Under the pieces are notes generated by a model. It made no database searches. It was given only the letters and a program-made list of their open reading frames with translations, and was not told the DNA's origin. Below, piece after piece: positions 1 to 64,000 of a stretch of DNA of 64,000 bases. This stretch comes from Patescibacteria group bacterium (lineage in GTDB: Bacteria > Patescibacteriota > Minisyncoccia > UBA6257 > GWB1-50-10). The position numbers and the translations under genes were made by a program. The stretch spans positions 6,779 to 70,778 of the forward strand of contig JBBTQX010000002.1 in assembly GCA_038065455.1 (NCBI GenBank), given 5' to 3'. Within the stretch, counting starts at the first letter, position 1; each line of letters opens with the position of its first letter.

Positions 1-146
1 TTCTCCTTCCTCTGTTCTAGGAAACGCACATGTACGCTGGTCGAAACTTTATTAAAATACCCTCCTGCCGATTGCAAAGCTGCAGACTCCGCCGCCGACA
101 TTTGAAATACCCTACGTCAGCCCGAACCGTGGAAAATAATAACATC

Positions 147-971
147 CTACTTCCCGATGTCAAACGAAGGGAAATTCGCCTCCTGGGGATAAAATACCTC
201 CCCTTCCGAAACCGCTTTTCCTTCGATGATTTCCCTGGCCAATCTCTCATAGGCCAAAGCACCGGGACTCTGGGGTGCGTAAAGCATAATGGGCTTTTGA
301 AAACTGGGCGCCTCGGCCAAGCTTACCGAGCGCGGAATCTCGACTTCGAAGACTTTGTAGGGGAAACGTTTGCGCACTTCTCGCGCGATTTCCCGCGAGA
401 GCCTTTCCCGCTTGTCATACATCGTAAGAAGCGCGCTCACGGATTTTATTTCGTGTCCCAGATTATTTTTCACCAAGTCCACGCTCTCCAGAAGCTGACT
501 CAAGCCTTCCAGGCTGTAATATTCGCACTGGACGGGCACGAGCACCTCGTCGGCGGAAGCCAAGCCGTTCACCGTCAAGAGATTCAAGCTCGGTCCCAGG
601 TCAATGAGAATAAATTCATAATTATTTCTAATTTTTTCTATGAAGTTTTTTAGATACCATTCCCGGTCCGGCAGATTCACGAGCTCCACGAGCGCCCCGG
701 CCAAATCCGGCGAGGCCGGAATCATCTGGAGATTCGAGAGATAGGTGTCCTTAATCGCCCGCTCCGGCGCCTGGCCGGCCAGAAGGATATGGTAAATGGT
801 TTCATCCGGCGCCCGCTGAATGCCGAGGCCGACCGTCGCGTTGTATTGCGGGTCGAAATCGATTAGAAGCGTCTTCCGCCCCGTCATCGCCAAATAAGCG
901 GAGAGATTCATCGCCGTGGTCGTCTTTCCAACGCCGCCTTTGGCATTGTAAATGCAAATTACTCTGGCCAT
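147..971 (-). CDS. parA: ParA/Soj-family partition ATPase
   Basis: ORF 147..1052 trimmed to Met28 (cat at 969-971). MARVICIYNAKGGVGKTT is the deviant Walker A of ParA/MinD ATPases. The longer start would overlap the tRNA. Confidence 0.85.
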   Translation of the reverse strand: MARVICIYNAKGGVGKTTTAMNLSAYLAMTGRKTLLIDFDPQYNATVGLGIQRAPDETIYHILLAGQAPERAIKDTYLSNLQMIPASPDLAGALVELVNLPDREWYLKNFIEKIRNNYEFILIDLGPSLNLLTVNGLASADEVLVPVQCEYYSLEGLSQLLESVDLVKNNLGHEIKSVSALLTMYDKRERLSREIAREVRKRFPYKVFEVEIPRSVSLAEAPSFQKPIMLYAPQSPGALAYERLAREIIEGKAVSEGEVFYPQEANFPSFDIGK

Positions 972-1014
972 TATGTTGATTTTAGTGTAAAAAAATCGTA
1001 TTATCAAATAAATT

Positions 1015-1101
1015 GCCTGGGTGGCGGAATTTGGTTTACGCGTAGCACTCAAAATGCTATGGCCTTCACTGGCCGTGTGGGTTCGAGTCCCACCTCAGGC
1101 A
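1015..1101 (+). tRNA. tRNA-Leu (anticodon CAA), class II
   Basis: Hand-folded cloverleaf: 7-bp acceptor stem (one G-U), anticodon stem tagca/tgcta, loop cuCAAaa, long variable arm, T-loop ttcgagt. No encoded CCA. Confidence 0.9.
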
Positions 1102-1288
1102 CACATGAGAGGATATTTCAGAACCTCAAAGGTAAATAAATAATAATAAAAAATAATTGGCCTATATAATCGGCCTTTCATTGGGCGATGGCAACCTTTT
1201 TTCTTGTATTGTATCTGCCATGCTGATTGCCATATATCCGAGCATATCCCGCATGGTGCCAAATGTCCTTGCACATTACCGATTTCAC

Positions 1289-1317
1289 TTGACAGTAAGG
1301 TTATATTCTGCTATATT
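1289..1317 (+). promoter_or_regulatory. sigma70-type promoter
   Basis: TTGACA (1289-1294), 17-nt spacer, TATATT (1312-1317), upstream of the 66-aa ORF. Confidence 0.6.
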
Positions 1318-1394
1318 TAAAACACTCTTAAAATGATTGGGAGTCCGGGCTACGAAGGTTTCGTGGCAAATTTGTATCTTGAAAGGAGGATCCT

Positions 1395-1595
1395 ATGGAT
1401 CCCAAACGACAGGGCGAGATCGCTCTCAAACTGGTGAAGCAACTCATGCGCAAGCGTGGCATCCAACTCTCGCAGGACAACATGCGCGAGTTCGGAAATG
1501 TCGCGAAGGCAATTGAGGTGCCTGTCGAGGAGCTGAAGCAGTTCGCCAAGCCCCTCATGCAGGAATTCCTCGACGAGTGCTTCTCCGCCAAGTAG
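1395..1595 (+). CDS. hypothetical small protein (66 aa, helical, acidic C-terminus)
   Basis: ATG preceded by aaGGAGGatcct. Third codon positions are G/C-rich, unlike the neighbours. No family recognised. Confidence 0.55.
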   Translation: MDPKRQGEIALKLVKQLMRKRGIQLSQDNMREFGNVAKAIEVPVEELKQFAKPLMQEFLDECFSAK

Positions 1596-1708
1596 TAGTC
1601 GGGAAACTAGGGTGGAGCTTCTAGTTCCCTAAAAGGGTAATTGCACCTCGCCGTCACAAGCGGACAAGGGCAGAACAAGAACCTAACCCCATTTTCCGGC
1701 AATACAAC

Positions 1709-1743
1709 CCCACTATCCTTTAAAATAGTGGGACTTTTTTTAT
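1709..1743 (+). terminator. rho-independent terminator candidate
   Basis: Stem cccactat/atagtggg (8 bp), 8-nt loop, then a T-run. Confidence 0.55.
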
Positions 1744-1745
1744 TA

Positions 1746-2033
1746 TCAGTCGGGCTTCAACCATACATCATTCCCGGACCCATTATATTGCACCTTCTTT
1801 TTTAAGGATGGAAATCTTCCTGTTCTCGCCCCGATTATACCCGCGCCCAGCTTTCCGTTCGAGCGGATGACGCGGTGGCAAGGAATTTTCGGATTATAGT
1901 TGCCATTCAGGATATTCCCGACGGCCCGATAGGCCTTCGGCCGGCCCGCGAGCTTCGCGACGGCCTTATACGTCAGAACCTCGCCTTTCGGAATTTTTCC
2001 GACGATTCGAAGAACTTTTTCTTTGAATTCCAT
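1746..2033 (-). CDS. MGMT-family methylated-DNA-protein-cysteine methyltransferase, short DNA-binding/active-site domain form
   Basis: PCHRV active-site motif in a 95-aa protein. Confidence 0.8.
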   Translation of the reverse strand: MEFKEKVLRIVGKIPKGEVLTYKAVAKLAGRPKAYRAVGNILNGNYNPKIPCHRVIRSNGKLGAGIIGARTGRFPSLKKKVQYNGSGNDVWLKPD

Positions 2034-2254
2034 ATGTCGTCTATTTCAAATATTTTTTCTTTCGACATCGCGCCCCCGGCGAGCGCTATGTTTATCTTGG
2101 ATATCCCCAAAAATTCGGAAAGCGCGTCCGCAACCGCCTTGTTCGCCTTCCCTTCCTTAGGTGGCGCATTCACGCTCACCTTGTAGTGGGTTTCGTCGAG
2201 TTTTTCGACTTTTTCGTTTTTGGCGTTGGCTTTTACCGATACATATATTTTCAT
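1973..2254 (-). CDS. DUF167/YggU-like protein
   Basis: MKIYVSVKANAKNEKV...YKVSVNAPPKEGKANK pattern typical of YggU. The 3' end overlaps the MGMT gene by 61 nt. Confidence 0.6.
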   Translation of the reverse strand: MKIYVSVKANAKNEKVEKLDETHYKVSVNAPPKEGKANKAVADALSEFLGISKINIALAGGAMSKEKIFEIDDIWNSKKKFFESSEKFRKARF

Positions 2255-2296
2255 AAATTTAATTTTAAGTTTTAAATTTTAATTTAATGTTCAAAT

Positions 2297-3145
2297 TTAA
2301 GAAAAATAACTTTTTAAAATCTTAATGTTTCTTTTATCGGGACCGTTATTATCAAACCCGGGCACCTCCAAGAGCCACGCCTTGTCCCAAAGGCGCTTTT
2401 CCTTCGCGAGCGCTTTGAATCCCGGAAGGCCGACATAGCCTTCGCCGATATTTTCATGCCGGTCGTTGTGCGAATTCCAGAGGGTTTTGGAGTCATTTGC
2501 GTGAATGGCAACGACATTCTCCAAACCGATTTCCTTATCCACCCTGTCCGCGAATGCCTTAATATTTCCCGCGTCATATTTGACGATTCCCGATTCAAAA
2601 GCGTGGGCGGTATCCAAACAGATTTTTACGCGCTTCGAGCCGATTTTTTTGAAGATAAACGCGAGCTCTTCGATGGTTTTTCCGATTTTCTCTCCCCCGC
2701 CGGCGGTATTTTCCATCACGAGAAAACTTTTGCCCGGAACATTCGCCAAGACTTTTTTCATTCCGGATATCGCCTGATTCAGCGATTTTTCCTTATCCAT
2801 TCCAGTACTCGAGCCGATATGGAAGATAAGCCCGGCCGCCCCGATAAGTTCGGCGATTTTCAGATGATCCGACAGGTTTCTGATTGATTTCGAAACCAGC
2901 TCCGGATTCGGACTGCCGAGATTCACCAGATACGAGGCGTGGAGATAAGCCGGGCCGATGCCGGTTCTTTTTCCCTCCTCTTTGAATTTATTTATTTCAT
3001 CCTCATTCGGCAGCTTTGTCTGCCAGGTGCGAGGCGAGGCGCCGAAAATCTGAATGCAATCCGCGCCGATTTCTTTGGCGCGCCCGAAGGCCGTCCAAAG
3101 CCCGCCGGCGGTAGAAACATGCGCTCCGATTTTAGGCTTAGTCAT
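2297..3145 (-). CDS. nfo: endonuclease IV (AP endonuclease family 2)
   Basis: 282 aa. Conserved blocks GAHVS, IFGASPR, HASYLVNL, HIGS, ENTAG, CLDTAH. Confidence 0.9.
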   Translation of the reverse strand: MTKPKIGAHVSTAGGLWTAFGRAKEIGADCIQIFGASPRTWQTKLPNEDEINKFKEEGKRTGIGPAYLHASYLVNLGSPNPELVSKSIRNLSDHLKIAELIGAAGLIFHIGSSTGMDKEKSLNQAISGMKKVLANVPGKSFLVMENTAGGGEKIGKTIEELAFIFKKIGSKRVKICLDTAHAFESGIVKYDAGNIKAFADRVDKEIGLENVVAIHANDSKTLWNSHNDRHENIGEGYVGLPGFKALAKEKRLWDKAWLLEVPGFDNNGPDKRNIKILKSYFS

Positions 3146-3173
3146 TATTTAAATATAACATGGGCCCTAAAAT

Positions 3174-3258
3174 AAAAGGATCAGACGAATTAAAAAAGTG
3201 GGTAAGACTTGGCCTAGCGGCCCGGAGCGCACACTTTTTTGGTTCGGCTGATCCTTTT
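3174..3258. repeat. long imperfect inverted repeat (hairpin) between nfo and truB
   Basis: aaaaggatcagacgaa (3174-3189) pairs with ttcggctgatcctttt (3243-3258) at 15/16. Inner arms aaaaaagtg / cactttttt. Confidence 0.6.
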
Positions 3259-4273
3259 AAGATATAGCACTTCCGGGAGGGACTTCCCTGTCTGGTTTCA
3301 ATAATACCGGCCCGCCGTCATTGGCCGCCAGGAGCATTCCTTGGCTCTCCAGACCCATCATCATTCGCGGCTCCAGATTCGCAACAACGATTATCTCGCG
3401 GCCAACCATCTCTTCCGGCAAGTAAACCTTCCCGACACCGGCTAGAATTTGTCGCGGTTCCGGTTCGCCTAAGTCCACTTTTAGCTTCAAAAGCTTTTCG
3501 GAACCTTCCACGCGTTCGGCCTCAAGCACTCTCGCGACCTTCATTTCTATCTTTTTAAATTCATCAAAATTTATGTTCATATTATTATATTTTTGTACCT
3601 CAGTGCTACAATTGATTGTAGCATCGGACTTTACGAGCTTCTCCAATTGAACGAGACTCAGGGATTCTTTTTCCGTAAAATCCCCCACTCTCGTCCTTTT
3701 GAGCGCCGCGAGATACGCGCCGGTTCCCAATTCTTTTCCGATATCGCGGGCCAAAGCCCTTACATAAACTCCTGGACCGGTCACGGCACGCAGTTCTAAA
3801 TAAGGCCACTCGTATTCCAAAATCTCAATCTCTTTTATCTCAGCTTCTCTTTCCAATAATACCGGCTTCTCGCCTTTTCTGGCAAATTTATAAGCTTCCT
3901 TACCACTCACCTTGATAGCGCTGTAAATGGGCGGAATCTGCTTGATTTTGCCGATGAATTTTTTTACCGCTTCTTTGATTTCCGAAAGAGCCGGCTTTCT
4001 GTCCGACACGGAGGTTTTCTCCCCCTCCTCGTCGTCCGTGGCGCTCGTCTCGCCCAATTTAATCTTGGCGAGATATTCTTTTTCTTTCTTCACTTCAATG
4101 CCCAATTTTTTCGTAGCTTCGCGGCCGACGCCCACGACAAGCACGCCTTCGGCCAAAGGATCGAGCGTTCCGGCATGGCCGACCTTCTCGCCTCCGGTAA
4201 TCCTCTTTATGCTCTGAACAATATCATTCGAGGTTGGGCCTTTCGGTTTATAGATAGCGAAGATTCCTTTCAT
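3257..4273 (-). CDS. truB: tRNA pseudouridine-55 synthase TruB fused to a C-terminal CsaA/Trbp111-like tRNA-binding (OB) domain
   Basis: N-terminus GHAGTLDPLAEGVL (catalytic Asp motif). The C-terminal ~110 aa (KIEMKVARVLEAERVEGSEKLLKLKVDLG...) resembles EMAP/CsaA tRNA-binding domains. Confidence 0.8.
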   Translation of the reverse strand: MKGIFAIYKPKGPTSNDIVQSIKRITGGEKVGHAGTLDPLAEGVLVVGVGREATKKLGIEVKKEKEYLAKIKLGETSATDDEEGEKTSVSDRKPALSEIKEAVKKFIGKIKQIPPIYSAIKVSGKEAYKFARKGEKPVLLEREAEIKEIEILEYEWPYLELRAVTGPGVYVRALARDIGKELGTGAYLAALKRTRVGDFTEKESLSLVQLEKLVKSDATINCSTEVQKYNNMNINFDEFKKIEMKVARVLEAERVEGSEKLLKLKVDLGEPEPRQILAGVGKVYLPEEMVGREIIVVANLEPRMMMGLESQGMLLAANDGGPVLLKPDREVPPGSAIS

Positions 4274-5383
4274 TCAGAACTCACTTTGTAGGTCTTCGAG
4301 CAATTTCTTCGCCTTGCTAGATATATGTTTGGGCAGTTTCAAATTAAAAGTTATATAAAGATCGCCGCGCGAAGACGAACCGAGCTTCGGCATACCGCGA
4401 TGAGATACTTTCATTTTTTCCTGAAGCGAAAAACCGCCGGGAATCTTGACCGAAAACACTTCTCCGCTGATATCCGCAATCGGAATGTCTTTTTCGAGCA
4501 ATGCCTCCGCTATGCCGATATCCTTCGTAAGATATAGATCTTCTTTTTTCCTCGTAAAAGCCGAATGAGACTTAATTCTCACTATCACATAAAGGTCGCC
4601 CACTCCGCCCTGGCGCTCGCCCGCTTCGCCGGCACCATGAAGTTTGATAATCTGGCCATCCTCCACGCCCGGAGCAATATTCACGTTCGCTTCCCGATTA
4701 CCTGAAATTCGCCCTTTTCCTTTGCACTTCGGACACGGCGCTTTGGGTAATTGGCCCGAACCGGAACATTCGGAACAAATTCTCACTTGAGCGAATTGGC
4801 CGAAAAAAGTCTTGCGCTCCACGTTTATCTCACCCCGTCCGCCGCACACATTGCAGGTCTCGAAACCCTTGTTTTTATCATGGCCCAAGCCCTGACAATC
4901 GCCGCAGACGAGATAGGTTTTGAAATTAATCCGGCGATTGACGCCCCGAAAAGCTTCCTCGAGCATCAAATCCTGAACCGTTTCGATGTCCGAACCTTGG
5001 GCATAGGTCTTCCGCCTCTGGCCGGATGCGCCGCCGAACTGCTCAAAAATAGTCTCGAAAATATCGTTCAGGTCGCCGTTGCCGCCGCCGAATCCCCCAA
5101 AACCTCCGGAGAATCCGCCGAAATCGGAAGCGGAAAATCCGCCCGCGAAAGGATTGCCGCCGCCCTGGCCGCCTTCAAACACCTGGCCGAAGCGATCATA
5201 TTGCGCGCGCTTATCCTTATTGGAAAGGATTTGATAAGCCTCGTTCACTTCTTTGAACTTGCCCTCGTTGCCACCCTGCTTATCCGGATGATGCTGATGG
5301 GCCAGTTTGCGATAAGCCTTCTTTATATCCTCTTCCGTGGCCGTCTTTCCGACGCCGAGAATTTTGTAGTAATCTTTCGCCAT
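4274..5383 (-). CDS. dnaJ: chaperone DnaJ
   Basis: J domain with HPD, G/F-rich region, four CxxCxGxG zinc repeats. Confidence 0.95.
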
Positions 5384-6427
5384 TTAGGATAGGAGTGTAA
5401 ACTCGCGGCTCCGCGTTTCCAAATTGAAATAAGCGAATCCGAAAACAACGAGTATTTTGAAAATAATAAATGCCAATAGAGCGACAAACCAATATAAAAG
5501 AAAGAAAGCACTTTTTACCGTGAAGAAGAAAATAAACGAAACGGCCAACGGTAAAATCCAAGATGAACTGTTGAAAGAATTAAAATATTTCGCAACGATA
5601 TCATAAGCGAAATCGGCCGTTCCCTGAACGGGATTGAGATCCACAAACTGTTTTTTGAGGACTTCCAATAGCTGATCCGTGGCCTGATCGATGAATTTAT
5701 TCTGATCCTTCTGAGGCAAGGAACGAAAATCGGTCTCCGGACTTCCGGCGCTCACGCCCGGAATTTCCAATTTAGTCCGGCTTAATTTTTCGGCAGCTAG
5801 GCTCCGCAAAAGGTTTCGAACAGTTCCGTTCAAAGAAATACCCGGCACAATGACCCGCGCGACGGGTTCGCTTGCAGTAATGGTTCCCGACACTAGCCGC
5901 CGACCCATCGCTTCGGTGAATTTCCCCCATTCGAAATAATTGAGATAGAGAACGACCGAAAGGAATATCAAAAAGCCTGTTACGATTTTCGGCAGAAACA
6001 CTCTGGTGGTTTCAAAAAAATGGAGCTTAATGCCATTCAAAACGAAGTTCCGGCCGTGCTTCATCGCTTCGACAATGAAAACAAAAGCCACGAATGCTCC
6101 AATAAGAAGCGGAACGGACGTCTCCGGATAAACCTTATCCGGAAAAACGGCGAGCGCGGCGGCCACTTCCAAAAATGCGATAAGCGAAAGTTTTCCCAGG
6201 CCTTTTATGAAAAAAACCTGGAGAATAACCACTATCAAAAAGAAAGCGAAAGCGAGAACGGTCGGCCAGAAATAAACGTTATCCAAGCCGGAGATAAGGC
6301 GCAAAAAACCGGAGAAGGTCGCGAAGCTTCCCACGATTCCCAAAAAACCTAGAAGCAGTATCTTCCAAACACTGCGGTCTACTTCCGCTTCATGGGACTC
6401 ACTGGTTATTTGAAGGCTGGGTGTCAT
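5384..6427 (-). CDS. hypothetical multi-pass membrane protein
   Basis: Long ORF with several hydrophobic segments. Start chosen at ATG 6427; the track start at 6481 overlaps dnaK more deeply. Confidence 0.55.
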   Translation of the reverse strand: MTPSLQITSESHEAEVDRSVWKILLLGFLGIVGSFATFSGFLRLISGLDNVYFWPTVLAFAFFLIVVILQVFFIKGLGKLSLIAFLEVAAALAVFPDKVYPETSVPLLIGAFVAFVFIVEAMKHGRNFVLNGIKLHFFETTRVFLPKIVTGFLIFLSVVLYLNYFEWGKFTEAMGRRLVSGTITASEPVARVIVPGISLNGTVRNLLRSLAAEKLSRTKLEIPGVSAGSPETDFRSLPQKDQNKFIDQATDQLLEVLKKQFVDLNPVQGTADFAYDIVAKYFNSFNSSSWILPLAVSFIFFFTVKSAFFLLYWFVALLAFIIFKILVVFGFAYFNLETRSREFTLLS

Positions 6428-8282
6428 CTTTTTTATTATAGAGGGCTTCCCCGATCTTTTGAAGCGAGGTGGAAAGTTCATTCGCCGCCGCCGTTATTGC
6501 TGCGGCATCGCTTCCTTCTTGAATTTCTTTTATTTTGGCGATTTTTGCATTCACGTCTTCTTTCACGTCTGCCGGGACTTTGTCCCCCGCGTCCTTCAGG
6601 CCCTTCTCCGCCGCGTAGACAAGCGACTCCGCCTGGTTCTTCGCATCGATGAGTTCGCGCTTCTTCTGGTCTTCCGTCGCATGTTCGGCCGCTTCTTTCT
6701 TGAGCTTTTCAATTTCGTCTTTATTCAAGCTCGTCGAAGCTTCGATTTTCACCGACTGAGCCTTGTTTGTCGCTTTATCTTTCGCGGAAACGGTAAGGAT
6801 GCCGTTCGCGTCGATATCAAAAGTTACTTCGATCTGGGGAACGCCGCGCGCCGATGGCGGTATGCCATCCAAAATGAATCTGGCCAATGTCTTGTTGTCG
6901 GCCATCATCGGACGTTCTCCCTGTCCGATGTGGATTTCAACCGAGGTCTGATTGTCCGCGGCCGTCGAAAAAACTTGAGTCTTCGCGGTTGGCATTGTGG
7001 TGTTCTTCTGAATCATCGGAGTGGCGACCGCACCCATTGTCTCAATACTTAAAGTGAGAGGTGTCACATCAAGGAGTAAAACTTCACCTTCGGTTTTACG
7101 TCCTTCTTTTTTAGCTAAAAGTATCTCGCCTTGAATTCCAGCCCCAATCGCCACCACTTCATCGGGATTGATACCTTGATGGGGATCCTTGCCGAAGAGC
7201 TTCTTCACGGCCTCCTGAATGGCCGGCATTCTGGTCTGTCCACCGACCAAAATAATTTCATTTATATCTGAAAATTTCAGACCAGCGCCCTTCGGAGTCG
7301 GCGAAGTGACCGCGTCTTTCACGAGATCAATGGAGTGATTGATCATATCGCCGACCAGAGATTCGAGCTTCGCCCGCGTGAGCTTCATCACTAGATGCTT
7401 TGGCCCCGAAGAATCGGAAGTGACGTAGGGCAGATTTATTTCGCTCTCGGCCGCCGTCGAAAGCTCGTGCTTCGCGCGCTCGGCCGCTTCCCGCAAACGC
7501 TGGAGTGCCAGAGTGTCCTTCGAAATATCGATGCCTTCCTGTTTTTTATATTCGCCCACGAGATATTCTATGATAACCTTGTCGAAATCGTCTCCGCCCA
7601 AATGAGTGTCGCCGCCGGTCGCCTTCACTTCCACCGTCTGTTCTTTAGTCTCCGAATCGTAACTCATTTCAAGCACGGATACGTCGAAAGTGCCGCCGCC
7701 GAAATCGTATACGACGATCTTCTGATTCTTTTCTTTCCCGAATCCATAGGCAAAAGCCGCCGCAGTCGGCTCATTGATAATGCGGTCCACTTTCAATCCA
7801 GCGATTTCCCCCGCATTCTTGGTCGCCTGCCTTTGGCTGTCGTCGAAGTAAGCCGGCACCGTAATAACCGCCTCATCAACCGTTTCTCCGAGTTTCGCCT
7901 CCGCATCTGCTTTTATTTTCTGCAAAACCATCGCGGATATTTCTTCCGGCTTATACCACCGGTCCGCCATTTTTATCTCCACGCCGCCCGTCGCCGATTC
8001 CTTTATCTCGTACGAAAGCCACTTGCGGTCGCGCTGGACCTCTAGATCCGAAAACTTCCGCCCGATCAAGCGCTTCACCGAATAAATGGTATTCTGCGGA
8101 TTCACTACGCCCTGCCGCTTACCCAGAAGACCTGTCAGACGCTCGCCTGATTTGTTGACTGCGACAATCGAGGGAGTGGTGCGCGCTCCTTCGCTGTTCT
8201 CCAATATTTTCCCTTCGCCGCCTTCCATCACCGCAACCGCCGAATTCGTCGTCCCCAAATCTATTCCCAAAATTTTTGCCAT
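6399..8282 (-). CDS. dnaK: chaperone DnaK (Hsp70)
   Basis: GIDLGTTNS, DLGGGTFD and other Hsp70 signatures. 627 aa. Confidence 0.97.
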   Translation of the reverse strand: MAKILGIDLGTTNSAVAVMEGGEGKILENSEGARTTPSIVAVNKSGERLTGLLGKRQGVVNPQNTIYSVKRLIGRKFSDLEVQRDRKWLSYEIKESATGGVEIKMADRWYKPEEISAMVLQKIKADAEAKLGETVDEAVITVPAYFDDSQRQATKNAGEIAGLKVDRIINEPTAAAFAYGFGKEKNQKIVVYDFGGGTFDVSVLEMSYDSETKEQTVEVKATGGDTHLGGDDFDKVIIEYLVGEYKKQEGIDISKDTLALQRLREAAERAKHELSTAAESEINLPYVTSDSSGPKHLVMKLTRAKLESLVGDMINHSIDLVKDAVTSPTPKGAGLKFSDINEIILVGGQTRMPAIQEAVKKLFGKDPHQGINPDEVVAIGAGIQGEILLAKKEGRKTEGEVLLLDVTPLTLSIETMGAVATPMIQKNTTMPTAKTQVFSTAADNQTSVEIHIGQGERPMMADNKTLARFILDGIPPSARGVPQIEVTFDIDANGILTVSAKDKATNKAQSVKIEASTSLNKDEIEKLKKEAAEHATEDQKKRELIDAKNQAESLVYAAEKGLKDAGDKVPADVKEDVNAKIAKIKEIQEGSDAAAITAAANELSTSLQKIGEALYNKKDDTQPSNNQ

Positions 8283-8327
8283 ATTATTGTATTTTTGTTT
8301 ATTTTTATATTTAACCTTGACCTTTTG

Positions 8328-8390
8328 ACCGGGCAGTAGAAATTCGATCAGTTCTTCTGCCGTGTTGCAATCGAATTTTCACTGCCCGGT
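8328..8390. repeat. family-2 inverted-repeat element, short copy
   Basis: accgggcagtagaaattcgat ... atcgaattttcactgcccggt: 21-nt arms, 19/21 complementary. The grpE stop codon lies inside the right arm. Confidence 0.75.
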
Positions 8391-8864
8391 TGACAATTTC
8401 ACCCTGACGGGTTTTATGACTTTATTGTGCAACTTGTATCCTCCCGATACCTCTTCCGCTATCGTTCCCGGCGGCTCCGCGGCATTCACTTCGCCTATCG
8501 CTTCCGCCAGATTAGTATCGAAAGGGTCGCCGCGCTGAATTTTGATTCTTTCGAGGCCGTGTTTTTTCAAAATATCCTCGAGCTGACTCCTGATCAGCTC
8601 CACTCCTTTCTTCGCCGGATCGCCGTCCTTCAAGACCGAGAGGCTCAATTCGAAGCTATCCAAAGCGGGAATAAGGTCGGCTATGAGCATTTCATTCGAG
8701 AACTTGGCAAAGTTTTCCAGACGCCCCGCTTCTTCTTTTTTGTAATTAATCAGGTCGGCTTTCGCCCGCTTCCACCCGTTCAGATACTCCTCTTTTTCCC
8801 TTTCCAGTTTCGCAATCGGGTCTTCCGGAATATTATTATTATTTAAATCTTGTTCTTCGGACAT
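8379..8864 (-). CDS. grpE: nucleotide exchange factor GrpE
   Basis: 161 aa, GrpE-like coiled-coil plus beta domain. Sits between hrcA and dnaK. Confidence 0.9.
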   Translation of the reverse strand: MSEEQDLNNNNIPEDPIAKLEREKEEYLNGWKRAKADLINYKKEEAGRLENFAKFSNEMLIADLIPALDSFELSLSVLKDGDPAKKGVELIRSQLEDILKKHGLERIKIQRGDPFDTNLAEAIGEVNAAEPPGTIAEEVSGGYKLHNKVIKPVRVKLSTGQ

Positions 8865-9009
8865 ACCAGGTTAGTAGAAACTCGATTGCAAATTAACGAT
8901 TTGCTGAATCGAATCATGATTAATATATTTAATTTGACCTTTCATATTATATTTTTCCATATCCATTGTTAATTTGACGGCAAATCTAATCGAGTTTTCA
9001 CTACCTGGC
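8865..9009. repeat. family-2 inverted-repeat element, 145-nt copy (MITE-like)
   Basis: accaggttagtagaaactcgatt ... aatcgagttttcactacctggc with an AT-rich interior. Fills the whole hrcA-grpE spacer and abuts the grpE ATG. Confidence 0.75.
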
Positions 9010-9015
9010 ATGTTT

Positions 9016-9717
9016 TTAATTTTCCATTGATTTTTCGAGCGACTTTAAGAATCTTATCGGCTTCGTGTAATCCATCCGTTTCGGACCGATGGTAATCATC
9101 AGGAAATCTTCCGGCCCGCGATTGAAATAAGTGGCGAAAACGGAAATATGGGGACTCCGCGTGACCGGGCTCTGGCCCACGAAAACGCGCGGCCAATCTT
9201 TTTCCTTCTCCCACCAGGATTTATTTTCCAATATCCTTTCCGGCAATTTCTCGAAATCCCGCACCACCTCCACCAAATCTTTCTTGGCCACGGTATCGAG
9301 CTGTTCTAAAAGTTCCTCCAGTCCGCTGCCGAAAAATTCGCCTTCGTGAGGCAGGAATCCCACACCCATAAGACCGAGTTCTTCGGCCACCTCTTCCACG
9401 AAAGATTTTCTCCCGCCTCTCATAAAATCCGCGGTCAATTCTTTTAGGACATTCGAATCCTTTTCTTTTTTCGGCTCCTCAGTCAAAAATTGTTCGGCCA
9501 AGAAGCGATAGGCTTTGTCGGTCGGAATCCGCCCGCCCGAAGGATGTTTGCGGGAAAAGTAGCCGTCTTCGGCCAACTCGGAAAGCTCCAGTCGAATCAT
9601 GGCCGGCCGGATGCCAAAATCGTAGTTCTCAAAAAGATGGTCGGAGGTGACCGGCTGGCCCGTTTTCACGAAGTCCCGCACCGCCGCTTCCAATATATCT
9701 CTGCTCCTTTCCGTCAT
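9016..9717 (-). CDS. hrcA: heat-inducible transcription repressor HrcA (short form)
   Basis: N-terminal winged-helix pattern (ILEAAVRDFVKTGQPVTS). First gene of the hrcA-grpE-dnaK-dnaJ block. Confidence 0.75.
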   Translation of the reverse strand: MTERSRDILEAAVRDFVKTGQPVTSDHLFENYDFGIRPAMIRLELSELAEDGYFSRKHPSGGRIPTDKAYRFLAEQFLTEEPKKEKDSNVLKELTADFMRGGRKSFVEEVAEELGLMGVGFLPHEGEFFGSGLEELLEQLDTVAKKDLVEVVRDFEKLPERILENKSWWEKEKDWPRVFVGQSPVTRSPHISVFATYFNRGPEDFLMITIGPKRMDYTKPIRFLKSLEKSMEN

Positions 9718-9724
9718 AGTGGGA

Positions 9725-9759
9725 ATTATATATTAGCACTCAAATGTGTCAAGCGCCAA
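9725..9759 (-). promoter_or_regulatory. hrcA promoter overlapped by a CIRCE-like operator; apparently leaderless
   Basis: Minus strand reads TTGACA, 16 nt, TATAAT, 7 nt, ATG. TTAGCACTC (9733-9741), 9 nt, then aagcgccaa (6/9 to GAGTGCTAA). Confidence 0.6.
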
Positions 9760-9765
9760 TTGATT

Positions 9766-9921
9766 GGGATACCGTGCCCCTATTCCCTTCAGCACCGGGT
9801 GTCGCGGTTCTCCCGCGGAACCGCGCACCACTAAGCTCTCGGCGAAAAATCCACCCTTCTGGGTGGAGCCGAGCTTTTTCGCCTCCGAGATTTGCTTCAG
9901 GGAACACGGGCACGGTATCCC
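9766..9921. other. GC-rich, highly self-complementary 156-nt element (candidate structured RNA or IR element)
   Basis: 14-bp closing stem gggataccgtgccc / gggcacggtatccc and nested helices. No credible ORF. Confidence 0.5.
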
Positions 9922-10099
9922 TTATTTCCAAAAAATTATTTATTTAACAAATATCCTTATTGCAACCTACATTTATCTAAATAAATATCAAATGAATAAG
10001 GGGTTATTATCCCAGAAAATGAAATTTTCTGATTAATTTTTAATGCTGCTGCGGTTTTTGCCCAATCTGAATCAAAGAGACAATGTATTATTTAATGTT

Positions 10100-10915
10100 C
10101 TACGGGCAGGTGGCGGTCGAGGTGGCGATAGCGCCAGTATTTGAAATACCCAAAAGGAAGCAGGTGCCGCCTGCCGATTTCAAAATGACGCCGTAAGCCG
10201 AATCGGAAAATCCGATATTCCCCGCCGCTTTAATGAGCGCATTGGTAGAAGGCGAAAAATTTACTCCCAAGCCGATCTGGCCATATTGGCCGCCGATTGA
10301 AACATTATTATTGAAATAGCCCGTGTACCACGGATTCACGGCTGTACCCAATGTAAGAGAACTAGAGGCGGCGGTGGGATAAACTGCCGAATCGAATTGG
10401 GCAGCCGAAACTCGAGCAATGGCTGTCTGAAGCGAACGAGTAAGTTGAGCGGAAGGAGTAGGCGAATTGTAAGTCATTGTGACGCCCAATTGAATGATGG
10501 CGAGCCCACCGGGATTTTCGTATTTGGTAGCCGTAAAACTATTGACGGTCACGTTGGAATTGGTAATGGCGACGGGCGTGCTTGATGGAATCACCGAACC
10601 CTCGCTCAAGTAAACCGCGGTACCGCTCGCGTAAATAAGGGTCGGGTCGAGCGTCGAGGAAGTCATCCTTAACTTGATAGTCGAGGTTGCGACGCCGCCT
10701 TCCATATCAATCAGGCTCGAATCGCGAACTAATTGCTGGACAGTGCCCGCGACGAAAGAAACTTGGTTGTTAACCTCATTCACGGAGTTTTGGCGAGTTT
10801 GGATCCTCGTAACCGAGAGCAAAATCGCCGTCAAAAACACCGCGCTCCCCGCGAAGATGGCGACATAAATAAGAAGTTCAATAAGTGAATAGCCTTTTTC
10901 TTCCTTGAAATTCAT
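10100..10915 (-). CDS. type IV pilin-like protein (prepilin N-terminal methylation motif)
   Basis: MNFKEEKG/YSLIELLIYVAIF class III signal peptide. S/T-rich globular part, C-terminal Cys pair. Confidence 0.75.
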   Translation of the reverse strand: MNFKEEKGYSLIELLIYVAIFAGSAVFLTAILLSVTRIQTRQNSVNEVNNQVSFVAGTVQQLVRDSSLIDMEGGVATSTIKLRMTSSTLDPTLIYASGTAVYLSEGSVIPSSTPVAITNSNVTVNSFTATKYENPGGLAIIQLGVTMTYNSPTPSAQLTRSLQTAIARVSAAQFDSAVYPTAASSSLTLGTAVNPWYTGYFNNNVSIGGQYGQIGLGVNFSPSTNALIKAAGNIGFSDSAYGVILKSAGGTCFLLGISNTGAIATSTATCP

Positions 10916-10940
10916 AGTTCTTTTCTCTTTATAGTATAAT
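10911..10940 (+). promoter_or_regulatory. candidate promoter for a leaderless GT39 transcript
   Basis: TATAAT (10935-10940) lies 7 nt before ATG 10948. The -35 is weak (ttcata). Confidence 0.4.
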
Positions 10941-10947
10941 AACACAA

Positions 10948-12768
10948 ATGAAAGATAAGTTTTACGGTTTTATTCCATCTATTCTTCTTGTAATCATCGT
11001 TCTGGGAAGCGGACTATTAATGTTTGATGTTTCCCGGCAAGAATCGGCGACAATGGATGAATTGGCCCATATTCCGGCCGGCTATTCCTATGTAAAATAT
11101 CTGGATTATCGCCTGAATCCAGAGCATCCCCCGCTCTTGAAGGTACTCGCCGCCCTTCCGCTCCTCGGCATGGACCTCAAATTTCCGACGGACAGTCCCA
11201 AATGGGAAAAAGAAGTAAATTACCAATGGGATATAGGTTCTCTTTTCCTTTTCAATTCGGGCAATAATCCGGACGACATCGTAAAAAACGCCCGAATTTT
11301 TCCGATAATCATCACACTTCTTACCGTTATTCTTATTTACCTTTGGTCCCGAGAACTTTTGGGCAAATGGTGGGCGCTTCTGCCCGCCTTCCTTTTCGCC
11401 GTCTCCCCCTCCGTATTGGCCCACGGACACTATGTGACGACGGACATCGCTGCCGCTTTCGGCTTTCTCCTCGCTACTTATCTTTTCGTTAAATTCCTGA
11501 ACCGGCGAAGCGGTCTGAATATTATTTTGGCCGGCATCGGACTCGGCATCGCTTTGCTTCTGAAATTCTCCACAGTCCTTTTGATCCCTCTTTTCATCGC
11601 GCTCGCGTTCTTCTACTGGCTCGGCGAAAAAATCCGGGGATTCGAAACGAGTTTCTGGCGACACGCGAAAAATCTGATATTAATTTTTATTGTCGCGCTC
11701 GCCGCCATCTATGCCGCTTACTTCGTCTTTACTTTGAACTATCCGATCGAGAAACAGGTAAGCGATACGAAAAGTATCTTGGAAAATTTCCAGCCTCAAG
11801 CACTCGCCCAATTCAACGTGAAATTATCGGAAAGCCGGCTCATGCGCCCGCTCGGAGAATATTTCCTCGGTGTGATGATGGTGATCCAACGCTCGGCCGG
11901 CGGAAACACTTCTTATTTTTTGGGCGAGGTTTCGAAAATCGGCTGGCATTATTACTTCCCTGTCGTCTTCCTCCTTAAAGAATCTATTCCCGCCCTTATT
12001 CTGCTCTTCCTCTCGATGTTCTTCGGGCTGAAAAACATTATTGTAAAATTCAAAGGCGGGAAAATATTCCAAAAATTCGCCGAATATCTCGGTACCAATT
12101 TTGCCGAGTTCAGTCTATTCCTCCTTATTCTCCTATATTGGGCTTACAGCATAAATAGCACGCTGAATATCGGCTTCCGCCATCTTCTGCCATTGATAGC
12201 CCCGATGTATATTCTCGCCGCGAGCGGTCTAAAAAATTGGCTGAGTGCTGGGTCAAATAACGGCCCGAAACGCGCTATTCTTGCGATTGTACTCGTCTGG
12301 TGCGCGGCCGAAACTTTTGCAGCCTACCCCTATTTCCTCTCCTATTTCAACGAAATCGGCGGCGGAACGATGAACGGCTACAAATATGTTGTGGATTCCA
12401 ATTATGACTGGGGGCAAGACTTGAAACGCCTTGCAAAATTCGTGAAGAATCCGCCGGGCGGCGGAAGTATTGAGAAAATCGCCGTGGATTATTTCGGCGC
12501 CGGCGACCCGGCATATTATCTCGGCAAAGACACGGTGGAGGGTTGGTATTCCTCGAAAGGCGACCCGCGGGAAGAGAATATCGAATGGCTCGCGGTGTCG
12601 GCGGAATTTCTTCAGAACTCCGTCCAGCCGACCGACAGTACCATTACCCGGAAACCCGGCGAGGATTACGGCTGGCTGAAAGAATTGCGCCCGGCTCCCG
12701 CCGGACTCGGCAACACTCCCCAGCCGGATTACCGTGTCGGCACCTCCATCTTCATATATCACTTGTAG
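10948..12768 (+). CDS. membrane glycosyltransferase, family 39 (PMT/ArnT-like)
   Basis: 606 aa. Multi-TM N-terminal half with a DE-containing first loop (ESATMDELAH), large C-terminal soluble domain. Confidence 0.75.
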   Translation: MKDKFYGFIPSILLVIIVLGSGLLMFDVSRQESATMDELAHIPAGYSYVKYLDYRLNPEHPPLLKVLAALPLLGMDLKFPTDSPKWEKEVNYQWDIGSLFLFNSGNNPDDIVKNARIFPIIITLLTVILIYLWSRELLGKWWALLPAFLFAVSPSVLAHGHYVTTDIAAAFGFLLATYLFVKFLNRRSGLNIILAGIGLGIALLLKFSTVLLIPLFIALAFFYWLGEKIRGFETSFWRHAKNLILIFIVALAAIYAAYFVFTLNYPIEKQVSDTKSILENFQPQALAQFNVKLSESRLMRPLGEYFLGVMMVIQRSAGGNTSYFLGEVSKIGWHYYFPVVFLLKESIPALILLFLSMFFGLKNIIVKFKGGKIFQKFAEYLGTNFAEFSLFLLILLYWAYSINSTLNIGFRHLLPLIAPMYILAASGLKNWLSAGSNNGPKRAILAIVLVWCAAETFAAYPYFLSYFNEIGGGTMNGYKYVVDSNYDWGQDLKRLAKFVKNPPGGGSIEKIAVDYFGAGDPAYYLGKDTVEGWYSSKGDPREENIEWLAVSAEFLQNSVQPTDSTITRKPGEDYGWLKELRPAPAGLGNTPQPDYRVGTSIFIYHL

Positions 12769-13541
12769 TAAATCCGATTTGGAACCCTTAAGTCAATGTA
12801 TCCCGCCGCACCGACATTAATCTCTTTCTTCAGGTTTTTAAGAACGGAATCTAGGTTCTCAGGTGAGAAATTCAAACTGAAATAGAAATTCGATCCTTTG
12901 GCCGTGCGCGCTGTCCATTCGCGGAGCGATAAATCCCCTATTTCGGCCGAGACGACTTTCAATCCGTTCCGATTCAGGACTTCAATGGATTGCTTCAAAT
13001 TAGCAAACCATTCGGGCCTCGAAAAAAGTCCTTGGCCGGGAAAGAAAAATCTTTTGTTGATGTCACTTATCTTCAGTATCAAAAAGCCGGAAACCGAGGG
13101 TACCTTGCTGAAAATCACGCCGTTCTCGTCGAGACCGAAACAGGAAAGATTATTCTCGTCGCAAACCACCCCCCAAAGCTGTCTTTCCCCGGCTGAGATT
13201 TTCACGGAATGCTTCCAGAAATCGGTCTCGACTTTCAAATCTTTCACAGCCGGAATGCGGTAGAGCGAATCGGGATATTTGCCGAACTCCCAAAAGAGAA
13301 TATTTTCGGGACCCACCATCGCCCGGAATTTTCCCTCAAGCATCCGAGTTTTGAGGGAATCGAATATTTCTTCCCGCGAAATGCCCGGAAGATTCGGCAC
13401 GTCGAAATTCTGCACCTTAAGCCAAGGCGAACGGAGAATAAAATAAAACAAGCCAATCAATACGATAAAAAAAAGAAAGAAACCGCCCAAAACAAAATAA
13501 AACCGAAAATGGTGCTTTTTTTTTGTTATCAGGTTTTCCAT
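12759..13541 (-). CDS. ftsQ: FtsQ-like cell-division protein (single TM + POTRA-like)
   Basis: N-terminal TM, then V.V.G..... pattern. 260 aa. Confidence 0.55.
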   Translation of the reverse strand: MENLITKKKHHFRFYFVLGGFFLFFIVLIGLFYFILRSPWLKVQNFDVPNLPGISREEIFDSLKTRMLEGKFRAMVGPENILFWEFGKYPDSLYRIPAVKDLKVETDFWKHSVKISAGERQLWGVVCDENNLSCFGLDENGVIFSKVPSVSGFLILKISDINKRFFFPGQGLFSRPEWFANLKQSIEVLNRNGLKVVSAEIGDLSLREWTARTAKGSNFYFSLNFSPENLDSVLKNLKKEINVGAAGYIDLRVPNRIYYK

Positions 13542-13548
13542 TTTATTA

Positions 13549-14151
13549 TTACTGATACACGCGCACTGGGAACGAATAAATATTCGTGGAAACGCTGTTA
13601 CCTACGCTCACATTCACCTTATAATCGCCTTCGTTCTTCCAGATATGGCTTACAATAATAGTCTTGCCGGTTTCCGTCGCACCCTGGTCTTTCAGGCCAT
13701 CGCCCCAATCAATTTTATAAACCTGGCCGCTGTTTACGGAAAATGACAGGGGTTCATTCATCTTTATCACTATCGTCGCCGGAGGCGGCGGAACATTGAA
13801 AGCGGAGCTGGTCGGCGCGGGAATAATTCCTGAAAGCGGGCTCGCCGGAATTTGCGTTTGGACGAACGCCGGAACGGAAGAGGCCACACCGGACAAATTC
13901 AAACCAGCCGATTGGATTTCTTCTCCTACGCTCGCGATGAAATTCCCCACTTGGTTTTTTACGAACGCCGTGGCGGTTTGTTTCGTCGAACTCGCGACGG
14001 ATTTGGCATAATCGCCGATTTTTTGGCCCGCCTCTTCCCTGATCGCCTTTCCACTATCGGCCTTCCACCAATTGTCATAAGCGTAAAAACCCCCGTAAAC
14101 CGCTCCGCCCAAAATCGCAACCCAAAGAATGAATTTCAAAAAAGTCTTCAT
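13549..14151 (-). CDS. hypothetical membrane-anchored protein with a PKD-like C-terminal beta domain
   Basis: N-terminal TM. C-terminus YKIDWGDG...HIWKNEGDYKVNVSV resembles PKD repeats. Confidence 0.55.
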   Translation of the reverse strand: MKTFLKFILWVAILGGAVYGGFYAYDNWWKADSGKAIREEAGQKIGDYAKSVASSTKQTATAFVKNQVGNFIASVGEEIQSAGLNLSGVASSVPAFVQTQIPASPLSGIIPAPTSSAFNVPPPPATIVIKMNEPLSFSVNSGQVYKIDWGDGLKDQGATETGKTIIVSHIWKNEGDYKVNVSVGNSVSTNIYSFPVRVYQ

Positions 14152-14214
14152 TAGATTAATTCTACTAAATTGGTAGGAGTTAGAATAGCAGAACCTTCCT
14201 TCTAAAACACGCTA

Positions 14215-14440
14215 TCAAATTCCCCGGCGTGGAATTTGCGCTCGCTCTCGGCCTCACTCTTCCGCTTCGCGGAAACCTTGCCCGTTCGGCCTGCGAGACG
14301 GTTTAAGGAGCAGGAAAATAGGACTGTTTGAATCCCGAAGCGAAGCGGAGGTTAAGTTCCGCATTTTCCGTCGGCGGATGATGAGGAATGAGCCTTGAAA
14401 TTATCCGAGCGGAGAGCTGTTGATGAGTGGAGAAGAAATT
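14215..14440. other. GC-rich non-coding segment with extensive self-complementarity (candidate RNA)
   Basis: No ORF of 60 aa or more in a 292-nt spacer. cttccgcttcgc pairs with gcgaagcggag; local hairpins tccgc/gcgga. Confidence 0.3.
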
Positions 14441-14443
14441 ACC

Positions 14444-15709
14444 CTACCCAATCTCCTTCTTTCCGACGTAATCCTGAAGCGCTTTCGGAACCCTCACCTT
14501 CCCCTCTTTCGTCTGATAATTTTCCAAAATAGAAATAATGGTCCGGCCGATGGCGAAGGCCGTGCCGTTCAAGGCATGCGTGAACTCCTTCTTCCCTTCG
14601 GCTGTTTTATATTTGACGTTTATGCCCCGCGTCTGGAAATCGGCGGTATTGGAACATGAATGCGTTTCGCGATACTCGTTCTGGCCCGGAAGCCAAGTTT
14701 CAATATCAAATTGGCGCGCACCTACCCAATCCATATCACCGGTGCAAATCTCCACCACCCTATATGGCAATTCCAGCTTCTGCATCAACTTCTCTTGGAG
14801 CGAAACCAAAAATTGATGCTCTTTTTCGGAATCTTCCGGTTTTGAGAAAGAGAACATTTCTACCTTATCAAACTGATGGACCCGTAATATCCCTTTTGTG
14901 TCTTTGCCATATGAACCGGCCTCGCGCCGAAAACAGGTCGAAAAACCGACATAGCGGCGCGGCAAATCTTTTCCTTCGAAAACTTCGTTCATTTGGAGCG
15001 GGCCCAAAGTATGTTCGGCGCTTCCCACTAAATATAAATCATCCTTGGGCAAATAATATTTATCTTCTTTTTGTTCGCCCACAAGTTTTCCCATGCCGGC
15101 AAATACGTCCGATTTTATCATCACGGGCGGCACCACGGGAATGAATCCCTCTTCCAATAATATTTTGAACGCGAGTTGAACCAGACCGAATTCCATGAGC
15201 GCCGCTTCATTCATCAAATATCCGAAACGACTGCCGGAAACCTCGGCGGCCTTTTTCACGTCGATAAGACCGAGCTTTTCTCCCAAAGAAAGATAATCTT
15301 TGGACTTGAATCCGTCCTCGGCGGAGAATTTTGGTTTCTCGCCCCATTCCCGGATCACTTTATTCCCGTTTTCGTCTTTCCCGATCAAAACGTCTTCGAA
15401 GGGGATATTCGGAATCTTATTCAAAATTTCATCGCGTTTGGTCTCGAGAGTTCCGCGCTCCGCTTCAATGTCGCCGATGCGCTGTTTCAAAAGCTGGGCG
15501 CGGCTTATCAAATCCTCTTTCCGTTCCTTCGCCAATTCCTTCGAGAGTTCGTTCTGCTCCGCCTTGAGCTCGTCCAATGCTTTTACCTTCGTTCGCCACT
15601 CCTCATCCACCCGCAGGAATTTATCCACCAATTTCGGATCGGCTTTTTTCTTCTCTATCCCCCTTTTTACTTTGTCGGGATTCTCCCGAATGAGATTTAT
15701 ATCGAGCAT
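14444..15709 (-). CDS. serS: seryl-tRNA synthetase
   Basis: 421 aa. N-terminal coiled coil plus class II core. Confidence 0.95.
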   Translation of the reverse strand: MLDINLIRENPDKVKRGIEKKKADPKLVDKFLRVDEEWRTKVKALDELKAEQNELSKELAKERKEDLISRAQLLKQRIGDIEAERGTLETKRDEILNKIPNIPFEDVLIGKDENGNKVIREWGEKPKFSAEDGFKSKDYLSLGEKLGLIDVKKAAEVSGSRFGYLMNEAALMEFGLVQLAFKILLEEGFIPVVPPVMIKSDVFAGMGKLVGEQKEDKYYLPKDDLYLVGSAEHTLGPLQMNEVFEGKDLPRRYVGFSTCFRREAGSYGKDTKGILRVHQFDKVEMFSFSKPEDSEKEHQFLVSLQEKLMQKLELPYRVVEICTGDMDWVGARQFDIETWLPGQNEYRETHSCSNTADFQTRGINVKYKTAEGKKEFTHALNGTAFAIGRTIISILENYQTKEGKVRVPKALQDYVGKKEIG

Positions 15710-15710
15710 T

Positions 15711-17159
15711 TTATTTTTTATCTTCGCGCATCAAGGGAAAAACGACTGTTTCCCGAATCGGCTTATCCATTAATACCGAAAAGACCCGCTCGGACATTCC
15801 GAAACCGGCCGCGGGCGGCATGCCATATTCCATCGCTTCCAAGAAATCTTCGTCCAAATACTGGGCTTCTTTATCACCCTTCGCCCGCAAGGCCATCTGG
15901 GCCTCAAAACGCTCCCGCTGGTCCAAGGGGTCGTTCAGCTCCGAAAATCCTTTGCCGAGTTCCGTACCATAAGCCATTATCTGCAGGCGCTCAACACGCC
16001 GTGAATCCTCGGCGGAACGCTTAGCCAAAGGCTCTATTTCCACCGGCGGATTTACGAGGAATCCGGGCTCCACAAGCTTCGGTCGAACAGTCTTTTTGTA
16101 GATAAGATCGATGAGCCGGCCCCTTTGTGCCGAAGGCTCGTATTTCAAACCCAGTTCATCCGCCTTCTTTTTGAGTCCGCTATCGGAAACCTTGTTCAAA
16201 TCCAATCCGGCGTATTTTTTGAAAAGCTCGTAATAATCGTAGGTCTTCCAGGGCTTGCCCCAGTCGGCTTCGTATCCCTGGCTCTTAATTTTGAGAGTTC
16301 CGAAAGTTTTTTTGATGACCGTTTGAAACATTTTCGGAAGGAATTTCATCAAATCCCGATAATTGGCATAAGCCCAATAAAACTCCATATGCGTGTAATC
16401 CTGAAGATGTTCGGCATCGATGCCTTCGTTCCGGAAGATACGCCCGATTTCGAAGACTTTTTCGTAGCCGCCCACGAGCAATTTTTTGAGCGGAAGTTCC
16501 AGGGAAATGCGCAGATAAAAATCCCGATCCAGGGCATTGTGATGGGTTTTGAATGGTTCGGCTTCCGCTCCGCCCGGCAATCCCTCCAGAACCGGCGTCT
16601 CCACTTCGAGAAAATTTTCCTGTTTCAAAAAATCCCGCACCGCGCCCCAGAAAACGCTCTTTTTTACGAACATTTCCTTCACTTCGGGATTCAGAATCGT
16701 ATCGAGATACCGCTTCCGCAGGCGGGTTTCCGTATCCTCGAGACCATACCAGCTCTGGGGCAACGGCCGCAAGCTTTTGGCGATAATCCGGGCCTGTTTC
16801 GCCAGGATGGATCTTTCTCCCCGCTTCGTTTTAAAAAGCGTTCCCTTCGCTTCCGCGAAATCTCCGATATCGAGCGTTTCCTTTAATATATCAAAATTAT
16901 CCGTCTCTCCCTTCTTGAGGATGAGCTGAATCTGCCCGCTCTCGTCTTTCAAATCGGCGAAGATTATCCCGCCCTGGCCCCTCACGGCTCCCACCCGTCC
17001 GGCGAGCCATAAAACTTTCTTCGATTTCGCCAACTTCGGAAAAGCGGAAACCGCCTCCTTTACGGACGCAGTCCTTTTTACTTCGGCGGGATATGGATCG
17101 GCGTATTTTTTGTAACGCTCGAGCTTTGCCTTCCGTTCCCGGATTAAATCTTCCAGCAT
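15711..17159 (-). CDS. lysS: lysyl-tRNA synthetase, class II
   Basis: 482 aa. OB anticodon-binding domain plus class II motifs. Confidence 0.93.
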   Translation of the reverse strand: MLEDLIRERKAKLERYKKYADPYPAEVKRTASVKEAVSAFPKLAKSKKVLWLAGRVGAVRGQGGIIFADLKDESGQIQLILKKGETDNFDILKETLDIGDFAEAKGTLFKTKRGERSILAKQARIIAKSLRPLPQSWYGLEDTETRLRKRYLDTILNPEVKEMFVKKSVFWGAVRDFLKQENFLEVETPVLEGLPGGAEAEPFKTHHNALDRDFYLRISLELPLKKLLVGGYEKVFEIGRIFRNEGIDAEHLQDYTHMEFYWAYANYRDLMKFLPKMFQTVIKKTFGTLKIKSQGYEADWGKPWKTYDYYELFKKYAGLDLNKVSDSGLKKKADELGLKYEPSAQRGRLIDLIYKKTVRPKLVEPGFLVNPPVEIEPLAKRSAEDSRRVERLQIMAYGTELGKGFSELNDPLDQRERFEAQMALRAKGDKEAQYLDEDFLEAMEYGMPPAAGFGMSERVFSVLMDKPIRETVVFPLMREDKK

Positions 17160-17171
17160 TTATCTGGTTGG

Positions 17172-17645
17172 TTAGTCAACGCTTAAAACGATATATTCAA
17201 CCGGCCCCTTGGGGGTTTGAATCTGTATTTTTTCGCCGGATTTCTTGCCCAAAAGTTCGTGTCCCAAAGGAGACTCGTTGGAGATGAGTCCGCCCGCCGG
17301 ATCGGCTTCATTCGATCCGACCATGGTGTAATTGACGGCCGAGCCGTTCTTATTGAGCGAGATTTTGGAACCAAGCCTGACCACGCCCGTGCTCGAAAGC
17401 CCGGTGGCGGACTGCTTCTCGAAAATAGCGGAATTTTTAATGAGATCGTCCAATTCGGCGATCTTTTTCTCCAAAATGCTCTGGTCTTCCCTAGCCGACT
17501 GGTATTCGGCATTCTCCGAAAGATCACCCAAATCCTTGGCGTGCTTCAAGCGCTCCATCACGGATTGACGGCCCTCTTTCTTCAGTTTATCCAGTTCGTC
17601 CACGAGCTCGTTATAACGCTCTTTGGTCAGATATTTTTTAGCCAT
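17172..17645 (-). CDS. greA: transcription elongation factor GreA
   Basis: 157 aa. Coiled coil with DLSENAEY acidic tip. Confidence 0.92.
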   Translation of the reverse strand: MAKKYLTKERYNELVDELDKLKKEGRQSVMERLKHAKDLGDLSENAEYQSAREDQSILEKKIAELDDLIKNSAIFEKQSATGLSSTGVVRLGSKISLNKNGSAVNYTMVGSNEADPAGGLISNESPLGHELLGKKSGEKIQIQTPKGPVEYIVLSVD

Positions 17646-19491
17646 TGATTCGGTTATTATAGTACCACAAGAAAACGTCCCTAGCCACCGGCACGACGTT
17701 CAAACTGCCTTCCCGCGCATTTTCCACGAGTATTAAAATGGCGATTTTGGGGTCGTCATAAGGAGCGAAGCCGACGAAAAACGCGTTGGTCTTCGTGTTG
17801 TTCGAAACCTGGGCCGAGCCGGTTTTGGCGGCGACCGGAATCGGCAAGTCATGCAGAAGATAGGAAGTGCCGTAATCCCGAATCACGCCTTCGCGCATCC
17901 CCTTCCTCACTTCCGCGAGCGCCGGACCGATCTCGGCCGAAAGGTCGCGGAGAATCGCCGCCTCGTTCTTCAAAATCGTCTCGCCTTTGATATTTTTTAT
18001 TTCATTCATCACGCGCGGCTTGTTCAGCTTGCCGCCATTTGCAACTGCATTTATGTAATTCAGAAGTTCGATGGGCGTCACCGAAAAATCGCCCTGGCCA
18101 ATCGAGACGTTGAAAGTATCTCCCAAGCGCCATGGCTCGCCTTTTACTCTTTCTTTCCATGCTGGATCCGGCAAGAAACCAGCATCCTCCCCCGTTAAAT
18201 CTATATTCGTCTTTTCGTCGAGACCGAAATTATGCCACCACTTTTTCAATCTTTCTATTCCCAAGCCTTTCTGGTCTCCGAAACCGCCGCCCACGGAATA
18301 GAAATAGACATTCGAGGAACGAGCCAGAGCCGAATATAAATCCACCCAACCCTGCGGCCGCCAATCCAAAAATCGGCTCGGATGCTCCGGGTTGTAGGGA
18401 TTCGGAACATCGAGATAGCCCGGCGAATAAATTTGATGTTTCGGATCCAAGATGCCTTCCGTAAGCGCCGCGGTTCCCACCAGGGGCTTAATGGTCGAAC
18501 CGGGATTGTAAATACCGGAAATCGCCCGATTAAAGAGCGGCTGATTGGCAGAGGTAAGATACTTTCCTATTTTATTCGAATCGAACGAAGGAATATTCAC
18601 AAGAGAAAGAACTTCGCCGTTCCGCGGGTCCATCGCTATCGCAAGGCCGGTATCCCGGCCCAAATCGCGAAGCGCTTGGCTCAAGCGGTCGTAGATATAT
18701 GTCTGGAGATCCCGATCAATAAAAGATGTAAGATTGTTGCCTGGAATCGGCTCCTGAACCGTTCTTTCTTTTTCGGTTCCGCCCACTGCGTTCGTGAGCG
18801 CAACCTTCTCACCGCTCGTTCCCCGAAGATATCCGTCGTAAAAAGCCTCGAGACCATTCCGCCCGACCTGGTCGTCGATATGCAACTCCGAATCTTTCTT
18901 CATATCACTCTTGTTTGCCAAACCAGTATAGCCGACTACGTGGGAAAATTTGAAAAGCGGCGTTTGAACGCGCCGGAACGACGGGTCTATCTCCAAGCCC
19001 GGAAGATTCGCGGCGGAGAGGGATACTAATTCATCGTGATCAAGATCGGGTTTCAAAAGAAATCGGTCGGTCAAATTCCAGTCCCGTTCCTCGAGAGCTC
19101 CAAGCACCTCGTTCTCATATAAACCCAAAGTATTCAAAACATCTCCAATTGCCATTCGCCTTTCCGCAGAAGTTTTCGGAAGAGATTTCGGAACGAGATA
19201 GGCATCGAAAGCGGGCTCGTTTTCGACCATAGCCTTTCCGAAACGGTCGTAGATAATCCCCCGCGGAGCGGGCTCCGTTTTTATATCGCTCATATTCGCC
19301 GTAGCGCGCCGGGAATAGGGTTCATGATTCAAGACCGCCAAGTTCACAAATTGGGCGAAGACGGCAAGAAAAACCAGCGCGACCAAGATGATGAAATTCC
19401 TGAAAACCCGGTCCGTGAGAGGAATTTCCAAAAGGTCTTCCTCGACCGTTCGGTCGGTCAGAATGTCTTCCAGATTAAGCTCGGGATTCAT
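17638..19491 (-). CDS. mrdA: penicillin-binding protein 2 (elongasome transpeptidase)
   Basis: STIKP (SxxK), SSN, KTGSA motifs. Follows mreBCD. Confidence 0.88.
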   Translation of the reverse strand: MNPELNLEDILTDRTVEEDLLEIPLTDRVFRNFIILVALVFLAVFAQFVNLAVLNHEPYSRRATANMSDIKTEPAPRGIIYDRFGKAMVENEPAFDAYLVPKSLPKTSAERRMAIGDVLNTLGLYENEVLGALEERDWNLTDRFLLKPDLDHDELVSLSAANLPGLEIDPSFRRVQTPLFKFSHVVGYTGLANKSDMKKDSELHIDDQVGRNGLEAFYDGYLRGTSGEKVALTNAVGGTEKERTVQEPIPGNNLTSFIDRDLQTYIYDRLSQALRDLGRDTGLAIAMDPRNGEVLSLVNIPSFDSNKIGKYLTSANQPLFNRAISGIYNPGSTIKPLVGTAALTEGILDPKHQIYSPGYLDVPNPYNPEHPSRFLDWRPQGWVDLYSALARSSNVYFYSVGGGFGDQKGLGIERLKKWWHNFGLDEKTNIDLTGEDAGFLPDPAWKERVKGEPWRLGDTFNVSIGQGDFSVTPIELLNYINAVANGGKLNKPRVMNEIKNIKGETILKNEAAILRDLSAEIGPALAEVRKGMREGVIRDYGTSYLLHDLPIPVAAKTGSAQVSNNTKTNAFFVGFAPYDDPKIAILILVENAREGSLNVVPVARDVFLWYYNNRING

Positions 19492-19616
19492 CCCGTTAGA
19501 AACAGGATGCGCTTAACAAGCACATCCGTCTAGATTCAAACGACTTTATTATTGCAATGTTCCCCTGTATTGTTTCCATGATATTTCTGAATTTGCCCGT
19601 TTCTAACGGGATTCAT
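19489..19616 (-). mobile_element. family-1 element, ORF-less copy D (MITE-like derivative of the GIY-YIG element)
   Basis: Gene-strand reading: ATGAATCCCGTTAGAAAC ... TGTTTCTAACGGG-ATG(mrdA). Shares the termini and subterminal hairpin of copies A-C. Confidence 0.75.
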
Positions 19617-20097
19617 GAAGATAACCGTATTTTCCAAAAAAATTCAAACAAAGCCAAAAAATCGAACCCAAAACCAGATTATAAACGACTTCGCCAAAAA
19701 CAAAACCGCCGGCAAAAACACTGCCGGCCGTAAATTTGAGCGCTCCGTAAAATATTACTGTTCCCAAGCCGACGGCCAAAAGAAAATCTTGGAAGGACCG
19801 GCCCGTGAAGAAGTTTCGCAGGAAGAAGATTGCAAGAATTATCAAAAGGAGTATGGCCCAAGGCAACATCCAAAAATCGGACAAAATCAAAGTTACCGCA
19901 AAAGCAAAAAACAGCAGAATATATAAAAAACCCGGCTTTATCCGTTTCTTGAAATAAGGTTCGAGAAGCAAGCCAGAGAAAAATATGAGCGCCAGATTGG
20001 GATTGATTCCGCCTAAACTCAAAATTCGGGTCATTCCCAAAAAAATCAAAAGTCCCAGGAAAAGGAGTACAAAAACGAAACGGAACAAATCTCCCAT
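19603..20097 (-). CDS. mreD: rod shape-determining protein MreD-like
   Basis: 164-aa polytopic membrane protein between mreC and mrdA. The last codons and the stop lie inside element copy D. Confidence 0.6.
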   Translation of the reverse strand: MGDLFRFVFVLLFLGLLIFLGMTRILSLGGINPNLALIFFSGLLLEPYFKKRIKPGFLYILLFFAFAVTLILSDFWMLPWAILLLIILAIFFLRNFFTGRSFQDFLLAVGLGTVIFYGALKFTAGSVFAGGFVFGEVVYNLVLGSIFWLCLNFFGKYGYLHESR

Positions 20098-20102
20098 CGG
20101 CC

Positions 20103-20798
20103 TTACGGAAAATCCGTGATTACCAGGACCTTTTTGAGATTTTCGAAGCTAATGGGCGGCTCCAGCTTCACTCGCGACCAAATGCCATTCTCCCCGTCGC
20201 TTCGGCCTATGACTTTTCCGATATTCAGATTAAGGGGAGAATCTTTGGCGAGATTGAAAACCGCGTCGTTCATCTTCACGACCGCGTCTTTGGGCACCAA
20301 ATCCAGATAAGGCGCGGGGCCGCCCACGAGAAGCGCTTTTATTCTATCCGGCCCGAAAGCCGCCGCACTCCGCCAATTCGGGTCGAAAATCGTTGCCGCT
20401 TCGCTCTGGGTTTTTTTCACTTCTTTTATCCTCCCGATTAGGATTCCTTCGGCAGCCAAGACCGGCATGCCGATTTTCAAGCCGTCATCGGCGCCGGCAT
20501 TTATCACGATTGAGCCGTAATTATTGAAGGGGTAATCTGAAAAAACTCCGGCAATTTTGTAGCGGTATTCGCCGCTCAAAGGCGTTTCCTCTTTCGCGCC
20601 CGCGGAAATCTGGGCCAAAAGACCGTTCTGAATTTTCAGATTCTGCCAATTCTCATAGTTGAATTCGGGATCGGCGGCGCCAAAAACGACAACGCGGATA
20701 TTCCGGAAAAAACCGACGAGGGGCTGTCTGAAAAGAAAAATGGCTCCGACGAGCCCGGCAAAAACCATTCCCAATACCAGGATGCGGAACGACTTCAT
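20103..20798 (-). CDS. mreC: rod shape-determining protein MreC
   Basis: 231 aa. N-terminal TM plus beta-barrel domains. 4-nt overlap with mreB. Confidence 0.8.
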   Translation of the reverse strand: MKSFRILVLGMVFAGLVGAIFLFRQPLVGFFRNIRVVVFGAADPEFNYENWQNLKIQNGLLAQISAGAKEETPLSGEYRYKIAGVFSDYPFNNYGSIVINAGADDGLKIGMPVLAAEGILIGRIKEVKKTQSEAATIFDPNWRSAAAFGPDRIKALLVGGPAPYLDLVPKDAVVKMNDAVFNLAKDSPLNLNIGKVIGRSDGENGIWSRVKLEPPISFENLKKVLVITDFP

Positions 20799-21823
20799 AG
20801 ATTGATTATCTTTGAGTTCGAAAAATTATCCAAAAGATTCCGATAAGCGCCGATGTTTTCGCTCATAAGCCCCGTGCCGCGCGAAACGCAGAGAATGGGT
20901 TCGTCCGCCAGATGCACTTCGACGCCGATTTCTTTTTTTATGACTTGGTCTATGCCCCGAAGCAGGCTTCCGCCTCCGCAAAGATAAATGCCGTTCTTGA
21001 AAACGTCTCCAGTCAGTTCCGGCGGCGTCTCGTCAATCAGCTCCTTCAGCGACTCCACCATCATCTTTACCGGCTTCGCCAGCCAATAGCGCACTTGGGT
21101 GTCTTTAATAGCCGCTTCCCGTGGCAGGCCACTCGCCGCGTCCCGTCCGCGAATCATAATTTCCAAATGCTCGGTTTGGGGTATCGCCGCTCCAACCGCT
21201 ATTTTTATTTCTTCGGCCGTCGGTTCGCCGATATGTAATTTCATTTCTTCCTTCACCCCTTTCAATATTTCTTGATTCAAATAATCTCCGGCCACTTTGA
21301 GCCTGCGCGAAATAACGATGCCGTTCATCGAGATGATGGCGATGCCCGTCGTACCCGCCCCAATGTCCACGATAAGATGGGCCGTCGGTTGATTAATATC
21401 CAATTGATTCCCCAGGGCCGCGGCGACCGGCTGTTCCACCAAGTGCACCCGACTTACCCCGACTTCCTTCAAGAGGTCTTCCACCGACTTTCTTTCCACC
21501 TCCGTCAGGTTGGTCGGCACGCTTACGATGGTCTCGGTGAACCAGGACCAGGGCAATTTCTTGTTTTTCAAAATGTGCTGAATCATTTCTTTGGCCATGT
21601 CGAAATCGCCGATGACGCCGTTCACCATCGGCCGCAAAGCCGTCACGTGGGTCGGCGTACGCGAGAGCATCCGCTTGGCTTCGGTGCCCACGGCCACCAC
21701 CCGATTCGTGCGGTTGTTGAATGCCACAATCGACGGTTCGCTCAGAATTATTCCCGTGCCTTTCAAATAGACGCGGGTCGCGTCCGTTCCCAAATCTATG
21801 CCGATGATTTTTTTGAAGATCAT
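20795..21823 (-). CDS. mreB: actin-like rod shape protein MreB
   Basis: IGIDLGT, DIGAGTT motifs. 342 aa. Confidence 0.93.
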   Translation of the reverse strand: MIFKKIIGIDLGTDATRVYLKGTGIILSEPSIVAFNNRTNRVVAVGTEAKRMLSRTPTHVTALRPMVNGVIGDFDMAKEMIQHILKNKKLPWSWFTETIVSVPTNLTEVERKSVEDLLKEVGVSRVHLVEQPVAAALGNQLDINQPTAHLIVDIGAGTTGIAIISMNGIVISRRLKVAGDYLNQEILKGVKEEMKLHIGEPTAEEIKIAVGAAIPQTEHLEIMIRGRDAASGLPREAAIKDTQVRYWLAKPVKMMVESLKELIDETPPELTGDVFKNGIYLCGGGSLLRGIDQVIKKEIGVEVHLADEPILCVSRGTGLMSENIGAYRNLLDNFSNSKIINL

Positions 21824-21826
21824 AAA

Positions 21827-23080
21827 TTAGCTTTTTATTTCTCTGATAAAATCTTGAACTTTTACCAATTTTGTTTCTTTACTGTTTCTTTTCTTTACTT
21901 CAATTTTATCCTGAACCATTGTCTTCTCGCTCACGACGACTCTCCACGGCAAGCCGATAAGGTCGGCATCGAAGAATTTTTCGCCGGCCGAAAGTCCGGC
22001 CCGATCGTCGAAAAGCGGCTCTACACCCTCTTTCACGAGCTGATTATAAACTAGGGCGCCGAACTTTTGAAGCTCGGTGGTACTTTCGCCGATTTGGAGA
22101 AGATGGGCCGGAAACGGGGCGGCTTCTTCGGGCCATAATATCCCCTTTTCGTCGTGATGAACCTCGACAATCGCGCCCATCAACCTATCCACGCCGATGC
22201 CATAACAGCCCATCACGACGGGCAAAACTTCACCCTTCTTATTCTTGAAGGTCAGCCCGACGGGCTCCGAAAACTTGGTGCCCAGTTTGAAAATATTCCC
22301 CACCTCGATGCCTTTCACTTTTTCGAGCACGCCCGCTCCGCATTTTGGACAGCTTTCTTCCGCTTTCAACTCCGCGATTTCCTTGTTACGCGCGAAACCG
22401 CAAAGCCGGCAAAGCAGTATCTCATCCTCGCCCGCCTCGCTTTCCACCATGAATTCATGGGAAATATTCTTCGTAAAATCTCCGCCGGAAGCCTCCGTCA
22501 CGTATGCCTTCAATCCGAGCCGGCTGAAAACCTTCAAGTAGGCTTTTCTGGCCTCATCGTAATATTCTTCGAGCGAAGTTTCGTTCTCGTGGAAGCTATA
22601 AAGGTCTTTCATTATGAATTGCCGCCCGCGGATGAGGCCGGATTTGGCGCGAGGCTCGTCGCGGAATTTCATCTGGATTTGGTAGACGGAAAGAGGCAAA
22701 TCGGCGTAGGAACTAATGATGGGCTTCGCGAGCGGAGTCACGATTTCCTCATGCGTGGGACCGAGGCCGAATTCGTGGCCGGCGCGGTCTTTGAACTGGT
22801 ACATTACCTTGGACATTCCCTCCCACCGGCCCGTCACGTCCCACGCCGATCGCGGATGGAGCGCGGGCATCAGTATCTCGCTCGCCCCGAGCGCGTTCAT
22901 TTCTTCGCGGATGACATTCTGGATTTTTTCGATTACCCGCCAGCCGAGCGGAAGAAATGAATAGGCGCCGGCCATCAATTTTTGGACAAAATTCGCCCGA
23001 ATCAGGAATTGGGCGTTCGCGGACGTTTCATCCTTGGGAAAATCTTTTTGGGTCTTGAAAAATAGATGCGATTGTCTCAC
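21827..23080 (-). CDS. proS: prolyl-tRNA synthetase, short form without INS editing domain
   Basis: 417 aa class II core. CRLCG...CPKCG four-Cys insertion. GTG start. Confidence 0.88.
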   Translation of the reverse strand: MRQSHLFFKTQKDFPKDETSANAQFLIRANFVQKLMAGAYSFLPLGWRVIEKIQNVIREEMNALGASEILMPALHPRSAWDVTGRWEGMSKVMYQFKDRAGHEFGLGPTHEEIVTPLAKPIISSYADLPLSVYQIQMKFRDEPRAKSGLIRGRQFIMKDLYSFHENETSLEEYYDEARKAYLKVFSRLGLKAYVTEASGGDFTKNISHEFMVESEAGEDEILLCRLCGFARNKEIAELKAEESCPKCGAGVLEKVKGIEVGNIFKLGTKFSEPVGLTFKNKKGEVLPVVMGCYGIGVDRLMGAIVEVHHDEKGILWPEEAAPFPAHLLQIGESTTELQKFGALVYNQLVKEGVEPLFDDRAGLSAGEKFFDADLIGLPWRVVVSEKTMVQDKIEVKKRNSKETKLVKVQDFIREIKS

Positions 23081-23106
23081 ACAAAAATCTTACCAAGGAA
23101 AATGAA

Positions 23107-24075
23107 CTACTTCAACAGCGAGCCTTCAATGACGATTTCCAAAAGCTTCGGGAAGGAGATATTCAAAACTTTGGCGGCCTTTGGAAGCAGGCTGTTTTCG
23201 GTCATTCCCGGAATAGTATTGGTCTCGAGCATATAAAGCTTTCCTTTCGGGTCCAGGATAAAATCGCTTCGGGAAAAGCTCCGACAGCCCAATATCTTGT
23301 GGGCGAGAAGCGCCGTCCGCTTCACCATCTGCGTATGCGAATCCGGCAGATTAGCCGGTGTCATTTCCAAAGTCGCCGGATCGTATTTCGTCTTGTAATC
23401 GAAAAATTGGGCGCCGGCCGACACGATTTCGGTCGGCGGCAGGGCAAAAGCGGAACGGGGCATACCCGAATCCACGACGCCGCAAGTCAGCTCCCGGCCG
23501 GGAATGAATTCCTGAATAATGATTTCTTTGGATTCCTTGAAAGAAAGCTCCAGCGCTTGTTTCAAATCCTTCGCGTCTTTCTCGATTCTCACGCCCAGGC
23601 TAGAACCGCTCGCATTGGGCTTTATCACCCAAGGCTTTCCAAAAAGCGAAATGATTTTTTTCGCGACGCCATCCCGATCCTTGAACCATTCGTGTTTCGA
23701 TAAGTGGATGGTAGGCGGAACCGAAATTCCGGCGTCCCGGAAAAGGCGGAGCGAGAGCCATTTATTCATCCCGAGCGCGCTTGCCATCGCGTCCGAACCC
23801 GTATAGGGCATTCCCACGGAGTCCAGAATGGTCTGCACCGTGCCGTCCTCGCCGTAAGGGCCGTGCATCGCGATAAAAGCCAAATCGAAAAGCTTATTCA
23901 GTTCTTCGGGTTCCACGGGCCACTCCCCGCTCCGGCTTATCGTGAATTCTTTGGCTTCATATTTTTCCGGGTCGAGATTCAAAACAATATTCTTGCCGGT
24001 CGCGAGAGACACATCGTGTTCCGGCGAAGGCCCTCCGGTTAATACGGCAATTTTCTTTTTATTGTGTTTAGTCAT
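23107..24075 (-). CDS. ddl: D-alanine--D-alanine ligase
   Basis: 322 aa ATP-grasp protein with an N-terminal Ddl domain. Confidence 0.9.
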   Translation of the reverse strand: MTKHNKKKIAVLTGGPSPEHDVSLATGKNIVLNLDPEKYEAKEFTISRSGEWPVEPEELNKLFDLAFIAMHGPYGEDGTVQTILDSVGMPYTGSDAMASALGMNKWLSLRLFRDAGISVPPTIHLSKHEWFKDRDGVAKKIISLFGKPWVIKPNASGSSLGVRIEKDAKDLKQALELSFKESKEIIIQEFIPGRELTCGVVDSGMPRSAFALPPTEIVSAGAQFFDYKTKYDPATLEMTPANLPDSHTQMVKRTALLAHKILGCRSFSRSDFILDPKGKLYMLETNTIPGMTENSLLPKAAKVLNISFPKLLEIVIEGSLLK

Positions 24076-24085
24076 GCCAGATAAT

Positions 24086-25111
24086 TTAAAAAAACCTTAC
24101 AACATCCTTTACGGTAATAAAAACCATAAGAAGGATCAATGCCGCGAAACCGGCGCCGTTCACCCATATCTGAAACTGCTTGGAGATGGGCCGGCGGATA
24201 ATCTTCTCGATTATGAGAAAGAGGAAGCGCCCGCCGTCCAAAGCCGGAAAAGGCAGAAGATTCAAAACGGCCAGATTAACCGAGATGAGCGCCAAAAGCT
24301 GGATAAGATAAATGAAACCCAAAGAGGTGGCTTGGGCCGCGATAAAGACGATTCCCACTGGCCCCGCGACATTCTCTATGGCCCGGGGCGCGGTGAAGAG
24401 CTGACCGAAAAACATAACCAGTCCCTCAATGACCATTTTGGATGTCTCCCAAACTCCGGTAAAGCCCGAAACAAAAGCGCTTGAAATCGGCTGGGCGACA
24501 AAACCCGTCTCCGTGATATTCACGCCGAGCGGACCCTGGCCTTCCGGCGGATTCAGCCGAGGCGCGATCTCGATATTCATTTTTTTGCTTCCCCGCTCGA
24601 TTCCGAGAATAATATTGGGAGCGCCTTTTACGGCTCCGGTAAAGTCCTGAGAAGATATCGGGTCGGCGAAATTCATATCCCCCGCTTTCAAATTCGATAC
24701 GACATCGCCTGCCAAAAGCCTCGCGGCCGAGGCCGGCGAACCCGGCGCCACTTCCAATATCATCAGATGTTGCGGCGCTCCAACCGCGAAAACAACGCTC
24801 AAGAGAAGCCAGCCAAGCAGAAGATTCATAAAAATCCCCGCTAGGATTACCGGGATCTTTTTTCGGGCCGGTTCGTCATTAAAACCACCCTTCTCCGAAC
24901 CATCCTCATTTTGAAGCCGCACGAAACCGCCGAAAGGCAGGAGATTCACGCTATAATCGGTTTCCCCAAATCTTTTTTTGAACAATCTCGGCGGAAAACC
25001 GATGCCGAATTCCTCCACCTTCATTCCCAGAAGCTTCGCGGTGATGAAATGGCCGAACTCGTGGATGAGAATAAGCGCCGCCAGGCCCAATATCACGACA
25101 ACAAAGGTCAT
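24086..25111 (-). CDS. rseP: site-2 (M50) intramembrane zinc metalloprotease RseP-like
   Basis: HEFGH motif, PDZ-like middle, NLLPFPALDGG motif. Confidence 0.88.
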   Translation of the reverse strand: MTFVVVILGLAALILIHEFGHFITAKLLGMKVEEFGIGFPPRLFKKRFGETDYSVNLLPFGGFVRLQNEDGSEKGGFNDEPARKKIPVILAGIFMNLLLGWLLLSVVFAVGAPQHLMILEVAPGSPASAARLLAGDVVSNLKAGDMNFADPISSQDFTGAVKGAPNIILGIERGSKKMNIEIAPRLNPPEGQGPLGVNITETGFVAQPISSAFVSGFTGVWETSKMVIEGLVMFFGQLFTAPRAIENVAGPVGIVFIAAQATSLGFIYLIQLLALISVNLAVLNLLPFPALDGGRFLFLIIEKIIRRPISKQFQIWVNGAGFAALILLMVFITVKDVVRFF

Positions 25112-25659
25112 TCGTTTATTTCTCTGATTTTATTTTCCAGGACTTTTTCCATATTTCCGTTCAACTCGTCCACTTCCTTCTGGATTTGTTCTTTCGTTTT
25201 AAACTTCCCATCCTCATCCAATTCCTTTCCGTCAAAAGCAGTTTGAACTTTTCTGTTGGTTTCATCTCGCAAATGGCGCATTTGGATTTTATGTTCTTCC
25301 ATCACTTTCTTGATGTGCTTTACGAGTTCATCTCGCCGTTCCTGACTCAATTCAGGCAAAAATATCCGGATAATCTGGCCGTCGATATTAGCCGAGAGAT
25401 TCAAAGTGGAAAGCTCGATTGCCTTGGCGACCGAAGGCACGGCGGCCTTGTCCCAAACCTGGATGACGATTTCCCGCGGCGGCTGAACGCTGATTGTTCC
25501 CAATTGCTTTATGGACGTCATTTGGTCGTAATAATTGGTCTTCAAATCTTCGACAATCGCCGCGTTCGGCCGCGTCGTGCGGACGGCGGCTAGAGCTTTT
25601 TTCAAGCTATCCAGAATCATTTGTCCCTTCGCCTCCAATTCGTTTAAAATTATTTCCAT
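25108..25659 (-). CDS. frr: ribosome recycling factor
   Basis: 183 aa, Frr family pattern. Confidence 0.93.
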   Translation of the reverse strand: MEIILNELEAKGQMILDSLKKALAAVRTTRPNAAIVEDLKTNYYDQMTSIKQLGTISVQPPREIVIQVWDKAAVPSVAKAIELSTLNLSANIDGQIIRIFLPELSQERRDELVKHIKKVMEEHKIQMRHLRDETNRKVQTAFDGKELDEDGKFKTKEQIQKEVDELNGNMEKVLENKIREINE

Positions 25660-25660
25660 T

Positions 25661-26425
25661 TTATTTGTTTATTCTTTCTTCAATAGCCTTTTTCTGGAGA
25701 TTCATATTCAAATTATACCTTTTTACCGACATTTCTCTATCCAGAAGCCAAACCAGTATTTCCGCGTTCTTCTTCAGATTCGCCCGGCGCAATTCCAATA
25801 TCCTGTTTTCTAGTATTTTTTCGAGATTTTCTTCTTCCTTATCCGGCAAATCATCCAGAATTTCGAAAGCCAAACCCGGCCGGCCGAAAGACTGCCGGGT
25901 GATTTGTTCGGCTTTCTCTCCCCCGACTCCCCGCTCGTCTTTCAATATCCGGACGATTTCCGATTTCGGGAAGCGCGGAAAATAAATCTTAGTCAGGCGT
26001 GAAAGAAGCGGCGGCAAAAGAACATTCTCGTCGTGGGAAACGAATACAAGCAGTCCGTGGGTCGGCGGCTCTTCCACAACCTTCAAAAGCGCTCCCTGGG
26101 CCTCCGGCGTCAAATCCTCGGCATTATCTATGATCGCGAGCCGATAGTGCGATTTAAGAGGTTTCTGCCAAAGAAATCTTTTTGCCTCCAGAACCTTATC
26201 TATTCCCAAACTGTTTTTTTCCTCGTCCTTCACGACGAAGAGCGCGTCCAAAAGCGTCTCGGGCGTTATTTCGAATTTGCCCGTCTCGAGCGCATAAGCC
26301 AGAAGCTTCGCGAAAGAATATTTGCCGATTCCCCGGTCGCCGTAGAAAAGATACGGTTGGCCGAGCTTATCTTCCTTTATGAGTTTTTCGAAAGACTTTA
26401 TTTTTTCGTCGTATCCGAAAAGCAT
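25661..26425 (-). CDS. holB: DNA polymerase III delta-prime-like clamp-loader subunit
   Basis: AAA+-like N-terminus (YLFYGDRGIGK). 254 aa. Confidence 0.7.
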   Translation of the reverse strand: MLFGYDEKIKSFEKLIKEDKLGQPYLFYGDRGIGKYSFAKLLAYALETGKFEITPETLLDALFVVKDEEKNSLGIDKVLEAKRFLWQKPLKSHYRLAIIDNAEDLTPEAQGALLKVVEEPPTHGLLVFVSHDENVLLPPLLSRLTKIYFPRFPKSEIVRILKDERGVGGEKAEQITRQSFGRPGLAFEILDDLPDKEEENLEKILENRILELRRANLKKNAEILVWLLDREMSVKRYNLNMNLQKKAIEERINK

Positions 26426-26429
26426 ACGG

Positions 26430-27437
26430 TTAACGTTTATTCAAAAGAGTTCTCTTATAAACGTCCAAGTGATTCAAAATTATGGCCGTCCCCTTCGCCA
26501 CGCAAAGAATCGGGTCTTCGGCCGTGTAGGCCGACACGCCGAGCGAGCGCTTGATGAATTCTTCAAGGTCGCGTACCTGCGAACTCCCGCCCGAAAGAAT
26601 GATGCCTTTTTCCATTATATCGGCGGCGAGCTCCGGCGGCGTCACATTGAAAACAGACTGCACCGCGCCCATTATTTCCACCAAATGCGGATTGATAGCT
26701 TCGGCGATTTCGTTGGAATTGATAATGAGGTCTTTAGGCAAACCGGAGGCCAAGTCGCGCCCGCGGATTTTCATTTCTGTTTTTGTTCGATTTGGCAGCG
26801 CCGTGCCTATCGTTATTTTTATCGTCTCCGCCGTCGTTTCGCCGATCGCGAGACCATATTTTTTCTTGATGTATTCGGAGATAGATTGGTCGAAGCGATT
26901 GCCGGCGACGCGCAAACTTGCCCAAGTCACGATGCCGCCAAGGGAAATTACGGCCACCTCGGTCGTTCCTCCGCCGATATTCACCACCATATTACCTTCG
27001 GCCGAATGGATGGGAATGCCAGCACCCAAGGCCGCCAAAATCGGCTCTTTGACCAGATAAACCTCCTTCGCGCCTGATTCCTTAGCCGCGTTCATCACGG
27101 CCCGGTATTCGGTGGAGGTAATGCCGGCCGGCACCGAAATGACCACCTCCGGCCGAAAAATGTTGAAAGCGCCTATGCTTTTCGATATAAAATAGCGAAG
27201 CATCGCTTGGGTGATATAATAATCGGCGATGACGCCGTCCTTCAAAGGCTTATAGGTGACGATATTATCGGGCGTGCGCCCCACCATTTCTTTCGCCTCC
27301 GCCCCCACGGCCAAGACTCCGTTGTCGGGCTTCCGCAAAGCGACGACCGTCGGTTCGTTGATGACGATGCCCCGGTTCGGCAAAAAGACCAAAGTATTGG
27401 TCGTCCCCAAATCGATTCCTATTTTTCGGATAAACAT
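26430..27437 (-). CDS. second MreB/Mbl-family actin-like protein
   Basis: IGIDLGTTNT, NIGGGTTE motifs. 335 aa. Paralogue of 20795..21823. Confidence 0.88.
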   Translation of the reverse strand: MFIRKIGIDLGTTNTLVFLPNRGIVINEPTVVALRKPDNGVLAVGAEAKEMVGRTPDNIVTYKPLKDGVIADYYITQAMLRYFISKSIGAFNIFRPEVVISVPAGITSTEYRAVMNAAKESGAKEVYLVKEPILAALGAGIPIHSAEGNMVVNIGGGTTEVAVISLGGIVTWASLRVAGNRFDQSISEYIKKKYGLAIGETTAETIKITIGTALPNRTKTEMKIRGRDLASGLPKDLIINSNEIAEAINPHLVEIMGAVQSVFNVTPPELAADIMEKGIILSGGSSQVRDLEEFIKRSLGVSAYTAEDPILCVAKGTAIILNHLDVYKRTLLNKR

Positions 27438-27447
27438 GATTAAAAAA

Positions 27448-28749
27448 TTAATTTGAAACTCTTTTGATGTCGGCTCCGAGGAAGCTCAAGCGCTCCACGA
27501 TCTTTTCGTACCCCCGGTCTATTTCATGCACGCCCAATATTTCCGATTCCCCTTCCGCAATCAAAGCCGCGAGCACATGGGCGATGCCCGCCCGCAAGTC
27601 CGGCACCGTGAGCGTCGCGCTATGAAGTTTCGTCGGCCCCTTCACGATTGCGCTATGCGGACAATTCTTTTCTTTGAAACGGCAAGGAACTTCGCTCAAA
27701 CATTCATTTACCACTCTAATGTCCGCGCCCATTAAATTCAAGTCTTCAATATAGCCGAAGCGAGCTTCATAGACGGTTTCGTGGATGATTGATTCGCCCT
27801 GCGCCTGCGTGAGCATAGTCAGAAACGGCTGTTGCCAGTCCGTCATAAAACCCGGATGGGTGTCGGTTTCCAACTTGATGCCGGTCAATGGCCGCGCCCG
27901 GAAGAAAAGAATGCCCTCACTCGTCACTTCATACTCTCCGCCGATTCGCCTTAAATTATTCAAAAATGTGATGAGGTCGCCCTGGTCGGCTCCCTTCACC
28001 AATATCTTCCCGTTCGTCGCGACCGCAAGGCACGCGAAAGAAACGGCCTCATTCCTGTCCGGCAATACCTTATGCCGCGCGCCATACAGTTTTGGAACGC
28101 CGTAAATCGTGACGGTGCGGTTTGTGCCAATCTCGATGATTGCCCCCATTTTCTGGAGCATCTTTATCAAGTCCGTGATTTCCGGCTCGACGGCAGAATT
28201 GATAATGGTTGTCTTCCCCTCGGCCAAAACCGAAGCGAATATTATCTGCTCCGTCGCACCGACGCTGGGATATTTTAAGGCAATAGTCGCTCCCTTGAGC
28301 CTTCCCGTGATTCTCGCCTTATATGAATCGGGGCTAGCTTCTATCTCTGCTCCAAGCGCCTTCAGGGATTCCAAATGCATATCCACGGGCCGCGGGCCGA
28401 TCTTATCTCCGCCCACGATCGGCACCTCCGCCTCCCCCGCCCGATTCAGAAGCGGCCCCAAAGCCAGAATCGATACTCGATTTTTTTGATTCAGGGAAAT
28501 CGCCTTGGTGTTTTTTATCTCCGGCGTCCTTATGACCAGATTGGAATCGATGGATTTTATTTCGCTTCCCAGCGCCACGCAAAGCTCTTTTACGATTTCC
28601 GCATCCCCGATTCGGGGGAAATTCTCGAACACGCACTCCTCATCGGTTAAAAGCGAGACGATGAGCATTTTCGTCGCCGCGTTCTTCGCCCCGGCCAGTT
28701 TTATTTCGCCCGTGAGCGGCCGCCCACCCCGGATTATGAATTTATCCAC
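27448..28749 (-). CDS. murA: UDP-N-acetylglucosamine 1-carboxyvinyltransferase (Asp115 variant)
   Basis: 433 aa. GGDKIGPRPVDMHL aligns with the E. coli active-site loop GGCAIGARPVDLHI. GTG start. Confidence 0.92.
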   Translation of the reverse strand: MDKFIIRGGRPLTGEIKLAGAKNAATKMLIVSLLTDEECVFENFPRIGDAEIVKELCVALGSEIKSIDSNLVIRTPEIKNTKAISLNQKNRVSILALGPLLNRAGEAEVPIVGGDKIGPRPVDMHLESLKALGAEIEASPDSYKARITGRLKGATIALKYPSVGATEQIIFASVLAEGKTTIINSAVEPEITDLIKMLQKMGAIIEIGTNRTVTIYGVPKLYGARHKVLPDRNEAVSFACLAVATNGKILVKGADQGDLITFLNNLRRIGGEYEVTSEGILFFRARPLTGIKLETDTHPGFMTDWQQPFLTMLTQAQGESIIHETVYEARFGYIEDLNLMGADIRVVNECLSEVPCRFKEKNCPHSAIVKGPTKLHSATLTVPDLRAGIAHVLAALIAEGESEILGVHEIDRGYEKIVERLSFLGADIKRVSN

Positions 28750-28758
28750 GCATCCATT

Positions 28759-28830
28759 ATACCCGGTATTACAATGTTTAGAAAAGTTGCTGGTTCATTT
28801 TTTTTTGATTAGGTTTGTAATACCGGGTAT
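28759..28830. repeat. perfect 16-bp inverted repeat in the murA / GIY-YIG divergent spacer
   Basis: atacccggtattacaa (28759-28774) and ttgtaataccgggtat (28815-28830), 40-nt T-rich loop. Confidence 0.7.
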
Positions 28831-28842
28831 ATTATTAAAGGT

Positions 28843-29130
28843 ATGTATCCCGTTAGAGACATTTCTATGTATTACAATTACGTTTTAAGAAGCAAAAAAG
28901 ATGGGAAATGGTATACTGGCTACACGAATGATCTACGGAAGCGCTTTAGCCAGCACAATAGCGATAAATTCCCTCAATGGACCAAAAATCGGGGTCCTTT
29001 TGAAATCATATACTATGAAGCCTGCAAAGATCTGCAAGATGCAAGGTCGAGGGAATATTATCTAAAAACAGGAATGGGTAAACGTTATATCAAAAATAGG
29101 CTAAAGCGCTTCCTGTCTCTAACGGGATGA
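28843..29130 (+). mobile_element. family-1 element, ORF-bearing copy A (GIY-YIG ORF bounded by 15-bp TIRs)
   Basis: ATCCCGTTAGAGACA (28847-28861) is the exact reverse complement of TGTCTCTAACGGGAT (29114-29128). The ORF spans TIR to TIR. Confidence 0.75.
28843..29130 (+). CDS. small GIY-YIG nuclease-domain protein (COG2827/UPF0213-like)
   Basis: YNYVLRS..GKWYTGYTNDLRKRFSQHN...E..YLK: GIY, YIG, Arg and Glu positions present. Alternative start at ATG 28867. Confidence 0.8.
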   Translation: MYPVRDISMYYNYVLRSKKDGKWYTGYTNDLRKRFSQHNSDKFPQWTKNRGPFEIIYYEACKDLQDARSREYYLKTGMGKRYIKNRLKRFLSLTG

Positions 29131-30371
29131 ACCTCAAAACCCGGCGAACTCTCTTTTACTTCTTCATTCTCATATTCGTCCTTGCGGGCGCTTATCTCCT
29201 CGCAACCGCCCAGGGGCTGGTCCTGGATTTCAAAAATCTGAAGATTACCGGCACTGGCGGGCTCTTTTTGAAGTACGTTCCGCCCGACGCGACTGTGGAA
29301 TTGAACGGCAAAAAAACCGATGTTTCGCCCGGCCTCGTTTCGAGCGGAATTTTCATCTCTAAATTAATTCCCGACGAATACCGGGTAAAGATTTCAAAAC
29401 CGGGCTTCTCTGCCTGGGAAAAGACACTCGCGGTTAAGAACGGCGCGGTGGCTTCGGCGAGCCAAATCAGGCTCTGGCCCGAAGTCTGGGATTTGAATGT
29501 CATTACGACGAGCTCCGTCCGGGATTTCCGGCTCACGGGTGCGGGTCTAGTACTCCAAGGAAAAAACGGAACTCTTCGGCTGGACGGATTTTCTTTGGGA
29601 AACAGGAGTGTCGCTTTGAGCGGGCCGGACTCGTCCCTCATCGTTACGACCGATGAAAAAGAAAATTTTGTAACCAATCTCGAAGATTTGTCACCCGCGC
29701 TCGATATCGTCCGGCTCTTTAATTCGCTGAAACAAAGCCAGTTGAATCTTCCCGGCACGATCATTCCTAAAAATTACTTCCTTCATCCCTTTAACGCCAA
29801 AATTCTCATCACGACCGGAAACGCGCTTTACTCGCTCGATATCAAAAGATTGAGACTTGAAAAACTGACCGATATGGCAGGAATTAAGAAGGCGGAATTA
29901 AGGGGAAACGAAATGTTTCTTTTCGATATGAAAGACAATATAACGACATTCAATCTTTTTCTCCAAACTGCCAGAATTTATGAATCGACCTCCACCGAAG
30001 CCATCGGAATAGGAGCGAGCCTGGCCGGCTTGCCGGCCCCCGACGGGAAAAAGATTTTTTTGCTTTCAAAAAACGACACGCTTTCTTTGAAAGTTTTGGA
30101 AAATTATTATGCCGACGGCGAAGTGAGAAAGGGCGATATGTGGCCCGTTTTTTCCGACCGGGGCAAAATAACGGATTTCAAATGGTTGAATGGCAATTCT
30201 AATTATGCGCTGGTACTTGCCGAAAAAAACTTGTTCATCGTTGAAACCGACCGGCGCACCCCGCAGAATATCCGACTCATATCCCAAGGAGTGGAAAAAT
30301 TCGCGACGGAGGGAAACGATCTCTATATCCTCAAAACCGACGGCACGCTTCTGAGGGCGAGTTTGAAGTAG
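29127..30371 (+). CDS. hypothetical membrane-anchored protein with a PEGA-like domain
   Basis: N-terminal TM. DATVELNGKKT...YRVKISKPGF resembles PEGA. The ATG overlaps the GIY-YIG TGA. Confidence 0.6.
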   Translation: MNLKTRRTLFYFFILIFVLAGAYLLATAQGLVLDFKNLKITGTGGLFLKYVPPDATVELNGKKTDVSPGLVSSGIFISKLIPDEYRVKISKPGFSAWEKTLAVKNGAVASASQIRLWPEVWDLNVITTSSVRDFRLTGAGLVLQGKNGTLRLDGFSLGNRSVALSGPDSSLIVTTDEKENFVTNLEDLSPALDIVRLFNSLKQSQLNLPGTIIPKNYFLHPFNAKILITTGNALYSLDIKRLRLEKLTDMAGIKKAELRGNEMFLFDMKDNITTFNLFLQTARIYESTSTEAIGIGASLAGLPAPDGKKIFLLSKNDTLSLKVLENYYADGEVRKGDMWPVFSDRGKITDFKWLNGNSNYALVLAEKNLFIVETDRRTPQNIRLISQGVEKFATEGNDLYILKTDGTLLRASLK

Positions 30372-30381
30372 AAGACGAATT

Positions 30382-30750
30382 TTAAAAAATATCAGAGACT
30401 CTAGTCAGTGCAAGCCGATTCATGACTTCATCGTCATAGTTATCCATATGGACACAGATGCAAAGTAAGACGATAACGGCGCCTTTTACTGCGAACCACA
30501 TTCGGGGATACTGATTGGGTCTTAAATTATCATTAGGAACAACGAGTTCTACTTTCCATAAGGTCCAGATATCATTCTGCGTTACCCTGTGTAATTTTGC
30601 CGGGGCTATTATTTGCTTCGGATTCTCCGGATTGAATTGAAATTCGCACAACCTCTTGAATGAATCTAAACCGTCTTTAAGATGACGAAATCGCCGCTCA
30701 AGGGCGGCGATTTCTTTTTCTATGCCGTCATGATACAGAAATTCAATCAT
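30382..30750 (-). CDS. RelE/ParE-superfamily-like toxin candidate
   Basis: 122 aa. LWKVELVV......YPRMWFAVKGAVIVLLCICVHMDNY matches the RelE-type beta core pattern. 4-nt overlap with the upstream antitoxin. Confidence 0.55.
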   Translation of the reverse strand: MIEFLYHDGIEKEIAALERRFRHLKDGLDSFKRLCEFQFNPENPKQIIAPAKLHRVTQNDIWTLWKVELVVPNDNLRPNQYPRMWFAVKGAVIVLLCICVHMDNYDDEVMNRLALTRVSDIF

Positions 30751-31238
30751 AGGTCGCTGAAATCCGTACCGCGATAGAACGCGAGTTCATATGAAATATC
30801 CTCTCCCGGCTTCGTCCCAACATATGGGGCCTCAGCATGGGAAAGTTCGCCAAGCTGTTTTCCATTCAATTGGCCGTATTTTATGGCAACGCGATCAAGC
30901 ATTCTTCTTTCTTCGATATCTAATATTAATTCATCCGGTTCCGCCAAAGAACTGTAAACCTCAATTGGATTATATCCATTTCCCAATTCGACGGCTTTGG
31001 CAAGAAGTATTTTTTTCTCGGACATTTCCGATATAATTTTCTCAAAAGAGACTGGTACTGGCCCCATAGGAAGGGCTTTATATGTATCCCCAGTTATAGG
31101 TTTCTGATTCTTTTCGAAGAAATCAAAATCAGCAAAATAAAGGAGTTTTGCTAGTTTTTTCTTCCCTTGGATTTCACCTCCTAATTTCTTACAGAGATAT
31201 AGTATAACTTGCTGATATTTCTTCTTTTGGAGGGTCAT
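30747..31238 (-). CDS. DUF4065 (Panacea/SocA-like) antitoxin-domain protein
   Basis: 163 aa. KKLAKLLYFADFDFF....PITGDTYKALPMGPVP is characteristic of DUF4065. Confidence 0.7.
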   Translation of the reverse strand: MTLQKKKYQQVILYLCKKLGGEIQGKKKLAKLLYFADFDFFEKNQKPITGDTYKALPMGPVPVSFEKIISEMSEKKILLAKAVELGNGYNPIEVYSSLAEPDELILDIEERRMLDRVAIKYGQLNGKQLGELSHAEAPYVGTKPGEDISYELAFYRGTDFSDL

Positions 31239-31251
31239 TTTACTTAACAGT

Positions 31252-31281
31252 ATTATACCACAATAAAACTCAAAACAACAA
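31252..31281 (-). promoter_or_regulatory. candidate promoter of the toxin-antitoxin pair
   Basis: Minus strand: TTGTTG, 18 nt, TGgTATAAT (extended -10), 13 nt, ATG. Confidence 0.45.
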
Positions 31282-31354
31282 GAAAATGGCTATCTGAATA
31301 GTAAAATGAAGACTTAACTTAAATGTTTCAATGCTCCTTCTCAATGCAACAGTG

Positions 31355-31380
31355 GAAAAAAAATCCCCGAAGGGATTTTT
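31355..31380 (-). terminator. rho-independent terminator after rpsI
   Basis: Minus strand: A-run, stem atccc/gggat with loop ttcg, then T8. Confidence 0.75.
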
Positions 31381-31833
31381 TTAACGCTTGCGCCACTGTT
31401 GCGGCCGTCTCGCTTTCCGCAGGCCGTATTTCTTGCGCTCCACCTTCCGGGGGTCGCGTTTCATAAAGCCGAGGGATTTCAATTTGGAACGCCAGGTGGG
31501 ATTCAAAGCGACGAGGGCGCGAGACAAGCCGAGCCGGATGGCTTCTGCCTGGGAACTCAAGCCACCTCCTCCAACCAATGCCGTCGCGTGGTATTCCTTG
31601 AGCGAAAGCTCGCCGAAGGGAGCGAGGACGGTCTTCTGCAATTTCGCGGTCGGAAAATATTCGGAAAAGGGCAAATCATTCACGATAATCTCCGGAGTCT
31701 TGCTCGCCGCTTTGCGGCCGGAAAAAAGCCGGACGCGGGCGACCGCGGTCTTCCGGCGGCCGATAGCCTCGATATATTTATCCTTTTCCTTTTCAATTTT
31801 CTTCGCCGGATGGGCGGTTGTTTTCGAAGGCAT
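31381..31833 (-). CDS. rpsI: 30S ribosomal protein S9
   Basis: GRRKTAVARV...GGG.SGQA.A...G..RAL...KKYGL.KARR..Q.SKR-type C-terminus. Start trimmed to ATG 31833. Confidence 0.92.
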   Translation of the reverse strand: MPSKTTAHPAKKIEKEKDKYIEAIGRRKTAVARVRLFSGRKAASKTPEIIVNDLPFSEYFPTAKLQKTVLAPFGELSLKEYHATALVGGGGLSSQAEAIRLGLSRALVALNPTWRSKLKSLGFMKRDPRKVERKKYGLRKARRPQQWRKR

Positions 31834-31834
31834 T

Positions 31835-32176
31835 TTATTTTTCGATAATGAGATTTTTAAGCCGTTTCGCATTCAGGCGGTTTTTGGGCAACATCAGGCG
31901 CACGGCGTGCCGGAGAACCCAGGCCGGATTCTTTTTGAAAACATCGGCGAATTTCCGCTCCTTGAGATGTCCCAGGGGGCCGGTGTGCTTATAATAAATC
32001 TTCTGATTGGTCTTCTTGCCGGAAACGGCGATTTGCGAAGCGTTCGTGACCAGTACCCGGTCGGTATTCATAAGCCGCGGATTATAATTCGGGCTCTTCT
32101 TACCTTGGAGCAAAAAAGCTATCTCCGAGGAGAGCCGGCCTAATTTTTTGTTTTTCGCGTCGATTTGATGGTCCAT
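31835..32176 (-). CDS. rplM: 50S ribosomal protein L13 (short, 113 aa)
   Basis: LGRLSSEIA..L.GK....Y.P..D.GD.V.V.NA core. Confidence 0.88.
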   Translation of the reverse strand: MDHQIDAKNKKLGRLSSEIAFLLQGKKSPNYNPRLMNTDRVLVTNASQIAVSGKKTNQKIYYKHTGPLGHLKERKFADVFKKNPAWVLRHAVRLMLPKNRLNAKRLKNLIIEK

Positions 32177-32177
32177 A

Positions 32178-32531
32178 TTATTTTACGAATTCGATGACGG
32201 CCATTTTGGAGCCGTCGTGCTTCCTCGGAGTAACCGTTTTTACCACCCGGGTGTATCCCCCTTTCCGCTCTTTATAGCGCGGGGCGATTTCGTGGTAAAC
32301 CTTGTAGGCTGCCGCTTTCGGCAATTTCTCCAAAAGCAGTTTCATTCCGGCCAGATTTTGCTGTTTGCCGTAGGTGATATAGCGCTCCACGATGCCCTTC
32401 AATTCCTTGGCGCGCGCCTCGGTCGTCGTAATCTTTTCGTGGCTCACAAGGTTATTGGCCAGAATCCTCAAAAAAGACCTGCGAGGGCCTTTTTTCAAAC
32501 CGAATTTTCTCCCCTTGTGCATGTGCCGCAT
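32178..32531 (-). CDS. rplQ: 50S ribosomal protein L17
   Basis: MRHMHKGRKFGLKKGPRRSFLRILANNL...TT..RAKE pattern. Confidence 0.92.
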   Translation of the reverse strand: MRHMHKGRKFGLKKGPRRSFLRILANNLVSHEKITTTEARAKELKGIVERYITYGKQQNLAGMKLLLEKLPKAAAYKVYHEIAPRYKERKGGYTRVVKTVTPRKHDGSKMAVIEFVK

Positions 32532-33278
32532 TTATTTTTCTTTCTTTTTCTTTTCGGGTTTGCCGGAAATCAATTCCGCCGGAACTACTTCGATGGCCAG
32601 AACTTTGTCGAAATGGTCTTTCAAAATATTGCTCGCCTTGTGGAGCGCCTCCGAAGGGCTAATGGAGCCGTCGGTCTCTATTTCCAATTTCAAGCGGTTA
32701 TAATCGGTGCGGTCGCCCACGCGCATATCTTCCGAGTGGAAGGATACCCGGACAACCGGGGAAAAGATGGCATCAAGCACGATCGTGCCGACCGAAAGCC
32801 TCTCCATCCGGCGGGATTCGCTCATCACGTAGCCCAAGCCCTTTTCGACGGTGATTTCCATATCCAAATCGGCGGACTTTTTCGAAAGAGTCGCGAGATG
32901 CAAATCCTTGTTGATTACCCGCACGAGCGTGGAAGATTCGATATCCTCCGCCTTCACTTCCTTCTCGCCTTTCACGTGAAGTTTTAAAGTCTGCGGCTCA
33001 TCGGCGGTAAAATGAAAGCGGACTTTCTTCAGGTTCAACGTGAACTCCACGATATCCTCCACCATGCCGGGCAAAGTCGAAAATTCATGGTCTATATTCT
33101 TAATCTTAATCTGAGTAATAGCCGAACCCGGAAGCGAGGAAAGGAGCGCGCGCCGAAAAGCATTCCCCAAAGTGACGCCATAACCGGTAAAAAGACCTTC
33201 AATGTAAAAAACACCGATATTGTCCTTTTCGGAAATTTTCTTGACCTCGACCGCTTCGCTGATATGTGTATATTTCAT
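32532..33278 (-). CDS. rpoA: DNA-directed RNA polymerase alpha subunit, N-terminal domain only
   Basis: 248 aa. Alpha-NTD blocks (GNAFRRALLSSLPG, DGSISP). Ends in a K-rich tail with no CTD; rplQ follows directly. Confidence 0.85.
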   Translation of the reverse strand: MKYTHISEAVEVKKISEKDNIGVFYIEGLFTGYGVTLGNAFRRALLSSLPGSAITQIKIKNIDHEFSTLPGMVEDIVEFTLNLKKVRFHFTADEPQTLKLHVKGEKEVKAEDIESSTLVRVINKDLHLATLSKKSADLDMEITVEKGLGYVMSESRRMERLSVGTIVLDAIFSPVVRVSFHSEDMRVGDRTDYNRLKLEIETDGSISPSEALHKASNILKDHFDKVLAIEVVPAELISGKPEKKKKEK

Positions 33279-33296
33279 TTTTTTGTTTTATAAAAT

Positions 33297-33896
33297 TTAA
33301 CGCGAATAGAATTGGCCGACCACGTTTATATCGAAAGGTAGTTGCACTCCGGTAACGGGCGGTTTTGCCACGCACTCGCCTTTCAATTCCTCCGCTTTGA
33401 GCTTAAGCCACTCAGGCGGGGTGTATTGCTTCAACCGGAGTTGAATATCATCGAAAATCTTCGCCGAGCGGGATTCGGGCCGCACAGCAATAATGTCTTT
33501 AACCCTAACATAATAGGAAGGAATTGTCACTTTTCGGCCATTCACGTGGATATGGCCGTGGGAGACGAGCTGGCGGGCGATTCTCGGAGACTTCGCGAAT
33601 CCCAAAAGAAAAACCACGTGGTCGAGGCGGCTTTCGAGCTTGGTCATAATGCCGTCTTTGTCGGAATTCCGGAACATTCTCATCATCTGATGATTATTCA
33701 GCCCGTAAAGAATTTGGATTTTCTGTTTTTCCTGGAGCTGCTTTCCGAATTCGGAAACGGAGTGGCGCGCCTGGCCGTGCTGGCCCGGGCGGTAAGGATG
33801 GCGTACCATCGCGCACTTCGGCGAATTACAGCGGTCTCCCTTGAGGAAGAGTTTGATGCCCAGCGATCTTTCTTTTTTCTCTTTGATTCTTTTCAT
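33297..33896 (-). CDS. rpsD: 30S ribosomal protein S4
   Basis: S4 N-terminal Cys cluster (CNSPKC) and S4 RNA-binding domain. Start trimmed to ATG 33896; the track extension reads into the repeat. Confidence 0.9.
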   Translation of the reverse strand: MKRIKEKKERSLGIKLFLKGDRCNSPKCAMVRHPYRPGQHGQARHSVSEFGKQLQEKQKIQILYGLNNHQMMRMFRNSDKDGIMTKLESRLDHVVFLLGFAKSPRIARQLVSHGHIHVNGRKVTIPSYYVRVKDIIAVRPESRSAKIFDDIQLRLKQYTPPEWLKLKAEELKGECVAKPPVTGVQLPFDINVVGQFYSR

Positions 33897-34024
33897 CCCG
33901 TTTAGAGACAGGATACGCTTAAGAAGCATATCCGTGAAGCATTAGCCGATTCGACTTTATTGGATTCTATTGATTGTTTGATAATCATGTTATTCATAAG
34001 TTTGATGTCTCTAACGGGATTCAT
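33894..34024 (-). mobile_element. family-1 element, ORF-less copy B
   Basis: Gene-strand reading: ATGAATCCCGTTAGAGACA ... TGTCTCTAAACGGG-ATG(rpsD). Confidence 0.75.
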
Positions 34025-34030
34025 ATTTTT

Positions 34031-34175
34031 ACCAGGCAGTGAAAATGCGATTGCAAATCGTGATTGAATCGACGATTCTCGCTATTTCCAATGACCTTTT
34101 ATTTATATTCATATGTTTTGATATTATGATGGTTTTCGATTTGAATTCAATCTAATCGCATTTCTACTGCCTGGT
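34031..34175. repeat. family-2 inverted-repeat element, 145-nt copy
   Basis: accaggcagtgaaaatgcgatt ... aatcgcatttctactgcctggt. The interior is alignable with the copy at 8865-9009. The right end overlaps the rpsK stop codon. Confidence 0.75.
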
Positions 34176-34624
34176 TAAACCCTTCTGGTCTTGGCCGGAC
34201 GCGGTCCGTTGTGCGGAATCGGCGTCACATCCTTGATGGACAGTATATTCAAGCCCTTGCCGGCGAAAGAACGGATGGCGGAATCGCGGCCGCTACCCAC
34301 GCCGCGCACGAAAATCTCCACGGTATTCGGGCCGGTCTTTTCCAATTTCTGGGCAATGGCTTCGGCGACTTTGGAAGACGCGAAAGGAGTCGCCTTCTTG
34401 GGTCCGGAAAATCCCAAAGAGCCAGCGGACATCCATGTAATCACGGCACCCTTATCGTCGGTTACGGTAATAATGGTGTTATTATAGGTGGCTTGAATAT
34501 AGATACGGCCGTTTTCCCAGTGCTGTTTGGATGTGGACGAAGATTGCTTAGCCGGCGCCTTTTCGGCCGTCCCCGCTTCCTTCACCGCTTCGTCTTTGGT
34601 TTTTATGACTTTTTTCTTTCCCAT
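34175..34624 (-). CDS. rpsK: 30S ribosomal protein S11
   Basis: 149 aa. Conserved S11 core with an N-terminal K/A-rich extension. Confidence 0.92.
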   Translation of the reverse strand: MGKKKVIKTKDEAVKEAGTAEKAPAKQSSSTSKQHWENGRIYIQATYNNTIITVTDDKGAVITWMSAGSLGFSGPKKATPFASSKVAEAIAQKLEKTGPNTVEIFVRGVGSGRDSAIRSFAGKGLNILSIKDVTPIPHNGPRPAKTRRV

Positions 34625-34686
34625 TTGCCGATTATATATGAATTTTCGAGTCTACAGACGATGAAAATTCATCCATAGAATCGAGC

Positions 34687-34785
34687 ACCCCGCCATCATC
34701 CCCGACTTGGAGCAGGATATTTTCTTTCATTATGATTTTCGTTATTTTATTGTTTTTCATATTTTTAGTGTAATGATGGCGGGGT
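34687..34785. repeat. family-3 inverted repeat in the rpsM-rpsK spacer
   Basis: accccgccatcat (34687-34699) and atgatggcggggt (34773-34785): perfect 13 bp, 73-nt AT-rich interior. Confidence 0.65.
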
Positions 34786-34795
34786 AAGTGTTCCC

Positions 34796-35179
34796 TTATT
34801 TCAAATCGACTTTCCGCTTGCCACTACCGGCCGTCTTCCTGACGTTGCCGCGCACCGTCCGGGAATTCGTTTTCGTCCGCTGGCCGCGCACCGGAAGCTT
34901 TCGCAAATGACGCACGCCGCGATAGGCTTTAATATCTTTCAAGCGAGCGATGTTCTGTTTTATCACTTGCCGCAACTCTCCCTCAATCTTGTAGTTCTTC
35001 TCTATCATTGATTGGATGCGGTTCACCTCGTCCGGCGCCAAATCCTTCGCTCGTTTTTGGAGGTCGATTTTCGCGCCGACCAAAACCTTGGCGGCCAAGG
35101 TCGGGCCAATGCCGTAGATGTAGCCCAAGGCCACGTAGATTTTTTTGTTATCGGGTATGTTTACTCCGGCGATTCTCAT
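34796..35179 (-). CDS. rpsM: 30S ribosomal protein S13
   Basis: MRIAGVNIPDNKK...YRG.RH...LPVRGQRT.TN.RT pattern. Confidence 0.93.
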   Translation of the reverse strand: MRIAGVNIPDNKKIYVALGYIYGIGPTLAAKVLVGAKIDLQKRAKDLAPDEVNRIQSMIEKNYKIEGELRQVIKQNIARLKDIKAYRGVRHLRKLPVRGQRTKTNSRTVRGNVRKTAGSGKRKVDLK

Positions 35180-35181
35180 AA

Positions 35182-35298
35182 TTATCCTTGTCTTTGTTTA
35201 TGCCTCGGGTTCTTGGCACATATGACGTAAACCCGCCCTTTTCGACGGACGGTCTTGCAAACGCTGCAGATTTTTTTTACCGATGCTCTGACTTTCAT
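35182..35298 (-). CDS. rpmJ: 50S ribosomal protein L36
   Basis: Hand-translated: [38 protein letters not shown] (38 aa). Absent from the ORF track because it is too short. Confidence 0.9.
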
Positions 35299-35424
35299 CC
35301 CGTTAGAGACAGGATACGCTTAAAAAGCGCATCCGTGATATGTCGCTTGGTTTGATTATTCCGACCTGTTGGTTATTCATATTGATACATTATTCAAAAT
35401 TTGTTTGTCTCTAACGGGATTCAT
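35296..35424 (-). mobile_element. family-1 element, ORF-less copy C
   Basis: Gene-strand reading: ATGAATCCCGTTAGAGACA ... TGTCTCTAACGGG-ATG(rpmJ). Confidence 0.75.
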
Positions 35425-35430
35425 AAAACT

Positions 35431-35658
35431 TTACAATCTTCGCACGATTCGTCCCCGTTTGTCCAGGATGTTCGCCATCTCCACCATAACCCTGTCTCCG
35501 GGGATAACCCGGATGCGGTTGATTTTAAGCTTGCCGGCGGGATGCGCTAAAATGTCTTTTTCTTCCCCGTTTTCAAGTTTGACCTTCACGCGGAAAAGCA
35601 AACCCGGCAGTGCCTCCACCGCTATTCCCTCAATCCTGACTAAAGGCGTATTTTCCAT
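35431..35658 (-). CDS. infA: translation initiation factor IF-1
   Basis: S1-like OB fold: FRVKLENGEE.LAH.AGK...N.IRV.PGD.V. Start set at ATG 35658; the track start is TTG. Confidence 0.88.
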   Translation of the reverse strand: MENTPLVRIEGIAVEALPGLLFRVKVKLENGEEKDILAHPAGKLKINRIRVIPGDRVMVEMANILDKRGRIVRRL

Positions 35659-35673
35659 TAACAAACAGAGTGA

Positions 35674-35702
35674 ATTTTAGACAAATACAGATTTTTTGTC
35701 AA
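35674..35702 (-). promoter_or_regulatory. candidate infA promoter
   Basis: Minus strand: TTGACA, 17 nt, TAAAAT, 15 nt, ATG. Confidence 0.55.
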
Positions 35703-35817
35703 TTTTTTAATCTATAAATCGTCTTTAATATCAGTTGTGGATAACTATTGACGCTTATTCATGTAAGTCGTTATAATGATAATACAGAATAACTTCTGTC
35801 CTGCCCGTGGATATGGG

Positions 35818-36510
35818 TTAACTTTCCGCAAGACCTGATTCTCTTGAGTCAGGTTTTTGCTTTTTAACCGCAATATACTTTTTTATGTCTTGAGCATTGA
35901 TTTTATTATCAACTAGCTCTCCTAACGACGCATCAATATGCCCTCCTTTTATTAAAATTATCTTTTTCTTTTGTTTCTTTAAGAAACGGATAAGAGCGGC
36001 GAAATCGGCATCGGACGATAATAGACAGAACGTATCATATGAATTGATGAGTCTTACGGAATCAACTGAAACCTCCACGTCAAAATTGCACTTCGGAATC
36101 AATATAAAATTCCCTCCCTTATCAACATTTATCTTCCGCATTGTCTCGCTTTTTTCTTCGGAATCCAGATAATGCTTGATTTGCTGTATTGGTTTAGTGA
36201 AAACCCTAGACTTACCGAAAATATGTTCCGCGGCCCGTTTGAATCTTAAAGACCCTGGATTAACAGGGTCGTGTCCATAATAAAAACGATCATCGCTGGA
36301 AAACGCGCTCAAGAAATCTTTTAATTTTTGCAGACCAATCGTTAACAACTCATTATCTGCCATTTTCACTCCGCTCTCATCAAAATCATCTTCATCAAAC
36401 CAATGATTGACGTTCGCAAAATCAATGAATGAGATAATGTTCGGATACCTGTCCGGTAAGATATCAAGATTTTTTCTTATTTGATCTTTTTTAAGTTCTT
36501 CCAAATCCAT
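35818..36510 (-). CDS. NYN (LabA/DUF88-like) nuclease-domain protein
   Basis: ISFIDFANVNHWF and LLSSDADFAALIRFLKKQKKKIILI match NYN-domain acidic motifs. The ATG at 36510 has an AAGGAG SD inside the upstream gene and lies 1 nt after its stop. Confidence 0.7.
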   Translation of the reverse strand: MDLEELKKDQIRKNLDILPDRYPNIISFIDFANVNHWFDEDDFDESGVKMADNELLTIGLQKLKDFLSAFSSDDRFYYGHDPVNPGSLRFKRAAEHIFGKSRVFTKPIQQIKHYLDSEEKSETMRKINVDKGGNFILIPKCNFDVEVSVDSVRLINSYDTFCLLSSDADFAALIRFLKKQKKKIILIKGGHIDASLGELVDNKINAQDIKKYIAVKKQKPDSRESGLAES

Positions 36511-36511
36511 T

Positions 36512-39364
36512 TTAATTTTCTCCTTCAACTGTTTTTATTTCTTCCTCCGTTAAGCCGTAGAGCTTATATACCTCCTCATCAATTTTCTTGTCGGTTCTTC
36601 CTATTTCGGATTTCAGTCGTTCCCATTCGTTGGAATTTTCCTCGACGTCGTGAAATTCTTTATTAAGAAGGATTATCTTATCAACATAAGAAATTATTAA
36701 TTTCTGCGATGCCTCGTCTGCAATATAAATTGGTAGATCTAATAGTGGCTCCTTATCTATTTGTAGTTGATCACCCTGTAATTTCCCCTTATTTCTTAAC
36801 CAGAAATGCATGATGTTTGAATTGAGTAATCCAAGAACATATTTGAGATTCACTTTATCCAATTTTAAAATTATAAAAGCTCTTGTAACATAACAAGGAA
36901 AATCAACATATGAAAAGGATGGTTTTATGGTTTTCCTTATTGAAAAAATACAGTGGCCCTCAAAAAATCTTTCTTCGCGTGCCCTATGAAGACCATAGGG
37001 AGCATACACAGAAGTTAAAATTTTAGAAAATTTATCTAGGTGTTTTTTGAGATTAGGAAACTGTTCAATATGTTCCCGGAAATAACTGTCCGCATAAATT
37101 ATACGGAGGCTTGTGTTTTTAATAGATAAGTATCTATTTATTTCTTTTGTTGTATAGTACGGTCTTAAATATTGATCTTCAGGTTTTGTTGGTGAAAGTT
37201 CTTTAATTTCGTCCTCAGATAAAATAAATATGCCATCGCCTTTCTTTATTGTTTTATCTGACAAACCCTGTAGGTGCTTTTCAGTGATAAAATCTTGCAA
37301 AACATCAATGCCATTACCGACATCTTTTTCGTTAATGTGGTAATTCTGTTTTGATTTTATCTTTTCTAGGAGAATGTCTTTATTGCTCTCGGTAAAAATT
37401 AAAAAGTGGCCCAGTAATTTTTCTGGTTTAATCTCAATTTCGGTTTTTTCACCAAAAATTCTGGAAATAAGTTCGTTTTCCGCTATATTCCTATCGGGAA
37501 TCCTTAAATAACTTACCTTGTATTTTTCATCTGGTTTTCCTTTTTTAAAGGTAAAAATCATTGTTTGAATCCCAGCTTGTTCAAAAACCTTATAGTCACC
37601 AAAATCTAGGAAGGATTTTAGTTCGCCATCTTTTAAAATTTTATCTCTAAAAATATCTGCGCCGGCATTGCTTACCCAATTATTCGGAGCGATAAAACTC
37701 AAAATTCCCCCGTCTTTAAGTAAATCTATTGAAATGCACGCAAACATTGTCCAAATATCCATTTTACCCTGATAATATGGGCTATCGTGCAGACCATTAA
37801 AAGCTTCTTTATTCACAAACTCCTTGATATACGGCGGGTTTCCGATAATCACATCAAACCCGCCTTGTTTGAAAACCTCCGGAAATTCCTCTTCCCAGTT
37901 AAACGGCTTCTTATTGCGAAAATTTGCACCAAAATGCTTTTTAAGTTCCGAGTCGGTGCCCGAAATGAGCGAGTTTCCATTCTTTATATTTTTATCGAGC
38001 GATGGCAGCTTCTGCCTTTCATTTAAAGCGCCTACAAGAAGATTTAATCTGGCGATTTCAACCGCTTGCTCGTCCAGATCAACCCCATAGATATTCTCTA
38101 AAAGTATTTGGATTTTTGTGAAAACATTCCCTGGTGCGCCCATTTTCTTGTATTTTTCATTGATAAGTTCCAACGCCTGAACAAGAAACGAACCGGAACC
38201 ACAGGCCGGGTCCAGTACCTTTATCTTCTTCAAATCCTCTATAGTGTTGCACTTTTCCAAAACCGGCCCCAAGGCGTTTTTCACGATATACTCAACGATA
38301 AAATGGGGCGTGTAATAAATCCCCTGCTCCTTGCGCTTCTTAGCATCCTTATGAACTTCTACGCCCTTCTTTGATTGAGAAAGTTTATAGCCGAGATAGT
38401 TTTCATAAACTGTTCCTAGAACATCAGCGGGCATCGCCTTGAAATCATATTCATAATAGCCCGGTTTGCCGTAGAGAATCTGAATAACTTTCTCCGTGGC
38501 GTCGCCATATTCCTCCCATTCTTCAAACGGGTGTTCGGAAAAAAGATTGGAATTGTAGGTTTTATCCAATTCCCTGAATTTATCCACCATGTGCTTGTAA
38601 AGCGGCACCTCGTTTTGGTCTTTGCGATTTTTCCATTCACGAAGCAATGGGATAAGCGTTGGCGGTTCAATTCCTCTATCCTCGGCAACACGTAAAAAGA
38701 TAAGTCTGTCCAAAAGCTTTTGAACGCCTTCATCTAAAAATTGGGGGGCAATTTTAGAATTCCAAGCCTTCAACGATTTAGTAAGAATCTCCCGACATTC
38801 GTTCAGGTCGTTGAATAACAGCGAAGTTACCGGAATTTTCTGGAATTTCTTTCCGAATTTTTCTGCCTCTGTATCGATAAGATTTTTCTCGAATGATTCT
38901 CTTGATAAGAGCGAAAGTTGGTCAAAACATTCAATATATCTATCGTAGGAAATTTCAAAGAGAAGTTTGGCGGCCAATGTCGCTTTCGCATCCTGCGTGT
39001 TGAAAACTTTTATACTCTCAAAGTCGGTAAGCACTGCCCAAGTTACGCCCTTATTCCAAGAATATCTTATTGCTTGTTTGGCATATTCTTCGCGATGCAA
39101 ATCCACCTTAAGTGATTTGGCCTCTAAATAGAATTTCGCCCGGCCATTTAAATAAAATCCGTAATCAACTCTATCCGAGGATGATAAATTTTCTTCCGCT
39201 GAAACCTCATTTTTGTTATGGACATCCCACCCAAGCGCTTCAAAAATCGGCAGAATAAAATCTTTTTTTGTTTCCTCTTCCGTATAACTCTTTATCTTGC
39301 CGGCCGATTTAGCAATTTCATACTTATCAATAAGCAACCTTATCTTCTCTTTCGGGTCATTCAT
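36512..39364 (-). CDS. type IIG (fused endonuclease-N6-adenine methyltransferase-specificity) restriction-modification enzyme, Eco57I/MmeI-like
   Basis: N-terminal PD-(D/E)xK-like D...EAK (VDYGFYL...FYLEAKS), SAM motif VLDPACGSGSFLV, catalytic NPPY (IIGNPPYIKE), C-terminal TRD-like region. 950 aa. Confidence 0.85.
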   Translation of the reverse strand: MNDPKEKIRLLIDKYEIAKSAGKIKSYTEEETKKDFILPIFEALGWDVHNKNEVSAEENLSSSDRVDYGFYLNGRAKFYLEAKSLKVDLHREEYAKQAIRYSWNKGVTWAVLTDFESIKVFNTQDAKATLAAKLLFEISYDRYIECFDQLSLLSRESFEKNLIDTEAEKFGKKFQKIPVTSLLFNDLNECREILTKSLKAWNSKIAPQFLDEGVQKLLDRLIFLRVAEDRGIEPPTLIPLLREWKNRKDQNEVPLYKHMVDKFRELDKTYNSNLFSEHPFEEWEEYGDATEKVIQILYGKPGYYEYDFKAMPADVLGTVYENYLGYKLSQSKKGVEVHKDAKKRKEQGIYYTPHFIVEYIVKNALGPVLEKCNTIEDLKKIKVLDPACGSGSFLVQALELINEKYKKMGAPGNVFTKIQILLENIYGVDLDEQAVEIARLNLLVGALNERQKLPSLDKNIKNGNSLISGTDSELKKHFGANFRNKKPFNWEEEFPEVFKQGGFDVIIGNPPYIKEFVNKEAFNGLHDSPYYQGKMDIWTMFACISIDLLKDGGILSFIAPNNWVSNAGADIFRDKILKDGELKSFLDFGDYKVFEQAGIQTMIFTFKKGKPDEKYKVSYLRIPDRNIAENELISRIFGEKTEIEIKPEKLLGHFLIFTESNKDILLEKIKSKQNYHINEKDVGNGIDVLQDFITEKHLQGLSDKTIKKGDGIFILSEDEIKELSPTKPEDQYLRPYYTTKEINRYLSIKNTSLRIIYADSYFREHIEQFPNLKKHLDKFSKILTSVYAPYGLHRAREERFFEGHCIFSIRKTIKPSFSYVDFPCYVTRAFIILKLDKVNLKYVLGLLNSNIMHFWLRNKGKLQGDQLQIDKEPLLDLPIYIADEASQKLIISYVDKIILLNKEFHDVEENSNEWERLKSEIGRTDKKIDEEVYKLYGLTEEEIKTVEGEN

Positions 39365-39370
39365 CTTATT

Positions 39371-41107
39371 TTATTCCGCCAGAATCTTTACCTTGTTCAA
39401 ATAATTGGGAACGGATTTTACCCAGAAAGGCCAGAAAGAAATGTTGGCTTTTTGGAGGCCCGGCAGAGCGAAAATTTGTGTTTTGAGCGTTTCGCCGTCG
39501 AGGCCGAGAATCTGATTTTTGAAACTTTCCAAATTTATCTTCGGTTCGTAGGTAAGGACGCCGTTCACCGAAAAAGTCATCTTGCCGGCGGCGAAATCCG
39601 CGGTACTCGTCGAATAGTCCATCGAGAAATTCCTGACCGTAATCTCCTCGGTCGATGTACTCAAAAAATCCACCAGAGCATCTCGGAGCATTCCCTCGTT
39701 GAAACCCAGTTGGCGCAACTCCCCTGCCACGAGGACGCTGAAATTGCCGTCCTGGTCGACTTGGCTCGAAACATTCTCGCTCGTCACTTTGAATTCCGAA
39801 CCGTTATCCATTATTTTCAAATTCTGCGAATCCAAAATCATCGTTTTGCTTTTAAGCGTATTCAAAAGCGCTTCTTCTATTTTCGCCTTCGCGCCGCTCA
39901 CATCGCTTTCGGAAGGAACGATCTGATTGCCTTCCGCTCCGCCCGTCATCGAGGATATTGATTCGGCATAGAATCCTTTATAGAGCGCCGGCGTCGCCTT
40001 GAAGCCCGGTATCTTCCATCCTCCACTCGGGGGCAAGTTGTAATCCGAACCCGCCTTATCCGCCACGACTTTCACCTCGACGGATGACGGCGTTCCATTC
40101 GCGGTTTTCATTCCCGGTACCACGGCCCTATTCACCAATCTGAAAATTTTTCCTTCCGGAGATTCAAAACGGGTAGTCGCTACGAGCGTCTGGGACTTGG
40201 TGCTATAGACGTTATAAACGGTAAGCGTTCCGCCAGCCTTGGTACTCAAGGTGGAGCTGCCGGTTGCGGGAAAATTCATACTTAGATTCCCGGGCGCCAC
40301 CGAAAGCTGGCCGGGCAGACTCGCCGCGTTGCCGCTCACGGAAGGAGTATTCACCTCTTTATCCGCCGTTACCCGAATGGAAAACGGAACAGTAGTTTTT
40401 TGTATGAAAATGTTGATTATTGCTCTGGGCAGAATGTCCGCCACCGCGAAATATCCCGCCGCCAAAACGACGGCCGTGCTGACGAGCATTATCGCCCAGA
40501 ATTTTTTTCCGCGCTTCGCTTTCTTTTCGACATTCCTTTCAATCCTTTCGAAATTCTTTTCGATTCTTTCTTCCACTATCGGAGCCGGAATGTATTTCAC
40601 CAATTCCTCTTCCGACGCGACGGGCTCCGTAATCGGAATTTTGGTTTCTTCGATTGCCGGGGCTTTTTTCTTTCTCGCGACTCTCGGCTTTTTCACCCCG
40701 GACTTCCTCGCCGGTTTTCGTCCCTCGATTTTTTCCTTCCCTCCGCGTTCCGCGTTCGGGACTTCGCTTTGCCTGACCAATTCTATTTCGGCCGCACCGA
40801 CATCATCCAATCCCGGCAAAATATCCACCACAGATCTTTCCCTGGTTTTGAAAACCGGATTTATGGCCGGAATAGTCGCCAAGGACGCCAATTCCAGAAT
40901 ACGCTCGTCCACCGATTCTATCGCCAATTCCTTGCCGGCCGTTTCACACTCGCGCTCCAGTATTTGGAAATTATGGACCGAGGAACCCAGAACGGAGTTT
41001 TTGGGAATATTGAGAATGATTTTTTCCGCCTCGACGGCAGTCAGCTGGCCGACTACTTTGTTCAAGTCGTCGTCTTTGTCCAAAAATATCTTTTTTTCCG
41101 ATGCCAT
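39371..41107 (-). CDS. hypothetical bitopic membrane protein (cytoplasmic K/E-rich N-terminus, one TM, large S/T-rich ectodomain)
   Basis: 578 aa. TM at FWAIMLVSTAVVLAAGYFAV. No family recognised. Confidence 0.6.
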   Translation of the reverse strand: MASEKKIFLDKDDDLNKVVGQLTAVEAEKIILNIPKNSVLGSSVHNFQILERECETAGKELAIESVDERILELASLATIPAINPVFKTRERSVVDILPGLDDVGAAEIELVRQSEVPNAERGGKEKIEGRKPARKSGVKKPRVARKKKAPAIEETKIPITEPVASEEELVKYIPAPIVEERIEKNFERIERNVEKKAKRGKKFWAIMLVSTAVVLAAGYFAVADILPRAIINIFIQKTTVPFSIRVTADKEVNTPSVSGNAASLPGQLSVAPGNLSMNFPATGSSTLSTKAGGTLTVYNVYSTKSQTLVATTRFESPEGKIFRLVNRAVVPGMKTANGTPSSVEVKVVADKAGSDYNLPPSGGWKIPGFKATPALYKGFYAESISSMTGGAEGNQIVPSESDVSGAKAKIEEALLNTLKSKTMILDSQNLKIMDNGSEFKVTSENVSSQVDQDGNFSVLVAGELRQLGFNEGMLRDALVDFLSTSTEEITVRNFSMDYSTSTADFAAGKMTFSVNGVLTYEPKINLESFKNQILGLDGETLKTQIFALPGLQKANISFWPFWVKSVPNYLNKVKILAE

Positions 41108-41123
41108 TGGCTTTTATTTTAAC

Positions 41124-42248
41124 CTAGAAATTGGGAATCAGCCACTTCACCCGACGCTTTAAAAGCCGGTTTAGATACTCGAATTTCGGAAGATCATATT
41201 CGAAAACCAAAAGAGCTAGGGCATTCTGTTCGATGAGCGGTTCGAAGCCCAAAGCGGCATTTTTTTTCTTTATAATATACTCTTTACGCTCCAATTCCTC
41301 ATCGACCCGGATAGCCGCCCCGGGGAAATTCTTGATCCGGCCGGAAAAATAGATTTTAGGCCGGCTGATTTTTGTTTTTTTCTTGAGCGGCTCCAAAAGA
41401 CCGGCGAGCTCCCGAACGCTTTCGTTCACTCTTCCTTCCAGCCATTTTTTTACCTTGACCGAAACATTGTTTTCGAAATAAAGGCGGATTATCGCTCTGG
41501 CCGAGGCTTCGTCTATGCCCAGTTCGGCGGCTACTCCGCCGGTAAAAGTCCCCGTCCCCCAGCCATAACCGACTTCAAAGGCTTTTTCGTTTCCGTGGAC
41601 TTTGAAAACCGAGGTGGCGGTCTCGCCGATCTGAACCGAAAAGCTCCCGGATTCGGGAAGGAAGTCCCCCAAAACGCTCGCGCTTTCGAAGACGAATATC
41701 TTGCCCCAGTCTTTGAAGCGTTCCAGAGAAGGCAAAGTTTCGCGCGGAACGAATGTGCCTCGGATTTTCAAATTCAATTCTTTTCCTTCAAAGCCGACCG
41801 GGTTATACATTTTGTGAGTTCCAATGGAAACATCGCGTACCTGGACATAAGCCATAATCAAATCCGAGTCGCTCGTCTTCATTTTTTTGGCCGCCATCGC
41901 CCGATAGCGATTCAGAAAATCCCAAAATCCTTTGTGGACCAGTTGGTCCATTTCGCTTTCGGTTATCGCTTCATTGGGTTTCGGGCGCTTCAAAACCACG
42001 GTATTTTCCGCGGTCGTGGCTCTTTCGCTTCCGAGTGAAAAAATTATGTAGTCCGTCTTCTTGGTAGGCCGCCTCACGCCATCCAAATCCTTCACCGCGT
42101 ACCCTTCGCAAATCGTGATTTCTTTCTTCTTCAGATTCCGATAGGCTCGCGTAACCTCATACGCGCCGTTCCATTCCTCCACCAGAAGGAAATATTCCCG
42201 GCTGCCGTTCCAAAAATTCTGAACGAAATTCCACGTTTTCCAGACCAT
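41124..42248 (-). CDS. hypothetical protein (possibly an ASKHA/actin-fold, FtsA/PilM-like; tentative)
   Basis: 374 aa. Weak phosphate-loop-like segments (IIFSLGSERATT, VQIGETATSVF). Paired with the downstream bitopic protein. Confidence 0.45.
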   Translation of the reverse strand: MVWKTWNFVQNFWNGSREYFLLVEEWNGAYEVTRAYRNLKKKEITICEGYAVKDLDGVRRPTKKTDYIIFSLGSERATTAENTVVLKRPKPNEAITESEMDQLVHKGFWDFLNRYRAMAAKKMKTSDSDLIMAYVQVRDVSIGTHKMYNPVGFEGKELNLKIRGTFVPRETLPSLERFKDWGKIFVFESASVLGDFLPESGSFSVQIGETATSVFKVHGNEKAFEVGYGWGTGTFTGGVAAELGIDEASARAIIRLYFENNVSVKVKKWLEGRVNESVRELAGLLEPLKKKTKISRPKIYFSGRIKNFPGAAIRVDEELERKEYIIKKKNAALGFEPLIEQNALALLVFEYDLPKFEYLNRLLKRRVKWLIPNF

Positions 42249-42276
42249 TACTAATTAGTATAGCTCAATTCTTTTC

Positions 42277-44010
42277 CTACTCCACTGTGGCGCGGATGCG
42301 CCGGATGCCGGCCGCCACCGCCTCTTCTTTGATGATTTTGAACTTCCCTACCTCCCCCGTGCGCGCCACATGCGGCCCGCCGCAGAATTCGATGGAAAAT
42401 GATTTTTCAAATTGGGGACTTTCCGCTGTCGCACCCTTCGGGCCGACCGAATAGATTGATACAATATCGGGATACTTCTGGCCGAATTCGTGCTCGGCGC
42501 CGAGCTTCTCCGCCTCTTCGCGGGCGATTTCGCTGTGCACGACCGGCAAGTCTTCCGCAATCTTTTCGTTCACTATCCGCTCCGTTTCTTTTTTCTGCTC
42601 GTCCGTCATTTTCGCATTATGTATAAAATCCATCCGCAGACGCTCGCTTGTGATGTTGCTTCCCCGCTGTTTCACCTCCGGCCCCAGCACGATTTGGAGC
42701 GCTTTGAGAAGAAGATGGTGGGCTGTATGCAAACGTATAGTTTTTTCCGAATGGTCGGCAAGGCCGCCCTTGAACTGCCCAGCCGAAGACGTCCGAGATA
42801 ATTCTTGATGGGCTGATTTTCTGCGTTCGAAATCTGCCTTATCGATTGAAACTCCCTTCTCTTTCGCCAACTCCTCAATCATCTCAATCGGCAAGCCGTG
42901 CGTCTGGTACAGGTCGAAAACGATTTCTCCGGTCAACTCCGCTTTTTCGAATTCCCGTGCTCCTTTTTTCAACGCTTCGGAAAAAGCTTCTTTTTCCTTA
43001 TTAAACTCATCAAGCACTAGCTCCCGGTTTAATTCCGGATAGAACCCCTCGTAATTTTCGAATACTTCGCCGAATAGATGTTCGGCTAACTCTTCGTTTT
43101 TGGAAAGATGGAGATGAACCATTACCCGCCTCATCAAGCGCCGGAGGACATATCCGGCTTCTTTATTGGACGGCTTCACGCCATCGGAAATCAAAAATGC
43201 GATGCCGCGGATATGGTCGCTTAAAATACGGCGCGTCCGAACTTCCATTTCTTCCGGCAAAAGGGCTATTATCGGCGCAAATAAATCTGTTTCGAATATA
43301 GTCGCCTTCTTCTGCGACACCATAGTAAGTCTCTCCAAACCCATGCCCGTATCCACGCCCGGCGTTTCGAGCGGGGTAAGTTTTTGATTTTTCGCGTAGA
43401 ACTGATTGAAAACGATATTCCAAACCTCGACGGCTTTCCCAGCAGCGTTTTTCACGTAAATTTCCGTTGTCGGACCGCACGGGCCTTCGTTCCCCGTCGG
43501 ACCCCAGAAAACGTCCACGCCCTCGCGGATTATTTTTTTCTCCGGCATCCCGATATCTTTCCAGATATCGTAGGATTCTTGGTCGAACGGCACGCCGTTT
43601 TTCCGCCAATCTCCTGCCGGCACCTTGACCGGATCAAAAATCGTCACATAATCGATATCCAATCCCATTTCTTTCACGATGAAATCGTGGCCGAATCGAA
43701 TGGCTTCTTTTTTGAAATATCCGCCGAAGGAAAAATTGCCGAGCATTTCGAAGAATGTCAGATGACTTTCATCCCCCACTTCGTCTATATCCGAAGTGCG
43801 GAAGCATTTTTGAACCGAGGCGGTATTCTTCGAATTGAAATCCTTCATCGGGTCGGAATCGTTCGTGTAGTAGGGCTTGAACTGCTGCATGCCCGCAGTC
43901 GTAAGGAGCACCGACGGATCGTCGGGAATCAAAGATGAGGACGGCACGACCGCGTGCCCGTTCTTCTCAAAAAACTCCAGGAATTTTCTGCGTATCTCCG
44001 AAGAGGTCAT
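42277..44010 (-). CDS. alaS: alanyl-tRNA synthetase, compact form without C-Ala domain
   Basis: TTAGMQQFKP catalytic core. Editing-domain HTAHH and CGGPH motifs. Ends at 577 aa. Confidence 0.88.
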   Translation of the reverse strand: MTSSEIRRKFLEFFEKNGHAVVPSSSLIPDDPSVLLTTAGMQQFKPYYTNDSDPMKDFNSKNTASVQKCFRTSDIDEVGDESHLTFFEMLGNFSFGGYFKKEAIRFGHDFIVKEMGLDIDYVTIFDPVKVPAGDWRKNGVPFDQESYDIWKDIGMPEKKIIREGVDVFWGPTGNEGPCGPTTEIYVKNAAGKAVEVWNIVFNQFYAKNQKLTPLETPGVDTGMGLERLTMVSQKKATIFETDLFAPIIALLPEEMEVRTRRILSDHIRGIAFLISDGVKPSNKEAGYVLRRLMRRVMVHLHLSKNEELAEHLFGEVFENYEGFYPELNRELVLDEFNKEKEAFSEALKKGAREFEKAELTGEIVFDLYQTHGLPIEMIEELAKEKGVSIDKADFERRKSAHQELSRTSSAGQFKGGLADHSEKTIRLHTAHHLLLKALQIVLGPEVKQRGSNITSERLRMDFIHNAKMTDEQKKETERIVNEKIAEDLPVVHSEIAREEAEKLGAEHEFGQKYPDIVSIYSVGPKGATAESPQFEKSFSIEFCGGPHVARTGEVGKFKIIKEEAVAAGIRRIRATVE

Positions 44011-44027
44011 CTATACAATCTAGAGAA

Positions 44028-44450
44028 TTACCTCAAACTCATCAAGACGGCGCCGGCCGTGAGAAGCGCCGCGCCAAGGCCGGATTTCCAAGTCAGGTTT
44101 TCCCCTAAAAAGAGAATAGCGAGAACGAGCACAAAAACCACGCTTAGCCTATCCAAAGCCGCGACACCAGAGGCCGGGCCGTTCTTCAGGGCGAAGAAGT
44201 AGAAGAGCCACGAAAGCGCCCCGGCAACGCCGGAAAGAGCGATAAAAACCAGGGCTTTGTTATCTATGGATCTAAACGATTCCCAACTTCCGAGGCCAAA
44301 AGAAACGGCCAAAAGGAAAACTGCCATTATAACGGCGCGGACGGTCGTAGCAAGCGTCGAGTCGATGTTCGATATCCCGATTTTGCCGAAGACGGCGACG
44401 AGCGCCGCCGAAACAGCCGATAACAAAGCGAAAAATATCCAACTAGGCAT
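44028..44450 (-). CDS. EamA-domain (DMT superfamily) small membrane protein
   Basis: 140 aa, 4-5 TM segments, EamA-like pattern. Confidence 0.6.
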   Translation of the reverse strand: MPSWIFFALLSAVSAALVAVFGKIGISNIDSTLATTVRAVIMAVFLLAVSFGLGSWESFRSIDNKALVFIALSGVAGALSWLFYFFALKNGPASGVAALDRLSVVFVLVLAILFLGENLTWKSGLGAALLTAGAVLMSLR

Positions 44451-44868
44451 TGATTTTATTATACCTCAAAGAAAATGTGAGGCCGAGAGCGAAAAGAATA
44501 ATTGAATCGAAAGCCGAGAAGAGGCAATAAAAACAAAGCGAATGGATTATGAAAAGCTGGACATATAAGAACCAAAGCGAGGCAATAAATCCGAAAATCG
44601 TCAAAAGCCCGGCCAAGAAGAACAATTTTTCGTCTCTCTTTATAAACGAAATAAGAGAAAGAATGAATATGCCGAGATAATAAACCACGCCGAGGAGCGA
44701 CACCGGCACCGAGCCTAGTGTGGCATAGGAGCTTTGGAGCACCAAATCGCAGGTATTTATAAGCAGACAAACTACCGACACATCCTGATAATGCGTTATC
44801 GTAAGATATGTAGCATCAATCAATCCAAGAAAGCTCAATACCAAAAAAATTATCGCTATTTTTTTCAT
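44443..44868 (-). CDS. vitamin K epoxide reductase (VKOR)-family membrane protein
   Basis: Loop Cys pair (VVCLLINTC) and TM CxxC (CFYC). 141 aa. Confidence 0.65.
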   Translation of the reverse strand: MKKIAIIFLVLSFLGLIDATYLTITHYQDVSVVCLLINTCDLVLQSSYATLGSVPVSLLGVVYYLGIFILSLISFIKRDEKLFFLAGLLTIFGFIASLWFLYVQLFIIHSLCFYCLFSAFDSIILFALGLTFSLRYNKINA

Positions 44869-44884
44869 TTTAAATTAGTCTATG

Positions 44885-44908
44885 GGTGGTATAATTGACT
44901 ATACCACC
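44885..44908. repeat. GGTGGT-arm hairpin at the DoxX stop
   Basis: ggtggtata / tataccacc, 9-bp stem with 6-nt loop, T-run on the plus side. The arms resemble the 30-nt palindromes. Confidence 0.55.
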
Positions 44909-45357
44909 TGGTTTTTTACTCTGGATACTTTGCCATCCAAGCCGAAATAATTTCCGGCGTCCATTATGAAGAATAAAATAAGTAGCGCGGCGTAGATAAC
45001 ATGGTCGTCCACGATAAATCCGTTCGCCACGACCGGAAAAGCGTTGCCGGCAAAATAATACAAAACCATTAAAAGCGCCCCGGGGATGGCGCTCCACCGC
45101 ACGAAGAGCCCCAATATAAGGGAAATGCCCAAAAGCAAAAGTGCCCATTCGTTTATGAAATTCACAACCCCGATGACACTCGGCCCGGCAAACCAGGCAT
45201 ATAATCCGGAAAATGTCTTGGCATTAGCCAGGAATCCCGCCGCGCTCCAACTCGCGTCCAATATCTTCACGAGTCCGGCATAAAAGAAAATCCAGCCCAG
45301 CGCTATTCTCCCGACAGCCAGCCAAACCTTCGTATTTTTATTTAAAATATTTTCCAT
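44899..45357 (-). CDS. DoxX-family membrane protein
   Basis: RIALGWIFFYAGLVKI pattern. Start trimmed to ATG 45357. Confidence 0.65.
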   Translation of the reverse strand: MENILNKNTKVWLAVGRIALGWIFFYAGLVKILDASWSAAGFLANAKTFSGLYAWFAGPSVIGVVNFINEWALLLLGISLILGLFVRWSAIPGALLMVLYYFAGNAFPVVANGFIVDDHVIYAALLILFFIMDAGNYFGLDGKVSRVKNQVV

Positions 45358-45363
45358 ACTTCG

Positions 45364-45372
45364 ATTATACCA
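45364..45372 (-). promoter_or_regulatory. extended -10 element for a leaderless DoxX transcript
   Basis: Minus strand: TGgTATAAT, 6 nt, ATG(45357). Overlaps the stop of the upstream gene. Confidence 0.45.
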
Positions 45373-47134
45373 CCTCGGCGTTATAGCAGCTTTCACAATA
45401 TACGATTTCCTTGCGGTCGGGGGAATATGAGGTTTCGAATTCATTCGGGCACTTCCCTTCTCTATGCTGGTGCTTCACGGTGTTTTGATAAATTCCGTTC
45501 TCCGATTTTTGACTGGAGCATTGGCATTGGCGATGCCAAAGCGAAAATGGATTGCGTAATCCAAAACGCGCCCCGGCTCGACAATGAAAACAATTATGCG
45601 GTATTGGAATACGCATTTTTCTGTAGAACATTAATTCCGACGGCACAATCCGATAATTTCTTGCGCATAATGAACAACGCAGAGTTTCATTTAAGATAGT
45701 ATCCGACACATCGGAAATGCTCTCCGGCAACTTATCCAGGGAAATAGTTTCTTTGCCGGTAGTAACTTGAAAATGTTCTTGCCAACAGATTTTTTCTTCT
45801 TCCGCCTGTTTTTGAGTTATCGGAAAAAAATCCTGCGCTACCGTTTCATTGTAGGCAAAGTACGATAGTTCAGTCGGAAAGAATTCTCCATGTTTGTATG
45901 TTCTTCCTTTCGAATCGATGTATGGTATTTCATCCATTTGTTTCTTTATTTTTGAAATCAATTCTTCATATTCTTCTTTGGAATATTGCTTATTCAAAAC
46001 GCAATATTGGGCTTTCTTCAGGCCGCAACAGCCAAAAATGTCTTTTGACGAGTGGCATCCATCGACATAGGAAACTTCCGTATTTTTCCAGGAAAATATC
46101 GAGAAGCGGCTTCTATACGAGTGGTCGGGAGTAATTCCTTCATAGCATTGATCAAGCTCGCCTCCTACACTTAGGTCATAGCTCGCTTTAGGGGTATCGG
46201 AATTTTCAACCCATCGGCAATCTTCCGGACGCTGAACATTGAAACAGTCTCTGGAATTCTTGCCGTTTATGAGGGCATCACCCGTGCAATTAACACAATT
46301 TCTTAAACTTGAGAATTTCCTGGGGTAGAGAGGAAAAATAGATAAAAGCTCTTTCATTGCTCTTTCTGCGCCTGCGTGGGTATCAAGCCGATATTCGGCG
46401 AGAATGCGATTGTATTCCTCTTTTGTATATTCTTTATTCTTGAAACAATAACGCTTATGCCTGATGCCGACAGATAGGAAACAATCGGAACAATCCCTGC
46501 AATCCCAGCAAAAATTGCAATCGGAAAGCGCGACGGAATAATAAACATTCCGACATCGATAACATTTCTCCGTATAAACAGTTTCATAAATCGCTTCGCA
46601 TTCTCCCATTGAATTAAGGCTATCCACAATTTCTTTTCCATCGAGGAGATAAACGCTATAAAGACATTCTTCAAGTTTCCAGGCAATAAAAACCATATAG
46701 CAGTTCTTGCTACGCGCGAAATCCTGGGTATATTCGCAATTCAAGCTTCCGATTCCGTTGTCATTCACCATCGCGAGCGCTGGCACGCGTCTTTGCAGTT
46801 CCGCGAATTGTTCGAAGAATGATTTGGAAAAATCATATTCTTGCGCATAAGACTTCGGATCCCATCCGTCGGACCACCAGCATTTCTGACAATACACGCT
46901 TTTCATTGGTCCATCCGGAGAATAGAGGGAAATTATGTTTTTATTGCATAAGTCGCATTTTCTGGAGTAAAGCGATAAATCATTCCGCCAGGAAAGCCGG
47001 CGCTGTTTTCGGCATTCCGGGCACCAAGTCGGCGGCGGAACCTTCATTTTCTCATAAAACAAGAAATCGTCCGGTTCGATTGTGAACGGGTTTTTGCAGT
47101 TCTGACAGTTTTTGGTTTCTATTTTATTACTCAT
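45365..47134 (-). CDS. cysteine-rich hypothetical protein with zinc-ribbon modules at both termini
   Basis: 589 aa. A 42-residue CxxC...FYxKMx[VI]PxPxxCxxCR...RN module occurs at residues ~10-51 and again near the C-terminus. Many further CxxC pairs. Confidence 0.7.
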   Translation of the reverse strand: MSNKIETKNCQNCKNPFTIEPDDFLFYEKMKVPPPTWCPECRKQRRLSWRNDLSLYSRKCDLCNKNIISLYSPDGPMKSVYCQKCWWSDGWDPKSYAQEYDFSKSFFEQFAELQRRVPALAMVNDNGIGSLNCEYTQDFARSKNCYMVFIAWKLEECLYSVYLLDGKEIVDSLNSMGECEAIYETVYTEKCYRCRNVYYSVALSDCNFCWDCRDCSDCFLSVGIRHKRYCFKNKEYTKEEYNRILAEYRLDTHAGAERAMKELLSIFPLYPRKFSSLRNCVNCTGDALINGKNSRDCFNVQRPEDCRWVENSDTPKASYDLSVGGELDQCYEGITPDHSYRSRFSIFSWKNTEVSYVDGCHSSKDIFGCCGLKKAQYCVLNKQYSKEEYEELISKIKKQMDEIPYIDSKGRTYKHGEFFPTELSYFAYNETVAQDFFPITQKQAEEEKICWQEHFQVTTGKETISLDKLPESISDVSDTILNETLRCSLCARNYRIVPSELMFYRKMRIPIPHNCFHCRAGARFGLRNPFSLWHRQCQCSSQKSENGIYQNTVKHQHREGKCPNEFETSYSPDRKEIVYCESCYNAEVV

Positions 47135-47142
47135 TTTATTTC

Positions 47143-47172
47143 CTAGGTGGTGTCTTTAAAGACACCACCTAG
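47143..47172. repeat. 30-nt perfect palindrome, copy 1
   Basis: ctaggtggtgtctttaaagacaccacctag. Lies 9 nt upstream of the ATG at 47134 and overlaps its AGGA Shine-Dalgarno. Confidence 0.8.
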
Positions 47173-47190
47173 TTTTTGTCTTATTTTATA

Positions 47191-48390
47191 TCAACCGTAT
47201 AGTCTTTCTAGCTCCTTGTATTTGGAATTGCGGCTCTCGACGGGCGCGCCGATCTTCACGCCATAGGCGCCGCCGGCCTTGGCGAAGTGGATTATGAAAG
47301 CGTCCTCCACTTCCCCCGAACGGTGGGAAACGATGGTTTTCACGCCGTTCAAGCGGGCAATCTTCATGGCTTCGCAGGTTTCGGTCACAGTGCCGATTTG
47401 ATTCGGCTTCACTATCAATCCGCTGATTAGCCCTTCGCGGACTGCCTTCTCAATCGCGATGGGATTGGTTGTCGTGAGGTCATCCCCCACCACAAGCGCT
47501 CCCGCGGAACGGGAAGTTAATTTCTTGAAGCCTTCTTCGTCGGTTTCGGCGAACGGGTCTTCGATAGACATAAGAAGCGGGAAGGATTTCAGATAGAATT
47601 CGTAAACCTCCGCCATCTCATTGGTCGAAAGATTCCGTCCGTCGAATCGGTAGCGGCCGTTCTCAAAAAATCCGCTCGCGGCGGCATCAATAGCCAGAGA
47701 AAAATCGGGCGCCAACTTCCCCTCTTCTATCGCTTTTCCGAGAACTCTCAAAGGCCCGGCATTATCGGGAAAATCCAGAGAATATCCCCCTTCGTCCCCC
47801 AGCACCAATTTTCTTAGGCCGAATTCTTCTTTGATTTTCCCTCCCAATTTTTCATAGAAATCTTTCAATTCCGCGATGCTCCTCCCGAAGGAATCGTGGG
47901 TTTTCGCCACAACCATATATTCCTGGATATCCAGATTGTTCTTCGCGTGCGTCCCGCCATTTATGAGATTAGAAAATATTAGCGGATTTTCCCCAAAAAT
48001 CTCTCCGCCGAAGAATTCCTCGTTCAAAACTTCCCACAATTCCTTGTTCTTCGACTTGGCAACCAGACGCGCGAAAGAAACCGAGATGCCTAATATCAGG
48101 TTCCCGCCCAATATTTCTTTCCGCGGCGTGCCGTCCAAAGTGATGAGGAACGCATCCAGTTCGCCGATAGATTCGAAGTTCCGCCTTAAAATCTCCGGCT
48201 TTATCTTTTTTCCTGCGACTCGTATCGCCTCCGCGGGCTCCAGAACATCCGCCTCGTTCTTTCCCCGGCTCTTACCGGAGGGAATCTGCGCCGAAGCGGT
48301 ATCGCCATATTCTCCCGTCAAAAACACCTCGATGGTCGGCTTCCCCCTGAAATCCGTTATTTCCTTTACTTCAATGTCTTTTATCCTCAT
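47191..48390 (-). CDS. eno: enolase (divergent, 399 aa)
   Basis: FRGKPTIEV...IPSGKSRGKNEA N-terminal pattern. SHRSGE near the C-terminus. Confidence 0.8.
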   Translation of the reverse strand: MRIKDIEVKEITDFRGKPTIEVFLTGEYGDTASAQIPSGKSRGKNEADVLEPAEAIRVAGKKIKPEILRRNFESIGELDAFLITLDGTPRKEILGGNLILGISVSFARLVAKSKNKELWEVLNEEFFGGEIFGENPLIFSNLINGGTHAKNNLDIQEYMVVAKTHDSFGRSIAELKDFYEKLGGKIKEEFGLRKLVLGDEGGYSLDFPDNAGPLRVLGKAIEEGKLAPDFSLAIDAAASGFFENGRYRFDGRNLSTNEMAEVYEFYLKSFPLLMSIEDPFAETDEEGFKKLTSRSAGALVVGDDLTTTNPIAIEKAVREGLISGLIVKPNQIGTVTETCEAMKIARLNGVKTIVSHRSGEVEDAFIIHFAKAGGAYGVKIGAPVESRNSKYKELERLYG

Positions 48391-49385
48391 GCGATGAAAT
48401 TCTTCGGGTCTGCGCTGTTATTAATAAAACCCGAGATGTTCTGGAGTGTTACGGTCAATATCCTCATTAAAGCTTCGACGGTATTGAAAGCGTTGTGCGG
48501 AGTGATTAAAACGTTCGGCATTTTTATGAGCGCGTGATTTTCGAGAATTATTTTCATCGCTTCTCCGCTCGGCTCCGGCCCTTTTTCATATTTCGTTCCG
48601 CTCTCTTCTTCGAGTACATCCAATCCCGCGCCAGCCAGTATTCCATCTTGGAGCGCTTTCACGAGCGCATTCGTCTCCACGATCGGCCCGCGGGCGGTAT
48701 TCACCAAATACGCTCCTCTTTTTATCAAACTAATGTTATTTATATTAATGAGATGGCGGGTTTCCGGAGTCAAAGGACAATGGATAGTGAGTACATCGGA
48801 CTGCTTGAGCAATTCCTCGAGCGGAAGATATATGAAACCCAGTTCCTTTGCAGCCGCCGCATTTTCTATTACATCATAGGCGATGATTTTCATCCCGAAG
48901 CCGTTCGCGATTCTCGCCGATTCCAACCCGATCCGGCCCGTACCGATAATGCCGATTGTCCGGCCCTTGAGATCGATACCTCGAAGACCTTCAAGCGAAA
49001 AAGAGCCGCTTTCCTTGATGCGGTCTACCGCCAGATAGATTTTCCGGGTTAAATTCAGAAGGAGTCCGAAGGCCAGTTCCGCCACCGTGTTGTTGCCATA
49101 GCCCGGCACGTAACCCACTTTTATTCCTTTCGCTTTGCACGCCTCAAGGTCGATATGGTCGAAGCCGGTGGAATTTGTCGTCACCATCTTCAAATTTGGG
49201 AAATGTTCCAACACCTTCGCCGTTATCTTCGAATTGACGAAAATGGCGAGAATGTCGAAATCGTTCCGTTCCGGCAGTTCTTCCTCCGTAATCGCCTTAT
49301 TCGAGAAATACAATTCGTGGCCGGGCAGGCTCTCTCGCGCCGTTTTTTCCTCCCACCCCTCCGCCTCGAAAAATCCTATTTTCAT
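48387..49385 (-). CDS. D-isomer-specific 2-hydroxyacid dehydrogenase (LdhA/SerA-like)
   Basis: GIIGTGRIG NAD-binding motif. Catalytic R..E..H arrangement expected in the C-terminal half. Confidence 0.8.
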   Translation of the reverse strand: MKIGFFEAEGWEEKTARESLPGHELYFSNKAITEEELPERNDFDILAIFVNSKITAKVLEHFPNLKMVTTNSTGFDHIDLEACKAKGIKVGYVPGYGNNTVAELAFGLLLNLTRKIYLAVDRIKESGSFSLEGLRGIDLKGRTIGIIGTGRIGLESARIANGFGMKIIAYDVIENAAAAKELGFIYLPLEELLKQSDVLTIHCPLTPETRHLININNISLIKRGAYLVNTARGPIVETNALVKALQDGILAGAGLDVLEEESGTKYEKGPEPSGEAMKIILENHALIKMPNVLITPHNAFNTVEALMRILTVTLQNISGFINNSADPKNFIA

Positions 49386-49393
49386 ATGGCTTC

Positions 49394-49399
49394 ATTATA
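49394..49399 (-). promoter_or_regulatory. -10 element close to the start codon (near-leaderless)
   Basis: Minus strand: TATAAT, 8 nt, ATG(49385). Immediately downstream of a terminator. Confidence 0.4.
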
Positions 49400-49422
49400 A
49401 CGGAATGGGCCGATTTATAAAA

Positions 49423-49452
49423 ACAAAAAAACCGCGGTATATAATACCGCGG
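49423..49452 (-). terminator. rho-independent terminator
   Basis: Minus strand: stem ccgcggtat/ataccgcgg (9 bp, 3-nt loop) followed by T8. Confidence 0.8.
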
Positions 49453-49453
49453 C

Positions 49454-49708
49454 TTATAATGACTGTAATCCGGAAAAGGCAAATTCGTCGAAATCTTCGA
49501 TTGGTTCCGAGATCAAATCATCCTTGGAGATATCGCAACCGAGTTTTTCACTTGAAATTATCCCTTTTCCCGATTTGAATATCGTTCCGATAATTTCTCT
49601 GCCTTTGATTTCCTCTATTTTTACCACAAATATCGAGGTTCCTTCTATCTTCGCATGGGAACCGTAGAATTTGCCGATCTCGAACTTTTTCGAGTCACCG
49701 TTTTTCAT
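49454..49708 (-). CDS. hypothetical protein (84 aa)
   Basis: ORF bracketed by two terminators. No family recognised. Confidence 0.5.
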   Translation of the reverse strand: MKNGDSKKFEIGKFYGSHAKIEGTSIFVVKIEEIKGREIIGTIFKSGKGIISSEKLGCDISKDDLISEPIEDFDEFAFSGLQSL

Positions 49709-49754
49709 AGGGTTCTTTTCCTTTCTTTTTTGATTGGTGATATAAAACTACTGA

Positions 49755-49784
49755 ATAAAAAATAACACCGGAACGAGTCCGGTG
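49755..49784 (-). terminator. rho-independent terminator after the PspC-domain gene
   Basis: Minus strand: stem acaccgga/tccggtgt (8 bp), then a T-rich run. Confidence 0.7.
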
Positions 49785-49813
49785 TCAAACCCAGGCGTGT
49801 TTTAGAGACGAAA

Positions 49814-50254
49814 TTAACTTTCCTTCGTTACTAGATAAATACCGAAGATTATTGCGATTACCGGCCAGATGAACATTCCCATATGAAAGAATGGGAAGAA
49901 TTGCTGAATCATGAAAAAGATGCCGGCAACGACAATAATCGCCCCGATAATGACGCGGAAGCCGCCGTGCTTCTTGTCTTTCTTGATTTCTTCCGCCACC
50001 ACCTTTGCTTCTTTTTTGACCTTCTTGGCAAAATCTTTCACCTCTTCTTTCGGGCTCGTTTCCGCTCCCGCTTCAAGCGGAGTTATAACGGAGAGTACCA
50101 AATATACGAAAAGACCCACGCCGCCGGGCATTGTAAGGAGAACGAAGATGATCCTCACGACCGTCGAATCGATATTGAAATATTTTCCCAATCCGCCGCA
50201 CAAGCCGAATATCATCCTATCGCTCCGCGAACGATAAAGTTTTTTATGTTCCAT
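49814..50254 (-). CDS. PspC-domain membrane protein
   Basis: LYRSRSDRMIFGLCGGLGKYFNIDSTVVRIIFVLL is the PspC domain signature. Confidence 0.8.
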   Translation of the reverse strand: MEHKKLYRSRSDRMIFGLCGGLGKYFNIDSTVVRIIFVLLTMPGGVGLFVYLVLSVITPLEAGAETSPKEEVKDFAKKVKKEAKVVAEEIKKDKKHGGFRVIIGAIIVVAGIFFMIQQFFPFFHMGMFIWPVIAIIFGIYLVTKES

Positions 50255-50269
50255 AATCTAAAATATAAT

Positions 50270-52684
50270 CTATTTCCGGCTTAATTTCAAAATCGTCTTG
50301 ATGACGGAATCCGGATTCAAAGAAATGCTCTTTATCCCCTCCTTTACCAAGAATTCCGCGAAATCGGGATAATCGGAGGGCGCCTGGCCGCAAATGCCAA
50401 TGTATTTTTTCTTCGCGTTGCACTTGTGGATTATTTCCGCGATGAGTTTTTTGACCGAAGGGTTATTCTCGTTCGCGATATGGGTCACGATACCAGAGTC
50501 CCTATCCAAACCGAGCGTGAGCTGAGTCAGATCGTTGGAACCGATGGACATCCCGTCGAAAATTTCCAAAAATTCGTCCGCCAAGAGTATATTGGAAGGA
50601 ATTTCGCACATCACATAAATCTTGAGATTTTTGTCTTTTTTCCTGTTCAAGCCGTACTTCGCCATTATCTCCACTACTTTTCTTCCCTCTTCGGGCGTCC
50701 GGCAGAAAGGTATCATCGCTACTACATTTTGAAGCCCCATCGTCTCACGCACTTTCTTCAGAGCTTTCACTTCCAAACTGAAAGCATCCTTGAACTTCGG
50801 GTCATAGTAGCGAGAAGCGCCGCGCCAGCCAAGCATCGGGTTTTCTTCGTTCGGCTCGTAACGCTCGCCGCCCAAAAGCTTGGAATATTCGTTTGTTTTG
50901 AAATCCGAAAAGCGGATAATCACTTCGTTCGGCCAGAAGGCCGCGCCGATTTTCGCGATGCCCTCCGCGAGCTCGTCCACGTAGAAGTCTGTCTTCCGGC
51001 GGTAACCGAGCGTGATGGCGTCTATTTTCTCTACCAATTTTTTGGTTGCGGGATTCTTCTTCGCTTCGGAAACCAATTTCGGATAGTCGATGAGCGCGTT
51101 CGGATGGATTTTGATATGCGAAGCGATAATGAATTCGAGCCGTCCCAAGCCGACGCCCTGCGCCGGCAAGAAATGATTCTTGAAAGCCTCATCCGGCGAA
51201 GCGACATTCACCATCACTTTCACTTTAGACTTCGGAAGCTTGTCCAAATGACGCTCCGTGACGCCAAAAGGCAGAATGCCCGCATATACCTTCCCCTCCT
51301 CGCCCGAGGCGCAATCCACCGTCACCTTCTGGCCGGTCTTCAAAACTTTCGTCGCCTTGCCCGCGCCTACGATGCACGGAATGCCAAGCTCGCGCGAAAC
51401 GATTGCGGCGTGGGATGTCCGGCCGCCCTTGTCCGTAACGATGGCCGAGGCGATTTTCATAATCGGCTCCCAATCCGGATCGGTAATCTCGGTCACCAGC
51501 ACCTCCCCTTTTTTGAAATCTTTTATTTTCTTAGCATCTTTGATGACGCGCACCGGACCCGCACCGATTTTCGCCCCGACAGCGATGCCATTTATAAGAA
51601 CTTTAGATTGTTTCTGAAGATGGTATTCCTTATATATTTTCTTGTCCGTCAGAGCCTGAACGGTTTCCGGTCTGGCCTGGACAATGAAAAGCTTCTTCGT
51701 CCGTCCGTCCTTCGCCCACTCTATATCCATCGGCTGATAGTGTTTATGGAGTTTCGAAAAATACTTCTCTATCTCCAAAGACCATTTCGCGAGCGTAAGC
51801 ACCTCGTCCTCCGAAATGCAGAACTTCGCCTGCTGGGACTCCGTTACCGAAACTCTCTTCGTTCCCTCTTTTCCGTATATGAGCTTCACATTCTTCTTCC
51901 CCAAATTCTGCTCGATAATGGCGCGATGGCCGGTTTCAAGCGTCGGTTTGAAAACCATGAATTCGTCCGGCGTCACCTGACCTTGAACGATCATCTCTCC
52001 TAAGCCCCAGGAGCCGGTGATAATAATGGCGTTATCGAAGCCGCTCTCGGTATCAATCGTGAAAGCCACGCCCGAGGAGGCCAGGTCGGAGTGCACCATC
52101 TTCTGCACGCCGACCGAAAGCGCAATATCCGTATTGGCGAAACCCTTATCCACGCGGTATGAAATAGCGCGGTCGGTAAAAAGCGAAGCGATGCATTTTT
52201 TAGCCGAAAGAAGAACCGCTTCCACTCCCACTACATTCAGATAAGTTTCCTGCTGGCCGGCGAAAGATGCGCCCGGCAAATCCTCTGCAGTCGCGGACGA
52301 ACGCACAGCCGTGTCGGTATTTTTGCCGTACATCTTCTCCAGTTTCCGATAGGCTTCGCGGATAGCCCTCGTGAGCTCTTTCGGTAATTCGGCTTCAATT
52401 ATTATTTTGCGAATTTCTTTTCCGCTTTTCTGCAGTTCCCGAATATCCTTTGTATTCGTCCTCTTCATTATCTCCCGGATTTTCTTGTCCAAACCGGTCT
52501 TTTTCAAAAAGAAGCGGTAGGCAAAGGCGGTGAGCGCGAAACCGTTCGGGATATTTACGCCGAGCGGAACGAGGTGCGAATACATCTCCCCCAGTGCGGC
52601 GTTCTTCCCGCCCACGAGTGGGACATCCTTGATACCAAGTTCCTTGAACCACAAAACGAACGATTTTTTCTTAGATTGAGCCAT
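50270..52684 (-). CDS. ppsA: phosphoenolpyruvate synthase
   Basis: 804 aa. ATP-grasp N-terminus, phospho-His swivel (GGRTSHAAIVSRELGIPCIVG), PEP-utilising C-terminus. Confidence 0.93.
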   Translation of the reverse strand: MAQSKKKSFVLWFKELGIKDVPLVGGKNAALGEMYSHLVPLGVNIPNGFALTAFAYRFFLKKTGLDKKIREIMKRTNTKDIRELQKSGKEIRKIIIEAELPKELTRAIREAYRKLEKMYGKNTDTAVRSSATAEDLPGASFAGQQETYLNVVGVEAVLLSAKKCIASLFTDRAISYRVDKGFANTDIALSVGVQKMVHSDLASSGVAFTIDTESGFDNAIIITGSWGLGEMIVQGQVTPDEFMVFKPTLETGHRAIIEQNLGKKNVKLIYGKEGTKRVSVTESQQAKFCISEDEVLTLAKWSLEIEKYFSKLHKHYQPMDIEWAKDGRTKKLFIVQARPETVQALTDKKIYKEYHLQKQSKVLINGIAVGAKIGAGPVRVIKDAKKIKDFKKGEVLVTEITDPDWEPIMKIASAIVTDKGGRTSHAAIVSRELGIPCIVGAGKATKVLKTGQKVTVDCASGEEGKVYAGILPFGVTERHLDKLPKSKVKVMVNVASPDEAFKNHFLPAQGVGLGRLEFIIASHIKIHPNALIDYPKLVSEAKKNPATKKLVEKIDAITLGYRRKTDFYVDELAEGIAKIGAAFWPNEVIIRFSDFKTNEYSKLLGGERYEPNEENPMLGWRGASRYYDPKFKDAFSLEVKALKKVRETMGLQNVVAMIPFCRTPEEGRKVVEIMAKYGLNRKKDKNLKIYVMCEIPSNILLADEFLEIFDGMSIGSNDLTQLTLGLDRDSGIVTHIANENNPSVKKLIAEIIHKCNAKKKYIGICGQAPSDYPDFAEFLVKEGIKSISLNPDSVIKTILKLSRK

Positions 52685-52728
52685 ATTTCGTATTTCAGAC
52701 TACCTCGCTATTATAACACTACCGATAT

Positions 52729-54006
52729 TTACCCTTTAATTGCGATAATTAAATCCGACACATTGGAACCGGTGTCGCCGGTCAGGAGATAGTCCCCAAC
52801 TTCTTTGAAAAACGCGTAGGAATCGTTGTTCTTCAAAAATTCCTCCGGCTTCAGACCGAGTTTCGCGGCCTTTTCACTGGTTATTTTATCACAAAGCGCG
52901 CCCGCGAAATCGGTGTTGTCCCGCCCATCCGAGGCAAAAGAAAGTATCAGTTCGCCGTCGCCTACCTCTCCCAAAGCACCCATCGCCACCTCCTGGTTCC
53001 GACCGCCTTCACCCGCGCCTTTCACACAAACAGTCGTCTCTCCGCCATAAAGAACGGCGGTTTTTCGGTTCTCCTTATGGAGATTGGCGGCAATTTCCTT
53101 TCCCTTATCCCTCGCTTCTCCCTCCAGGATATTGGTATGGATATCGGCATCGAAACCCAACTCCTTCGCCTTTTCGGACATAGCCGAAAGAGCGGTGATG
53201 TTGTCCATAAAAACGATATTCGCCATCTTCTCGAAGAATTTGTTTCCTTTGGGCGTTTCGAGCGGCTCTATTTTCAAGCCGATTGATTTTTCAATGCCGT
53301 ATTTTTCCAAAACGAGGCGCGCATCCTCCACTGTCGTCGTATCTTTCACCGTCGGCCCGGAAGCGACGAATTCGATGCTTCCCCGCACATCCGAAAAAAT
53401 GAGCGCGACCGAGGTGGCCGGATAGGCGTAGGCCGCGAGATGCCCGCCGCGCGCGAGCGATAAGTGCTTCCGAACCGTATTGGTTTCCTCAATATTGGCG
53501 CCCGCGCGAAAAAGCGCCTGCAGAATATCCTTTTCATCCTGACAGACCAACTCTTTGGGCTGGCATAAAAGCGTCGAGCCGCCGCCGGATATCACAAACA
53601 AAACAAAATCCTTTTCGGCCAAAGAAGAAAGTAGTTTGATTATCTCCGCCGTCGCATCGATATTCCTAGGCTCGGGAAAAGGATGGGCGCCGGCGAATGT
53701 CTTTATTTTATTTAAGCTTCCTTCGTGCACATCGAGTACGATGCCGCCGTTCAATTTTTCGCCCAAAATCTCCTCAAGCGCTCGGCCGGCCTCAAGCGCG
53801 CACTTCCCCACCCCCACCACGAAAATGCGTTCAAAATGCGAAAGGTCAAATTCCCTGCCTTTTACGGAAAGAGTGTTTTCCCCGAGAATAATTTCTTTTT
53901 TTATATATTTTTCCGTATCAATCGCATCGAGTCCCGCCTCCGCTATTTCCAAAGCGGCTTTCCGCAAATCCGTCTCCGCCAATTCCTTGAAATTCCGGAT
54001 CTTCAT
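52729..54006 (-). CDS. glycerate 2-kinase (DUF4147 + MOFRL family)
   Basis: 425 aa. VGVGKCA and GGETTV blocks typical of MOFRL glycerate kinases. Confidence 0.8.
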   Translation of the reverse strand: MKIRNFKELAETDLRKAALEIAEAGLDAIDTEKYIKKEIILGENTLSVKGREFDLSHFERIFVVGVGKCALEAGRALEEILGEKLNGGIVLDVHEGSLNKIKTFAGAHPFPEPRNIDATAEIIKLLSSLAEKDFVLFVISGGGSTLLCQPKELVCQDEKDILQALFRAGANIEETNTVRKHLSLARGGHLAAYAYPATSVALIFSDVRGSIEFVASGPTVKDTTTVEDARLVLEKYGIEKSIGLKIEPLETPKGNKFFEKMANIVFMDNITALSAMSEKAKELGFDADIHTNILEGEARDKGKEIAANLHKENRKTAVLYGGETTVCVKGAGEGGRNQEVAMGALGEVGDGELILSFASDGRDNTDFAGALCDKITSEKAAKLGLKPEEFLKNNDSYAFFKEVGDYLLTGDTGSNVSDLIIAIKG

Positions 54007-54024
54007 TTATCTAACATTTTAGCA

Positions 54025-56169
54025 CTAAAGAACCCTTCGTTTCAGCAGAACGGCATTCACCGAAACAATTACGGTGCTTAATGACATTAAAACAGCCGAA
54101 ACAGCCGGTTGAAGCAGAATTCCGTAGGAAACGAGAACGCCCGCCGCGAGCGGCATCGCGATAATGTTGTATCCGGTCGCCCACCACAAATTCTGAATCA
54201 TTTTTGCGTATGTCAGGCGCGAAAGCTTTATTATCTTCGGAATATCCCTCGGATCGTTCCTGACCAATATGATTCCGGCCGATTCCACCGCTACATTCGT
54301 TCCGGCGCCGATGGCGATTCCCAAATCCGCCTGGGTCAAAGCCGGCGCATCGTTTATGCCATCGCCCACCATCGCGACTTTAAGGCCCTTGGATTGGAGT
54401 AATTTAACCTTCTCCGATTTTTCTCCCGGCAGAACCCGAGCGAAATATTCGTCGATTTCCAGTTCGTCCGCCACCCACTTCGCCACTTCTTCGGAATCGC
54501 CGGTAACCATCGCTGTTTTTATGCCCATCGCTTTCAATCCGGCAATCGCTTCGCGCGATTCGTTTCGAATGATATCTCCCAAAACGATGAATCCAATTAT
54601 ATTTTCATCCGCTATAGCATAAATAATCGTCTTCCCCTGCCCAGCAGATAACCCGATTTCTTTTGGAGTTTGGAATTTGGAATTTGGAATTTCCGAAAGT
54701 ATCGCCTCTCCTCCGGCAAGAATCCTTTTCCCTTGCACCGAGGCGCTTACGCCTTTTCCCGAAATTCTTTTGAAATCCTCAATCGGCAGAAGCGGAATAT
54801 TTTTATCTTTCGCATACCGGACAATAGCCTTGGAAACGAAGTGCTCCGAATGGCTGTCTACCGAAGCGGCCAACTGAATCACATCGCTCTCTTTCTGATT
54901 CGGCGCGGCAACGACTTTTTCCACACCGTATTCGCCGGTCGTGAGCGTTCCCGTTTTATCGAAAAGGATTATGTCGATATTCCGGGCGGACTCCAACGCC
55001 ATTCGCTGTTTCACCAAAAATCCGTTTTTGGCGGCAAGCGTCGTCGAGATGGAAGCGATGAGCGGCACCGCAAGACCCAAAGCGTGCGGACAAGCGATGA
55101 CCAGAACCGCCACCAATCTCTCGATTGCGAATGAAGCTCCGCTCCCGCCCGAAAGCCACGCGGCGAAAGTTATAACGCCGACGGTTATAGCGATAAGCGT
55201 GAGATAGAAAGCGGCCCTATCCGAAAGAACCTGGAGGCGGGATTTCGAAGATTGGGCCTCCTGCACCAATTTCATCACGCCGGCCAGAAAAGTGTGTTCG
55301 CCGATTTTGGTCACTTGAATCTTCAATGAACCGTCGGCATTCAAGGTGCCGGCAATAACTTCGCTCCCCTCGCTCTTCAAAATCGGCTTTGACTCTCCGG
55401 TCACGGCGGATTCATTGACCTCCGATTTGCCTTCCACCACTTTTCCGTCGGCGGGAATCTTCGCTCCGGGCCGCACAAAAACCACGTCCCCGACCTTCAA
55501 TTCGGCCAGAGGGATGGATATGCTATTGCCGCCGCGCAACACTTCTGCCATATCGGGCAAGAGCTTCGACAATTCTTTCAAGGCTCCCTGAGCGCTCTGG
55601 ACCGACTTCATCTCGATATAATGGCCCAAGAGCATTATCGTTATCAGAGTCGCAAGCTCCCAAAACAGCGTGTGTTCGCTTCCGGAAATAACCGACCCAA
55701 CACTGAAAAAATAAGCGGCAGAAACCGCGATAGCGATAAGCGTCATCATTCCGGGCAAGCGCGCCCGAAGCTCGTGCCAAGCACCCATTAGAAAAACCCA
55801 GCCGCTGTAGAAAAACACTATTGAGCCCAAAATCAGCGCTAGATACCGGGAACCGACGAATGCCGGGAATTGCCAACTGAAAAGTGCTTCCGGCAAATCC
55901 GAATAAGCCAATATCGGAATCGTAAGAATCAGGCTTATCCAAAATTTACCGAGAAAACTCGATGTTTTGTGTCCGGCATGTCCCGATGGCTTTGCCATCG
56001 AGGATCCTCGATTGTTATACAATCGGGACTTGTTGAATTCTTTTTTCTTTTTCTCCGGCACCAGATTCATTCCGCATTCCGGGCAATGGCCCGGCTTGTC
56101 GCTCTTCACTTCCGGATGCATCGGACAGATGTAGGTTTTTTGCTGTTCTCCTTGATTTTCGTGATTCAT
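54025..56169 (-). CDS. P1B-type heavy-metal (copper) ATPase with a CPH transmembrane motif
   Basis: DKTGTLT, TGESKP, CPH, GDGINDAP. N-terminal CPMHPE...CPECG metal-binding ribbon. Start set to ATG 56169. Confidence 0.9.
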   Translation of the reverse strand: MNHENQGEQQKTYICPMHPEVKSDKPGHCPECGMNLVPEKKKKEFNKSRLYNNRGSSMAKPSGHAGHKTSSFLGKFWISLILTIPILAYSDLPEALFSWQFPAFVGSRYLALILGSIVFFYSGWVFLMGAWHELRARLPGMMTLIAIAVSAAYFFSVGSVISGSEHTLFWELATLITIMLLGHYIEMKSVQSAQGALKELSKLLPDMAEVLRGGNSISIPLAELKVGDVVFVRPGAKIPADGKVVEGKSEVNESAVTGESKPILKSEGSEVIAGTLNADGSLKIQVTKIGEHTFLAGVMKLVQEAQSSKSRLQVLSDRAAFYLTLIAITVGVITFAAWLSGGSGASFAIERLVAVLVIACPHALGLAVPLIASISTTLAAKNGFLVKQRMALESARNIDIILFDKTGTLTTGEYGVEKVVAAPNQKESDVIQLAASVDSHSEHFVSKAIVRYAKDKNIPLLPIEDFKRISGKGVSASVQGKRILAGGEAILSEIPNSKFQTPKEIGLSAGQGKTIIYAIADENIIGFIVLGDIIRNESREAIAGLKAMGIKTAMVTGDSEEVAKWVADELEIDEYFARVLPGEKSEKVKLLQSKGLKVAMVGDGINDAPALTQADLGIAIGAGTNVAVESAGIILVRNDPRDIPKIIKLSRLTYAKMIQNLWWATGYNIIAMPLAAGVLVSYGILLQPAVSAVLMSLSTVIVSVNAVLLKRRVL
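54665..54692. repeat. heptanucleotide tandem repeat inside the ATPase gene
   Basis: ggagttt ggaattt ggaattt ggaattt: 3 perfect units and 1 imperfect unit. Confidence 0.8.
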
Positions 56170-56180
56170 ATTTTTTATTT

Positions 56181-56933
56181 TTATACTCCGCAAGACGAGC
56201 CTTTATTCTCGGTCGGCTTTAATTTCGCGACTATCGCCTGATATCCCGAAGCGCTTGAATAGTTGGCCGAAAGAATCTCTTTGGCGGATATTCCGTCAGC
56301 TGACGAACCAATACTCTTTCCTTGTTGGGCCAAATATGCCTCAATGTTCGCATACATATCCGGAAACCAGGAAGTGTTGGCTTTTAGCGCCTCGTCATAC
56401 ATTTCCGCTTCATCCGCGCCTTGGCTTGCCATCAATTCAAGAAGCCCCAGCATCGCCATTCCGTGATTGCAATCCGGAAAATAAACCGAGTTGCCGCAAC
56501 AAGGACGAAAGATGTTTTTGGACACTCTTTCGACAAGCGCCTGCTGTTCCGGAGTCAATTCGATGAAATTATGCATCGAATAGTGATTCATCGCATTGCC
56601 GACGGAAATAGTCCAGCCGCCGGTCGAAGCGAATTTGTCCGCGCCGCCGTAGCTTGAATCCATCATCGGCCCTTTTTCCAAAATCGGATTTTTATTGGAT
56701 AAGCCGAGCGCCCAAAGAAGATTGAGGGTCGTGCTGGCCGATTCGAATTTTTTTTCGTCTATCACGCCCGCCTGAACCATTTTTATTTTAAGGCTCCCCA
56801 AATCGAGACTTCTATTTCCGGTCCGATTGGAATCGGCCGGAACACCCGCCCGATAAACTAGAGCCAAAGCGACAATCAAAACGGAAAACAAAACGCTGAT
56901 CAGAATCAAATAATTCCCATTTTTATTTATCAT
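56181..56933 (-). CDS. hypothetical membrane-anchored protein with a Cys cluster
   Basis: N-terminal TM. RPCCGNSVYFPDCNHG. No family recognised. Confidence 0.6.
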   Translation of the reverse strand: MINKNGNYLILISVLFSVLIVALALVYRAGVPADSNRTGNRSLDLGSLKIKMVQAGVIDEKKFESASTTLNLLWALGLSNKNPILEKGPMMDSSYGGADKFASTGGWTISVGNAMNHYSMHNFIELTPEQQALVERVSKNIFRPCCGNSVYFPDCNHGMAMLGLLELMASQGADEAEMYDEALKANTSWFPDMYANIEAYLAQQGKSIGSSADGISAKEILSANYSSASGYQAIVAKLKPTENKGSSCGV

Positions 56934-56951
56934 AGTGATTTTTAAGAGCGG

Positions 56952-57329
56952 TTAATTCTGAGGCAAGGGGCACACCGTCTTGTCGGATAATTCCTGAAAA
57001 GACATTTCTCCCGCTATCCGACTGCCATCCTGGAATATCCAGGTCGGATATCCATTAATGCCCTTTGCGGTGCATTTTGCCGTTTCCTGAGTACATTCTA
57101 CATACGGCACATATTGGAACGCGCTCCCGAAAAGTTTCTTCTGATTCTGGCAATGAGGGCACCAATAGGCGCCGTACATCACGACATCTTTGGATGCCAA
57201 ACATTTGGCGAATGTATCTATCGCCGCATTGGCTTTGGTCGGGCCGTTCGTTAAAACCATCGTGAGAATCACGGCTACCAATACCAGAACTAAAACTCCC
57301 ACCGAAATTAATGTGTTTTTTGTATTCAT
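56952..57329 (-). CDS. membrane-anchored thioredoxin-fold protein (VKOR-partner type)
   Basis: YGAYWCPHCQNQKKLFG ... GYPTW. Confidence 0.75.
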   Translation of the reverse strand: MNTKNTLISVGVLVLVLVAVILTMVLTNGPTKANAAIDTFAKCLASKDVVMYGAYWCPHCQNQKKLFGSAFQYVPYVECTQETAKCTAKGINGYPTWIFQDGSRIAGEMSFQELSDKTVCPLPQN

Positions 57330-57342
57330 AATTCCAATTAAA

Positions 57343-57840
57343 TCATTCTTTACAGCAATCGACCAGTTTATTCACGATATCCTCGTGAGTCCAAGGCCCG
57401 TCGCCCTCCGGATTTTTTTTCAAATCTTCCATATTTATCAACTTCAAACGCAAGCCCCAGAAGAGCGAGTATAATTTGTAGGATTTGTCGAACATCTCCT
57501 TCGCCTCCTTCCGCTGGCCCGCGCCCTCCAGTTTCGTACCCACTTCCATCAGCCGCATTGAGGTCGCAAGCAGATGTTTCGAGATACACCAAGTTTCTCC
57601 TTCATGCTTATCAATCAACTTCCCTAAAAGTTCTTTTCGCATCTCCCGCGTTTCCCGAAGCAAATCGAAATAATCGTCCTTCTTCGTCTTCTCGGCCGTG
57701 AAGAAAAAATGCTCCTCCAGACTTATGAGATTCATCACGGCAATCGACAAATCCTCATCGAGCGACAAATCGAAATTGCCGCTTTTTTTCAGCTCCGCCA
57801 CTTTCTTCATCAGTTCTTCGAAATTTAATTTCTTGTCCAT
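57343..57840 (-). CDS. hypothetical helical protein (165 aa, C-terminal CC)
   Basis: ORF with good coding character. No family recognised. Confidence 0.55.
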   Translation of the reverse strand: MDKKLNFEELMKKVAELKKSGNFDLSLDEDLSIAVMNLISLEEHFFFTAEKTKKDDYFDLLRETREMRKELLGKLIDKHEGETWCISKHLLATSMRLMEVGTKLEGAGQRKEAKEMFDKSYKLYSLFWGLRLKLINMEDLKKNPEGDGPWTHEDIVNKLVDCCKE

Positions 57841-57844
57841 ATGT

Positions 57845-58627
57845 CTATATTAAAAAGGTTAATATGCCTAAAATAATGACAATGACCGCGCCCCACAAAT
57901 GAAACTTCCTTATATTATTTTTGCGCCATTCCTGAATTTTGTCCAAGACCGCCCGATTACTCGCTCCGAGGAGTATCAAAACCAGTGGCAGAACGAAAAT
58001 CAGATTGTAGAAGACGAGATAACCGAGGCCGCTCCAATATGTGCTGGTGTCGTGCAGAAGCCCCAAAATCAAAAGATAAGGGCCGCCGGTGCAGGGAAAT
58101 TCGCAGATTCCCACGAGCGCTCCCAGAATAAACGCCGTCGGAACGGAAGCTTTTTCCATCAAACCGGCGATTGTTCTGTGGCTCAAAGTCGGAATCGCAA
58201 GCCTAATCGGAAAAGACGGGAAAAACTCGTTGATAATTCCGATGAAACCCAGAAGAATCAGAAGCGTCGCACCGACCTTCGCCATAAAGTGTGGCACGCT
58301 GAAGACGTGAAGCGCCTGAAGAATTCCTAAACCAATCAGAAGATAGGCCAAAAATATCCCGAAGATATAGACTCCGCCGATTTTAAGGATACTCGAACGC
58401 ATTTTTCCCAGACTGAAGAGGAAAGCAATCGTGAGAAGCAGGACGGAAAAAGCGCAGGGATTAATACTGTCCACTGCCGCCGCGACGACGACGAGCGGCG
58501 CAAGGAATTTTCCTCCTCCGCTCCACTGCCACAGAAACGGGGCGATACCGGGAGAAAGCTTCAGAAAAACCACGAGTGCCCCGAAAGCCGCGATTGCCAA
58601 AATTATTCCCAAAAATTTCTTGTTCAT
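57845..58627 (-). CDS. ccdA: CcdA/DsbD-family thiol-disulfide electron-transfer membrane protein
   Basis: Conserved TM cysteines (INPCAF, EFPCTGGPY). 260 aa. Confidence 0.8.
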   Translation of the reverse strand: MNKKFLGIILAIAAFGALVVFLKLSPGIAPFLWQWSGGGKFLAPLVVVAAAVDSINPCAFSVLLLTIAFLFSLGKMRSSILKIGGVYIFGIFLAYLLIGLGILQALHVFSVPHFMAKVGATLLILLGFIGIINEFFPSFPIRLAIPTLSHRTIAGLMEKASVPTAFILGALVGICEFPCTGGPYLLILGLLHDTSTYWSGLGYLVFYNLIFVLPLVLILLGASNRAVLDKIQEWRKNNIRKFHLWGAVIVIILGILTFLI

Positions 58628-58631
58628 AATT

Positions 58632-59135
58632 TTAAGGCCTTACAACCGCTTTTATTTCGAACTCTTTTGCATTACCACCGGATTCGAGCCGGACCAGCCG
58701 GTCAACCGGGCCCACGCCCGCCGGACCGTGCGCCGCCGGATCGAAAACCGCTCTCACTACCGCTTTTTCGCCCGCTTTCAGTTCGCGGCCCAATCCGGGC
58801 ACAAAGCCGTGCCCCGGCATTCCGAACGGGCCGGACTCTTCGCCACCCAAGATGAAATATGCGTTCGTGCACATGCAAGAAGTGAAAAGTTTTTCGAATA
58901 CGATTGTCGAGGACGAATTATTCGTTATTTCGAAATCGTGAGAAACTTTTCCGGCCGCCATGCTGATTTCGCCGAAATCGAAATTCGTTTCGGGCGCGCT
59001 AATATCGACAATCGAGCTCAATGACGCGGCCTTATCCGATACCTTTTCTTTCTGGGAATTGGGATACGAAACGGCGATAAGAGTTATAACCGCCAAAATT
59101 CCCACTCCCAACCAAATGCTTATTTTCTTGTTCAT
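58632..59135 (-). CDS. DUF1573-domain protein
   Basis: FDFGEI..G.VSHDFEITN.S...I pattern. N-terminal TM. Confidence 0.7.
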   Translation of the reverse strand: MNKKISIWLGVGILAVITLIAVSYPNSQKEKVSDKAASLSSIVDISAPETNFDFGEISMAAGKVSHDFEITNNSSSTIVFEKLFTSCMCTNAYFILGGEESGPFGMPGHGFVPGLGRELKAGEKAVVRAVFDPAAHGPAGVGPVDRLVRLESGGNAKEFEIKAVVRP

Positions 59136-59152
59136 AGATTTGATTTAATGCG

Positions 59153-59175
59153 ACAAAAAATCCCTTTTGGGGATT
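59153..59175 (-). terminator. terminator candidate
   Basis: Minus strand: stem aatccc/gggatt followed by a T-run. Confidence 0.45.
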
Positions 59176-59212
59176 GGAGGCGCGAAATCCGATTACTCGA
59201 CAGTAATTCGAA

Positions 59213-59629
59213 TCAAGCGCCTATCGCGAAAGCGGGAGAACGTTCCAAGCCGGCGAACCACGAAATCATTTTCGGTCCGGAATCAGCGACCTTGTCCTCA
59301 TAATTTTTTCTGAAATAAGCTTGGCTTAGTATTTTATTCTTTCCGATCTCCGAAAAAATCAAAGCCAGGGAAAAGGCCAAAAGAAGAGCGGAGAGAAGAA
59401 ACAACGGCGAAACATCCAAAAAGCCCGACTGGCCCAAATTCTGGATATTCTTGAAATGGAAAGCCGCGAAAGCGAAGACGCCGTCTTTCACGGGACAGGG
59501 CGTGCCCTGGGTGGCATCGGCGAAACAATTATTTCCCATCGCGCCGTGCATCTCGTTCAAGCCGACAAAGCCGAAAACACTGATTGAAAGCAGCGCTATT
59601 AAAACTATATTGGCGAAAACGGTTTTCAT
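59213..59629 (-). CDS. hypothetical membrane protein (138 aa)
   Basis: Two hydrophobic segments, Cys pair (NNCFADATQGTPC). No family recognised. Confidence 0.5.
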   Translation of the reverse strand: MKTVFANIVLIALLSISVFGFVGLNEMHGAMGNNCFADATQGTPCPVKDGVFAFAAFHFKNIQNLGQSGFLDVSPLFLLSALLLAFSLALIFSEIGKNKILSQAYFRKNYEDKVADSGPKMISWFAGLERSPAFAIGA

Positions 59630-59666
59630 TCGGTTAAATCATATCAATTTCTCCCATAAAAGCAAA

Positions 59667-59809
59667 CCCTGCTCCTAGATTAATCCCGGCGTTTGCCAAA
59701 ATGGGTATTGTCTAGTTCCGAGGTTTAAGAAAAAATTAATTCTCTGTCGCGTCGGAAAATTTGACACCCCTGGTAAGGATTATTTGATCCGGAATCTAGC
59801 GTGAGCAGG
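59667..59809. repeat. bulged inverted repeat enclosing ~110 nt in a 294-nt spacer
   Basis: ccctgctcctagatt..cccgg pairs with ccggaatctag(cgt)gagcagg: 7+7+4 bp with two bulges. Confidence 0.5.
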
Positions 59810-59923
59810 ATCACTGTTAATTATACCCCTATCCAAATGTCCGCAAATCAGCCTCTGTGCACAAAAGTTTGACAGAAACGATGAATAATGACGGCCAGCC
59901 GGAATACTAAGGTTTCTCCTTGA

Positions 59924-60517
59924 TTATTCGAGGATCCCGTTCAAATCCACATCGTAAAGCATCCGTTCGCCGATATATTGGTAATTGATTATTTCTTCAG
60001 GTTTGAACCAAATGGCAATTTCTCTTTCGGATTCTTTAGGGTCATCGGTACAATGAATGAGATTCCTGACACATCTATCATCTTCATTCGATAAATCATA
60101 AGAATCAATCGTCAAGTCACCTCGTATAGTTCCAACATCCGATGTCAGCGGCTCCGTACCGCCGACTATCTTCTTCACTATTCCTACGGCTTTATTTCCT
60201 TCCCATATCATCGGAACTATCGGCCCGCATGTGATAAACGAAACATTACCTCTGACTATATCCATACCATATTCGCGAGCTGTTTTTTCTATCGGTTTGC
60301 CGGCTTCCGTTCTTTGTTTTATGCGCAACTCGCCTTTAGCCTGGAGCCAAATTTCATCTTTTTTATAATGCTCGTTCCCTTGTTCTTTTGTGCCTAATGA
60401 AAATTTGGCGGCTATGAGCTTCAAACCAGTGCGTTCAATTCTATGAATCAGTTCACCCACCAATCCTCTCTGAATGCCGTCCGGTTTGATAATTACAAGC
60501 GTTCGTTCTTTTTTCAT
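59924..60517 (-). CDS. ndk: nucleoside diphosphate kinase-like protein with an insertion
   Basis: ERTLVIIKPDG..R.L.GE N-terminus. An extra ~35-45 residues mid-protein. Active-site region reads NLIHCTD. Confidence 0.7.
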   Translation of the reverse strand: MKKERTLVIIKPDGIQRGLVGELIHRIERTGLKLIAAKFSLGTKEQGNEHYKKDEIWLQAKGELRIKQRTEAGKPIEKTAREYGMDIVRGNVSFITCGPIVPMIWEGNKAVGIVKKIVGGTEPLTSDVGTIRGDLTIDSYDLSNEDDRCVRNLIHCTDDPKESEREIAIWFKPEEIINYQYIGERMLYDVDLNGILE

Positions 60518-60518
60518 A

Positions 60519-61916
60519 TTATTTCTTTTTATCTATTTTAATGCGGAGTTCTTTTAGTTGTTCCTCCGAAACGTCCGACGGACCGTCCATCATCAAATCT
60601 CTGCCGTCGCCGGTCTTCGGGAATGCGATGACTTCCCGGATATTCGGCTCGTTTTCCAATATCATCGCAAAGCGGTCCAATCCCCAGGCAATGCCGCCGT
60701 GCGGCGGCGCGCCGAAACCCAATGCCTCGAGCATATGCCCGAAATTGCTTTTTATCCTCGCCGATTCGAATCCCATTATTTCGAAAACTTTCTCGAGCGC
60801 CTCGGGCGTATGATTCCGAATGCTTCCCCCGCCAATCTCCCAGCCATTCAGCACGATATCATACTGCGTAGTCAAAATTTCCGGAATATTTTTCTTATCC
60901 ATCAAATCCTTCATAAATTCCGGCTTCGGCGCGGAGAAAGGATTATGAGTAAAGGTCCAGTCGCCGTTATCGGTCTTCTCAAAAAACGGAAAGTCTATCA
61001 CCCAGCAAAAAGCCAGCAAATTCAAATTATTTTTATCATCCCGCAAATCCGGCCGGTCCGTACCATACTTCTCCTTCGCCTCCTTGTAGGATAGGCACGG
61101 AAAAGGAATTTCCTGGATTTTCTTCTCGGGATAAAGCTTCCCTATGAGCTCAATCAGAAGCTTTTCATTCAATTCCATCACATCCTCGCGCTCCACGAAG
61201 CTCATCTCCAAGTCCAATTGGGTGAACTCCGGCTGGCGGTCGCCACGCGTATCCTCGTCGCGGAAACAGCGGGCAATCTGGAAATACCGCTCAAGGCCTG
61301 CCACCATCAAAAGCTGCTTGTATTGCTGGGGCGACTGGGGCAAAGCGTAAAATTTGCCTTCATAAAGCCGAGACGGCACCAAATAGTCCCGCGCGCCTTC
61401 CGGCGTAGATTTGGTCAAAATCGGCGTCTCCACTTCTATAAATTCTTCCCCATCCAAATAGTCGCGAATGAATTTTATTATCCTGTGGCGATGGCGGATA
61501 TTTTTCTGGAGACGGGAACGACGCAAATCCAGATAGCGGTATTTCATCCGCACCTCCTCATTTATGTCAAGACCGTCGCTCGTAACATCGAAGGGCGGAG
61601 TCTTCGCCTCCGAAATTATCTCCAGGCTTTCCGCCGGCACCTCATGGTAGCCGCTCGGAATCTTCGGGTTTTCCATGCCCGCGGGGCGCTTTCCCACCTT
61701 GCCTTTTATTTTTACCACCCACTCCGAACGCAAAGTTTCCGCCTTCGCGTGAAGCTCTTTGTCTTTCGGAATAAAAACTACTTGGGCAATACCACTCCGA
61801 TCTCTCAAATCGATGAAGATAAGTTTGCCGTGGTCGCGCCGGACATCCACCCAACCTGTGAGTTCCACCTCCTGGCCTTCTTTCGAAGCGATGTCTTTGG
61901 CTAAAGTCCTCATCAT
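60519..61916 (-). CDS. aspS: aspartyl-tRNA synthetase, short form without the GAD insertion
   Basis: 465 aa. OB N-domain plus class II core (FRDEDTRGDRQPEFTQLD). Confidence 0.9.
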   Translation of the reverse strand: MMRTLAKDIASKEGQEVELTGWVDVRRDHGKLIFIDLRDRSGIAQVVFIPKDKELHAKAETLRSEWVVKIKGKVGKRPAGMENPKIPSGYHEVPAESLEIISEAKTPPFDVTSDGLDINEEVRMKYRYLDLRRSRLQKNIRHRHRIIKFIRDYLDGEEFIEVETPILTKSTPEGARDYLVPSRLYEGKFYALPQSPQQYKQLLMVAGLERYFQIARCFRDEDTRGDRQPEFTQLDLEMSFVEREDVMELNEKLLIELIGKLYPEKKIQEIPFPCLSYKEAKEKYGTDRPDLRDDKNNLNLLAFCWVIDFPFFEKTDNGDWTFTHNPFSAPKPEFMKDLMDKKNIPEILTTQYDIVLNGWEIGGGSIRNHTPEALEKVFEIMGFESARIKSNFGHMLEALGFGAPPHGGIAWGLDRFAMILENEPNIREVIAFPKTGDGRDLMMDGPSDVSEEQLKELRIKIDKKK

Positions 61917-61923
61917 TACGGAA

Positions 61924-62811
61924 TTATTTTATCACAAAAAACCTTAATATGTCATCCGTGGCCTCGAATTTCACCAAGCCGTCCCGATCGGTGCGAAATA
62001 TCTTCGCGCCGACATCCGCTAACCGATTCAAAGCTTCTTTTGTCGGATGGCCGTAGGAATTCTTCCCTACTTCTATAACCGCGACTTTCGGCCTGATCGA
62101 ATCCAAGAAATTCGCCGAAGACGAGAATTTCGAGCCGTGATGCCCGACTTTCAAAATATCCACCTTGTCCGCCATATCCGCCATTATTTTATTTTCCGTT
62201 TCCTCACCCATATCGCCGGTGAAAAGTGCGCGAGTGTTTTTGCTTTCTAGCTCGAGTACCAGTGCGGTCTCATTCAAACTGTCTCCGGAAGCAATGGTGT
62301 TCTTCGGAGGCCAAAGCACTTTCATTCTACTTGCACCGTACCGGATGACATCCCCCGCCGCAAGCGTTATAAGCGGGATATTCTTGTCTTTTATCGTTTT
62401 TATAAGCTCTTTCGCCGCCGAAGTGTCTTTCGGCACGCCGTTCCAAACAAACGCGCCGATGCGATAGCGTTTCAATACTTCCATTAGACCGCCGAAATGG
62501 TCCAATTCGGCATGACTCAAAGCGACGATGTCTATATAATGATCGCGCGAAGGCAATATCTTGTCCAAATTCTCGAGCACCAACGAGTCCGGCGGCCCGC
62601 CGTCAATGAGAATCTTCGCCCCGCCCGGAAATTTGACGAGTTCGCTGTCCCCTTGGCCCACCGACAGGAAATAAAGAGATAATCTGTCTTTTTCCGAAGC
62701 GTCGGCTCCGATTTGCCGGAAAACAAGAATATCCAGAATAAAAAACAAAGTCAGCCAGAAAACGACTTTCCCGAAATTATTCCCGATGAATTTACGAATG
62801 AATTCCTTCAT
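61924..62811 (-). CDS. comEC: ComEC C-terminal metallo-beta-lactamase domain, separate ORF
   Basis: SVGQGDS and HAELDHFGG (HxHxDH-like) motifs. Own N-terminal TM. Confidence 0.8.
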   Translation of the reverse strand: MKEFIRKFIGNNFGKVVFWLTLFFILDILVFRQIGADASEKDRLSLYFLSVGQGDSELVKFPGGAKILIDGGPPDSLVLENLDKILPSRDHYIDIVALSHAELDHFGGLMEVLKRYRIGAFVWNGVPKDTSAAKELIKTIKDKNIPLITLAAGDVIRYGASRMKVLWPPKNTIASGDSLNETALVLELESKNTRALFTGDMGEETENKIMADMADKVDILKVGHHGSKFSSSANFLDSIRPKVAVIEVGKNSYGHPTKEALNRLADVGAKIFRTDRDGLVKFEATDDILRFFVIK

Positions 62812-62829
62812 TTTTCCATCTTCGTGCCC

Positions 62830-64000
62830 TTATCCCCAGGGTGGTGTCTTTAAAGACACCACCCTGTTTTTCGACGTTTTCAAAATGAAAGTTGCGATTG
62901 CCAGATAATAAGCAACAATAAAAATCCAACCCAAAGACACGCTTAGAGATAGATTGAAGTTGCCGAAGAATTCTATCAGTCCCGTCTCGACTTTCAATAG
63001 CGGCCAAACGAACCAGCCGGCGATGAGCGCGAGATAATGCGAGATGCCGGAGAGAACGGCGACGGCGAAGCCGAGCATCATCGTATACGGAATAAGCTCC
63101 AGAACCAGAACATTCGAGATGAGCGAAATAGGCGAAAAATTCCCGAAGTTCTGGATTAATATCGGAAGAACCATAAGCTGAGCGGAGCCGGTCATCAGGA
63201 GATTCTCCCGCCAGGAAAAAGTTTCTTTTTTCCCGCCGACCGGCAAATTGAAAAGCTCTTCGAGCGCCGGCTTCAAATATACGATGCCGATGAGCGCGAG
63301 GAATGAAAGTTCAAAACCGGCATCGAATACCAACACCTTGGGATTTATAAGCACCATCAAGAGTCCCGCTAAAGTTATGGCATTCCGCGGATTGAAGATG
63401 CGGCCGCTCTCGGTCGCAACGACGACGAGCGCGCCCATAATCGCCGCTCGCACGACCGATGCCTCCGCTCCGGTCATAAGCACGAAGGCGACAAGGAAAA
63501 TGAAGGCGACAATAAAAGCAGTCCTTCTTTTCAAGAATGAAGTGAGTAAAGCCATTGCCGCCACGATGACGATCGAGACGTTGTAGCCCGAAAGCGCGAC
63601 CAGGTGCGTCGTGCCGCTTATCTGCATCGCCACTTTGAACTCGGGAGAAAAATCGCTCCGCTCACCCAAGGTCAGGCCGGAAAGAAAAGCCGCTTCCTCG
63701 ACCGGCAATATCTCTCCGAAATTATCCACAGTGGAATTCTTGAGATTGAATAAAAAAGATTTGAAGGGCGCGCCCTTATCTTCCGCGATTAGCTTAACTT
63801 CGGGATATGAAACAATTCCGCTTATTCCCTCCTTCGCCAGATATTGGGCATAGCCTGCCTGCGCAGGCAGGCCTCCCAATTCCGGTTTTTTGACCGCGCC
63901 ATTTACCGAAATCAAGTCGCCATAATGGAATTCGGGATAGCGCGGAGCATTTACGAGAATTTTCACCTTGGCGCCGGAAAATTCCGTTTGGACGTAAAGA
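62830..64000 (-). CDS. comEC: ComEC/Rec2 competence-channel part (OB-like + multi-TM competence domain), 5'-partial
   Basis: Competence-domain TM pattern. The reading frame stays open upstream of GTG 63966 to the window edge. Confidence 0.8.
   Translation of the reverse strand, partial: LYVQTEFSGAKVKILVNAPRYPEFHYGDLISVNGAVKKPELGGLPAQAGYAQYLAKEGISGIVSYPEVKLIAEDKGAPFKSFLFNLKNSTVDNFGEILPVEEAAFLSGLTLGERSDFSPEFKVAMQISGTTHLVALSGYNVSIVIVAAMALLTSFLKRRTAFIVAFIFLVAFVLMTGAEASVVRAAIMGALVVVATESGRIFNPRNAITLAGLLMVLINPKVLVFDAGFELSFLALIGIVYLKPALEELFNLPVGGKKETFSWRENLLMTGSAQLMVLPILIQNFGNFSPISLISNVLVLELIPYTMMLGFAVAVLSGISHYLALIAGWFVWPLLKVETGLIEFFGNFNLSLSVSLGWIFIVAYYLAIATFILKTSKNRVVSLKTPPWG
62837..62866. repeat. 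30-nt perfect palindrome, copy 2
   Basis: cagggtggtgtctttaaagacaccaccctg. The central 24 nt are identical to copy 1. Lies in the last codons of the upstream comEC ORF. Confidence 0.8.

Follow-up and report, generated by a model that had tools for sequence, protein, structure and literature searches.

Repeat elements in the hrcA-grpE-dnaK and rpsK-rpsD regions

The window (the whole 64,000-nucleotide stretch of DNA under analysis) carries three short inverted-repeat elements, E1, E2 and E3, associated with the genes grpE and rpsK. Their cores have been delimited as CCRGG...CCYGG and are listed, together with the accompanying features, in Table 1. All three copies claimed in the initial annotation are present, with limits within 1 nt of those it proposed. 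The arms of these elements (61-143 nt) measure ~21 nt and are 88-90% complementary. The arm pattern occurs nine times in the window against 1.84 expected matches, and nine or more were obtained in 0 of 100 shuffles. The predicted RNA folds of the three elements range from -30 to -45 kcal/mol (z = -4.8 to -7.5 against shuffled sequence) and the ssDNA folds from -20 to -26 kcal/mol (z = -4.7 to -7.0). An Rfam search of the whole window at gathering thresholds returned a tRNA-Leu as the sole match, so that no known RNA family covers the elements.

Table 1. Inverted-repeat elements of both families and associated features in the window
Feature	Position	Strand	Description
E1, core	8329-8389	-	61 nt, non-autonomous; gene strand CCGGGCAGTGAAAATTCGAT...ATCGAATTTCTACTGCCCGG; within the last grpE codons
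E1 target-site duplication, copy 1	8325..8328	.	TTGA on + strand, TCAA on gene strand
E1 target-site duplication, copy 2	8390..8393	.	TTGA on + strand
E2, core	8866-9008	-	143 nt, non-autonomous; between hrcA stop (9016-9018) and grpE ATG
E2 duplicated start codon, upstream copy	9009..9011	-	ATG on gene strand, 4 nt past hrcA stop
E2 downstream TATG	8862..8865	-	regenerated at E2 3' end; working grpE start codon
46-codon open frame	8871..9011	-	from upstream ATG through E2 to TAA
E3, core	34032-34174	+	143 nt, non-autonomous; inserted at rpsK stop codon
E3 target-site duplication, copy 1	34029..34031	.	TTA on + strand, TAA on gene strand
E3 target-site duplication, copy 2	34175..34177	.	doubles as rpsK stop codon TAA
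Sister family, full-length copy	28843..29130	+	arms ATCCCGTTAGAGACA; single 95-aa GIY-YIG ORF
Sister family, non-autonomous copy	33897..34021	-	between ATG 34022-34024 and true rpsD ATG 33894-33896; adjoins E3
Sister family, non-autonomous copy	19492..19610	-	gene start; ATGAAT at both flanks
Sister family, non-autonomous copy	35299..35418	-	gene start; ATGAA at both flanks

The element ends had been placed in the initial annotation at the grpE stop, the grpE start and the rpsK stop. For E2 and E3 this holds, the ATG and the TAA being copies of the target duplication, whereas the grpE stop lies inside an arm of E1: the 5' arm provides a new stop codon (TGA, 8379-8381) and the last grpE codons are changed from ..LSKGQ.. 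to ..LSTGQ*. The asymmetry of the stem (GTAGAAA/TTTCAC, giving a mismatch pair), ascribed to every copy, is likewise real and is retained in 55 of the 56 paired elements of the family described below; relative to gene direction, however, E3, whose GTGAAAA arm precedes the other arm on the + strand, is flipped with respect to E1 and E2. The interiors of E2 and E3 are alignable as had been stated, with 64 of 97 positions aligned when both are read on the + strand (z = 3.2) and no alignment in the opposite orientation. In E2 an additional base in the 3' arm makes a TAA stop, and the 46-codon frame running through the element has its first stop at nt 138, with a 6-nt gap to the grpE ATG. Translational coupling through this frame is possible. 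In the hrcA-grpE-dnaK and rpsK-rpsD transcripts, E1, E2 and E3 probably ride along as near-neutral passengers.

What had been counted as the first inverted-repeat family of the window is a sister of the E1/E2/E3 family. Its full-length copy is one ORF throughout, which leads from the duplicated ATG, directly adjoining the 5' arm, through the 3' arm to a TGA stop; this stop shares bases with the start codon (ATG) of the following gene at 29127. The absence of a coding partner from the window, as first reported, therefore applies to the arms of E1, E2 and E3, for which no full-length copy was found within the 64 kb, and not to the sister family. The nuclease of the latter is represented by 3334 protein clusters with the N-terminus MNPVRD and the C-terminus RFLSLTG*, i.e. 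the same design with other arms. Each of the two arm families has its own GIY-YIG clade, the clades being about 40% identical to each other. Gene starts are easily mis-called in such genomes; in the first-pass ORF list of the window, for example, rpsD is 11 codons too long.

Presence and absence in related strains

Related genomes were compared at the three insertion sites. E1 is identical in L118 and differs slightly in L116 (58-59 of 61 positions the same, about 95-97%). It is missing from L112 and L115, where grpE ends in ..LSKGQDNK and a single TCAA or TCGA is found. E2 is missing from L112, L115 and also L118, whose GrpE is 98% identical to that of the window; the site there reads ..aaaacATGgaagaacaa / ..TAAaaacATGgaagaa, and the window has 150 nt extra, in the form aaacATG[143 nt]TATGtcc. 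L116 carries E2 at the same site with 95% identity, and the 46-codon frame stays open in it despite four non-synonymous changes. In L209 the same hrcA-grpE junction is occupied by a full-length, nuclease-bearing copy.

E3 is identical on five Hainich contigs and missing from L194, although rpsK (449/450 nt) and rpsD (599/601 nt) match the window. The site in L194 reads TAA-CCAGGCAA-TAA, which corresponds to both duplication copies and 8 nt between them, the first seven matching the end of E3; judged from the sequence, this is an apparent excision footprint. The sister copy adjoining E3 is missing from L194 as well, and its site is clean. Since elements are absent where the flanking genes are 98-99.8% identical, they are recent insertions and not ancestral regulatory hairpins. 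The comparison with relatives called for by the initial annotation thus speaks for mobile elements, the three loci not being conserved even in near-identical strains.

Neither plain transposition nor plain recombination explains why E1 and E2 are so alike in the window and in L116. Identity is 94-98% in the two elements and 56-84% in the flanks, and because the step falls exactly at the element borders, co-transfer of long flanks is ruled out. Vertical inheritance under constraint is contradicted by the absence of the elements from closer relatives and by the drift seen in the orthologous pair L053/L064, in which the element interior is down to 61% identity and the flanks are at 76-79%. The window itself is a recombination mosaic of co-occurring strains, with a dnaK 98% identical to that of L112 and an hrcA-grpE region close to L118. 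An additional TCC codon came in together with E2 and is lacking in L118.

The element family across genomes

A scan of species-representative genomes for the arms revealed at least 111 loci, and most of the paired matches listed belong to Paceibacteria. From the listed matches 56 paired elements were extracted, which fall into size classes of about 60-84 nt, 125-146 nt and 313-327 nt. Additional copies, which the initial annotation had advised looking for, therefore exist in many genomes, where the same arms precede dozens of unrelated genes. Within one genome the interiors of copies at different loci are 90-97% identical at their most similar, and tandem insertions at one ATG occur. At the arm positions left free in the search pattern, Watson-Crick pairing was found in 53/56, 54/56, 56/56 and 56/56 elements, which indicates covariation. 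Carriage by phages found no support: 2.9 million viral contigs were scanned for the arms and gave seven matches, all of them single, unpaired and imperfect.

The paired elements show a strong preference for start codons. An ATG is present at both flanks in 37 of 56 against 2.7% expected (p = 3e-44), and among these ATG-flanked elements one orientation prevails by 33:4 (p = 1e-6). Insertion is most frequent at the TATG of a host start codon, in one orientation, and target duplications range from 3 to 5 bp; the other 19 paired elements lie away from ATG. In most cases the downstream ATG starts a long ORF, usually a real host gene. The frame opened by the upstream ATG has its first stop, in gene-less copies, between 6 and 133 nt before the host ATG, and usually it stops early, 20-130 nt short of it. 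Because of these early stops simple stop-start coupling is not the general way in which the host gene stays expressed; the corresponding geometry fits E2, a Harrisonbacteria subfamily and the full-length copies.

The nuclease of the full-length copies

The full-length element measures 313-327 bp and consists of two ~21-bp inverted arms (CCRGGYAGTGAAAAYTCGAT ... ATCGRTTTTCTACTRCCYGG) around one ORF. This ORF encodes a single-domain GIY-YIG nuclease of 88-100 aa. The 5' arm, when read from the flanking ATG, supplies its first codons (MPGSENS). The longer, enzyme-encoding copy that was to be sought has thus been found between the same arms. The GIY-YIG domain (PF01541) was recognised in four copies of 313-327 nt (E = 1e-15 to 1e-18). 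Three further full-length copies were fetched independently, one of them at the hrcA-grpE junction itself, and all of these have the structure ATG|CCAGG...CCTGG|(T/A)ATG preceding a host gene. Among the matches listed for the at least 111 loci, the only ORFs enclosed by arm pairs are GIY-YIG genes, and a tyrosine (HUH) transposase flanked by the repeats was not found.

A protein search gave 914 clusters, and about 100 of the best 120 start with MPGSENS. The catalytic residues Y, Y, G, R, H, N and E are invariant, and PF01541 spans the domain. By sequence and fold the closest proteins are UPF0213 and Slx1, the fold being nearer to these than to I-TevI; the group I intron endonuclease model TIGR01453 (NCBIfam) scored 21 bits against a cut-off of 56. 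The enzyme also shows 40-43% identity, with an hhalign probability of 97-98%, to Azospirillum and Rhizobium proteins flanked by NTS-like hairpin repeats. With regard to a possible place in the cd10448 clade, the enzyme matches UPF0213/YazA about as well as these SRM-flanked alphaproteobacterial proteins. The Ssn nucleases are single-domain GIY-YIG proteins of about 94 aa whose genes lie between hairpin repeats termed NTS/SRM (Chenal et al. 2025, Nat Commun, PMC11893778).

That the gene-less copies arose from the nuclease gene by internal deletion was rejected, since local alignment of their interiors to five full-length copies detected no similarity (best z 2.3, most below 1). As far as the sequences tell, arms only are common to the gene-less and the nuclease-bearing copies.

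Interpretation and alternative explanations

Insertion, target duplication, presence and absence between near-identical strains, spread to many loci of a genome, reappearance of almost identical copies at one site in divergent genomes and the link between arms and nuclease are all shown by comparison of the available genomes. Inverted repeats, duplications of 3-5 bp, empty sites, many copies and longer nuclease-bearing copies also bear out the earlier suggestion of MITE- or REP-like elements with a partner elsewhere. The best joint explanation, which we regard as probable, is that E1, E2 and E3 belong, as non-autonomous and MITE-like members, to a mobile family of groundwater Patescibacteria (class Paceibacteria/Minisyncoccia).

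By analogy, the mobilising enzyme would be the GIY-YIG nuclease. It may recognise the hairpin that the arms form in single-stranded DNA and cut a few nucleotides outside, as has been shown for Ssn; such cutting would excise or insert full-length copies and, in trans, gene-less ones. The conserved G-T/A-C mismatch pair would make the hairpins of the two strands distinguishable and so set the orientation. We know of no GIY-YIG enzyme that joins DNA strands, which speaks against this reading. At a start codon the host ATG and its translation signals would open the frame of the element, MPGSENS.. being the translated 5' arm, and the second ATG recreated at the 3' end of the element would serve the host gene. 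Host expression might be kept through re-initiation once the short frame upstream has been translated, or by the hairpin bringing the upstream signals beside the regenerated ATG. Tentatively, and as a plausible rather than a probable proposal, an Ssn-like GIY-YIG nuclease of ~90 aa could be the sole protein needed to move the ~320-bp element. It would have evolved for start codons, where the host start expresses the nuclease and the regenerated ATG keeps the host gene, and its variants would re-occupy the same site in distant genomes in a homing-like manner. If this is true, no smaller autonomous DNA transposon is known to us, and no earlier prokaryotic example that a GIY-YIG enzyme moves.

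The elements could instead be conserved cis-acting RNA structures of heat-shock and ribosomal operons, such as RNase III sites, mRNA stabilisers, thermosensors or HrcA operators, with their repetition reflecting shared regulation. Such a role would suit their position at cistron borders within co-transcribed operons, their strong RNA folding and the covariation of the arms, but as their primary nature it is largely refuted and we hold it to be highly improbable. It conflicts with the empty sites between nearly identical flanking genes, the target duplications on both sides, the same arms ahead of dozens of unrelated genes in many genomes, the lower identity of the L053/L064 interior than of its flanks and the lack of an Rfam match. 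The sole CIRCE-like HrcA operator of the window (TTAGCACTC-N9-GAGTGCTAA), a weak one, lies elsewhere, at 9733-9759 upstream of hrcA. It is also unlikely that ordinary MITEs are moved by an unrelated transposase encoded elsewhere, with the GIY-YIG ORF as a passenger, addiction or homing module. Inverted repeats with duplications of 3-5 bp are what DDE transposition classically leaves behind, no strand-transfer activity of GIY-YIG nucleases is known to us, and the gene-less interiors are unrelated to the nuclease gene. Against this, the arm pairs listed (at least 111 loci) enclose just a short interior or a GIY-YIG ORF, each of the two arm families is paired with its own GIY-YIG clade, hundreds to thousands of protein clusters contain nucleases whose two ends are the translated arms, and homologous nucleases bind and cut beside hairpin repeats flanking their own genes (PMC11893778).

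A domesticated Ssn-like system, to which we attach little probability, would make the hairpins chromosomal sites at which a single-strand-specific nuclease acts to limit or shape the uptake and recombination of transforming DNA, and their present spread would occur mainly by homologous recombination from strain to strain and not by transposition. The homology of the nuclease to SRM-flanked Ssn-type proteins, the function of Ssn in Neisseria (PMC11893778), the mosaic structure of the window and the TCC codon that arrived with E2 are in favour of it. Duplications of unrelated target sequence at many unrelated loci, tandem insertions at one ATG, copies 90-97% identical between loci of one genome and the apparent footprint in L194 nevertheless indicate real insertion and excision events. 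The domesticated system and a mobile element are compatible views and not exclusive ones.

Comparison with known systems

Like classical MITEs, e.g. the Correia elements of Neisseria, the family comprises short non-coding copies with terminal inverted repeats and short target duplications, present in many copies at gene borders within transcripts, where they form stable mRNA hairpins. In contrast to MITEs, the arms are shared not with a DDE transposase but with a GIY-YIG nuclease of ~90 aa, carried by an element of about 320 bp, and the preference for start codons and for one orientation is strong. REP/REPIN sequences with their RAYT are similar in that hairpin repeats are dispersed in trans by one small enzyme whose gene is flanked by the repeat. 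The RAYT, however, belongs to the tyrosine (HUH) transposases of IS200/IS605 type, of which none was found here among the arm pairs listed, and REPs, as far as we know, leave no target duplication.

With free-standing GIY-YIG homing genes (T4 seg, I-TevI type) the elements share a selfish GIY-YIG gene between host genes, a patchy distribution, the filling of one site in genomes that have diverged (in the window, L116 and L209 this is the grpE start) and a very short donor tract brought in with the element. GIY-YIG homing enzymes possess a separate DNA-binding domain and reach about 245 aa in all, whereas the present protein has a single domain with the Slx1- and UPF0213-like fold noted above. 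We know of no inverted repeats, target duplications or gene-less derivatives of such homing genes. The full-text literature searched contained no account of GIY-YIG mini-elements that are bounded by inverted repeats and sit at start codons; the nearest report besides the Ssn paper concerns GIY-YIG ORFs in non-intron insertions of CPR rRNA genes (PMC11270868).

The greatest likeness is to Ssn itself. Both systems have a single-domain nuclease of similar size, and in both the repeat is also scattered through the genome as gene-less, mostly intergenic hairpins; directional recognition is a feature of Ssn. The Ssn gene has its own hairpin repeat on either side, and the present gene lies between its cognate arms, which pair with each other and do not each form a separate hairpin. 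The tyrosines mutated in SsnA, Y6 and Y17, are at the same positions here, and SsnA E64 corresponds to E63. The differences relate to the repeats, the protein and the hosts: (i) the flanks are halves of one ~21 bp inverted repeat and not two self-contained hairpins of 20-50 nt; (ii) the arms are unrelated to the NTS/SRM consensus (ATTCCC-N8-GGGAAT core), which has no match in the window with up to one mismatch; (iii) the arms belong to the ORF; (iv) the C-terminal third of the protein differs; (v) the hosts are Patescibacteria, which are absent from the main text of PMC11893778. Exact insertion at start codons in one orientation, with the ORF of the element fused to the host ATG, is furthermore an unusual way of life in a compact genome, and paired nuclease and arm variants could widen the set of site-specific single-strand DNA nucleases. 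Small Ssn nucleases cut next to dispersed hairpin repeats, and the mobility of the nuclease-plus-repeats unit has been put forward as a hypothesis only (PMC11893778). Whether this unit is or was mobile is a question on which the present family bears directly, as its target duplications, empty sites, apparent footprint, tandem insertions and bursts of copies within a genome constitute comparative evidence of movement in nature.

Gene-less inverted-repeat elements in the heat-shock and ribosomal operons

Three gene-less inverted-repeat elements with arms of about 21 nt, termed here E1, E2 and E3, are located in a heat-shock and a ribosomal operon, and all genes around them lie on the minus strand. 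Their cores coincide with the three copies reported in the initial annotation. These elements exceed chance expectation: the arm pattern has nine matches in the window against 1.84 expected from shuffles, and each element folds far better than its own shuffles, both as RNA (z = -4.8 to -7.5) and as ssDNA (z = -4.7 to -7.0). The interiors of E2 and E3 can be aligned in a single orientation only. The window also carries a sister family (family 1) with other arms, and several further repeats, of which the 30-nt palindromes may be bidirectional terminators or another hairpin repeat family.

Elements, genes and other repeats in the window
Feature	Position	Strand	Remarks
dnaK	6399-8282	-	heat-shock operon
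E1 core	8329-8389
grpE	8379-8864	-	heat-shock operon
E2 core	8866-9008
hrcA	9016-9717	-	heat-shock operon
CIRCE-like operator	9733-9759
Inverted repeat (GGGATACCGTGCCCC...)	9766-9921		29-nt arms, 86% complementary, 98 nt apart; upstream of hrcA, beside the CIRCE-like operator; region highly diverged in contig L118
Sister-family copy, arms ATCCCGTTAGAGACA	19492-19610		gene-less
Perfect 17-nt inverted repeat (TATACCCGGTATTACAA)	28758-28831		arms 40 nt apart; just upstream of the GIY-YIG element
Sister-family copy, arms ATCCCGTTAGAGACA	28849-29126		nuclease-bearing (ORF 28843-29130, +)
rpsD	33297-33896	-	ribosomal operon; rpoA and rplQ next
Sister-family copy, arms ATCCCGTTAGAGACA	33898-34018		gene-less
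E3 core	34032-34174
rpsK	34175-34624	-	ribosomal operon
Inverted repeat (ACCCCGCCATCAT / ATGATGGCGGGGT)	34625-34795		position is that of the 171-nt rpsM-rpsK spacer holding the repeat; AT-rich interior; present also in contig L194, which is without E3
Sister-family copy, arms ATCCCGTTAGAGACA	35299-35418		gene-less
Weaker copy of the 30-nt palindrome	44875-44916
Perfect 30-nt palindrome (C[TA]GGGTGGTGTCTTT-AAAGACACCACC..)	47143-47172		followed by T run
Perfect 30-nt palindrome (C[TA]GGGTGGTGTCTTT-AAAGACACCACC..)	62837-62866		followed by T run

Duplicated flanks and element-free alleles

On the gene strand, the E2 locus reads TAA (hrcA stop)-AAAC-ATG-[CCAGG...CCTGG]-TATG-TCC-GAA. The corresponding site of L118, a contig from the same aquifer with a 98% identical GrpE, is TAA-AAAC-ATG-GAA, without the 150 nt; in further contigs (L112 to L115), with the gene order of the window and a dnaK 98% identical in nucleotide sequence, the hrcA-grpE gap is 4 nt. 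E1 is placed within the end of grpE (..TTG-TCAA-[element]-TCAA-AAGGTCAAGGTTAA), so that GrpE terminates in ..LSTGQ* at a TGA of the E1 arm; relatives without E1 have a single TCAA or TCGA and the terminus ..LSKGQDNK*. E3 is flanked by two TAA triplets, the first being the rpsK stop codon, and together with the neighbouring element it has the same sequence in five contigs from the Hainich aquifer. In L194, rpsK (449/450 nt) and rpsD (599/601 nt) are nearly identical to those of the window, and the gap between them is just 16 nt. This E3-free site (L194 2950-2966), TAA-CCAGGCAA-TAA-AAAAT, retains both TAA copies and 8 nt, the first seven of which match the 5' end of E3 (chance about 6e-5), and looks like an excision footprint.

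The sister copy that adjoins E3 is situated at the true rpsD start and is cleanly missing from L194; elements are lost with or without an apparent footprint. All three gene-less sister copies are found at gene starts, with an ATGAA(T) repeat on each side. The mechanical ORF list lets rpsD begin at 33929, within the family-1 element. Translation from the true start codon (ATG, 33894-33896) yields 199 aa, the length found in L194; the public gene calls of the Hainich contigs contain the same error (210 aa).

The alleles compared identify E1, E2 and E3 as insertions with target duplication, and the finding is a real one. The initial annotation had proposed MITEs or REP-like structured spacers; its MITE reading is borne out by the duplicated flanks, the element-free alleles of close strains and the longer copies bearing a nuclease. 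Conservation of the loci in distant relatives, named there as an argument against mobility, does not hold, because E1-E3 are absent even from near-identical strains.

Recurrence at the same sites

E1 and E2 occur at the same two sites in L116, a distant relative (GrpE 75% identical, flanking genes 70-79% in nucleotide sequence, third codon positions 45%), where they are 95% identical in global alignment (E1 59/61 by direct comparison). Precisely at the element borders, identity between the window and L116 jumps from 56-84% outside to 94-98% inside. This likeness does not reflect a general constraint, since in L053/L064, an orthologous pair with flanks of 76-79% identity, drift has brought the interior down to 61%. 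Together with the full-length copy at the grpE start of contig L209, it points to repeated, recent and site-preferring acquisition.

The window dnaK is 98% identical to that of L112 and clearly more diverged from L118; the hrcA-grpE(-E1) region shows few differences from L118 and is 88-90% identical to L112. By these comparisons, positions 6399-9717 represent a recombination mosaic of strains co-occurring in the Hainich aquifer. An extra TCC codon, not present in L118, arrived with E2, which suggests that E2 may have been copied from a donor allele along with a very short stretch of co-converted sequence.

Family members and their nuclease

A scan with the pattern CCRGGYAGTRRAAANNCGATT, covering one genome per species, revealed at least 111 loci. 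Among the matches listed, single ones in Bacillus, Streptomyces and the like are at the expected chance level, and paired ones belong to Harrison-, Lipton-, Yanofsky-, Jorgensen- and Colwellbacteria, Paceibacter, other Patescibacteria bins and a few bins labelled otherwise. The 56 paired elements extracted from these fall into size classes of 60-84 nt (n=17), 125-146 nt (n=33), 162-165 nt (n=2) and 313-327 nt (n=4). The longest class codes for a GIY-YIG protein (PF01541, E = 1e-15 to 1e-18); both the copies beyond the window and the longer nuclease copy that the initial annotation proposed to look for do exist. Copies at separate loci of the same genome reach 97% identity, which indicates that gene-less copies multiply within genomes.

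A protein search with one family nuclease gave 914 clusters. The N-terminus MPGSENS[TI], which is ATG plus the translation of the 5' arm, is found in about 100 of the best 120, a count somewhat inflated because the query itself carried this N-terminal extension. The catalytic residues, Tyr, Tyr, Gly, Arg, His, Asn and Glu, do not vary. Three further full-length copies, fetched independently (L208, L209, L210), share one layout: stop, 0-12 nt, ATG, CCAGGTAGTGAAA..., ORF, stop, ...CTACTACCTGG, (T/A)ATG and host gene. That of L209 (701-994; GCA_028690995.1) lies exactly between hrcA and grpE, which is the E2 site. A tandem of a gene-less and a full-length copy occupies one ATG in L020 (4100-4640). 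In L017 (3400-3830) a GIY-YIG gene without recognisable arms follows a 75-nt copy by 10 nt, counted from the last base of the element, right-hand 4-nt TSD copy TGGA included.

The nuclease-bearing sister element is a single 95-aa GIY-YIG ORF running from an ATG beside the arm through both arms to a TGA, which overlaps the ATG of a downstream 414-aa gene. Its relatives (3334 protein clusters) mostly start with MNPVRD and end with RFLSLTG*, the translations of the two sister-family arms. The two arm families each have their own nuclease clade (about 40% identical to each other), which argues that arms and nuclease belong together.

Target, orientation and stem

Elements lie between two ATGs in 37 of 56 cases, versus 2.7% expected (p = 3e-44), and in 33 of these 37 the GTGAAAA arm follows the upstream ATG (p = 1e-6); the family is biased to start codons and to one orientation. 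The downstream ATG starts a long ORF in most cases, the exception being tandems, in which a further element comes next. Other copies duplicate unrelated sequences (CGCA, TCCA, CAAAG, TGTTA, AAAA, CGTA, TCAA, TTA), and the ATG therefore belongs to the target sequence and not to the element.

At the four arm positions left free in the search pattern, Watson-Crick complementarity is kept in 53, 54, 56 and 56 of 56 elements, both alleles being common at each, and 55/56 retain the neighbouring G-T and A-C mismatches. The stem structure is therefore selected, and its asymmetry likewise. The mismatches make the top- and bottom-strand hairpins differ, which could be the basis of the orientation preference. 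In 14/56 elements the 3' arm has an extra base, which produces a TAA or TGA in the reading frame of the host ATG.

Proposed mechanism and comparison with known systems

By analogy with Ssn, a small GIY-YIG single-strand nuclease system, the nuclease would act on the element hairpin in ssDNA and would mobilise gene-less copies in trans. In full-length copies its expression would be driven by the host ATG, and with translation ending 0-45 nt ahead of the regenerated ATG, re-initiation would be possible. In gene-less copies the frame from the upstream ATG mostly stops early; the host gene may be reached by re-initiation or by scanning after stem opening, or alternatively the stem may place the upstream signals beside the second ATG.

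The nearest solved structures by sequence are UPF0213 proteins and Slx1. The AlphaFold model (pLDDT 83), in which the arm-encoded N-terminus is disordered, is likewise closer to Slx1 and UPF0213 than to UvrC and I-TevI. Ssn enzymes, 94-aa single-domain GIY-YIG proteins, are encoded between hairpin repeats of which hundreds of copies exist; binding is confined to the ssDNA form of the hairpin, and cleavage to one strand, a few nucleotides upstream of it (PMC11893778). The authors of that study remarked on the IS-like layout and put mobility forward as a hypothesis (PMC11893778). A tblastn search of plasmids revealed Azospirillum and Rhizobium homologues between inverted NTS-like repeats; the Patescibacteria profile matches these proteins with 40-43% identity (probability 97-98%). 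The arms of the Patescibacteria elements do not match the NTS consensus. Insertions in CPR rRNA genes that are not introns contain GIY-YIG ORFs (PMC11270868) and may represent elements of this type. No description of Ssn-like GIY-YIG mini-elements on start codons was found in the literature searched. The family combines features of Ssn/hairpin-repeat systems with those of MITEs, with a substantial probability of being a new class of transposon.

Follow-up and report, generated by a model that had tools for sequence, protein, structure and literature searches.

The window analysed here is a 64-kb stretch of DNA from a groundwater Minisyncoccia (CPR) bacterium. The same HrcA protein is carried on contigs of Hainich aquifer assemblies, and the nearest named HrcA relatives belong to MAGs of Minisyncoccia, Jorgensenbacteria, and Paceibacterota. 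On the minus strand of the window, a pilin-like gene is followed by an intergenic spacer and then by hrcA, grpE, and dnaK; the spacer holds a 156-nt self-complementary element, designated type A below. The features of the locus, in minus-strand order, are as follows.

10945-10100, minus strand: pilin-like gene with a sub-threshold prepilin N-terminal methylation motif (N_methyl match of 17.9 bits against a cut-off of 21.2), whose allele travels together with the element.
10099-9718, minus strand: intergenic spacer of 382 nt between the pilin-like gene and hrcA.
9922..10099, minus strand: AT-rich spacer (25-31% GC) from the pilin-like stop codon to the element, part of the same strain-variable tract.
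9766..9921, minus strand (the better-folding strand, matching type B): Y-shaped element of type A, 156 nt, recognised by its fold, z-scores, and covariance-model matches.
9893..9921: terminal inverted-repeat arm, the minus-strand 5' half of the closing stem, starting with GGGATACC.
9837..9890, minus strand: composite hairpin domain with alternative pairings and the motifs UCUCGGAGGC and GCCGAGAGC, co-linear with type B.
9845..9867, minus strand: intrinsic-terminator-like site, a 7-bp stem at 9867..9850 (5/7 G-C) with a 4-nt loop, followed by T5.
9798..9829, minus strand: 12-bp hairpin with one bulge, GGTG-CGCGGTTC / GAACCGCG-CACC, placed by the fold and by alignment to the type B model R2.
9766..9794: terminal inverted-repeat arm, the minus-strand 3' half of the closing stem, ending with GGTATCCC.
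9725..9759, minus strand: fixed right-hand boundary of the variable tract, comprising the CIRCE-like operator and the hrcA promoter.
9759-9733, minus strand: CIRCE-like operator TTGGCGCTT-N9-GAGTGCTAA, overlapping the hrcA promoter.
9752..9725, minus strand: perfect hrcA promoter TTGACA-16-TATAAT (-35 at 9752-9747, -10 at 9730-9725).
9717-9016, minus strand: hrcA (TIGR00331, E 3e-32).
8864-8379, minus strand: grpE.
8282-6399, minus strand: dnaK.

Because the hrcA promoter lies at 9752..9725 on the minus strand, the element is upstream of the hrcA transcript, as the preliminary description of this DNA had predicted, and only 6 nt separate it from the CIRCE-like operator. The left arm of this operator (9733-9759) is degenerate both here and in the closest relatives, with TTGGCGCTT in place of TTAGCACTY; the right arm is canonical, and the -35 box of hrcA lies inside the operator. 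The element had also been said to stand out against AT-rich flanks, which is true of positions 9922-10099 and does not hold on the hrcA side, where the flank has 48-57% GC.

All helices of the preliminary description were recovered in place. Together they form a three-way junction, in which a 26-bp interrupted closing stem encloses two hairpin domains. The outermost 14 bp of this stem are perfect (9766-9779 paired with 9908-9921), and it extends to 29-nt terminal inverted repeats that are 86% complementary (9766-9794 / 9893-9921). One domain is the 9798..9829 hairpin, with a loop resembling the CGCUGG loop of type B, a module of related lineages considered below. The other, 9837-9890, centres on a TCCACCC/GGGTGGA hairpin (9850-9867) and can pair alternatively as GGCGAAAAA/TTTTTCGCC or as CTCGGC/GCCGAG. 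The minimum free energy of the RNA is -90.0 kcal/mol on the plus strand (z -8.56) and -98.0 kcal/mol on the minus strand (z -9.47), and none of 200 dinucleotide shuffles matched the element. When 4912 overlapping 156-nt segments of the 64 kb were folded on both strands and energy was regressed on G+C, the element was the top GC-corrected outlier on either strand, at -5.6 sd (plus) and -7.5 sd (minus). The 156-nt fold is thus confirmed as real and extreme, the most stable one in the 64-kb window.

Both hrcA and the pilin-like gene are read in the sense of the element's minus strand. This strand is more stable by 8 kcal/mol because the mismatches between the arms read there as one G-U pair and a tandem GA/AG loop. 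With DNA folding parameters, the two strands are nearly equal (-53.7 and -56.2 kcal/mol). Watson-Crick pairs make up 56-58 of the 57-59 pairs in the fold. Four reading frames of 60-90 aa do span the element, so that the claim of no credible ORF had to be qualified; their translations, however, have no homologue by exact look-up or in a search of 5.8 billion proteins. An assembly artefact is ruled out, since the identical sequence is present in several independent assemblies (at least three others, those of contigs L001, L008, and L009).

A search of Rfam had been proposed as a check, and the element matches no Rfam family. At the gathering threshold, Rfam 15 reports only a tRNA in the whole window; with E-values allowed up to 10, region 9600-10150 yields only noise far under the thresholds, and five related loci give no match. 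Further copies were sought at several levels. The terminal 14-mer has no other site in the window even at 2 mismatches, and neither blastn nor nhmmer nor R1, a covariance model built from type A on the minus strand (default filters), finds a second copy there. The exact element likewise has no second copy among 45 related loci. Neither 185,579 GTDB species genomes nor IMG/VR contain a match to a terminal pattern of 21-23 nt. Three matches to it in JGI metagenomes are lone 21-mers in unrelated GC-rich sequence, without the partner arm, and are therefore ascribed to chance. Blastn against phage and plasmid collections gives no match to the element, and nothing relevant was found in the literature on MITEs or structured intergenic repeats in CPR bacteria.

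A number of candidate identities were rejected. The element resembles the msr-msd ncRNA of retrons in its a1/a2-like inverted repeats flanking hairpins and in its length of about 150 nt, but no reverse transcriptase gene adjoins it, its neighbours being hrcA and the pilin-like gene. The RYYYAAC/GTTRRRY ends of an integron attC site are absent from its sequence; the window has no similar coding sequence, as a DGR template repeat would demand; and there is no Rfam signal for hammerhead or other small ribozymes, SRP RNA, 6S RNA, or RNase P RNA. The heptamer GGATAYC was considered as a genome-wide signal. It has 24 sites versus 13.6 expected, a count that is uninformative because the sites are mostly in coding sequence.

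Two strain types can be told apart among the contigs that carry the identical HrcA protein. The first (L001, L008, L009) is 100% identical to the window, and the second, comprising L002-L007 and the long-read contig L041, is a co-occurring sister strain. In the sister strain, the space from the pilin stop codon to the left arm of CIRCE is filled by unrelated sequence. A sliding identity profile of the two types gives 99-100% identity in the PMT gene, 82-94% in the pilin-like gene, an unalignable intergenic spacer, and again 99-100% across hrcA-grpE-dnaK. A diverged pilin and an unalignable spacer between such flanks indicate that a tract of ~1.2 kb has been exchanged. The best reading of this pattern is that the pilin allele and its 3' flank were swapped between near-identical strains by homologous recombination. 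To the right, the exchanged tract ends where conserved sequence first resumes, at the CIRCE operator/promoter of hrcA, and the element and the pilin allele are co-inherited. The pattern also suggests that the pilin-like gene (10100-10945) is under allele replacement or diversifying selection. Elsewhere in the window, the lineage of L023 is mostly ~75-90% identical to the present sequence and reaches 99-100% over ~1 kb in dnaK (about 6776-7775), a tract that looks like a product of recent inter-lineage recombination.

The comparison was widened to the hrcA-upstream regions of relatives with HrcA identity of 66-96%. The variable sequence stops at the CIRCE-like inverted repeat in every relative compared, and the type A sequence is absent from every related genome sampled. 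The slot upstream of CIRCE is occupied in these loci as follows.

L040: empty (stop codon, 5 nt, CIRCE).
L038: a plain terminator only.
L039: filler of 41 nt.
L023-26 and L031: structured module of type B, 141-148 nt.
L027/28: a B/C hybrid.
L002, L029, L030, and L035: module of type D, about 250 nt.
L035 and L042: arrays of repeated modules.
L036/37: structured insert of ~220 nt (about 2780-3000), here between the hrcA promoter and the start codon.

The arrays of L035 (2226-3000) and L042 (2304-3000) are spacers of 700-775 nt with 3-4 tandem ~80-nt modules that contain GAGCATYGCC; both spacers also hold short perfect palindromes. No module is present in the more distant CPR genomes L010-L012. 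The slot is thus a hotspot that holds different structured modules in different strains, and its ancestral state was probably empty. Types B and D and the core of type C each recur at a second locus of the window (about 14200-14304 on the minus strand, 14305-14384, and 3194-3242, respectively), which identifies the modules of the slot as dispersed repeats. The type A element itself is strain-specific and, being absent from the sister strain and the relatives, dispensable. Absence of conserved sequence or structure in related genomes had been named as a refuting outcome, which bears on the small-RNA reading. The sequence is not conserved, being missing both at the orthologous site of the sister strain, with flanks of 99-100% identity, and in the sampled relatives; the structure is kept in part, in type B.

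Type B has the same architecture as type A: its closing stem, of 16 bp, encloses a pair of hairpin domains, and its fold has z -6 to -7.5. Copies lie at the following positions.

L023, 2800-2947: type B.
L031, 2288-2433: type B.
Window, 14188..14317, minus strand: truncated type B copy without the GGATACC closing stem, in another intergenic region.

The truncated copy is 87% identical over 106 nt to type B of L023 and scores 118 bits with R2, the covariance model built from type B. It lies in the 292-nt spacer 14152-14443, between a seryl-tRNA-synthetase-like ORF and a PKD-domain ORF. This spacer is a mosaic of the truncated type B (14188-14317, minus) and a 77-nt piece of type D (14305-14381, plus) that matches L002 at 97% identity; in L038, the gap at the orthologous place measures 13 nt.

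Several observations connect types A and B. The heptamer ends GGATAYC / GRTATCC are common to both, and the motifs GGATACC, UCUCGNAGGC, GCCGAGAGC, and GGTATCC are co-linear in the two (shuffle p about 0.008 against L023); within the 64 kb, UCUCGNAGGC is found only in the type A element and the type B copy. With filters off and a shortened calibration, R1 recognises full-length type B in L031 (35.1 bits, E about 5e-5) and L023 (32.8 bits). These matches are on the hrcA-sense strand only, and generic palindromes score at most 15 bits; the truncated copy is matched weakly (14197-14309, 14.9 bits). Conversely, R2 matches type A at 9768-9918 on the minus strand only, with 23.5 bits and an E of about 3e-4 under shortened calibration. 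Part of this score is generic, since the antisense strand of type B itself reaches about 22 bits with R2; the best R2 score in 350 kb of unrelated viral sequence is 18.8 bits. Motif scans for type B in IMG/VR gave 37 chance matches, none of which was confirmed by R2. The global primary similarity of type A to type B is not significant (z 0.6-3.0). Taken at this strength, homology of types A and B is rather more probable than its absence, and a tentative 'type A/B' family would be defined by a GGAUAYC/GRUAUCC closing stem, a UCUCGNAGGC...GCCGAGAGC domain, and a second hairpin whose loop reads CGCNGG, with order and orientation constant.

Across three type B sequences, 12 of 51 pairs have changed on both sides, a number that none of 500 shuffles reaches and that compares with 0-3 in slid controls; several G-U pairs are kept on the hrcA-sense strand. 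In view of this covariation and the lack of an Rfam match, type B is a candidate new family of structured elements. An RNA-level role is also conceivable for the A/B family, since it is type B, in the same slot of two other lineages, that shows the covariation.

Other repeats are present in the window. Family 'Y' is IR-bounded, with ends CC(A/G)GG(C/T)AGTGAAAAYTCGAT, and has copies at 8329-8389, about 8867-9008, and 34032-34174. One copy replaces the last grpE codons, with an apparent TCAA duplication. Another lies exactly at the grpE start codon, where it creates a 46-aa ORF and is accompanied by an apparent CATG/TATG duplication; the duplications at the two sites are 3-4 bp long. The grpE insertions of this family are found in the window and in L029 and are absent from L023, L031, L038, L039, and L040. 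Family 'X', also IR-bounded and with ends ATCCCGTTAGAGACAGG, has four copies of about 123-282 nt in the 64 kb (19490-19612, 28847-29128, about 33893-34020, 35297-35420), one of which adjoins a family Y copy. A hairpin element at 3173-3259 shares with L027 (about 2862-2941) a 47-nt core, AAAAGTGGGTARGACTTGGCYTAGCGGCCCGGAGCGCACACTTTTT, that is 94% conserved; the arms around this core are unrelated between the two loci and self-complementary in both. Finally, 47143-47172 and 62837-62866 are perfect 30-nt palindromes with the core GGTGGTGTCTTTAAAGACACCACC, followed by T runs, and L035 has one like them ahead of hrcA. The GGTGGTGTCTTTAAAGACACCACC-core palindromes probably represent a repeated module of bidirectional terminators.

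Among described families, none matches the element, although it is of a familiar sort, an intergenic repeat of palindromic structure that may have been co-opted for termination. The ERIC/IRU elements of enterobacteria (about 127 nt) and the Correia/NEMIS elements of Neisseria (about 100-156 nt) are co-transcribed with genes. The element resembles them in its size class (100-160 nt), its non-coding intergenic position, the terminal inverted repeats that form a long stem, and its presence or absence among strains; by analogy, it may be able to end or stabilise the neighbouring mRNA. It differs in several respects: Rfam, phage, and plasmid searches reveal no sequence similarity; it is Y-shaped with two GC-rich hairpins, where ERIC and Correia form one long hairpin; the 64 kb hold one full and one related truncated copy; and it belongs to a CPR host and has no clear TA-type target duplication. 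The sequences on its two sides, AATAA and AATCA, agree at 4 of 5 positions, and in the strains lacking the element the whole spacer is replaced.

With MITEs, the element shares small size, the 29-nt terminal inverted repeats (86% complementary, outer 14 bp perfect), and the lack of an ORF, and it sits among genuine IR-bounded insertions, those of families X and Y. However, no dispersed copies were found, with one in the 64-kb window, where the truncated sequence at 14188-14317 is only a distant relative, and none in other loci or public collections, and its interior is GC-rich and fully structured, whereas the interiors of families X and Y are AT-rich and unstructured. REP units are 20-40 nt long, begin with 5' GTAG, and are highly repeated. 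The element recalls REP/BIME sequences as a component of strain-variable mosaics of palindromic modules in spacers, and stabilisation of the upstream mRNA is possible for such elements; unlike them, it has 156 nt, starts with GGGATACC, and is low-copy. Lastly, it shares with intrinsic terminators the internal 7-bp GC-rich hairpin and U5, in sense orientation downstream of a gene, but this part takes up only 23 of the 156 nt, and the outer helices and the second hairpin are foreign to terminator design.

From the pilin-like stop codon (10100) to the hrcA promoter, that site, 9845..9867, is the only terminator-like one. Its stem starts 233 nt past the stop codon, co-oriented with the gene, and T5 occupies 9849-9845 on the minus strand; judged by sequence features, it agrees with an intrinsic terminator in its GC-rich hairpin, U tract, downstream position, and sense. 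In other alleles, the terminator is nearer to the upstream gene than in type A, and type B has no conserved counterpart of the internal terminator. The support for a terminator role is one consensus match. In its present orientation, the element probably terminates transcription of the pilin-like gene or insulates the HrcA-controlled promoter from it. An elaborate terminator for the pilin gene had been one of the three readings offered initially, and the sense hairpin with T5 and the co-inheritance with the pilin speak for it. Yet a simple hairpin is enough in relatives, the 26-bp stem is left unexplained, and type B lacks the site.

The reading that we prefer, and to which we give about an even chance, is that the element is a strain-specific, dispensable member of a new palindromic family that has been exchanged with the pilin cassette and may end pilin transcription. 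The element would be a diverged member of the type A/B family of intergenic palindromes, a family restricted to the lineage; its sequences are GC-rich, Y-shaped, and about 145-156 nt long, and in each a closing stem with GGAUAYC...GRUAUCC ends surrounds two hairpin domains. The element lies in the 3' flank of the pilin-like gene and would be swapped with the pilin cassette in a recombination and insertion hotspot, having arrived or persisting there as a repeat-type element (MITE-, ERIC-, or Correia-like) and not as a gene. Once transcribed with the pilin-like gene, the RNA would fold, and the internal 7-bp hairpin with U5 would stop transcription. Such termination may insulate the HrcA-controlled promoter 90-100 nt downstream and shield the 3' end of the mRNA.

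An IR-bounded element is the best supported of the three initial readings, in view of the hotspot slot and the other IR-bounded families in the window. The pairing is almost exclusively Watson-Crick, as it is in palindromes that are young or act at the DNA level, and the genome does hold genuine IR-bounded insertions that have target duplications and are present in some relatives but absent from others. Several points count against this explanation: the exact element is single-copy in the window, the 45 related loci, GTDB, JGI, IMG/VR, phages, and plasmids; a clean empty site with the same flanks and a clear target-site duplication are absent (AATAA versus AATCA); and efficient termination at U5 would mean that the closing stem never forms in RNA.

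The single copy number in everything searched, together with the perfect stems, is accommodated if the element is a local, non-mobile 3' structure of the pilin allele, serving as terminator, stabiliser, or insulator, that arose where it stands, for instance through template switching, and has no relation to type B. Its co-inheritance with the pilin allele, the sense hairpin with U5 as the sole terminator-like site in the spacer, and the terminators found in the same spacer of other alleles all agree with such an origin. Termination, however, needs neither the 26-bp closing stem nor the second hairpin, an AT-rich gap of about 180 nt precedes the element, and its ends, motifs, and architecture are common to type B in the same orientation, so that a purely local origin is unlikely, though not far-fetched.

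The resemblance to type B can also be explained if the minus strand of the element encodes an independent small RNA whose promoter lies in the AT-rich spacer; the transcript would form a three-way junction and act in trans or bind a protein, and types A and B would be fast-evolving alleles of it. A type B at the same position with covariation and conserved sense-strand G-U pairs, reciprocal and orientation-specific covariance-model matches, the extreme fold, and the preference for the minus strand given by the G-U pair and tandem GA loop are all in line with this, and a weak TTGCAA-17-TAAATA lies about 20 nt upstream. A small RNA had indeed been among the initial suggestions, but an independent, conserved one is not supported: no promoter passes the consensus scan on either strand, type B of L031 starts about 34 nt past the upstream gene, which leaves scant room for one, no Rfam family matches, and the element is missing in the near-identical sister strain and several relatives. 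Moreover, near-perfect Watson-Crick pairing is atypical of an old functional RNA, and the small RNA gene is accordingly regarded as rather unlikely.

A broader alternative is that types A, B, and perhaps D constitute undescribed RNA elements of Patescibacteria, selected for structure and rapidly diversifying, with a real function in cis or trans; we consider this distinctly improbable. It is with the same slender probability that such elements, exchanged with pilin alleles and always placed against CIRCE, would be neither selfish nor neutral. If they were of this class, they may set the read-through from the pilin operon into the heat-shock operon or, alternatively, serve as a protein- or phage-directed decoy. 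Finally, a DNA-level cruciform or protein-bound palindrome 6 bp upstream of CIRCE and the -35 box, tuning the hrcA promoter or acting as a recombination site for the pilin cassette, is scarcely credible. In its favour, the strands fold nearly equally, also with DNA parameters, a module abuts CIRCE in every module-bearing lineage, and the recombination junction is the edge of the element, but the promoter and CIRCE are intact and identical whatever module is present or none, the junction is more simply the first conserved sequence usable for homologous recombination, and no recombinase or binding protein is implicated.

For screens of non-coding RNA, the locus is a caution that the most stable fold in 64 kb need not be a conserved RNA gene. 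What is unusual in the element is its Y shape, low copy number, CPR host, and fixed place against CIRCE. The genomes of CPR/Patescibacteria are small and streamlined, yet at this locus large structured non-coding modules turn over fast between strains that are otherwise 99-100% identical, and this turnover is coupled to the exchange of a pilin allele and has a heat-shock operator as its boundary.

Follow-up and report, generated by a model that had tools for sequence, protein, structure and literature searches.

The junction between mreD and mrdA in a 64,000-nucleotide stretch of Patescibacteria DNA (the window) raises the question of why the same 10 nt stand at both ends of a short repeat element that lies between the two genes. 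The original prediction offered three possible explanations for this repeat: a target-site duplication, a preference of the element for start-codon contexts, or an mrdA start codon derived from a truncated second copy of the element. The element at this junction, designated copy D, is very probably MITE-like and non-autonomous and belongs to a family of very small DNA elements found in Patescibacteria (family 1), and the 10-nt repeat can be accounted for by a short target duplication together with a match to native codons of mrdA. The features of the junction are as follows.

17638..19491, minus strand: mrdA, encoding a PBP2-type transpeptidase of 617 aa with PBP_dimer and Transpeptidase domains
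19482..19486, minus strand: native mrdA bases TCCCG, from codons AAT CCC GAG, also present in L133 and L122, which carry no family-1 element
19487..19490, minus strand: right target-duplication copy, TGAA
19491..19503, minus strand: 3' terminal inverted-repeat arm, GTTTCTAACGGGA
19505..19527, minus strand: subterminal hairpin, GGATGTGCTT-GTT-AAGCGCATCC, immediately 5' of the 3' arm
19491..19611, minus strand: copy D, non-coding and probably MITE-like, 121 nt, TCCCGTTAGAAAC...GTTTCTAACGGGA, by direct reading
19599..19611, minus strand: 5' terminal inverted-repeat arm, TCCCGTTAGAAAC, holding TAG at 19605-19603
19612..19615, minus strand: left target-duplication copy, TGAA
19603..20097, minus strand: membrane-protein ORF in the mreD position, 164 aa, with its stop codon inside copy D

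The boundaries of copy D were set from flank covariation in 77 copies of the element. Its terminal inverted repeats are 13 nt long and perfect, and at the consensus pair GAGAC/GTCTC they carry the compensatory variant GAAAC/GTTTC. The bases TGAA at 19612-19615 together with A19616 make up ATGAA, in which the original start codon of mrdA survives as a relic. The sole ORF that starts from this relic ATG has 26 codons and ends 47 nt upstream of the mrdA ATG, so tight translational coupling cannot apply to copy D. The true length of the inverted repeat, the origin of the A of the rebuilt ATG in the element, and the coding form of the element (copy A, below) had been overlooked in the original prediction.

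The genes on either side of copy D stay intact. The name mreD for the upstream ORF is given from position only (after MreC and before a PBP2-type protein), and neither Pfam, even at E<=10, nor NCBIfam returned a match to it. It ends ...CTT CAT GAA TCC CGT TAG within the element, as had been claimed, with the TAG at 19605-19603 in the 5' arm. The claim that the element provides the C-terminus as well as the stop holds fully for the stop and only narrowly for the C-terminus: copy D swaps the host TCC CGA (Ser-Arg) for TCC CGT (Ser-Arg), and the net effect is a change from ...LHESRA* to ...LHESR*, with one residue lost. On the other side, the mrdA ORF opens directly after the repeat of the element with ATG AAT CCC GAG (MNPE), in agreement with the original prediction.

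The 10-mer ATGAATCCCG is indeed duplicated, standing at 19616-19607 and 19491-19482 on the minus strand. It occurs at exactly four sites in the window, which are both ends of copy D and the 5' ends of copies B and C, while shuffled windows contained a mean of 0.30 and reached four in 0 of 100 shuffles. The repeat at copy D is composed of A, the TGAA duplication and TCCCG, and its two occurrences differ in origin. The A is a host base on the left and the last base of the element on the right, where A19491 and the duplicated TG rebuild the mrdA ATG (19491-19489). The TCCCG represents the first bases of the element on the left and native mrdA codons (Asn-Pro-Glu) on the right; the right-hand TCCCG equals the first five bases of the element by chance, or possibly through a weak end-like target preference.

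A search of a genome collection with the 14-mer arm yielded 120 loci. About 40 of these have inverted pairs that match exactly; they measure about 118-128 nt or 276-282 nt, and nearly all come from MAGs of Patescibacteria. The family is common in these ultra-small groundwater bacteria, and it appears to be undescribed so far, as full-text literature searches found no paper describing it. In the sampled loci, 77 non-redundant copies were compiled, and four copies lie in the window. The left and right 4-mers were identical in 61 of the 77 copies and, where both 4-mers were non-consensus, they still matched in 24 of 30 (TGGA, TGAG, TCAA, TGCC, CTAA and others). These results support a target-site duplication of 3-4 nt, (T)GAA, the fourth base (T) having one case for it and two against. 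Tabulation of the flanks yielded a shared duplicated motif, and the proposed target-site duplication stands for 3-4 of the 10 bases and fails for the remainder. Variation at the first base of the 14-nt arm is confined to one arm in 11 of 11 cases, and 5' variants of this base usually equal the third base of the 3' flank. Copies with GTG, TTG or CTG as the 5' codon still carry ATG as the rebuilt codon, and therefore the A belongs to the element; this pairing also rules out a 5-nt ATGAA duplication. Two other arrangements were considered and set aside: a 2-nt duplication, as would fit the 2-nt overhangs of GIY-YIG homing enzymes, was rejected because the third base co-varies too, and a right TGAA carried by the element, as in IS608, is disfavoured because subfamily copies differ in both 4-mers together (L067, L080, L008).

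Of 68 oriented copies, 53 have a host ORF of 60 codons or more that begins at the rebuilt ATG; applied to the opposite end and strand, this test gives 2. Flanks of the TGAA type are far commoner than TTCA. The suggested preference for start-codon contexts is supported by these counts; the strong orientation bias could stem from selection instead of mechanism. The host genes hit are unrelated and include mrdA, rpsD, rpmJ and genes for a PEGA-domain protein and a glycosyltransferase. About 10 outlier copies, including L039, L037, L117, L077, L104, L004, L031, L013 and L056, lack the 5' ATG, are shifted by one base or have a palindromic flank. Reading in the frame of the old start codon meets no stop inside 17 of 41 short copies, compared to 6 of 41 for either of the remaining frames. 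A few copies of 67 nt (L106, L111) look like N-terminal extensions kept in frame. A scan of viral contigs yielded 53 single matches and one hairpin of 31 nt, with no sign of phage carriage.

The other copies in the window, one of which carries a gene, are the following.

28848..29127, plus strand: copy A, the coding form of the element, 280 nt, with TGTA as left flank and TGAA as right flank
28843..29130, plus strand: GIY-YIG nuclease ORF, 95 aa when counted from the captured host ATG; Pfam PF01541, E = 5.5e-16
33896..34019, minus strand: copy B, 124 nt, at the rpsD start codon, a site that is empty in L192
35298..35419, minus strand: copy C, 122 nt, at the rpmJ start codon, a site that is empty in L192

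Direct reading confirmed that copies B and C have ATGAA at each end, as had been noted previously, and copy A has ATGTA at its left end and ATGAA at its right end. Copy B has a 40-codon ORF, which starts at the old ATG and whose TAA stop lies 5 nt upstream of the rebuilt ATG. Similarity between the interiors of copies B, C and D is only about 50-60%, and none of the three is a recent derivative of another or of copy A. Gene callers misplace starts and stops at family-1 sites: the rpsD gene call in the window carries an 11-residue extension, and the GIY-YIG genes of the family are given two different starts.

The ORF of copy A occupies the element from repeat to repeat, and its TGA overlaps the ATG of a downstream 414-aa gene (29127-30371) as ATGA. 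It scores 59.1 bits against PF01541 (curated cut-off, 22.6), and Y13, Y24, R32/R34, H38, E71 and N85 are invariant in a 23-sequence alignment of its homologues, which have a common N-terminus, MNPVRD, and C-terminus, LSLTG. The family of this ORF comprises 3,337 protein clusters, almost all from Patescibacteria; among the best 120 of these 3,337 clusters, the LTG end is present in 115 and the M-x-P-V-R start in 78. Four further coding copies of 276-282 nt have the ends of copy A. The most widely seen homologue, P0034, was found at a single locus in all samples, with no multi-site identical copies in a look-up across them, and its copy exhibits compensatory arm changes and a rebuilt GTG. An NCBIfam scan of the copy A ORF returned no transposase model and only a sub-threshold match to a group I intron endonuclease.

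The structure of the element is conserved as well as its ends. In 31 copies, 83.5% of the cells of the subterminal hairpin are paired, compared to 37-48% in slid controls, and 72 cells show double changes, compared to 8-24 in the controls. In this test, the conserved AC and TGTCTC bases were the sole anchors of the arms; plain MAFFT and RNAalifold on the 3' ends left the variable hairpin unaligned and reported no covariation. The repeat arms also co-vary, with 18 compensatory positions. In the coding copies, the stem is kept over 150 nt, where the LRKRF codons pair with the LKRFL codons at 10-12 of 12 positions and the changes are both compensatory and synonymous.

Evidence that these elements move comes from the comparison of relatives. 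Three clean pairs of filled and empty sites were found. The comparisons, in which the difference is the element plus the duplicated bases, covered L130 and L131 (96-98% identity), copies C and B of the window and L192 (91-97% identity), and copy D and both L133 and L122. Locus L133, which has no family-1 element, is 99.8% identical to the window upstream of the junction and 97% identical downstream. Its mrdA start is the same as that of the window (ATGAATCCCGAG; ATGAATCCCGAGCTT), and the expectation that orthologues without the element might share the N-terminal codons of mrdA was borne out in it. In the Hainich wells, this junction exists in three states, one shared by the window and L121, one in L133 and one in L122. 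The presence and absence of elements among close relatives could reflect precise loss instead of gain.

These relatives bear on the proposal that the mrdA start codon and the first codons after it are the remnant of a truncated second element. Tandem copies are known elsewhere, with the junction ...CGGGATGAATCCCGTTAGAG in L033, and such a remnant would resemble ATGAATCCCG. However, the start in L133 is kept in a locus free of the element, L122 has ATGAATAATCCCGAA and likewise no family-1 element, and relatives at 72% MrdA identity retain the Pro-Glu codons, for example ATGCCCGAA; moreover, the sequence past CCCG is conserved MrdA coding sequence (ELNLEDILTDR). The relatives that lack the element refute this origin of the start, and its probability is negligible in our judgment. 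An unlikely alternative is that the 10-nt identity is not due to chance, capture being favoured at host sites that resemble the left junction of the element, TGAA|TCCCG, through microhomology-dependent repair or nuclease recognition of a pseudo-end, so that the native mrdA ATGAATCCCG drew the insertion. The left junction itself serves as the target in the tandem arrays L033 and L008, and the mreD-mrdA junction elsewhere holds a different element and an independent family-1 insertion (L133, L123, L130). Host sites with the first bases of the element are also seen for two other inverted-repeat families; GGCCCGGTAC is present in L122 where the L133 element begins GCCCGGTAC, and CCAGGCAA is present in L192 where the window element begins CCAGGCAG. 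These L192 and L122 sequences, however, may be footprints or solo ends and not naive targets. Tandem arrays aside, TCCCG follows the right duplication in none of the other ~70 copies, the downstream positions +4 to +10 are only A-rich, and about 0.08 chance 5-nt matches are expected in 77 copies, which makes one case weak either way.

It is also conceivable, though very improbable, that the copies are a conserved cis-regulatory RNA or leader that is vertically inherited and not mobile, ATGAA being simply the usual start context. Copy D as RNA has a strong fold (-42.8 kcal/mol, z = -4.06), the hairpin is conserved by covariation, and the copies are oriented along with the genes that they precede, among which are the essential genes rpsD, rpmJ and mrdA. 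Against this stand the presence and absence of the element at identical junctions in genomes that are 91-99.8% identical, duplicated flanking bases that co-vary across both sides, the unrelated nature of the genes preceded, a coding form with the same ends, and the occurrence of tandem copies. An Rfam scan of the whole window gave one tRNA only and a permissive scan of 19380-19730 gave only chance-level microRNA and snoRNA matches; therefore, no known RNA family applies. Inserted copies may nevertheless have a regulatory by-effect.

With copy D taken as a mobile, non-autonomous element, a mechanism for its insertion can be proposed. The element would enter at A|TGAA, a start codon followed by A, and 3-4 bases, (T)GAA, would be duplicated. 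Because the element ends in ...CGGGA, its last A and the duplicated TG remake the host ATG, and the old ATG is left at the 5' edge. In copy A, this old ATG launches the 94-aa GIY-YIG ORF, which stops at the TGA overlapping the rebuilt ATG, so that the nuclease would use the initiation site of the host gene. The ATGA overlap in copy A suggests that the host gene there is translated by termination-reinitiation, and host genes in general may be translated either by reinitiation or by direct initiation at the rebuilt ATG. At the 5' edge, both frames other than that of the element itself contain a stop, the duplication supplying TGA and the arm TAG, and an upstream gene that overruns the start codon, such as the mreD-position ORF, is cut within 15 nt. 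The 3' arm has TAA and TGA in two frames; the remaining frame is that of the host gene.

The GIY-YIG protein is probably the nuclease that mobilises both the coding and the short forms. More tentatively, by analogy with Ssn nucleases, it may recognise the hairpin and arm in single-stranded DNA. GIY-YIG nucleases cut DNA by hydrolysis, and no strand-joining activity is known for them. A further possibility, which we hold with some reserve, is that the 280-nt coding form is a complete autonomous transposon, mobilised by its 94-aa GIY-YIG protein and inserting in a fixed orientation at start codons. Such a transposon would have its hairpin and arm recognised, probably as single-stranded DNA in the manner of Ssn, and would borrow the host translation start for its own expression while remaking the host ATG. 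At 280 nt it would be far below the size of any insertion sequence that we know of. If it is autonomous, GIY-YIG nucleases would join the enzymes that drive prokaryotic transposition, and the tolerance of Patescibacteria for dense mobile DNA inside essential operons would be explained. Family 1 provides direct genomic evidence for the mobility of a single-domain GIY-YIG nuclease with hairpin repeats, in the form of target duplication, filled and empty sites, non-coding derivatives and fixed orientation. Insertion at start codons with rebuilding of the ATG represents a way for a parasite to sit before rpsD, rpmJ and mrdA in a streamlined genome. Sets of protein, arm and hairpin could also widen the toolbox of sequence-specific nucleases.

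Compared to known mobile elements, family 1 combines features that are otherwise found apart. Bacterial MITEs, such as the Correia elements of Neisseria, are short, non-coding, multi-copy elements with terminal inverted repeats and a short target duplication; those of the Correia type are often co-transcribed with their neighbours and can give stop codons or C-terminal residues to flanking ORFs. Likewise, the short copies of family 1 are non-coding and multi-copy and have inverted repeats and a duplication, and copy D gives a stop codon to a neighbour. Copy D in particular is a 121-nt non-coding element with 13-nt inverted repeats and a duplication seen in filled and empty sites, and it belongs to many dispersed copies having ends in common with a coding partner. 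That partner, however, carries no recognised transposase: the sole family-1 ORF is a GIY-YIG nuclease, and the element restores a start codon. The MITEs known to us derive from insertion sequences with DDE transposases and land mostly in intergenic DNA, with no codon rebuilt.

IS200/IS605 and REP/RAYT systems, in which a Y1 HUH transposase acts, are characterized by recognition of subterminal hairpins, oriented insertion beside a 4-5-nt target without target duplication, very small elements and many non-coding hairpin derivatives. Family 1 is similar in its fixed orientation to a short asymmetric target (53 compared to 2 copies) but encodes no HUH protein and duplicates the flanking bases. Rickettsia palindromic elements are repeats of ~100-150 nt that are tolerated in or at the edge of essential genes with the reading frame kept; they lie in-frame inside coding regions and hold no nuclease gene. 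Family-1 copies, in contrast, stand at the start codon, and only the few 67-nt copies are in-frame. Free-standing GIY-YIG homing genes, such as the seg genes of T4, are likewise squeezed in between host genes and depend on host signals for expression, as does the GIY-YIG gene of family 1. These homing genes have an added DNA-binding domain, lack inverted repeats and target duplication, and move only to the cognate allele, whereas family 1 is dispersed at many unrelated genes, with inverted repeats, a duplication and non-coding derivatives.

Ssn proteins are single-domain GIY-YIG nucleases specific for single-stranded DNA and associated with NTS/SRM hairpin repeats (Chenal et al., Nat Commun 2025, PMC11893778). 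These repeats flank the gene of the nuclease itself, and the authors, who also cite IS200/IS605 and REP/RAYT, likened the repeat-gene-repeat layout to an insertion sequence; the mobility of Ssn was hypothesised only (PMC11893778). Family 1 differs from Ssn in that start-codon insertion and filled and empty sites, neither of them reported for Ssn (PMC11893778), are found. In addition, its ORF overlaps both repeats, its repeats are true termini with target duplication, its hosts are Patescibacteria MAGs, and the published degenerate SRM pattern had 0 matches in the window compared to 0.3 in shuffles. To our knowledge, the reference and representative genome database behind the GIY-YIG phylogeny of Ssn probably contained no Patescibacteria MAGs. 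The nearest solved and annotated relatives of the copy A ORF are UPF0213 proteins and not demonstrated Ssn (BH0048, the best solved relative, E = 3e-12; YazA, the best annotated plasmid match, encoded by yazA, 44% identity), and these matches point to a clade that would neighbour Ssn. The likeness to Ssn is found in a nuclease of ~94 aa that consists of the GIY-YIG domain alone (94-95 aa in the copy A type), in a gene bracketed by inverted hairpin-forming repeats with many non-coding copies in the genome too, and in repeats that are oriented by conserved bases beside a variable, co-varying stem. In family 1, such repeats take the form of the inverted arms that bracket the ORF of copy A and, in the short copies, of the hairpin with its conserved flank TGTCTCTAACGGGA. 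Ssn with its hairpin repeats is the closest known system to family 1, and family 1 is a candidate for membership in Ssn.

The ten-nucleotide repeat at copy D, a family-1 element copy between an mreD-position ORF and mrdA, is a target duplication with a chance extension, and the element family behind it is of more interest than the repeat itself. By direct reading, the genes at this junction are all on the minus strand.

Genes at the mreD-mrdA junction
20795-21823, minus strand: mreB
20103-20798, minus strand: mreC (Pfam MreC)
19603-20097, minus strand: mreD-position membrane-protein ORF, 164 aa, no family match
17638-19491, minus strand: mrdA, PBP2-type

The junction reads ...TAC GGT TAT CTT CATGAA/TCCCGTTAGAAAC GGGCAAATTC ... 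ACGGATGTGCTTGTTAAGCGCATCC T GTTTCTAACGGGA/TGAATCCCGAGCTT... on the minus strand, with slashes at the limits of copy D. The mreD-position ORF ends in CAT GAA TCC CGT TAG, with its stop inside the repeat arm of D, and mrdA begins with ATG AAT CCC GAG. The sequence ATGAATCCCG occurs four times in the window (0.30 expected), at both ends of D and at the 5′ ends of B and C. Direct reading thus bore out the original prediction of an mreD stop within the element, an mrdA start beyond it, and a 10-nt repeat. Removal of the element and one TGAA gives ...CTT CAT GAA TCC CGA GCT TAA; in this reconstructed pre-insertion form the ORF ends in LHESRA-stop with a 17-nt overlap with mrdA, compared to LHESR-stop with the element. 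Copy D folds at −42.8 kcal/mol (z = −4.06).

An arm search and a repeat scan located four copies in the window, which are one element family in two forms.

Family-1 copies in the window
28848-29127, plus strand: copy A, 280 nt
33896-34019, minus strand: copy B, 124 nt
35298-35419, minus strand: copy C, 122 nt
19491-19611, minus strand: copy D, 121 nt

All four share the 5′ end TCCCGTTAGA(G/A)AC, and A, C, and D share the 3′ end GT(C/T)TCTAACGGGA; the 3′ arm of B carries one extra A (GTCTCTAAACGGGA). Copy A encodes a GIY-YIG nuclease (PF01541, E = 5.5e-16) that starts at an ATG immediately outside the 5′ arm (MYPVRD...) and ends in ...KRFLSLTG, its TGA sharing bases with the start codon of the downstream gene (ATGA), which encodes a 414-aa membrane-anchored protein. 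The short copies have in common with A both arms and the sequence adjoining the 3′ arm, where they read KRILFLTG-stop, and their interiors are unrelated, with a mutual likeness of only about 50-60%. Copies B and C lie on the start codons of rpsD and rpmJ, respectively, within the ribosomal-protein operon. The extra A in B keeps the rpsD frame open upstream to an ATG in the element's hairpin loop (33297-33929, minus strand) and thereby accounts for the 11-residue N-terminal extension of rpsD, MLLKRILSLNG, in a mechanical ORF call.

Beyond the window, the 14-mer ATCCCGTTAGAGAC was found at at least 120 loci of the genome collection. Among the matches listed, exact inverted pairs 67-282 nt apart occur at about 40 loci, nearly all in Patescibacteria MAGs, and 77 non-redundant copies were obtained with two mismatches permitted per arm. 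A scan of viral contigs found no family-1 inverted pairs. A protein search with the copy A ORF returned 3,337 clusters at E ≤ 1e-5, mostly of 94-95 aa, labelled "GIY-YIG nuclease family protein" and from Patescibacteria. Among the best 120 of the 3,337, 115 end in LTG and 78 begin with M-x-P-V-R; since the remaining homologues without that start are called from an internal ATG, both arms lie within the reading frame throughout the family. One coding copy, flanked by genes for a methyltransferase and a glycosyltransferase (locus L246, 1529-1815), has matching changes in its arms, CCCCGTTAGAGAT / ATCTCTAACGGGG (CCCCG...CGGGG), and a GTG as the rebuilt glycosyltransferase start; this locus recurs across many samples, in 24 contigs. 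Some very short versions are reduced to hardly more than the two arms (L106 781-847; L111 7080-7146; L014, L057, L058, and L072; 50-73 nt). The 67-nt copies in L106 and L111 read in frame from the relic ATG, the old host start codon, into the host gene (MNPVRD... plus 14 residues) and would give the host protein about 23 extra residues, an in-frame addition like that made by Rickettsia palindromic elements.

Copies were oriented by the CT preceding the 3′ arm, and the dominant form is xxATGA/ATCCCG...CGGGAT/GAAyyy. Flanking bases match on both sides even when they are not GA (GG, CA, GC, GT, TT, TA). In all 11 cases of variation at the first base of the 14-nt arm, just one arm is changed, and the 5′ variants mostly equal the third base of the 3′ flank (e.g., GTCCCG.../GAG in five copies, CTCCCG.../GCC); the first arm base therefore belongs to the duplication. 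The A of the rebuilt ATG, the host start restored at the 3′ edge, is an element base, as copies with GTG, TTG, or CTG for a 5′ codon still have ATG there. Left and right 4-mers are identical in 61 of 77 copies; of the 30 copies where both are non-consensus, 24 still match. With one independent case for and two against the T of TGAA as a duplicated base, the duplication is given as 3-4 nt, (T)GAA; a 4-nt length makes the element fully symmetric (TCCCG...CGGGA). In L067, L080, and L008, the 4-mer changes jointly on the two sides from one same-genome copy of a subfamily to another. This pattern favours a real duplication and disfavours a right-hand TGAA carried by the element, as in IS608.

Comparison of filled and empty sites gives presence or absence, and each pair may represent gain or precise loss. 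L130 and L131 are 96-98% identical; the empty site reads AAAGGTTATGAAAAAGTCAG and the filled one AAAGGTTA[TGAA]TCCCG...CGGGA[TGAA]AAAGTCAG. The L130 insertion is an independent event at the mreD-mrdA junction, its lineage having an MrdA with only 54% identity to that of the window. L192 (GCA_038064955.1; 91-97% nucleotide identity to the window) lacks both C and B and reads AGTTTTATGAAAGTCAG at infA-rpmJ and AAAAAACATGAAAAGAATC at rpsK-rpsD. At copy D, L121 and the window are one and the same sequence. Identity of L133 to the window is 99.8% up to the mreD-mrdA junction and 97% beyond; at the junction L133 lacks a family-1 element and carries a different inverted-repeat element, followed by an identical ATGAATCCCGAGCTT. 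L122, at 83-86% nucleotide identity, lacks both elements; its sequence there is ...TAA ATTATC ATGAATAATCCCGAA, and more distant mrdA relatives keep the Pro-Glu codons (e.g., ATGCCCGAA).

Because relatives without a family-1 element keep this sequence or its Pro-Glu codons, the right-hand ATGAATCCCG is native to mrdA, and the suggestion that the mrdA start derives from a truncated second copy is refuted by L133. The 10-nt repeat has three parts: an A that is a host base at the left and the element's last base at the right; TGAA, the target duplication; and TCCCG, the element's first five bases at the left and native codons at the right. The proposed target-site duplication is thus supported for 3-4 of the ten nucleotides. 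A minor alternative source of the identity would be a preference of the element for end-like targets. Tandem arrays suggest such a preference, and in two other element families "empty" sites carry the element's first bases, but none of the other copies outside tandem arrays, among the 77 examined, shows a TCCCG-type extension. About 0.08 chance cases of a 5-nt extension are expected among 77 copies, and the single case is compatible with the chance extension preferred here. In the tandem arrays, two family-1 copies in L033 (5471-5712) have one TGAA in common, and three elements stand in a row in L008 (5897-6280), one from a related family with arm TCCCGTAGTAGAAAA; a copy already in place still offers its left junction as a target.

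Other inverted-repeat elements occur nearby. A second family, CCAGGCAGTAGAAATGCGATT...AATCGCATTTTCACTGCCTGG, lies at 34027-34176 (minus strand) between the rpsK stop and copy B, and as a 66-nt hairpin version at 8327-8392, with TTGAC/TTGAC flanks, upstream of a dnaK-like gene. In L123 it sits on the mrdA start codon with TATG(CC) duplicated, the site being empty in L135. The rpsK-rpsD site of L192 (3455-3475) has just CCAGGCAA with a TAA triplet on either side, resembling a solo end or the footprint of an excision. The third element, GCCCGGTACTACAAT...ATTGTAGTACCGGGC, at the L133 mreD-mrdA junction (~1920-2017), gives the mreD-position ORF a different C-terminus (..NFLARYYNKLL); element-free L122 (~1915-1950) already has GGCCCGGTAC in its place. 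Across related lineages, three element families are inserted at this junction. An insert of about 165 nt with inverted repeat CCCCGCCATCAT / ATGATGGCGGGG lies between the rpsM stop and the rpsK start (34628-34793, minus strand) and is absent from L192, which reads AAATAAAGATATGGG. Relative to L192, the window's ribosomal-protein operon thus has four insertions (B, C, the CCAGGCAG element, and the ~165-nt insert). Two copies of a perfect 24-nt palindrome, GGTGGTGTCTTTAAAGACACCACC, lie at 47146-47169 and 62840-62863 with a T-run after each and are probably shared terminator hairpins.

The suggested preference for start codons was supported: of 68 oriented copies, 53 have a rebuilt ATG that opens a host ORF of 60 codons or more, compared to 2 in the reverse-orientation test. 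Selection may account for much of this location, as a start codon is the only ATGAA context in a compact genome where an ATG-rebuilding insertion would do no harm. Orientation is not so explained, since symmetric arms would rebuild the ATG either way. For coding copies it is explained by the need to borrow a host start; in short copies, the bias suggests either a strand-specific mechanism or selection acting on the transcript. A Shine-Dalgarno motif precedes the relic start codon in only 5 of 68 copies; A/T-rich sequence lies upstream of the start codons both of genes hit by the element and of ribosomal-protein genes, as at the empty junctions of L192 (2494-2503, 3003-3010, 3457-3476), and initiation in these organisms seems independent of Shine-Dalgarno. 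At the 5′ edge, A TGA ATC and AT GAA TCC CGT TAG stop both frames other than the element's own, the second stop (TAG) being the end of the mreD-position ORF. At the 3′ edge, CTG TCT CTA ACG GGA TGA and TGT CTC TAA close two frames no more than 7 nt from the rebuilt ATG, and the third is in phase with the host gene. These stops suggest a reading-frame design of the element. Of 41 short copies, 17 have no stop in the relic-start frame across the interior, compared to 6 for each of the other frames; in B the relic-start frame runs for 40 codons and ends 5 nt before the rpsD ATG, and in D it ends 47 nt short of the mrdA ATG.

A hairpin lies directly 5′ of TGTCTCTAACGGGA in most short copies, and its stem sequence varies between copies. 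With its arms defined solely by the conserved AC and TGTCTC anchors, 83.5% of cells pair, compared to 37-48% with a slid partner; double-change cells number 72, against 8-24 in the slid controls, and 0 of 500 shuffles reached the observed score. Five coding copies have the same stem over 150 nt; of its 12 positions, 10-12 pair between invariant LRKRF codons and LKRFL codons, with synonymous changes that compensate each other. The repeat arms also co-vary, with 18 compensatory positions, GAAAC/GTTTC of D among them.

The element has no Rfam match, and full-text literature searches turned up no account of elements of this kind in Patescibacteria. Family 1 has the structure that defines a MITE, with a partner that encodes no recognised transposase. 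It differs from IS200/IS605 in having a duplication and no HUH enzyme, and from homing endonuclease genes in its repeats, duplication, and many unrelated sites. The balance tilts towards the GIY-YIG protein as the mobilising enzyme. The closest system, and a candidate relation, is Ssn: single-domain GIY-YIG nucleases of 94 aa whose binding sites are oriented hairpin repeats in ssDNA, beside which they cut, with genes flanked by these repeats in a layout that the authors point out is IS-like (PMC11893778). The published Ssn repeat pattern has no match here, and the nearest solved and annotated relatives of the copy A ORF are the UPF0213 proteins BH0048 and YazA. Compared to that work, family 1 adds true termini that overlap the ORF, a duplication of target bases, empty sites, non-coding derivatives whose hairpin co-varies, and insertion at start codons that rebuilds the ATG.
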